DNA of 24,000 bases. It comes from Defluviitaleaceae bacterium. Lineage in GTDB: Bacteria > Bacillota > Clostridia > Lachnospirales > WQUN01. The stretch is from contig WQVX01000018.1 in assembly GCA_009785615.1 (NCBI GenBank), positions 8,027-32,026 on the forward strand, given 5' to 3'. The notes under the pieces were generated by a model. It saw only the letters and a program-made list of their open reading frames with translations. It searched no databases and was not told where the DNA came from. Position numbers and translations under genes: made by a program. Shown here piece after piece: positions 1 through 24,000 of the stretch (its first letter is position 1; the number at the start of each line of letters is the position of its first letter).

Positions 1-338
1 CAAAAGATGTGGAAAATTTATTGGCAGATGGTAAAATGCCGGAAAATAACCATTTACGTGAAATAGAGCATGAACTAGCTCGTGTTCTTGAAAGTATTGG
101 CAAGCCTGAAATTGAATTGTTCTCTAATTACAAAGAATTGGACAAGGATAAAGCTATGGCACTGTTTGATAAACTTTATCCTCTGCTAAAATCCAGCAAT
201 GCTAATTGTTTAAGTTTGCTGGATGAGCTTCGTACAATTCCGGAGACAGCCATATTAATTAGGCAAATTGAAGATTTTGATTTTGCAATTGCATTAAAAA
301 CCTTAGATACATTGAGGTCAATATTGGTGGATTTTTAA
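1..338 (+). CDS. 3' end of a hybrid sensor histidine kinase paralog (end of Hpt region plus conserved C-terminal tail); the 5' end lies outside the window
   Basis: This frame is open from the window edge (codons phased from nt 3) to TAA at 336-338, so the GTG at 9 is only the first in-window start. The tail LDKDKAMALFDKLYPLLKSSNANCLSLLDELRTIPETAILIRQIEDFDFAIALKTLDTLRSIL aligns by eye with the last ~70 aa of the next gene. Confidence 0.8.
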   Translation, partial: KDVENLLADGKMPENNHLREIEHELARVLESIGKPEIELFSNYKELDKDKAMALFDKLYPLLKSSNANCLSLLDELRTIPETAILIRQIEDFDFAIALKTLDTLRSILVDF

Positions 339-374
339 TAGACTTCTTGCATGGCCGGTTAACGCCAAAAGTCT

Positions 375-3300
375 ATGATGGAAGGAATTAATAATGTGAG
401 CATTTCTCGCCGGATCATAGTTTTGATGTTGGTATTTATTGTATTAGTTGGAGCAAATGTGTCCTCCTTGTTTTTTGCTATGCACGCTAATTACGAAGCA
501 AATAATACCTTTGAAGAAAGATATGCCCTTTCTTCTGCTATGTATGAATTAAATTTGGCGGCAGCAGCTTTAACAAGACGGATGAGATTTGTTGCCATGA
601 CCGGAGGAGAATTTCATTATAATGCTTTTTGGGCTGAAATTGAACGCGATCGACCGGGACAGGCATTAGATACTTTTATATCCTTTAACGCCCCTCAAAA
701 TGAAATAGAACTTTTAGAGCAAATTTTAGAGCGAAGAGCACACATGAATGCTATTTCAGAAGAGGTTTTTCGCCTGCGAGCCATAGGAACAGAAGAGTCT
801 TTTATGGAGGCTATTGATCTGGCTCATAGCGCAAAATTTATAAATATAGATATACTTTTTGAAGGAAAAATTCATGATTTAATGGCATTAACAGATATGC
901 GCACACAAGAAATAATAGATAACCTCCTGCGTAAAGTCGAAATTTTTGAAACACTTATGATCGTTATTTCGGTAATATTTATCTTGGTAGGTATTTTAGG
1001 ATTGATATGGTCTAATAAAAAAATCAAGATACTTGCTGTTATATTTGTTGTTATAGCCGGTGCAAATATATTTTTTACTATTTCTGCTATATTTTCAAAT
1101 ATAGAAATACGAGATGCTTATGAATTACAGACTACATTAGTTTTTACCCTCTATGAGATGGAAAGAGGGACAGAAACTTTAACGAGAACATCAAGAGCGT
1201 TTGCTGTACTGGGTGGAGAGCTTCAATATAATATTTATTGGGCAGAGTTAGAACTTGATAGATTCGGCATAGCCTTAGATACTTTTATAACATCTTTCGC
1301 CCCTGATAGTGAAGTAAATATGCTTGCAGAACTTGTACGCAGAATAACTTCACTTAGACAAGTTGAAACCTATGTAATGCAGTTGCGCCTTGCAGGATAT
1401 GTAGATGAAGCTGTTGCCTTAGCTTTTAGTGGGGAATTTGCAACTCTTAGAATACCAATTAATGCCATGAATCAAGAACTTCGTGAAATAGTGAATGAAC
1501 GTACGCAAGAAATGGTGAATGCTGCTCTTCATAGTTATAATGTTTTTGGTAGATTGCTAATTATTACTACATTGTTGCTTTTTATAGTTAGTTTTAGTGG
1601 TTTATTTATGAAATTAAAACAAACTAAGTCTATTGATACCAAGCCAACAGCAAATTTATATGTATTTGGAAGAATAAAAAATCTAACAATCGCAGCTAGG
1701 TTAGTTGCCTCTTTTACGTTAATTATACTCATTTTTATTGTATATGTTGCTATTGCAAATTATTTTAACACAATAATAGATAATTTAAACCGTCACAGCA
1801 CTGATTTTATGTCAGTACGGATGGAAATTTTATTATCTTACCATCAGGAATTTACAGAAATGAGAAGGCTTTTAAGTGAATCTTTAATGAATCCGGAATG
1901 GTTGGAAGTAACAAGCATTAGCGAATCCCATCATCGTTTGACAATTTTAGCAGAAACATATAAAAATTCGATTAGGGCAGATCATATGTTTCCGGAAATG
2001 CCTTATGATAGCCGGATTTTTATTATGAATGAGATAATGACATATGTTAATACAATATATGAGCTTTATAATACAAATTTTTTATTTTCAGATAATATGA
2101 GTTTTCACAATGATGTGCTAAATTATGTAAGTGCTGCTGAAATTATGCTTCAAATGCTTCGTAGAATTGTCAGTATGAACCAAGAGATAGTAGTAGAAAA
2201 CATTGAGAACTATCGAATTTGGTCAAATAATATTACTATTACTGCCCTTATAACAGCTATAATTTTGGCGTTGTTTCTAGCTTATTCCATGGTAAGAATC
2301 TTTACTCTCAAAATTAAAGCCATTGAGTCTGATGCTGCTTTGGTAGAACAAGGCAACTTTGAAGCCGCTTTGTTAAATGAAAAGACGGACGAAATATCTA
2401 AGATATTTACAAATTTAGTGAAAGTATTTACAGAGCTTATTGACGAAATTAATGAAGTTACCCTTAAACATGCAACAGGTAATACCCAAGTCCGTATAAA
2501 TGCTGACCAATTTCATGGAGGATATCAACAAGCCGCCCTTGTTATCAACAAATTGATGGACACTGTCAACGAAAGCATAACAAATTTAAAAGCAGCAGAA
2601 GAACGTGCTCAAATCATGCTAAACGGAAACCCCATAGCATGTTATTTGATTGACGAACACTTTACAATTTTAGACTGTAACAATGGAGCAATTGATTTGT
2701 TTGGGTTTGCAAACAAGGATGAATCACTTGAAAAAAGCTATGAAATTTTTACTGCAAAAGGTTTTAGTAAATTCAAAAAACATTTTGATGTTGCCTTAAT
2801 AGAAAAATACAATAAATTTGAATGGAATTTGGAAAAATACGATGGTACATTTGTGCCTTGTGCTTTTACTTTTGTACGCTTTACTTTAGAGAACAAACAT
2901 GTTATTGCCGCATATATCCAAGATATGACTGTAATCAAACGGATGATGGAGCAACAAGAGCTGGTTCAAATAGCACAAGAAAACAGCCAAGCAAAGAGCA
3001 GGTTTCTTGCCAGTATGAGCCATGAAATACGTACACCTATTACGGCAGTATTAGGTATATCAGAAATACAACTGCATAACCCTGCTTTGCCTTTAGAGAT
3101 AGAGGAAGCCTTTGCTAAAATATATAGTTCATCTAATACCTTATTAGGCATTGTTAATGATATCTTAGATCTTTCTAAAATTGAAGCGGGCAAGATGGAA
3201 ATTTCTACTGAAAAATATGAAGTAACCGGCCTTTTAAGCGATGTAATTCAGCTAAACTTGGCTTTTTTAGGCAATAAACAACTTGATTTTGTTATTGACA

Positions 3301-4745
3301 TAGATAAAAATATTCCTATTTACCTAACAGGTGATGAACTTCGTATAAAGCAAGTTTTAAATAATTTGCTCTCTAATGCTTTTAAATACACTGAAAAAGG
3401 TTATGTAAATTTTAAAATGCACATTACAAACGGAAACCAAGCAAATTATGTAAACTTGGTTATTATTATACAAGACACAGGCTGCGGAATGAGCAAGATG
3501 CAGCTGGAAGCACTTTTTGATGAATATTCACGTTTTCATGAAAAAGAAATTCGCTTTGAGCCGGGCACCAGATTAGGAATGCCTATAACACATAGCTTGC
3601 TTCAACTGATGAATGCTACAATTAGTGTTGAAAGTGAAGTGAATAAAGGTACGATTGTTACGGTTATTCTTCCGCAACAAGTTGAAACCCATGAAATATT
3701 GGGAGCGGAAACCGTTAAACATCTCAAAAATTTTAACATTAGCCCACACTTTGCAGTAAAAAGATTGTCTTTTAGCTCCGAATCTATGCCCTATGGACGT
3801 GTGCTTATAGTAGACGATGTAGATGCTAATATTTACGTAGCCAAGGGTTTAATGGAGCTATATCAACTACAAATTGATACTTGTATGAGCGGGCCTGCTG
3901 CTATAGAAAAAATTAAAAACGGAGATGCATATGACATTATTTTCATGGATCAAATGATGCCGGAGATGAGTGGCATTGAAGCTACTGCAATTATACGACA
4001 AATGAATTATGCTCTCCCCATTGTTGCATTAACAGCAAATGCATTGATGGGTCAAGCCGAAGAATTTTTACGAAATGGCTTTGACGGCTTTTTATCCAAA
4101 CCTATTCAAAGCGCGCACTTAAACGCTATACTACACAAATTCATAAGAGACAAGCATAAAACAACAAATCACGCGGGGGATGACACAATAGAATACCGGA
4201 GTATAGATGACTACTTTAATGAACACTTGAAAAACTCCGGTGTTTACAGCAAGATATGCAAAGATTTTGCACGAAATAAAAAAAATATCATACTTGAAAT
4301 AATTAACTCTATCAAAGAAAATGACCTTAAAACTGCCCATCGCTTGGTACATACATTAAAGGGATTGGCAGGGCTTATTGGAGAAAATCGCCTTTCCGGT
4401 ATTGCTGAAAAGGCAGAAGCAGTATTTGTTGAAGGCAATGTTCCTACCGATTTAATAGACTTACTCAGTTTAGAAATGGAACGAGTGCTTGCTAAAATTG
4501 AAAAAAGATATCCTGCTGAACCCAGCTTGCAACACACAGACAAAACCCTGGATAAAGGTAAAGCAAGTGAAATTTTTGGCAGATTAATTCAATTATTAGA
4601 AACAAATAATGCTAAAGCATTGGAAATGGTAGGCGAGCTTGCAGAAATTCCACAAACAAATGATTTAATTAACCAAATTGAAGCTATTGACTTTGATATT
4701 GCATTACAAACTCTTGCAACCCTAAGAAAAACTTTAGAAGTATAA
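375..4745 (+). CDS. Hybrid sensor histidine kinase: six predicted TM helices framing three extracytoplasmic modules, then HAMP, PAS, HisKA, HATPase, REC and Hpt
   Basis: 1456-aa ORF. The H-box is SHEIRTP (His codon 3021-3023). N-box is LLSNAFKYT, G1 is IQDTGCGM. The receiver has DD...FMDQMMPEMSG (Asp codon 3948-3950) and an SKP motif. The Hpt motif is HTLKGLAG (His codon 4350-4352). Hydrophobic segments lie near aa 13-36, 193-212, 218-240, 393-412, 441-464 and 619-645. The start is uncertain: ATG 375/378 lack a clear SD, whereas in-frame GTG 396 sits 8 nt after GGAAGGA (381-387). Confidence 0.9.
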   Translation: MMEGINNVSISRRIIVLMLVFIVLVGANVSSLFFAMHANYEANNTFEERYALSSAMYELNLAAAALTRRMRFVAMTGGEFHYNAFWAEIERDRPGQALDTFISFNAPQNEIELLEQILERRAHMNAISEEVFRLRAIGTEESFMEAIDLAHSAKFINIDILFEGKIHDLMALTDMRTQEIIDNLLRKVEIFETLMIVISVIFILVGILGLIWSNKKIKILAVIFVVIAGANIFFTISAIFSNIEIRDAYELQTTLVFTLYEMERGTETLTRTSRAFAVLGGELQYNIYWAELELDRFGIALDTFITSFAPDSEVNMLAELVRRITSLRQVETYVMQLRLAGYVDEAVALAFSGEFATLRIPINAMNQELREIVNERTQEMVNAALHSYNVFGRLLIITTLLLFIVSFSGLFMKLKQTKSIDTKPTANLYVFGRIKNLTIAARLVASFTLIILIFIVYVAIANYFNTIIDNLNRHSTDFMSVRMEILLSYHQEFTEMRRLLSESLMNPEWLEVTSISESHHRLTILAETYKNSIRADHMFPEMPYDSRIFIMNEIMTYVNTIYELYNTNFLFSDNMSFHNDVLNYVSAAEIMLQMLRRIVSMNQEIVVENIENYRIWSNNITITALITAIILALFLAYSMVRIFTLKIKAIESDAALVEQGNFEAALLNEKTDEISKIFTNLVKVFTELIDEINEVTLKHATGNTQVRINADQFHGGYQQAALVINKLMDTVNESITNLKAAEERAQIMLNGNPIACYLIDEHFTILDCNNGAIDLFGFANKDESLEKSYEIFTAKGFSKFKKHFDVALIEKYNKFEWNLEKYDGTFVPCAFTFVRFTLENKHVIAAYIQDMTVIKRMMEQQELVQIAQENSQAKSRFLASMSHEIRTPITAVLGISEIQLHNPALPLEIEEAFAKIYSSSNTLLGIVNDILDLSKIEAGKMEISTEKYEVTGLLSDVIQLNLAFLGNKQLDFVIDIDKNIPIYLTGDELRIKQVLNNLLSNAFKYTEKGYVNFKMHITNGNQANYVNLVIIIQDTGCGMSKMQLEALFDEYSRFHEKEIRFEPGTRLGMPITHSLLQLMNATISVESEVNKGTIVTVILPQQVETHEILGAETVKHLKNFNISPHFAVKRLSFSSESMPYGRVLIVDDVDANIYVAKGLMELYQLQIDTCMSGPAAIEKIKNGDAYDIIFMDQMMPEMSGIEATAIIRQMNYALPIVALTANALMGQAEEFLRNGFDGFLSKPIQSAHLNAILHKFIRDKHKTTNHAGDDTIEYRSIDDYFNEHLKNSGVYSKICKDFARNKKNIILEIINSIKENDLKTAHRLVHTLKGLAGLIGENRLSGIAEKAEAVFVEGNVPTDLIDLLSLEMERVLAKIEKRYPAEPSLQHTDKTLDKGKASEIFGRLIQLLETNNAKALEMVGELAEIPQTNDLINQIEAIDFDIALQTLATLRKTLEV

Positions 4746-4746
4746 G

Positions 4747-4779
4747 AGCCTGTTAAAAATCTTTTTTTAACAGGCTTTT
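4747..4779 (+). terminator. Rho-independent terminator after the hybrid kinase
   Basis: 13-bp perfect stem AGCCTGTTAAAAA (4747-4759) / TTTTTAACAGGCT (4764-4776) with a 4-nt loop, followed by TTT. It starts 2 nt after the stop codon. Confidence 0.8.
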
Positions 4780-4802
4780 ATACTTCTTATTTTTATGTGA
4801 AT

Positions 4803-4831
4803 TTTACATGGAAGATTTCTTATGATAAAAT
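4803..4831 (+). promoter_or_regulatory. Candidate sigma-A-type promoter for the TrxR-like gene
   Basis: TTTACA (4803-4808), 17-nt spacer ending in TGA, then TAAAAT (4826-4831), which gives an extended -10. It lies ~50 nt upstream of the predicted start. Confidence 0.45.
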
Positions 4832-4880
4832 AATTGGAAATAAACACTTATTTTAGCAGTAATAATTGAGGAGAATCTTC

Positions 4881-5747
4881 GTGGATAATTCTAATGTAAT
4901 CATTATAGGCAGTGGGCCGGCCGGGATTTCGGCAGCACTATACACTGCTCGCTCCAATATCAAAACAACAATTATAAGCAAAAAAAAGGGAGCTTTGGCC
5001 ACAGCAAAGGAAATTGAAAATTATTACGGATTTTCTCAACCTATATCCGGCCCGGATTTACAACAAAGAGGTATTGACCAAGCTAAACGGCTGGGAGTAG
5101 AAATTATTGCCCAAGAAGTTGTTGGTATAACTGATGATGAAAATGGTTTTACAGTAGAAACTTCTGAAGGTGAATATAACGCTAAAGTGGTTATTTTGGC
5201 TACAGGTGCTTCCCATACAAAGCCTAAATGGAATAATTTTAGCATTTATGAAGGTATGGGGGTAAGCTATTGCGCTGTTTGTGATGCTTTCTTTTTTAGA
5301 GAAAAAGATGTGGCTGTAGTAGGAAATGGATCCTATGCCCTTCACGAAGTTAAGGCACTTTTACCTGTAGTAAAATCTGTTACCTTATGTACTGATGGCC
5401 AACCTCCGGCAGAAGAATTTCCACCGGAAGTTACAGTGATAAATAAACCTGTAGAAGCTCTTGAAGGAGATACTACACTTTCGGCAGTGCGCTTTAAAGA
5501 TGGTTCTACACTAAATACAAATGCACTGTTTGTTGCTATAGGTACAGCGGGCAGTTCAAACTTAGCCAATGCTATTGGTGCAGAAGTTAATAATGGTAAC
5601 ATTGTGGTAGATGCTTTTATGAATACAACCGTACCGGGCTTGTTAGCCGCAGGAGACTGTACTATGGGGATGAAACAAATTGCTAAAGCAGTATATGAGG
5701 GTTCTTTGGCAGGCACAGAAGCTATAAAGATAATACGAGAGGGATAA
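4881..5747 (+). CDS. Thioredoxin-reductase-like FAD-dependent pyridine nucleotide-disulfide oxidoreductase (short form, no recognisable NADPH-arginine motif)
   Basis: FAD motif GSGPAGISAALYTAR, redox CxxC motif CAVCDAFFF, second Rossmann motif VVGNGSYA, and C-terminal GD motif AAGDC. I prefer GTG 4881 (in frame, 7 nt after GAGGAG 4868-4873) over the TTG at 4866 used in the ORF track. Confidence 0.8.
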   Translation: MDNSNVIIIGSGPAGISAALYTARSNIKTTIISKKKGALATAKEIENYYGFSQPISGPDLQQRGIDQAKRLGVEIIAQEVVGITDDENGFTVETSEGEYNAKVVILATGASHTKPKWNNFSIYEGMGVSYCAVCDAFFFREKDVAVVGNGSYALHEVKALLPVVKSVTLCTDGQPPAEEFPPEVTVINKPVEALEGDTTLSAVRFKDGSTLNTNALFVAIGTAGSSNLANAIGAEVNNGNIVVDAFMNTTVPGLLAAGDCTMGMKQIAKAVYEGSLAGTEAIKIIREG

Positions 5748-5811
5748 TGTGAAAAGATCTGTCCGCATTAAGTGGAATTAGATCTGAAAGGGATAAAGGG
5801 GCAGGATAAAA

Positions 5812-6591
5812 ATGATAGATGCAAACATGGAAACAATACAGGACTTAGATTCGGTTACAGGATTTTATGAGGCTCTATATCACGATCTTAAAACACCCAT
5901 GACAATTTTATTCAATAACATAATAGCTTTGGAGAGAATAGATGGACTACCCAAAATTGCATTAGATTATTTAGAAGCAATAAAACGGTCAAGTTTCCGT
6001 ATGGCAAAATTAGTAAGAGATGCAAATGATAGAGTAAGGCTAAGCCAAGGATTATTTGTTCCCCGTTATGTAATGACTGATGGCGTAGCATTAATTAAAA
6101 ACATTTGCGAATCAGCCCATGTTCTAATGTTGAATAAAAATATTCGTATTGTATTTAGTAGCCCGGTACCCACATTTAAAATGGCAATGGATCAACAAAT
6201 GTGGGAAAGAATTATCCTTAATCTATTAGCCAATGCAAAGGATTATTCTTATTGGGGTGATGAGATACACTGTAAAATAAATATAAAAGATGGTAATTTT
6301 TCTGTATCTATCAGAGATTTTGGAAAAGGCATAGCACCAGAGCTTGCAAATAAAATTTTCTTACGCTATAAAGGAGATACAGGGCGTGGTCTTAGGTCAG
6401 GATTGGGACTGTACATTGTAAAAGAGTTGTCAACATTAATGAATGGAGAAGTCCAAATTTACAATGCCAACCCGGGTACAGAAGTGCTAATCAATGTTCC
6501 GGTATTTCATACAGAAGAGCAGCAAGAGATAATGACAATAGATGACTTCTTTAGTGATAATATGATTCAGATGGAGTTGTCGAGTATATAA
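5812..6591 (+). CDS. Small soluble histidine kinase (DHp + catalytic domain only, no TM or sensor domain)
   Basis: H-box YHDLKTPMT within the first 30 aa, N-box LLANAKDY, G1 IRDFGKGI, G2 GLGLYIV. There is no hydrophobic segment and no adjacent response regulator. Confidence 0.8.
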   Translation: MIDANMETIQDLDSVTGFYEALYHDLKTPMTILFNNIIALERIDGLPKIALDYLEAIKRSSFRMAKLVRDANDRVRLSQGLFVPRYVMTDGVALIKNICESAHVLMLNKNIRIVFSSPVPTFKMAMDQQMWERIILNLLANAKDYSYWGDEIHCKINIKDGNFSVSIRDFGKGIAPELANKIFLRYKGDTGRGLRSGLGLYIVKELSTLMNGEVQIYNANPGTEVLINVPVFHTEEQQEIMTIDDFFSDNMIQMELSSI

Positions 6592-6625
6592 TGTGATTAT
6601 GCAAATATATTATTAGAAAGGTGAG

Positions 6626-7159
6626 GTGTGTTTGTCAGATTATTTTCAAATTGGAACAATAGTTAATACTCACGGCCTGCAAGGAGAGCTGCGAGTAATG
6701 CCTTCTACTGATGACCCCGGCCGTTTTGAGCTTTTGGATGCAGTAGAGATATTTTGGGATTCCGACAAAGTAAAATATACATTTGAAGGTGCCAGACTAC
6801 ACAAAACTTTAATAATACTAAAGCTAAAAGAAGTCAAAGATAGAACGGCTGCTGAAAAGCTGGTAGGCGGAGTGATCAAAGTACCTCGCTCAGAAGCTAT
6901 TCCTTTAGAAGATAATGAGTACTATCAAAAAGATCTGCTGGATATGGCAGTAGTTACAGATACAGGTGAAGAACTTGGACAAATAGTGCAAATTATTGAG
7001 ACAGGTGCTAATGATGTATATGTAGTGCGTCCTTCTAACGCAGAAGAAAGCAAAATAAAAGATTTACTTATTCCGGCTATAAAAGATTGTATACTATCCG
7101 TATCAGTGCAAGACAAATTGATGACTGTCCGCCTAATGGAAGGATTACGGGAACTATGA
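6626..7159 (+). CDS. rimM: 16S rRNA processing protein RimM
   Basis: N-terminal IGTIVNTHGLQGELRV signature and a PRC-barrel-like C-terminus (NDVYVV...LIPAI), immediately upstream of and overlapping trmD. The start is GTG 6626 or TTG 6632, both just after AAAGGTGAGG. Confidence 0.9.
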   Translation: MCLSDYFQIGTIVNTHGLQGELRVMPSTDDPGRFELLDAVEIFWDSDKVKYTFEGARLHKTLIILKLKEVKDRTAAEKLVGGVIKVPRSEAIPLEDNEYYQKDLLDMAVVTDTGEELGQIVQIIETGANDVYVVRPSNAEESKIKDLLIPAIKDCILSVSVQDKLMTVRLMEGLREL

Positions 7160-7845
7160 GTTTTCAACTTAGTTTTCATGTTTTAACTCTATTTCCTGAA
7201 ATGATCCATCAAGCTTGCGGTCATAGTATACTTAAACGAGCAACTGATGCAAGTATTATTAATATAGATTGCATAAATATTAGGGATTTTGCTATTAACA
7301 AGCATGGTCAGGTAGATGACTATCCTTATGGCGGTGGTGCCGGTATGGTTATGATGGCACCTCCTATTTATGATGCTTTTGTAAACATAGGAAAACCTAA
7401 CGCCCATTTTATATACATGTCACCACAAGGCAAACCTTTTAGCCAAGCAAAAGCATCAGAATTATCTCAAAAAAAAGATATCATTATACTATGCGGTCAT
7501 TATGAAGGCGTGGATCAACGGGTATTGGACATTCTTTCACCTGAAGAAATTTCTATAGGTGATTATGTTCTAACAGGCGGAGAACTAGCGGCTTTAGTGG
7601 TAATTGATGCTGTAGCCAGATTGGTTCCGGGTGTGGTTGGAAAAAGTGAATCTATTAATAATGAAAGTTTTAGTGGAACGCTTGAAGGGATGTTGGAACA
7701 TCCCCAGTATACACGTCCGCCAATCTTTAATGATATAAAAGTGCCTGACATACTTCTTTCCGGTCATCATAAAAATATAGAGGAATGGCGTAAAAATAAG
7801 GCATTTGAACGTACTAAAGCAATCAGGCCGGACTTGTTAATATGA
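7156..7845 (+). CDS. trmD: tRNA (guanine37-N1)-methyltransferase TrmD
   Basis: MSFQLSFHVLTLFPEM..., DDYPYGGGAGMVM, ILCGHYEGVDQRV, SIGDYVLTGGELAA, YTRP, LLSGHH. I place the start at ATG 7156, giving an ATGA overlap with the rimM stop. The longer ORF from 7087 in the track overlaps rimM and has an N-terminus unlike TrmD. Confidence 0.93.
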   Translation: MSFQLSFHVLTLFPEMIHQACGHSILKRATDASIINIDCINIRDFAINKHGQVDDYPYGGGAGMVMMAPPIYDAFVNIGKPNAHFIYMSPQGKPFSQAKASELSQKKDIIILCGHYEGVDQRVLDILSPEEISIGDYVLTGGELAALVVIDAVARLVPGVVGKSESINNESFSGTLEGMLEHPQYTRPPIFNDIKVPDILLSGHHKNIEEWRKNKAFERTKAIRPDLLI

Positions 7846-7896
7846 AAAAAGCTACATCGCATCAAGCGGCATAAAATTCAGAAAAGGGAGATAGCT

Positions 7897-9345
7897 ATGT
7901 CCACAGTTCAATATGAACCAAAAGAAGTTTTAAACTTTTTTGAAAAAATCAACCAAATACCAAGAGGATCAGGAAATGAAAAGGCCATAAGTGATTATTT
8001 GGTATCTTATGGCAAAGAAAAAGGCTTTGTTGTAAACCAAGATGAGGCTCTTAATGTGATTATCTACAAACCGGGAAGCCCCGGCAAAGAAAATGATCCA
8101 CCACTTATACTGCAAAGCCATATGGACATGGTATGCGAAAAAAATGCAGATACAGTACACAATTTTTTAACTGATCCTATAGTTCACAGAATTGAAGGCG
8201 ATTTTTTATATGCAAATGGTACCACTCTAGGTGCAGATAATGGGGTGGGCATGGCTCTCAGCTTGGCTATGTTAGACTCAGAAGATGCGATTCATCCGCC
8301 TTTAGAAGTAACTTTTACAGCAGAAGAAGAAACAACAATGAAGGGAATAGCTGCTTTAGACCCTAACCTGCTTAAAGCAAGGCGTATGATTAATATGGAT
8401 TCCGGCAACGACACAACATTTTGTGTTGGATGTGCAGGCGGGGGACGAGTAGACTTTACTGTACCGGTTGTAAGAGAACCTTTAAATAATGGAATGGTAT
8501 GCAGCGTGCTTACAGTGCGTGGGTTGTTGGGTGGACATTCCGGTGGAGAAATACATTTAGGTAAGGCCAACAGTATCCGTACCTTGGGCAGGGCGTTAAC
8601 GGCACTAAAAAATGAAGGAATTAATTTCAAAATAGTTAGTGTATCCGGCGGATTAAAGGCGAATGCTATTCCAAGAGAAGCAGATGCTATAATTGCATTA
8701 AATTCTGAAGATATAGGTAAGGCAAATCAAATAATGTCTACCTTGCAAACAACTCTTCGTTTAGAATATAGAATCCCGGATCCCGGTATAGCTCTGGCTT
8801 TAATACCTACCCAACAGTATTCTGAGGTATTTACCACAGAAAGTGCCCAAAAAGTAATAAATGCTATGCTATTAATTCCCTACGGTGTTTTACACATGAG
8901 TTACGACATCCCCGGATTAGTTGAAACTTCAAATAATGTAGGCGTAATGGAAACCACTCCGGAGGGTGTGTCAATGGATCTGGCATTGCGTAGTTCGGTA
9001 CCTACTCGCCGCTTATTTATACGTACTCAGATAGAAGCTTTAGCTGAATCAATTGGAGCCAAAGTAACATTTTCACATGGATATCCAAGTTGGACATATA
9101 ACCCGGATTCTCCTCTTTTGGCCGCTGCAATCTCTAAATTTGTAGAGATATATCAAAAAGATCCTAACGTTGAAGCCGTTCACGCCGGCCTGGAGTGTGG
9201 ATTTATGATGGAGAAATTTCCAAGCATGGATATTGTCTCATATTGCTGCAAAATTTATGATGCACATACTCCTAATGAGCATCTGTCTATATCTTCATTG
9301 GAACGAGTTTGGAAATATACCCAAGCATTGTTAGCAAGCCTATGA
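7897..9345 (+). CDS. pepD: Aminoacyl-histidine (Xaa-His) dipeptidase, M20C family
   Basis: N-terminal F..I..IPRGSGNEKAISDYL, metal-binding motifs SHMDMV and GADNGVGMA, TAEEETTM, and a length of ~480 aa. SD AAAGGGAG lies upstream of ATG 7897. Confidence 0.88.
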   Translation: MSTVQYEPKEVLNFFEKINQIPRGSGNEKAISDYLVSYGKEKGFVVNQDEALNVIIYKPGSPGKENDPPLILQSHMDMVCEKNADTVHNFLTDPIVHRIEGDFLYANGTTLGADNGVGMALSLAMLDSEDAIHPPLEVTFTAEEETTMKGIAALDPNLLKARRMINMDSGNDTTFCVGCAGGGRVDFTVPVVREPLNNGMVCSVLTVRGLLGGHSGGEIHLGKANSIRTLGRALTALKNEGINFKIVSVSGGLKANAIPREADAIIALNSEDIGKANQIMSTLQTTLRLEYRIPDPGIALALIPTQQYSEVFTTESAQKVINAMLLIPYGVLHMSYDIPGLVETSNNVGVMETTPEGVSMDLALRSSVPTRRLFIRTQIEALAESIGAKVTFSHGYPSWTYNPDSPLLAAAISKFVEIYQKDPNVEAVHAGLECGFMMEKFPSMDIVSYCCKIYDAHTPNEHLSISSLERVWKYTQALLASL

Positions 9346-10580
9346 GGAAGAAATTAATAATAAGTTCAATAGCCGCTGCTTTATGCGTAGCGGCTATATT
9401 TTTGATTACTAATTCAAATCAAGCTGTTGGTAATCTTGAGCCTATAGAATCTCAAACAGAAACTCAAATAGAGTCTCAAATATATAGCTTAAACGAGATA
9501 GGCGAAGCAAAAGAGGCAGAAGAAATAAAAGAGATAGCAGAACAAAATAATCCGGAGTATCCAAGCGAACTCCATGAACCTGATGAAATAGATAAACTCA
9601 TTAGCCAAATGAATATCTACGAAAAAATCGGTCAACTATTTATTGCCCGATTGACACATGATCAAAGGGCTATTAATTTGATAGAGAACTATCATATTGG
9701 CGGCTTTATCTTTTTTAGCGAGCATGTTTTTAATATCCCACAGGTGCAGCAAACGATATTGAATTTGCAAGAAGCGGCAGAAATTCCGCTATTTATAGCA
9801 GTAGACGAAGAAGGCGGAAGAGTATCACGAGTAGGGCGTTTGTTTGCGCAGGGGGGACATACTGCAACTGCTTTTGCCATTGGAAACACAAGTGATCCAC
9901 AGAGAGCTTATGATTTCTATTATCACATAGGCCAAAACCTGACATATTTGGGCTTTAATATGAATTTTGCGCCGGTAGCGGATATTTGGACAAATCCGGC
10001 CAATACAGTAATAGGTGACAGAGCTTTTGGAACAGAGCCTGAGCTTGTAGCTGAAATGGTAGAAATGGCTGTACATGGTTTACGGTCTGCCGGTGTGCTG
10101 TCTGTAGTAAAGCATTTTCCCGGGCATGGGGATACAGTAGAAGATTCTCATTACAACTTAGCATTTTATCATCATGATAGAGAGCGGTTTAACCAAGTAG
10201 AAGCTATACCATTCCAAAGAGGTATTGAAGCCGGTACGGATGGAGTAATGATAGGTCATATTGCTACACCTCTGTTTGGAACAGGCAACCTTCCGGCAAC
10301 ATTTTCTTCTTATTTGATGGAACAAGTACTACGTACAGAGTGGGGTTTTGAAGGGCTAATAGTGACGGATGCATTGGATATGAGAGGGTTAACAAACTAC
10401 TATACTCACGATGAAATAGTGATCAATTCGTTTATTAACGGAGCGGATATACTTCTTATGCCTACACACCCGGAACAAGCAATAACCGCAATGATAGAAG
10501 CTTACCATGAAGGACGTTTTAGCGAAGAACGTTTAAATGAATCCTTGCGGAGGATTTTAGAGGCGAAAAATCTATTTTAG
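9342..10580 (+). CDS. nagZ: Membrane-anchored glycoside hydrolase family 3 beta-N-acetylhexosaminidase (NagZ/YbbD-like)
   Basis: KHFPGHGDTVEDSH motif, DEEGGRV, and VTDALDM. The N-terminus MRKKLIISSIAAALCVAAIF forms an anchor followed by an acidic Glu/Gln-rich linker. Start is ATG 9342, an ATGA overlap with the pepD stop. The track start at 9309 lies inside pepD. Confidence 0.85.
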   Translation: MRKKLIISSIAAALCVAAIFLITNSNQAVGNLEPIESQTETQIESQIYSLNEIGEAKEAEEIKEIAEQNNPEYPSELHEPDEIDKLISQMNIYEKIGQLFIARLTHDQRAINLIENYHIGGFIFFSEHVFNIPQVQQTILNLQEAAEIPLFIAVDEEGGRVSRVGRLFAQGGHTATAFAIGNTSDPQRAYDFYYHIGQNLTYLGFNMNFAPVADIWTNPANTVIGDRAFGTEPELVAEMVEMAVHGLRSAGVLSVVKHFPGHGDTVEDSHYNLAFYHHDRERFNQVEAIPFQRGIEAGTDGVMIGHIATPLFGTGNLPATFSSYLMEQVLRTEWGFEGLIVTDALDMRGLTNYYTHDEIVINSFINGADILLMPTHPEQAITAMIEAYHEGRFSEERLNESLRRILEAKNLF

Positions 10581-10612
10581 CAGGCTATTTACAGAGGGGG
10601 AAATTATTTTAA

Positions 10613-11137
10613 ATGAACATCCGCAACATTTGTTTCATCAGCATTTTTGTAGCAATGATTGCTACTGTATCGCAGTTAGCAATACCTTTGCCCGGTGGAG
10701 TACCTATTACTTTACAAACTTTTATAATTCCACTTGCAGGTGTCGTGTTGGGTTCTAAAAGAGGAGCAATCGCGGCATTTATATATGTATTATTGGGTGC
10801 AATTGGAGTTCCTGTATTTGCGGGCTTTACCGGTGGCCCGGGTAGTATATTAGGCCCTAGAGGCGGATTTATTTTATCCTATCCTTTTATGGCATTTGTT
10901 GTAGGGTTTGGTGCCGATACTGAAAAACGGCTCTTTTTAGTAATAGGATTGATTGTTGGTACCATTATCAATTTATCTATGGGCATGTTTCATTTTGCTT
11001 TTGTAACTGATAATACCTTGCAAAATGCTTTTTTTGTTGCAGTAGCACCATTCATTTTGATAGAAGCAATAAAAATGGTTTTTGTTTTCATTCTTGGACT
11101 TAAAATGCGTGAAATTTTAATAAAACTTGTTCACTAA
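10613..11137 (+). CDS. bioY: Biotin transporter S-component BioY (solitary, no bioMN adjacent)
   Basis: 174-aa polytopic protein with the BioY-type motif IPLPGGVPITLQTF and glycine-rich TM helices. SD GAGGGGG lies upstream. Confidence 0.85.
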   Translation: MNIRNICFISIFVAMIATVSQLAIPLPGGVPITLQTFIIPLAGVVLGSKRGAIAAFIYVLLGAIGVPVFAGFTGGPGSILGPRGGFILSYPFMAFVVGFGADTEKRLFLVIGLIVGTIINLSMGMFHFAFVTDNTLQNAFFVAVAPFILIEAIKMVFVFILGLKMREILIKLVH

Positions 11138-11211
11138 AAATACAAGCACATTTTACGGCCTTTCCCATATGTTATCATCAAGAATTAATAAGAGAGAGGC
11201 AGGGATTTTTA

Positions 11212-11799
11212 ATGAGCAATGTATTTGCATTTGCACCGGATTATCAAGAGCCACCACAATACGAGGTACTAGGAAATAAGATTGTATATATGGCTCCCTT
11301 TCCAAGCCCTAACCACAACCGCGCGGTAATCAATATAGCTTCAATATTCAGAGCCTACTTACGAGGTAAAACCAGTGAAGTGTTTGCTTCAGGCATTGAT
11401 GTTTTCATGGAAGATGATACTGTCATCCCGGACATAATGATAGTTTGTGATAGGGATAAAATAAGGGATGATGGTATACATGGTGCGCCGGATTTAATTG
11501 TTGAAGTAATTTCTCCAACTACAATTAGCCATGATAAGCTTTATAAAATGGGGCTATACGAGCGGTGTGGTGTTAGAGAATATTGGCTGGTAGATACCAA
11601 CAGCTTGTCGCTGGATATCTATGTGTTAAAAGACAGAAAGCTTATATTAAATTCAACCTATGGTATTGTTCCCTATTTTCTTGTTAATAAAATGACCGAC
11701 GAAGAACGTGCCTCTGTTCTCTATTTCTTTTCTTCACCCACATTTCCAAATATGGAAATAAATTTATCAGAACTGTTTGATAATATTGTAGCGAAGTAA
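11212..11799 (+). CDS. Uma2-family (DUF820) PD-(D/E)xK-like putative endonuclease
   Basis: PDLIVEVISPTT...HDK..K...Y...GVREYWLVD is the characteristic Uma2 core. About 195 aa. Confidence 0.8.
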   Translation: MSNVFAFAPDYQEPPQYEVLGNKIVYMAPFPSPNHNRAVINIASIFRAYLRGKTSEVFASGIDVFMEDDTVIPDIMIVCDRDKIRDDGIHGAPDLIVEVISPTTISHDKLYKMGLYERCGVREYWLVDTNSLSLDIYVLKDRKLILNSTYGIVPYFLVNKMTDEERASVLYFFSSPTFPNMEINLSELFDNIVAK

Positions 11800-11850
11800 G
11801 ATCCTGTCTAGGATCTTAAAAATATGCAATAGTCAGATAAAAACAATCCC

Positions 11851-11898
11851 AAGAGGTTCTGATTATGAGGGAATTCCTCCATAATCAGAACCTCTTTT
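11851..11898 (+). terminator. Rho-independent terminator ending the pepD-to-Uma2 co-directional block
   Basis: 17-bp perfect stem AAGAGGTTCTGATTATG (11851-11867) / CATAATCAGAACCTCTT (11880-11896) around a GAATTC-containing loop, running into CTTTT. Confidence 0.8.
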
Positions 11899-11913
11899 CA
11901 CATTTTTAGTGCA

Positions 11914-11942
11914 TGACCAAATTAATATATATGTGGTAGAAT
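11914..11942 (+). promoter_or_regulatory. Candidate promoter for the GlpA-like operon
   Basis: TGACCA (11914-11919), 17-nt spacer, then the extended -10 TGgTAGAAT (11934-11942). It lies ~40 nt upstream of ATG 11983. Confidence 0.45.
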
Positions 11943-11982
11943 ATCTATACTAACGAAAAATTACTGTTTGCGGAGGGTAATA

Positions 11983-13395
11983 ATGCAAAAACTACCAAAA
12001 CACTATGATACAATCATCGTTGGCGCAGGGATAATTGGATGTGCCACTGCGCGGTTTTTAGGACAATATAACTTAAATATATTGGTGATAGAATCTCAGG
12101 ATGATGTTTCCTGTGGAGCCTCCAAAGCAAACAGTGGCATAGTACACGCCGGTTACGATTGTTATCCGGGTACTTTAAAAGCTCAGCTTAACGCTGAAGG
12201 TGCAGCCATGTATCCAATTCTTGCAGAAGAACTTGACTTTCCCTTTAAAACTAACGGTTCTTTCGTACTCTGTTTTAACGAAGAGGATCATCATAAAATT
12301 ATTGCTTTGTACGAACGAGGGTTGACTAATAACATACCCGATTTAAAAATTATTACCCACGAAGAAGCTTACAACTTAGAGCCTAATTTAGCCCCAAATC
12401 TCCATTCTGCTTTATGGGCACAAAAAGCAGGTATTGTATCTTCTTATGAAGCAAATATCGCATTTGCAGAAAATGCCGCAGTAAATGGTGTAGAGTTTTT
12501 ATTGGAAACTTCCGTTATCAATATATCTCAAAAATCGAAAGAAATAGATTCAGCTCAGTCCTTTACTGTAGAAACTACACAAGGAACTTTTTTTACCAAA
12601 ACAATAATTAATGCGGCAGGTTTAAAAGCAGATATCATTAATAACTATATTAACGATACTACTGAAACTATTTTGCCTCAACGCGGACAATATTATCTTT
12701 TAGACAATGCTCATAGAGGTTTTGTAACCCGAACAATATTCTCATTGCCGGGCTCTAAAGGAAAAGGCGTGCTGATAGCCCCTACTGTAGATGAAAACAC
12801 CTTGATAGGCCCCAATGCAGAGGATAGCAACGATACTCAAACTACACGTTCAGGTTTAGACGAAGTTCTTGAAAAAGCAAAAATGTCAGTATCAAATTTG
12901 CCGATTCATGGACGAATAACAACCTTTGCAGGAGTACGAGCCAAACATGCCTCAAAAGATTTTGTGATAAACGAGCCAATTTCAGGATTTTTTAATGCCC
13001 TGGGAATAGATTCTCCGGGAATTTCTGCTGCGCCGGCAATTGGGAAAAAACTTGCGCAAATGGTTGCGGACAAGCTTAATCCCGGCTTAAATCCCGGCTA
13101 TAATCCCGGGCGTTTGGGAATTAAGCGATTTAGCCGGCTTTCTTTTGCAGAGCAAGCCGCACTTATAAGTGAAAACCCTCAATATGGTCATGTAGTTTGC
13201 CGATGCGAGACAGTGACAGAAGCAGAAATTATTGATTCAATCCGTAGGCCAATAGGTGCCGGAGATTTAGCTGCCATCAAAAGGCGTACTCGCGCTCAAA
13301 TGGGTCGCTGCCAAGGCGGCTTTTGTTCTCTTAAATTGTCAGAAATTTTATCAAAAGAATTAGGCGTAAGTGAGGAATACATATGGACTTGTTGA
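11983..13395 (+). CDS. FAD-dependent dehydrogenase of the GlpA / L-2-hydroxyglutarate-oxidase type with a C-terminal BFD-like [2Fe-2S] domain (probable anaerobic glycerol-3-phosphate dehydrogenase subunit)
   Basis: N-terminal YDTIIVGAGIIGCA dinucleotide fold, SKANSGIVHAGY, and C-terminal VCRCETVTEAEI...RAQMGRCQGGFC. Start is ATG 11983, 6 nt after GGAGGG. The track start TTG 11968 precedes the SD. Confidence 0.8.
   Translation: MQKLPKHYDTIIVGAGIIGCATARFLGQYNLNILVIESQDDVSCGASKANSGIVHAGYDCYPGTLKAQLNAEGAAMYPILAEELDFPFKTNGSFVLCFNEEDHHKIIALYERGLTNNIPDLKIITHEEAYNLEPNLAPNLHSALWAQKAGIVSSYEANIAFAENAAVNGVEFLLETSVINISQKSKEIDSAQSFTVETTQGTFFTKTIINAAGLKADIINNYINDTTETILPQRGQYYLLDNAHRGFVTRTIFSLPGSKGKGVLIAPTVDENTLIGPNAEDSNDTQTTRSGLDEVLEKAKMSVSNLPIHGRITTFAGVRAKHASKDFVINEPISGFFNALGIDSPGISAAPAIGKKLAQMVADKLNPGLNPGYNPGRLGIKRFSRLSFAEQAALISENPQYGHVVCRCETVTEAEIIDSIRRPIGAGDLAAIKRRTRAQMGRCQGGFCSLKLSEILSKELGVSEEYIWTC
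13075..13110 (+). repeat. In-frame 3 x 12-bp tandem repeat encoding LNPG-LNPG-YNPG
   Basis: CTTAATCCCGGC / TTAAATCCCGGC / TATAATCCCGGG read directly from the sequence. It is in phase with the CDS starting at 11983 and lies in the linker before the BFD-like domain. Confidence 0.9.
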
Positions 13396-14615
13396 TTGTA
13401 GGCGGTGGCCCTGCCGGGCTTTCTGCCGCCATTCGTGCTAAAGAAGAAGGAATTGAAAAAGTATGTATATTAGAGCGCAACACTCATTTAGGTGGTATTC
13501 TCAATCAATGTATACATCATGGGTTTGGATTGCATATTTTTAAAGAAGAATTGACAGGGCCGGAATATGCCCAACGACTTATAGACCGCGCAACAGAGCT
13601 ATGTGTACAATTTGAATTAAATACAATGGTGACAGATTTAAGCAGCGATAGATTAGTGACTTGTATATCTCCAAAAGGAGCTAAGCAAATTCAAGCAAAG
13701 GCAGTCATTTTAAGCATGGGCTGTCGAGAACGAACCAGGGGAGCTTTAGGTATTCCGGGGGATAGATGCCGCGGAGTGTATTCTGCCGGTACTGCTCAAG
13801 CTTTGGTTAACATGAAAGGGATTATGCCGGGTAAACGGGTAGTAATCCTTGGCTCCGGAGATATTGGGCTAATTATGGCTCGCCGCATGACATTGGAAGG
13901 GGCAAAAGTATTAGGTGTCTATGAACTGATGCCATTTTCTGCGGGGCTTAAACGAAATATAGCTCAGTGCCTGGATGACTATGACATTCCTTTAAAGCTG
14001 TCTCACACTATTACAAAAATTGTTGGACAAAAGAAACTTGAAGGCGTATATGTAGCACCTGTAGATAAAAATCGTAATCCGATATTTGAAGAGGAACAGT
14101 ATATTCCTTGTGATACCCTATTGTTATCGGTAGGGCTTTTGCCGGAAAATGAGCTTTCAAAAAAAGCGGGAGTGCATCTTTCATCTATCACCGGTGGAGC
14201 TGTTGTAAAAAGTGATTTGTCTACCAATATACCGGGAATATTCTCTTGCGGTAATGTACTGCATGTTCACGATTTAGCAGATGATGTGACTTTAGAATCC
14301 TATCGAGCCGGTTCTGCCGCTGCAAATTTTATTAAGCAAGGTAATCCCGGCCATTCAGCAATAAAATTTATAGAGGTACAACCCGGTTATGGCGTGAGGT
14401 ATGTTACTCCCAATTTTGTGCAAGAAAATGAGCAAGTGGAGTTATTATTCCGTAGTGATGGAATTTATCGTAAGCCAAAGATAAGTATATACGATGGTGA
14501 TCGGTCGGTTAAAACTATCAAGAAGTTGATAGTTACACCCGGAGAAATGGAAAAAATTAAGATATCAACCGAAGGCATGAAAAGTTGTACAGTGCTTATT
14601 GAAAATAGTGAATAG
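13383..14615 (+). CDS. NAD(P)/FAD-dependent pyridine nucleotide-disulfide-family oxidoreductase, partner subunit of the preceding dehydrogenase
   Basis: MDLLIVGGGPAGLSAAIRA FAD fold and a second Rossmann motif VVILGSGDIGLIMA. It overlaps the upstream stop by 13 nt, with SD GTGAGGA upstream. This two-gene arrangement is typical of clostridial/Thermotoga-type glycerol-3-phosphate dehydrogenase loci. Confidence 0.78.
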   Translation: MDLLIVGGGPAGLSAAIRAKEEGIEKVCILERNTHLGGILNQCIHHGFGLHIFKEELTGPEYAQRLIDRATELCVQFELNTMVTDLSSDRLVTCISPKGAKQIQAKAVILSMGCRERTRGALGIPGDRCRGVYSAGTAQALVNMKGIMPGKRVVILGSGDIGLIMARRMTLEGAKVLGVYELMPFSAGLKRNIAQCLDDYDIPLKLSHTITKIVGQKKLEGVYVAPVDKNRNPIFEEEQYIPCDTLLLSVGLLPENELSKKAGVHLSSITGGAVVKSDLSTNIPGIFSCGNVLHVHDLADDVTLESYRAGSAAANFIKQGNPGHSAIKFIEVQPGYGVRYVTPNFVQENEQVELLFRSDGIYRKPKISIYDGDRSVKTIKKLIVTPGEMEKIKISTEGMKSCTVLIENSE

Positions 14616-14638
14616 CTAAATACTTTGAAGAGACAGTT

Positions 14639-14684
14639 ATGTACATGCCCCGCTACATTAGTGAGGCATGTACATTTTTATTTT
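14639..14684 (+). terminator. Rho-independent terminator of the GlpA-like operon
   Basis: 11-bp stem ATGTACATGCC (14639-14649) / GGCATGTACAT (14665-14675) followed by TTTTTATTTT. Confidence 0.85.
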
Positions 14685-14733
14685 CGCGAAGCAGTGAGCC
14701 GTTGGGCAAGCTTGCTTGCACATTCGACGAACG

Positions 14734-14791
14734 CCGCGAGTGAACAGATTTAACACCTCGCGGCTTGCCGCACAGTGTTAAACCTGTTCAC
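14734..14791 (-). other. Long imperfect hairpin with mutually exclusive inner stems, directly after the stop of the secreted-protein gene (3' UTR structure or atypical terminator)
   Basis: The outer stem GTGAACAGATTTAACAC (14740-14756) pairs with GTGTTAAACCTGTTCAC (14775-14791) at 16 of 17 positions. Alternative stems are CCGCGAG (14734-14740) / CTCGCGG (14757-14763) and GCGG (14760-14763) / CCGC (14768-14771). No U-tract follows on the minus strand. Confidence 0.5.
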
Positions 14792-15279
14792 TACGTGCAA
14801 TTGCGGCAACCTCTGGGCATTCCCGATTCTACTCTGAGTCCTGACTGTATATTTGTTGATCGTGATAATGAAGTACAGTTTTCCGTTGAATGGTATACGC
14901 TTCCATTACGCACCCAAAACACGATATCTGTTTGTTGTTGCGGATCAATGGTTGCGGGGGTCGTAACAGAAAGTGTTGGAGTTGTCACAGGCATCAATTG
15001 GATTGGAAGTCCATCACCTATAAGTTGTAAAAGCATTTCCAAATCAACAGGGTACTCATTTGCATACGCTGACACTAGATTGTCGAATGTCAATAACATA
15101 GAGATATCATTTACTGAAATTTCTAATTCCCATGCTTCCCCATTCCAACTAATAGAACCTGAAAAAGCCTCTGTAGTAGCTTCGTCATACGATGTTGCTG
15201 TGCCGGTATTTGCAAAGACGGTAATTGTACCAATAGCTAAAACTAAGGCAAGTGTGAATACGCTGAAAAATTTTTTCAT
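14791..15279 (-). CDS. Secreted hypothetical protein with a cleavable-type signal peptide and a C-terminal His/Cys3 putative metal-binding motif
   Basis: MKKFFSVFTLALVLAIGTITVFA signal sequence with SD AGAGGA upstream. The C-terminus VYHSTENCTSLSRSTNIQSGLRVESGMPRGCRNC fits the YH..x..C(x19-20)CxxC pattern I recognise from small secreted Firmicute proteins. The + strand ORF 14765-15304 is its antisense shadow. Confidence 0.7.
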   Translation of the reverse strand: MKKFFSVFTLALVLAIGTITVFANTGTATSYDEATTEAFSGSISWNGEAWELEISVNDISMLLTFDNLVSAYANEYPVDLEMLLQLIGDGLPIQLMPVTTPTLSVTTPATIDPQQQTDIVFWVRNGSVYHSTENCTSLSRSTNIQSGLRVESGMPRGCRNCT

Positions 15280-15312
15280 ATTTGTTTATCCTCTCATAAT
15301 TTGAGTTGTTTT

Positions 15313-15612
15313 TTACTCCTCAAAAGTTGTTTTTTCTCCGCAATGTTCGCAAAATTTTACAGGTCGTTGAAAAGCAGATGAACATTTTGTGCAAGTAACA
15401 GGCCCTTTACCGCATTCTGCGCAAAAATTTCCGGCATTATTATTTCCACAGACACAAATCCATGTATCTGTAGATTTAGAATTTGAACTAGCCCTATTAT
15501 TGGGAGTGTTCCTGTTTACTGTTCGGTTTATACTTCTAATTGTATTATTAACACTTCTGCTTGTTCTTTCAATTTTATTGACTTTTCTATTTATATCTCT
15601 AAACAAATTCAT
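15313..15612 (-). CDS. Small double-zinc-ribbon protein with a basic Asn/Arg-rich N-terminal region
   Basis: 99 aa. Strong SD GGAGGG (complement of 15618-15623) lies 5 nt before ATG 15612. There are two ribbons: WICVCG-x8-FCAECG and CTKC-x11-FCEHCG. The N-terminus has the quasi-repeat INRKVNK / IRSINRTVNRN. It ends 33 nt upstream of the secreted-protein gene. Confidence 0.75.
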   Translation of the reverse strand: MNLFRDINRKVNKIERTSRSVNNTIRSINRTVNRNTPNNRASSNSKSTDTWICVCGNNNAGNFCAECGKGPVTCTKCSSAFQRPVKFCEHCGEKTTFEE

Positions 15613-15693
15613 AATTAGCCCTCCAAAGAATGATTTTAATAACCGGAAGCTGTATTCATAGGCATATCTGATAGCCTCATTACATTGTCTTTA

Positions 15694-15722
15694 AATGTAT
15701 CATAAAAATTCACTTTCATCAA
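15694..15722 (-). promoter_or_regulatory. Candidate promoter for the zinc-ribbon / secreted-protein pair, overlapped by a short inverted repeat
   Basis: On the minus strand: TTGATG (complement of 15717-15722), 17-nt spacer, then the extended -10 TGaTACATT (TACATT = complement of 15694-15699). The inverted repeat TACATT-n7-AATGTA (15681-15699) overlaps the -10. Confidence 0.4.
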
Positions 15723-15807
15723 TATAAAGATTTTGATTTTATAGTTCTTTATGTGTGATCGTTTTTGCGAATCAGTGAGTTGTTTATTAAGTTTACTACA
15801 GAGTGGT

Positions 15808-16380
15808 TCACTGTTTACGCTTTTCGCGCAAAATCAAAATCTTTCCGATTATTAGCTGCACTGCCTGAATAAAAAGCATCCATGTAATGATTGAAGCATA
15901 AGGATTGTCTCTTGCACTTAATAACCGGACAGCATAAACAAGGAAAATAGCTGTTGAAATAGCTTTCATAACAAGATTACTTTTTTTTGAATGTGCAAAA
16001 TTTCGTTTGCTGACCGGAGCTAAAGCAATGTTAAGTAGTATTGATAACAAGAGCAAAGCTTCCATCATGCCATGCATAACACTGACATCCGGCAATACAA
16101 GAATCACTGCCGCAAAAATAGCAAACGAAAGAATAACACAATATCTATATTTTTTAAAATGAAAACCGCCGGAGAATAAACGGACACTCATTAATACACC
16201 AATTACAATAAGAAATTCTGTCATCCTACCTATGTACGCAAAAAATATAGCAAAAAGAACAAATTCCATTGTGTTTAAAAAGATTACTTCAAGCATGTAC
16301 CGTAGCTTAGCAGCATCATATTTGCTAAGTTCCATGTTTGCTTCTGCATATCTAACTAATTTACCAACTACAAGTTCCAT
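15808..16380 (-). CDS. agrB: AgrB-family accessory gene regulator B (membrane cysteine endopeptidase that matures cyclic autoinducing peptides)
   Basis: 190-aa polytopic membrane protein. It has the motif VRLFSGGFHFKKYRYC, with His74 (codon complement of 16159-16161) and Cys81 (16138-16140) spaced 7 residues apart, as for the catalytic His77/Cys84 of S. aureus AgrB. The N-terminal region resembles clostridial AgrB, and SD GGAAGGA lies upstream. Confidence 0.85.
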   Translation of the reverse strand: MELVVGKLVRYAEANMELSKYDAAKLRYMLEVIFLNTMEFVLFAIFFAYIGRMTEFLIVIGVLMSVRLFSGGFHFKKYRYCVILSFAIFAAVILVLPDVSVMHGMMEALLLLSILLNIALAPVSKRNFAHSKKSNLVMKAISTAIFLVYAVRLLSARDNPYASIITWMLFIQAVQLIIGKILILREKRKQ

Positions 16381-16453
16381 CCCCGCATTCCTTCCCAGAA
16401 TTTTACAACAATATTAGATCTCTTGCATAGCATAACCGGGCAATTCTTGTTTC

Positions 16454-16482
16454 ATGCTACAATAGTTAATCTTATATGTCAA
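16454..16482 (-). promoter_or_regulatory. Candidate agrB promoter, back-to-back with a possible + strand extended -10
   Basis: On the minus strand: TTGACA (complement of 16477-16482), 17-nt spacer, TAGCAT (complement of 16454-16459). It lies ~74 nt upstream of the agrB ATG. On the + strand, TGcTACAAT (16455-16463) overlaps it. Confidence 0.4.
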
Positions 16483-16671
16483 GATTATGTTAGAACTACA
16501 AGATTTGTGTTGATCTGTTTGCTTTACTTTTATGTAAAATTTATGATATAGTTTCCGGGTAATGTATTGTGGGAAAGTGTACCCTCATTGTTGCATAAAG
16601 TATAGATATAGCAATATGAACTCTTAGTAACCGGTAATCGGTACGCTGTAAACAGGAAGGAGAATTTGAAC

Positions 16672-17751
16672 ATGAGAGTGTATAATTTTTCGCCGGGGCC
16701 GGCCACATTACCTGTGGAAGTCTTGGAACAAGCAGCTAAAGAAATGGTGGAATACAAAGATTGTGGCATGTCTGTAATGGAAATGAGCCACCGTTCCAAA
16801 ATGTACGAAGAAATACATGAAGAAGCCGAAATTCTGTTAAAAGAACTGATGGAGATTCCCTCTAACTACAAGGTGCTATTTTTACAAGGCGGAGCATCCC
16901 AACAATTTGCTATGATCCCTATGAATTTATACAAAAATGGCAAAGCAGACTATGTACTTACCGGTGAATGGGCTAATAAAGCTTGCAAAGAAGCTGCTAA
17001 GATACTTAAAACTACAGTTATTGCTACTTCTGAGGATAAAAATTTTTCTTATATCCCTGATATTAAGGAATTTTCTCCTGATGCAGACTATATTCATATC
17101 ACCACTAATAATACAATTTGCGGTACTCGATTTTTAAAAATACCTGATACCGGAAACATCCCTTTAGTAGCTGATATGTCCTCGGGTATATTGTCTGAAG
17201 TATTTGATGTTTCCAAGTTTGGCTTAATATATGCCGGAGCACAAAAAAATATAGGCCCGGCAGGACTCACTATTGTAATTATTAGAGAAGATTTACCGGA
17301 AAATGAGTATGCTTCTAAATTGCCCTCCATCTTCCAATATAAGGTTCATGCCAAAGCAAATTCCCTTTTTAATACTGCCCCAACGTACAGTATTTATATG
17401 GCAAAACTCTGCTTGGAATGGCTAAAAAATCAAGGCGGAGTAGCGGGCATTCAAAAAGTGAACGAGGCAAAAGCTAAGTTAATGTACGACTTTTTAGATA
17501 ATTCCCCTTTATTTAGTGGCATCGCTGATAAAAAATATCGCTCGCTAATGAATATCCCTTTTACTACCGGGGACGATGCTAAAGACAAGGATTTTATAAA
17601 AAAAGCTGCTGAAGTTGGACTTGTAAATTTAAGCGGCCATAGATTAGTTGGCGGACTTAGAGCCAGCATATACAATGCTATGCCGATGGCAGGTGTTGAG
17701 AAACTTGTTAATTTTATGAAAGACTTTGAAACCGGTGAGGGGCAAGGCTAA
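16672..17751 (+). CDS. serC: Phosphoserine aminotransferase
   Basis: MRVYNFSPGPATLP start, EMSHRS, FLQGGAS, a PLP-lysine region GAQKNIGPAG, and a length of ~360 aa. ATG 16672 lies 9 nt after GGAAGGAG. Confidence 0.93.
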   Translation: MRVYNFSPGPATLPVEVLEQAAKEMVEYKDCGMSVMEMSHRSKMYEEIHEEAEILLKELMEIPSNYKVLFLQGGASQQFAMIPMNLYKNGKADYVLTGEWANKACKEAAKILKTTVIATSEDKNFSYIPDIKEFSPDADYIHITTNNTICGTRFLKIPDTGNIPLVADMSSGILSEVFDVSKFGLIYAGAQKNIGPAGLTIVIIREDLPENEYASKLPSIFQYKVHAKANSLFNTAPTYSIYMAKLCLEWLKNQGGVAGIQKVNEAKAKLMYDFLDNSPLFSGIADKKYRSLMNIPFTTGDDAKDKDFIKKAAEVGLVNLSGHRLVGGLRASIYNAMPMAGVEKLVNFMKDFETGEGQG

Positions 17752-18911
17752 TGTATAAAATTCTAACATTAAACAAAATCGCAAATTGTGGACTTGATGA
17801 ACTTCCCGATACTCAATTTTCTATATCTGATGATGAAAAAAATCCAAATGGCATTCTTGTGCGTAGTGCTGTTTTAGCACAAGAAAATTTAAACGACGGG
17901 CTTCAAGCCATAGCACGTGCAGGAGCCGGAGTTAATAATATTCCTGTGGAAAGCTGTGCTGAAAAAGGAATCGTTGTATTTAATACTCCCGGAGCTAATG
18001 CCAACGCCGTTAAAGAACTTGTAATGGCAGGATTGTTTCTTTCCAGCCGTGATGTTATTGGCGGGATCAACTGGACACAAGGGCTTCTTAACCGGACAGG
18101 GGTAGCAAAGTTAGTGGAAAAGGGCAAATCTCAATTTGCAGGGCCGGAAGTAGCCGGCAAAAACCTGGGAATTATCGGCCTGGGAGCCATTGGCGTACTT
18201 GTAGCCAATGCTTGCCGTCATTTAGGTATGAGCGTTTTTGGGTATGATCCTTATATCTCGGTAGATGCAGCTTGGGGCTTATCTCGGGGTGTTCGTAAGG
18301 CTTCAGACTTGGACAGTATGCTTGCAGGATGTGATTATATTTCTATACATGTACCTAGTAACACGGAAACTAAGGGCATGTTTAACAGTGACCTCTTTGC
18401 AAAATGCAAAAAAGGGGTACGAGTGCTTAACTTTTCACGGGCAGAGCTGGTGGATAACACTGCTATTAATGAGGCAATTAATAATGGTATTGTATCTTGT
18501 TATGTAACAGATTTCCCCACAGAAGAATTGCTGGGCAACGATAAAATTATTACAATTCCGCACCTTGGAGCCTCCACCCCGGAATCTGAGGATAACTGCG
18601 CTACAATGGCGGCGTCTCAGCTTCGCGAATACCTTTTATATGGCAATATCAAAAATTCCGTTAACTTTCCTGACTGTGAAATTCCATTCGTAAATAAAAA
18701 GCGAGTGTGCGTAATTCACAGAAATGTAGCCAGGGTAGTAGGGCCTATTACTACTTTGTTTGCAGATAGATCCATTAATATTGATAACATGCTTAACAAA
18801 AGTAAAAATGAGTATGCCTACACAATGTTAGATGTAGATGCTGCCAATGTAGAAGGCATAGAAGAAGAAATCCTTAAAATAGATAATATACTAAAAGTAC
18901 GGGTGATATAA
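17751..18911 (+). CDS. serA: D-3-phosphoglycerate dehydrogenase with a C-terminal ACT domain
   Basis: NAD fold GIIGLGAIG, catalytic-region motifs (SIHVP, NFSRAELVD, PHLGAST), and an ACT-like C-terminus. The start shares 1 nt with the serC stop (TAATG). Confidence 0.88.
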   Translation: MYKILTLNKIANCGLDELPDTQFSISDDEKNPNGILVRSAVLAQENLNDGLQAIARAGAGVNNIPVESCAEKGIVVFNTPGANANAVKELVMAGLFLSSRDVIGGINWTQGLLNRTGVAKLVEKGKSQFAGPEVAGKNLGIIGLGAIGVLVANACRHLGMSVFGYDPYISVDAAWGLSRGVRKASDLDSMLAGCDYISIHVPSNTETKGMFNSDLFAKCKKGVRVLNFSRAELVDNTAINEAINNGIVSCYVTDFPTEELLGNDKIITIPHLGASTPESEDNCATMAASQLREYLLYGNIKNSVNFPDCEIPFVNKKRVCVIHRNVARVVGPITTLFADRSINIDNMLNKSKNEYAYTMLDVDAANVEGIEEEILKIDNILKVRVI

Positions 18912-20128
18912 TGAGCGTTACCATTAAACCTTTTTGTGCTTTGCGACCTAAGCCGGAAATGGCCAAGGATGTAGCGGCATTGCCTTACGATGTAATGAAC
19001 ACAGAAGAAGCTAAAACAGAGGCAGCAAACAAACCTTACTCATTTTTGCATGTAGATAAAGCAGAAATTGATTGTCCGAAAGGCACAGATTTGTATAGCC
19101 CTGTTGTTTATACCAAAGCTAAAGAAAACCTGCAAAAGCTTGCTGACAATGTACTTATTAAAGATGAAAAGCCCATGCTTTATATTTATCAGTTAACAGC
19201 TAACGGATGTACTCAAACCGGGCTGGGTGCTTGCGTTAGCGTGGCAGAATATGAACAAGGGGTAATCAAACGTCACGAATTCACCAGGCCGGACAAAGAG
19301 CAAGACAGAATCAACCATATGTTAGCATGTAGCGCACATACAGGGCCAATCTTTATGGCATATAGGGATTCTGCTGATTCAACTTCGCCGCGAGCTTTAA
19401 TGTCAGAATGGATTGCAACAAATAAGCCAACCTATGACTTTATTGCGGATGATGGGGTAAAACATGCTCTTTGGGTTATAGAAGATGATATGGTACAAGA
19501 AAAGCTGATAAAAGCTTTTGAAGATGTGCCTTGTATCTACATTGCTGACGGACACCATCGCAATGAAGCGGCACGCAAGGCCGCAAATGCAAATTCACCT
19601 GAAAGTCTGTTTTATTTAGCTGTAATCTTTCCTCATGATGAATTGGCTATTATGGATTATAATCGCGTGGTTAAGGATTTAAATGGGCTGGATAAATCTG
19701 AATTTTTATCTGCTGTTAAAAAAATTGCTATGGTACAAAAAAGCCCCGCTCCTGTAAAGCCAACTTGCAAAAACGAAGTTGGAATGTACATGTCGGGACA
19801 ATGGTATCAGCTTGCAATTGATAAAGGCGAAACCACGGATATTACAGGTCAGTTGGATGTATCTATTCTACAAAATAAAATTCTTTCGCCAATCCTTGGA
19901 ATACAAGATCCTAAAGCGGATGCCCGTATAGATTTTGTAGGCGGCATTCGTGGAACTGAGGAATTGGAACGCCGCGTAAATAGTGGTGAAATGGCTGTAG
20001 CTTTTGCCTTGTATCCTACTTCTATGGAAGAACTTATGGCTGTAGCAGATGCAGACCAAATTATGCCGCCAAAATCTACATGGTTTGAACCTAAGCTAAG
20101 AAGCGGATTGTTGGTACATGTTTTTTAA
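18911..20128 (+). CDS. DUF1015-family protein of unknown function
   Basis: The N-terminus IKPFCALRPKPEMAKDVAALPYDVM and the motifs HEFTRPDKEQDR and IADGHHR match my recollection of the DUF1015 family (~400 aa). The start shares 1 nt with the serA stop (TAATG). Confidence 0.72.
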   Translation: MSVTIKPFCALRPKPEMAKDVAALPYDVMNTEEAKTEAANKPYSFLHVDKAEIDCPKGTDLYSPVVYTKAKENLQKLADNVLIKDEKPMLYIYQLTANGCTQTGLGACVSVAEYEQGVIKRHEFTRPDKEQDRINHMLACSAHTGPIFMAYRDSADSTSPRALMSEWIATNKPTYDFIADDGVKHALWVIEDDMVQEKLIKAFEDVPCIYIADGHHRNEAARKAANANSPESLFYLAVIFPHDELAIMDYNRVVKDLNGLDKSEFLSAVKKIAMVQKSPAPVKPTCKNEVGMYMSGQWYQLAIDKGETTDITGQLDVSILQNKILSPILGIQDPKADARIDFVGGIRGTEELERRVNSGEMAVAFALYPTSMEELMAVADADQIMPPKSTWFEPKLRSGLLVHVF

Positions 20129-20171
20129 CGTGAGTTTGACGAAGGCACACCTCTTTAGAGGCTGAGCAACC

Positions 20172-20208
20172 AAAAATCCCCCAAAGTGCTTTACTTTGAG
20201 GGATTTTT
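20172..20208. terminator. Bidirectional rho-independent terminator between the convergent DUF1015 and MCP genes
   Basis: AAAAATCCC (20172-20180) pairs with GGGATTTTT (20200-20208). The inner stem is CAAAGT (20182-20187) / ACTTTG (20193-20198). A/T runs on both flanks provide a U-tract in either direction. Confidence 0.85.
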
Positions 20209-20212
20209 ACAA

Positions 20213-22423
20213 TTATAGTTTGAAATATGCCACCAACTGCTTTAGAAATTCGGCTTGTGAGTTTAGCTCTTGCGATGCCGCTGCCGTTTCTTCGGAAGCA
20301 GACGAATTACTTTGCGCTATCTTGAATATTTGTGCAAGTCCCTCACTTATTTGTGCAATTGCTTCCGCCTGCTCTTTTGAAGATATGGAAATGCTGCCTA
20401 TGAGTGCCGATACTTCGCCAGCGTTTTTTACAATCATGTCTAATGATTGCGATGTCGCTTCTGCAACCTTTCCCCCACCTTCTACACGGCTATTTGAAGT
20501 TTCTATAAGCCCTGTAGTCTCGGTTGCGGATTTTTGACTGCGTCCGGCAAGATTGCGCACTTCTTCTGCAACCACACTAAAGCCTTTGCCATGTTCACCC
20601 GCTCTTGCGGCTTCTACTGCGGCATTAAGGGCAAGCAGATTTGTTTGAAACGCAATACCTTGAATGTCTTTGATAATCTTAGAGATTTCGCCTGACGATT
20701 CCTTGATTTGTGACATTGCTGTCAACATATCCTTCATAGAAGCGTTTCCTTCTTGGGCATTAACTGTAGATTTATTTGAAATTTCGCTTGCTTCCATTGC
20801 ATTATCGGCATTTTTGCGTGTTTGATGGTTGATTACATCAATAGTAACATTAAGCTCTTCTACAGAGCTTGCTTGTTCTTGCGCACCGTTTGCCAATTCT
20901 GATGCACTTGCAGAAATTTGTTTAGCTCCCGATAATACCTGTTCGGATGCGGTTGCAATATCAGACATTGTTTTGTGAAGCGTTACGGAAATGTTGTTAA
21001 GTGACTCCTTAATAGGGGCAAAGTCGCCCACAAACTGACGTGTGATTTCGGTTGTTAAATCACCCCGTGCAATTGCTGCTGAGTCCTTTGTTATTTCGTC
21101 AATATAAGCATGTATTTCTGTAAGCATATTATCTACTGCGGAAACAATGTTATTAAACACTCCTTCGTAAGCAGTAGCATTAGGATTAAAGCCCTCTTCC
21201 GTGATAATTCTGTCAAGCTTATCAAGGTTAAAGTTTCCTTTTTGCATCTCGTTTATACAAATTTCTATAACAGCGATAGGAGTAGCAACGGATTTGGCTA
21301 TATCATTAAGCCCATCCATGATTTTTCTCCAATCGCCATTATATTTACTTGAATCAATTTTGAAATTTAAATCCCCCTTATTTGCTATTGCATTAATCAT
21401 GGCATTTACCTCGGTGCTAATACCCTTCAAGTTAGCAATAACGGCACGCATGGCCTGTGCTTGTATTATTAATCCGCCCGGCATTTCGTTTATTTCTATA
21501 TCAAAATCGCCCTCGCCAATGCTACTAAGCACTCTGCACACATCTCTAATATTTGCTATTTCATCGTCCATTATATAATTAATGCTTTCTACCATTTCTT
21601 TAAAAGAATTATGGTACTTGTTTGCGTCAACTCTATAATCCATATTACCAAGGGTATTATACTCATGTTTTATACTCGACAAGTCCTGCACTATGGATTT
21701 TATGACATTCATAAGCTCGCTAATGCGACGAGTAAGCATACCTGTTTCATCATTATTTCTTGTTTTGATATTTATGTTAAGATTGCCGTCCGCTACACTG
21801 GAAAGAGCAGACACAACTTCGTCTATGGGTCTGGTAATGTTGCGTGTTATTACTAATGAAATAGCTATACCCACAACCATAGTTATTGCTGCCAGTATTG
21901 CAACTACCAAAGTAGTGTTTATGGCGAAATTTGACATTTCATTACCAATGGCATCCATACGGGTTTGTGTAAGTTCAAACATTACCATAAATTGCATACG
22001 TATAGCATCGGCTATAATATTATTTGCCGGAAGCAAAGCCAAAACTTGTTCATAATTATCGGCTCTTGCTGCTACAAAAGTAGGATTTGTAACATGCCTC
22101 AAGTAATCAGTAATCAAACTATTCAAAAATTCCGCTTCAGCCAGTAGTACATTGCGTTCCGTTGGGTCTATTTCAATATCACGCCAAAGGCTTTGTTTAT
22201 ATTCGTCTAATGTGTTTTGTAAATTATTGTGCATAATGTTAAATTCATTTTGCAATATGTCAACAGCAGCAACATTGCCGGTCACAAAAGAAGCCTGTAA
22301 AACAATCCGCCGTAAATCTAACAATTCTACCTCTAAATCACGCATAGTTGAATATCTGTTGTTTGGATATTCCAGCACATAAGTATAACTATTATTTACT
22401 TGCAAAATACTAACAATGCCCAT
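20213..22423 (-). CDS. Methyl-accepting chemotaxis protein: four-helix-bundle-like N-terminal domain, single TM, poly-HAMP array and MCP signalling domain
   Basis: The C-terminal signalling hairpin contains [37 protein letters not shown]. One TM ([23 protein letters not shown]) is followed by RNITRPI HAMP. I prefer ATG 22423 (7 nt after GGAAGGGGG). The track start at 22498 would overlap the upstream TctC gene by 62 nt and adds no hydrophobic helix. Confidence 0.9.
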
Positions 22424-22436
22424 AATCGCCCCCTTC

Positions 22437-23477
22437 CTAATATTCAATGTAGTCTGACATTTGGTACATAGAATCCCAAATATCTTGAAGGAAACCATCT
22501 ACAGCAAAAGTTGGAAGGAAAAACGGTCTTGCGTCAAAAGCATCTCGGATTGTAGCGATATATTCATTGTTAAACTGTATATCTGCTACTACATCCGAAA
22601 GTCTGTGTAAAATCGCATCATCTGTTCCCGGCGGAAATGCAAAAAAATATGCACGACCCATAGCTGCACCGGCTAACCCCATATCTTCAACAGTGGCAAC
22701 ATAGCGGAAGTTAGGGTTGCGCCGCTCGGCACTTACAAGAAGAGGTACTAAATCTCCACTTTCAATAAATGGACGAAACACTGCATAAACACCTATAGCA
22801 AGTTCAATTTCATCATTGATTATAGCTTCTGCCATAAGGCCGGCACCTGCCATGCTTACAGGGGTTAAACTAAAACCTCCGGCAAGTTCCATTTTCCGCA
22901 GTACAAAAAACGAAAAACCCGGCATAGTTGTAGCTACTCTGTAGCCGCCTGGATTAGCCCTTGCTCTTGCAAGAAAATCAGCAGCATCTGTAAAGCCAAA
23001 TTGGGTTCCTGCTACTAAAACAGTTGCGTTATCGAAATTGGAAATGTTCGATATAGCGAAATCTCTCCAATTTAGGCTTGTGTTGCCTGATATTACATTA
23101 GTAAACATGTTGCCGGTATGGTAAAACAGCATGGTGTATCCATCGGGGGTACTACTGTTTACATAACTTGCGCCGTATGTACCTGCGTCACCGGGTATAT
23201 TAACCACCTCAAAGGGCACACCAAAATATTCCGACAAAAATGGTGCGTAGGCACGGGCATAAAAATCTGTATCACCTCCCGGCGCAAACGGAACAACAAT
23301 AGTCACCGGGCGCGTAGGCCAATTAGTGTCGGAGACTCTATTATTAATTGCTGTAAATCCACCATCAGTAGGTTCTTGTGTGTTTTGTCTGCCACAGCCA
23401 ACGAAAACCCCAAAAAATACAATAACTAATAATAAAACCATTTTTTTGTTCTTAGTACGGTTTTTAGATTGCTCCAT
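22437..23477 (-). CDS. Tripartite tricarboxylate transporter substrate-binding protein (TctC/Bug family), predicted lipoprotein
   Basis: [34 protein letters not shown] is the characteristic TctC N-terminal motif. The signal sequence [17 protein letters not shown] has a lipobox-like VGC. SD GGGAGG lies upstream. No TctA or TctB gene is present in the window. Confidence 0.82.
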
Positions 23478-23508
23478 AAAATTTTTCCTCCCGGAATATG
23501 GTTTCAGC

Positions 23509-24000
23509 CTATATTTTTTGAAACGCTATGCGCTCGTTGCCATTTTCTATCCATATAATTCCGCAACGCACAAAGTTTAGTTTATCCATTAATTTTAGCA
23601 TGGGGACATTATCCGGATGTGTGTCTATGCGAATGTTATTGATTTGCTGAAAGCACCAATTTAAACAAAATTCGCCTACACCTTTAACTTCCGGTTTATC
23701 AGTTGTACGGGCTATACGATGTACTACCCCATAAGGCGTATTGGAATCTATCCATGCGCCTTCTATTTTTTCGTAAGTAGGATCCGGCTCAACATTAAAA
23801 AAGAACACAGCCAAGATTTTTTCGTTTTCTTCTTGGCTGTTATCTTTTAGTGTACATACATAACTTTTGCCGGCGTGTATATCTGCCTCTATTAGCGTTT
23901 GAGGAGGATGGACAGTTCCCCATTGCTCCGGGTTATCATTTTCAATCATGAATGTTCTCGCTTGGGCGTAGATGTCCATTACAATGGGCAAGTCCGGCAT
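23509..24000 (-). CDS. GNAT-family N-acetyltransferase (the N-terminus may continue beyond the window edge)
   Basis: IYAQARTFMIENDNPEQWG...YPP-type N-terminal region, an acetyl-CoA loop-like HRIARTTDKPEVKGVG, and ~160 aa. The ATG falls exactly at the window end (23998-24000), so the true start cannot be confirmed. Confidence 0.7.
   Translation of the reverse strand: MPDLPIVMDIYAQARTFMIENDNPEQWGTVHPPQTLIEADIHAGKSYVCTLKDNSQEENEKILAVFFFNVEPDPTYEKIEGAWIDSNTPYGVVHRIARTTDKPEVKGVGEFCLNWCFQQINNIRIDTHPDNVPMLKLMDKLNFVRCGIIWIENGNERIAFQKI

Follow-up and report, generated by a model that had tools for sequence, protein, structure and literature searches.

A tctC-like gene paired with a chemoreceptor gene in termite-gut Clostridia: a candidate binding-protein-dependent input to chemotaxis

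The window, by which we mean the whole 24-kb stretch of DNA that was analysed, carries two adjacent genes on its minus strand: a tctC-like gene (22437..23477) encoding a 346-aa TTT-family solute-binding lipoprotein, and a gene for a 736-aa chemoreceptor (MCP; 20213..22423). They are separated by exactly 13 nt (22424-22436), and the junction, read directly on the minus strand, is ...GAATAT TAG GAAGGGGGCGATT ATG GGC. Within this site (22424..22439, minus strand, comprising the tctC TAG stop and the spacer) the SD-like sequence GGAAGGGGG occupies 22429-22437, its first base being the last base of the tctC TAG; the 13-nt gap and the overlap of the MCP SD with the tctC stop, both described in the first-pass annotation, are thus borne out. 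Orthologous junctions have TAGGAGG or TAAAGGGGG at the same place as the window SD, with spacers of 10–16 nt (20 nt in locus L093 and 34 nt in L017). A consensus scan, which is informative for the junction rather than for the operon's own promoter, reveals no promoter-like or terminator-like site between tctC and the MCP gene, and overall it finds fewer promoter-like sites than in shuffled sequences. Directly after the MCP stop, RNA folding predicts a terminator-like hairpin with a U-run (20171..20209, minus strand; -21.4 kcal/mol, z = -4.58), and none of 200 shuffles folds as well. We consider it fairly probable, jointly with the mechanism proposed below, that tctC and the MCP gene form a two-gene operon inherited as a unit, and the SD/stop overlap suggests an output of TctC matched with the MCP rather than with a permease.

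Two other arrangements were considered and rejected. First, TctC is unlikely to be an MCP sensor domain split off by a frameshift or sequencing error: the two genes lie in different frames, the junction has stops in all frames, the TctC C-terminus aligns to its end with its orthologues, and the orthologues have the identical two-gene layout. Second, a 163-aa ORF without assigned function lies 31 nt upstream of tctC on the same strand (23509..24000). It has no Pfam match even at E<=5 and, although present in L002 and L003 (counted below together with the window), is absent upstream of tctC at all other loci, and on both grounds it was dismissed as a component of the module; it is possibly co-transcribed with tctC, in the window lineage only.

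The assignment of the first gene product is supported by its Pfam match to PF03401 (TctC; 70.3 bits against a cut-off of 27, E 2.5e-19) and by an AF2 model with a pLDDT of 90.3, in which residues 1–50 score low, consistent with a signal peptide and a flexible tether. The model is predicted to have the TTT SBP fold of two alpha/beta lobes with a two-strand hinge, and its top 17 Foldseek matches in the PDB are all TTT SBPs (TM 0.79–0.88, target-normalised), with BugE, TphC, AdpC, MatC, Bug27 and BugD among them. A sequence search of the PDB returns AdpC (5oei) as the best match (E 1.5e-25), with further matches to BugE, Bug27, MatC, TphC and BugD. The putative signal peptide (23394..23477, minus strand) comprises a hydrophobic segment at aa 8–32 and a lipobox, ..VFVGC, whose Cys28 is invariant in all 18 TctCs of the MCP-linked clade described below; the protein is therefore predicted to be extracytoplasmic, as a lipoprotein. 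The TTT-SBP hallmark loop, PFAPGGDTD at aa 63–71 (23265..23291, minus strand), corresponds to the family motif P-F-x-A-G-G-x-x-D (PMC8556258). Its clade consensus is PFPAGGDTD, with P63, G67, G68, D69, T70 and D71 invariant, and the PFxxGGxxD carboxylate-clamp loop is kept in 18/18 clade members; in 117 homologues, conservation of the glycine of the second pincer loop, G211, is 90% or higher. The window TctC deviates at 15 of the positions whose conservation in the core clade is 94% or more. By their appearance five deviating positions are ancestral, six derived and five ambiguous, and the window lineage is the deepest branch.

In the MCP, Pfam identifies a HAMP domain (46.3 bits), three HAMP_2 stretches forming a poly-HAMP array, and MCPsignal (PF00015, 157.5 bits), the signalling domain at aa 546–701 (20321..20788, minus strand), in which the hairpin-tip motif is intact. 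The orthologous MCPs are 748–766 aa long, save for the L017 orthologue of 596 aa, which is without the poly-HAMP array. The ligand-binding domain (LBD) spans aa 1–162 (21938..22423, minus strand), of which aa 1–9 (MGIVSILQV) are the remnant of a first transmembrane helix. Its AF2 model, built from a two-sequence alignment, has a pLDDT of 84–94 over aa 21–160 and places helices at 3–44, 51–81, 87–120 and 124 onward; the best Foldseek matches, with weak E-values, are four-helix-bundle (4HB) chemoreceptor LBDs (PcaY_PP, TM 0.79; MCP2201, TM 0.82). The Pfam 4HB_MCP_1 profile does not match the truncated LBD of the window, but the orthologue LBDs from L017 (37.9 bits) and L005 (30.3 bits) pass its cut-off of 27, and with these profiles and the four-helix model we assign the sensor domain to the 4HB_MCP_1/TarH clan.

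The window MCP departs from all of its orthologues at the N-terminus. A Kyte-Doolittle scan finds one hydrophobic segment only, TM2 at aa 163–197 (21833..21937, minus strand), whereas every orthologue has two, TM2 and a TM1 at about aa 5–37; the window protein therefore has just one of the two transmembrane helices of a transmembrane class I MCP. Missing are about 26 N-terminal codons present in every orthologue, including the start codon and TM1, and a DNA alignment shows a gap of about 83 columns in the window and L003 relative to nine orthologues, with the deletion junction at about 22429/22430, within the stop/spacer/SD site. The alignments indicate that a deletion of about 80 nt removed the original MCP start codon, the cytoplasmic N-terminus and most of TM1, so that translation must now begin at ATG 22423, an internal codon standing in place of one for Leu. 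This is not an assembly artefact: an independent Logan assembly has the same sequence over the junction (0 mismatches in 3223 nt), and more than one sequencing run contains the deletion allele. An alternative start at ATG 22498, inside tctC, was rejected: it adds no hydrophobic segment and reads the conserved tctC 3′ end out of frame, in the orthologues likewise. No hydrophobic segment lies upstream of the MCP start in any frame.

What the deletion means for the receptor can be read in two ways. Bacterial export of a long folded N-terminal domain is inefficient in the absence of a signal sequence, and in Tar and Tsr TM1 belongs to the four-helix membrane bundle against which TM2 moves. A 160-aa sensor domain would thus be unlikely to be exported efficiently without a signal-anchor, and since start codon and TM1 are lost and no signal-anchor is present, the window receptor is probably impaired or atypical, despite its intact reading frame and signalling domain. 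Alternatively, the TM1-less protein could be fully functional, with the sensor domain translocated as an N-terminal tail and TM2 serving as a reverse signal-anchor, making it a 'type Ib' single-TM receptor that still receives TctC. Several features accord with this. All 736 codons of the ORF remain open in a genome of 38% GC; the deletion junction has kept or gained a suitably placed SD and ATG; no decay is seen in the signalling domain, where deviations affect only 3 of the 86 positions invariant in the orthologues; the charges around TM2 (TRNITR on the C-side) favour an N-out orientation; and the allele recurs between sequencing runs. However, an N-terminal TM1 is carried by 11/11 orthologues and by nearly all of 73 distant LBD homologues, most of which align query residues 1–5 at about their residue 21–41 and so have an N-terminal extension, and neither the upstream frames nor a start at 22498 would supply the missing segment; we regard a fully functional receptor as somewhat unlikely. 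The first-pass annotation had taken aa 1–190 as the N-terminal domain of the MCP, but no TM helix precedes that region, and the only hydrophobic segment of the window MCP is TM2. Of the chemotaxis input from TctC that it proposed, the pairing stands and is conserved, as set out next, but the loss of the MCP start codon and TM1 had been overlooked and the window copy may not work.

The pairing is not peculiar to this strain. Wherever a TctC at least 60% identical was found with downstream sequence available, the same MCP follows 10–34 nt downstream, at 12/12 sequence-distinct loci (window/L002/L003, L004, L005, L007, L012, L015, L016, L017, L019/20, L021, L091 and L093). The flanks are unrelated: among 73 ORFs flanking eight of the loci there is not a single cross-locus blastp match at E<=1e-10. 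The tctC-MCP adjacency is beyond chance, because it recurs at 11 further sequence-distinct loci with unrelated flanks. The clade belongs to uncultured termite-gut Clostridia. Not all copies are whole. In addition to the loss of TM1 in the window, the MCP is cut after TM2 in L012, and L032 has a 2.2-kb internal deletion; damage in several assemblies may mean that the module is dispensable.

Equally consistent is the lack of permease genes. As the first-pass annotation had stated, tctA and tctB are not found in the 24-kb window: neither phmmer with TctA/TctB queries (E<=1e-5) nor Pfam among the large ORFs yields a homologue. Nor do any lie just beyond it, where such genes would have spoken against the proposal: upstream of tctC the parent contig runs on for another 4.5 kb to its end, and there it carries GAF, radical SAM, S21 and the 163-aa gene. 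A survey for tctC genes immediately upstream of MCP genes and lacking tctAB, which had been suggested, finds that all 12 clade loci fit, with no TctA/TctB within 8–10 kb at any of them, including those on contigs of 117 and 181 kb; genetic association with TctA/TctB is thus missing from the window locus and from 11 others.

The origin of the clade is evident from its relatives. In a neighbor-joining tree the MCP-linked TctCs are monophyletic (bootstrap 99) and nested among transporter-linked TctCs; those at 41–56% identity have tctA directly upstream, with or without tctB, and some come from the same metagenome samples as the clade. No MCP is present within 6 kb of about 56 more distant TctC loci. 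The sister operons encode GD_AH and ILVD_EDD dehydratases, an NAD_binding_2 reductase and a TPP enzyme. The tree and gene orders indicate that the MCP-linked clade derives from the TctCs of tctB-tctA-tctC transporter operons. A single-protein scan of GTDB species representatives finds one relative, 41% identical, at a Lachnospiraceae tctA-tctC locus, and, as the clade conserves the pattern YVATVEDM, this suggests that the MCP-linked clade is absent from GTDB representative genomes.

This ancestry raises the question of whether TctC is still an ordinary transport SBP, serving a TctA/TctB encoded elsewhere in the genome, with the MCP sharing its regulation or using it as a second client in the manner of MBP. 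The operons of its sisters are in keeping with such a role, as is its intact ligand-clamp motif. Many 'orphan' Bordetella Bug proteins are thought to work with permeases encoded elsewhere, and all clade loci are metagenomic contigs, the searches for tctAB having covered those contigs, which cannot show absence genome-wide. In addition, the SBPs that stimulate chemoreceptors in E. coli and Pseudomonas are all transporter components, according to PMC8050422. Nonetheless, it seems unlikely that transport explains the pair. First, there is the uniform lack of nearby tctAB described above. Second, the clade is monophyletic and always linked to the MCP while every other neighbor changes. Third, at 19 positions the clade is at least 94% conserved but unlike its transporter-linked sister clade. 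Finally, the SD/stop overlap points to production matched with the MCP and not with a permease. Whether clade TctCs have wholly left transport to become a dedicated, stoichiometrically co-expressed ligand-capturing subunit of a 4HB/poly-HAMP chemoreceptor is a stronger proposition, which we advance tentatively, as one nearly as likely to hold as to fail.

Mean identity within the module is highest for TctC, at 78%, and the extracellular LBD (58.5%) is nearly as conserved as the cytoplasmic signalling domain (62.7%), poly-HAMP having 40%. Within the LBD the most conserved parts are the predicted apex loops (aa 45–50 and 121–123) and aa 107–131 (22031..22105, minus strand; a scan of nine orthologues), a stretch that spans the predicted alpha3-alpha4 membrane-distal loop, with boundaries taken from the model. 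Distant homologues with no SBP gene next to theirs (P0245 and P0247) share the apex motifs AFxxGN and P...AAR..D...LLP, which are therefore not specific evidence for TctC docking. The correlation between TctC and LBD distance matrices in a mirror-tree comparison is weak (r = 0.35, seven pairs only). The LBD family is narrow: an exhaustive HMMER search gives 73 matches at E<=1e-3 among 1.84 billion cluster representatives, and a word-indexed search a single match. One distant member, at L094, has a HAMP-SpoIIE output and an SBP gene of a different family 25 nt upstream.

These patterns also bear on the idea that the MCP senses its chemoeffector directly through the four-helix bundle and has no contact with TctC, which would scavenge or buffer the same compound, tuning sensitivity through competition, or would be unrelated in function. 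PcaY_PP and MCP2201, the best structural matches of the LBD, were crystallised with carboxylates bound directly, distant LBD homologues occur with no SBP gene beside them, and a recent S. meliloti study reportedly describes a chemoreceptor competing with SBPs for ligand. Against this, an unrelated function of TctC fails to explain strict adjacency and coupling across 12 loci with full turnover of the flanks, and the unusually high conservation of the extracellular LBD is more readily explained by a protein partner than by a small-molecule pocket free to drift. We judge direct sensing to be very improbable.

The reading that we favor, with moderate confidence, is that a transport binding protein was recruited as the dedicated co-receptor of a four-helix-bundle chemoreceptor, although signaling from binding protein to receptor is something that we infer from gene linkage alone. 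On this proposal, lipid-anchored TctC on the external face of the cell membrane of a monoderm Clostridium (Defluviitaleaceae-like) would capture a carboxylate, a ligand suggested by motif retention and by the enzymes of the sister operons; it could be a sugar acid or hydroxy-dicarboxylate, given descent from operons with galactarate/altronate-type dehydratases and a TPP enzyme. Closed, loaded TctC would then dock on the membrane-distal tip of the dimeric four-helix-bundle sensor domain, and docking would displace TM2, the signal running through the HAMP/poly-HAMP array to the CheA-controlling tip. The action would be like that of MBP on Tar, with a dedicated binding protein that has no transporter of its own, as in BasB-BasT, and coupled translation would supply roughly matched amounts of TctC and MCP.

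No published TctC-chemoreceptor pair was found in the searchable literature, in agreement with the earlier remark that such a pairing is no established paradigm. Halobacterium BasB/BasT and Bordetella BctC/BctE come nearest to it. BasB and CosB are SBPs with a lipid anchor, as predicted for TctC. As described in PMC8050422, SBP-dependent chemoreception is well established, including in Gram-positive bacteria (B. subtilis McpC), and precedents exist for SBPs docking on 4HB LBDs (Tar, Trg and Tap), for SBP genes upstream of transducers (BasB/BasT and CosB/CosT) and for a TctC-family SBP signaling to a sensor (BctC-BctE). In the same text, the BasB-BasT and CosB-CosT pairs of Halobacterium salinarum resemble the window pair in having the SBP gene immediately upstream of the chemoreceptor gene and no transporter genes, and both genes are needed for taxis, the logic proposed for TctC-MCP; here too the SBP gene is coupled to the receptor gene, by a 13-nt spacer and SD/stop overlap, in an arrangement found at 12 loci. 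They differ in being archaeal, in their SBPs (Peripla_BP_6 and OpuAC, not TctC), in sensor domains that are dCache-like and not four-helix, and in their ligands, amino acids and quaternary amines. The mechanistic model adopted above is that of E. coli Tar-MBP, Trg-RBP/GBP and Tap-DppA, in which closed, loaded SBP docks at the apex of a TarH/4HB-clan sensor. Those SBPs, however, are soluble periplasmic ABC components encoded with the transporter and far from the receptor genes (PMC8050422); in the window, by contrast, a TTT-family lipoprotein SBP shares an operon with the receptor and has no permease gene close by.

Other comparisons are closer in the binding protein or in the host. In the BctC-BctE pair of Bordetella pertussis, BctC is the sole TctC-family SBP for which signaling to a membrane sensor has been shown, but BctE is a histidine kinase with a 2CSK_N domain, and BctC also serves the BctBA transporter, with which it is encoded, in a Gram-negative proteobacterium. 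AdpC was reportedly proposed by Rosa et al. in 2017 to act in signaling rather than transport. This protein of Rhodopseudomonas palustris (RPA4515, PDB 5oei), the best PDB sequence match, is an 'orphan' TctC unlinked to TTT membrane genes and flagged as associated with signaling-protein genes in PMC8050422; it is only about 24% identical to the window TctC, soluble and periplasmic, from an alphaproteobacterium, and has no identified receptor partner. The same source describes XylFII-LytS of Clostridium beijerinckii, a Firmicute in which a transporter-less SBP gene adjoins that of a sensor with a TarH-like extracellular domain, the structure of the complex having been solved (5XSJ). LytS, unlike the window MCP, is a histidine kinase that regulates xylose transport and not chemotaxis, and its SBP is of the Peripla_BP_4 family.

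There are hundreds of 'orphan' TctC/Bug binding proteins without a known partner. Reviews only speculate that some of them act in 'signaling and chemotaxis' (PMC5812351). The clade described here is an evolutionarily clean case, with one switch from tctBA linkage to MCP linkage followed by strict co-inheritance, and the pair is amenable to in vitro expression and testing. The TM1-deletion allele and the other damaged copies offer ready-made negative controls, and point to dispensability in some gut populations. The distant L094 member, with its different SBP and SpoIIE phosphatase output, is a hint that SBP docking may be a general function of this 4HB subfamily. If the proposal is correct, input to a chemoreceptor would for the first time be shown for a TTT-family SBP and, judging by the literature reviewed, no SBP-MCP operon of the BasB/BasT type would have been described in a bacterium before. 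One class of 'orphan' TctC/Bug proteins would gain a concrete function, SBP-mediated chemoreception would extend to a fourteenth SBP family, and operons pairing a dedicated SBP with its receptor would be known outside the archaea as well.

The tctC-like gene (22437-23477, minus strand; 346 aa) matches the Pfam TctC family at 70.3 bits against a cut-off of 27, and is followed on the same strand by a gene for a methyl-accepting chemotaxis protein (MCP; 20213-22423, minus strand; 736 aa) with HAMP, three HAMP_2 stretches and an MCP signalling domain scoring 157.5 bits. The minus strand of the junction reads GAATAT-TAG-GAAGGGGGCGATT-ATG, so that 13 nt lie between the tctC stop and the MCP start, and a Shine-Dalgarno-like (SD) sequence, GGAAGGGGG, begins at the final base of the TAG stop; the 13-nt gap and the overlap of the SD with the tctC stop can both be read here exactly as the first-pass annotation described them. 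No promoter-like or terminator-like site was found at the junction, and a strong hairpin with a U-run (-21.4 kcal/mol, z = -4.6) is located directly 3′ of the MCP stop. Upstream of tctC, a 163-aa ORF on the same strand (23509-24000, minus strand) is separated from it by 31 nt that contain no terminator; Pfam gives nothing for this ORF even at E<=5, it occurs only in the window lineage, and its C-terminal part appears GNAT-like by eye. Elsewhere in the window, serC is closely clustered with genes for a serA-like 2-hydroxyacid dehydrogenase and a DUF1015 protein (16666-20128, plus strand), convergent with the MCP gene, and there are genes for an AgrB homologue of quorum-sensing peptide maturation (15808-16380, minus strand) and a 1456-aa hybrid histidine kinase with PAS, HisKA, HATPase, REC and Hpt domains (375-4745, plus strand).

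Neither Pfam searches of the large ORFs nor phmmer with TctA and TctB queries identified a homologue of these membrane subunits in the window, in agreement with the earlier reading. That reading had named tctA/tctB genes just beyond the window as evidence that would count against it, and none is present in the remaining 4.5 kb of the 36 kb parent contig (ENA ERZ27257300, L002), where the genes are GAF, radical-SAM, S21 and the 163-aa unknown. Window and parent contig disagree at one of 11,564 compared bases, and there too the serC/serA-like/DUF1015 trio adjoins the module. A TctAB partner pair could still be encoded elsewhere in the genome.

A survey for TctC genes upstream of MCP genes and lacking tctAB shows that the adjacency is not confined to the window strain. 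There are three groups of loci. The first comprises 12 sequence-distinct loci (the window lineage, L004, L005, L007, L012, L015, L016, L017, L019/20, L021, L091 and L093) whose TctCs are at least 60% identical to the window protein, and in which tctC is followed after 10-34 nt by an MCP gene whose sensor domain is the same; in all of these the tctC stop overlaps the SD or the SD comes after the stop, and tctA/tctB are absent within 8-10 kb, contigs of 117 and 181 kb included. The second consists of relatives with 41-56% identity that have tctA, with or without tctB, directly upstream; among their companions are a TPP enzyme with a GntR regulator, or GD_AH and ILVD_EDD dehydratases with an NAD_binding_2 reductase. 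The third is formed by about 56 more distant TctC loci (27-34% identity) with no MCP within 6 kb. Among 73 flanking ORFs from eight of the 12 MCP-linked loci there are no cross-locus blastp matches, and only the tctC-MCP pair is conserved across the eight. Neighbour-joining groups the MCP-linked TctCs into one clade (bootstrap 99) that sits within the transporter-linked TctCs and has the window TctC as its deepest branch. The pair is a two-gene unit with translational-coupling geometry, co-inherited throughout the clade, that has lost its linkage to transporter genes. This pattern of linkage and branching is as expected if a transport solute-binding protein (SBP) was recruited once to a receptor, with co-inheritance under selection thereafter.

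[quoted passage not shown] Its predicted model has a pLDDT of 90.3 (above 93 for residues 51-346), and in a PDB fold search TTT-family SBPs (BugE, TphC, AdpC, MatC, Bug27 and BugD) fill the first 17 places, with TM of 0.79-0.88 normalised to the target. The best PDB sequence match is AdpC (5oei; E 1.5e-25), an orphan adipate-binding protein. About 22 residues past the lipobox cysteine lack order in the model, as a tether would.

The N-terminal region of the MCP is predicted to form four long helices (3-44, 51-81, 87-120 and 124 onward; pLDDT 84-94 over aa 21-160). By fold it matches best, though with weak E-values, the four-helix-bundle (4HB) chemoreceptor domains of PcaY_PP, MCP2201, Tsr and Tar, and the sensor domains of the orthologous MCPs score above the Pfam 4HB_MCP_1 cut-off. 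The nearest structural relatives, PcaY_PP and MCP2201, were crystallised with carboxylate ligands bound directly. Mean identity of the ligand-binding domain (LBD) is 58.5%, close to the 62.7% of the signalling domain, with 40% for the poly-HAMP array and 78% for TctC, the highest of the module. Within the LBD, conservation peaks at the two predicted apex loops, at SFxxGN (aa 45-50) and across aa 107-131, which include ARADN; their core motifs are also present in distant homologues that have no adjacent SBP gene, and the TctC and LBD distances correlate weakly (0.35). Of the distant homologues of the sensor domain, L096 and L097 have no adjacent SBP gene and L095 sits at a contig end. Another, at 36% identity (L094:337-3175; ENA ERZ27264051 k141_2679810), carries HAMP and a SpoIIE phosphatase output in place of an MCP domain, and 25 nt upstream lies an SBP gene of another family (SBP_bac_11/8/6), suggesting that this 4HB subfamily may pair with SBPs repeatedly.

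The proposal that the pair is a binding-protein-dependent chemotaxis input is partly supported: support is strong for gene linkage and evolution, the protein interaction is a prediction, and the window itself adds a complication, a deletion that the first-pass annotation overlooked. All 11 orthologous MCPs start with MKN(L/I/M)KI(G/K)xKL(T/A)IGFG and have two hydrophobic segments, TM1 (about aa 5-37) and TM2 (about aa 188-224); the window MCP starts MGIVSILQV and has TM2 only. Aligned with the DNA of nine orthologues, the window lacks about 83 columns, from just past the SD to about codon 26, and the window ATG stands where orthologues (e.g. L021) have a Leu codon. TM1-like sequence is absent in every frame, and an alternative start at 22498 brings none. 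The LBD has 73 homologues among 1.84 billion cluster representatives, and since in nearly all of them the match begins at about residue 21-41 of the hit, these homologues carry an N-terminal extension that the window MCP is missing. The deletion is real, because an independent Logan assembly is identical to the window over 3223 nt, junction included. The remainder of the ORF is intact and its hairpin-tip motif is perfect, and in the signalling domain three of 86 otherwise invariant positions differ. It is doubtful that a receptor without TM1 places its 160-aa sensor domain outside the cell, and we consider the window copy probably impaired.

Altered copies are also seen at other loci. The orthologous MCP at L012:1037-1726 (P0121) ends at 229 aa, just past TM2, with no MCP-like sequence in any frame from its stop to the contig end, which reflects either gene truncation or a break in the assembly. 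L032:74-1380 (Ga0123355_10365044) preserves a remnant of the module: the tctC frame stops at aa 138, and the last HAMP and signalling domain of the MCP (303 aa) come immediately next. To produce this, about 2.2 kb must have been lost internally, joining the 5′ part of tctC to the 3′ part of the MCP gene, unless the contig is chimeric. At L017:2520-4310 the MCP (596 aa; GTG start, 34-nt spacer) lacks the entire poly-HAMP array, and 28% of the positions invariant in other orthologues are changed in its signalling domain, which suggests that the cytoplasmic part was exchanged with TctC and the LBD retained. In L007 (and also L011) tctC is preceded at a distance of 363 nt by a second MCP gene (L007:5683-7638), whose 651-aa product has one hydrophobic segment and an N-terminal region that is unrelated, but a similar poly-HAMP array.

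The window host is placed in the Clostridia, order Lachnospirales, because its SerC shares 70-84% identity with proteins labelled 'MAG: Defluviitaleaceae bacterium', a placement consistent with a monoderm carrying a lipid-anchored SBP. Metagenomes of higher-termite guts supplied the related loci (IMG 3300010369, for example, is a Labiotermes labralis P1 gut sample; PMC7800795). A search of 185,579 GTDB species-representative genomes, one of whose patterns (YVATVEDM) is conserved across the clade, returned a single relative at 41% identity, and the MCP-linked clade therefore seems limited to uncultured lineages known only from termite-gut-type metagenomes.

We propose that the TctC lipoprotein would capture a carboxylate at the cell exterior and, in its closed form, dock on the dimeric four-helix-bundle domain at the tip farthest from the membrane; docking would move TM2, and the signal would pass through the HAMP/poly-HAMP array to CheA. 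The near-equal conservation of LBD and signalling domain, the conserved apex loops and the SBP pairing at L094 are supporting, not decisive. Sugar acids or hydroxy-dicarboxylates are candidate ligands, a lead taken from the sister operons because these hold GD_AH, ILVD_EDD, an NAD_binding_2 reductase, a TPP enzyme and GntR/FCD; a Halomonas TctABC system is involved in galactarate/glucarate metabolism (PMC5812351).

Established SBP-stimulated chemoreceptors, as listed in PMC8050422, are Tar-MBP, Trg-RBP/GBP, Tap-DppA, Tsr-LsrB, CtpL-PstS and TlpB-AibA/B, with indirect evidence for B. subtilis McpC. According to the same review, the SBP genes of those systems are located with transporter genes, the exception being Halobacterium: there the genes for BasB and CosB immediately precede those for their transducers, BasT and CosT, as in the tctC-MCP pair. 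BctC, which acts on the kinase BctE, is the only TctC-family protein shown to signal (PMC8050422; PMC9602780), and the orphan AdpC is flagged in PMC8050422 as associated with signalling-protein genes. Full-text searches of open-access papers turned up no described TctC-MCP pair, in agreement with the earlier reading, and the TTT review (PMC5812351) goes only as far as speculating on orphan TctCs in 'signaling and chemotaxis'. The tctC-MCP pair is a putative SBP-dependent chemoreceptor of known type and no surprise in principle; what would be new is a TTT-family SBP in a dedicated operon, and with it the old speculation on orphan TctC proteins becomes a directly testable pair.
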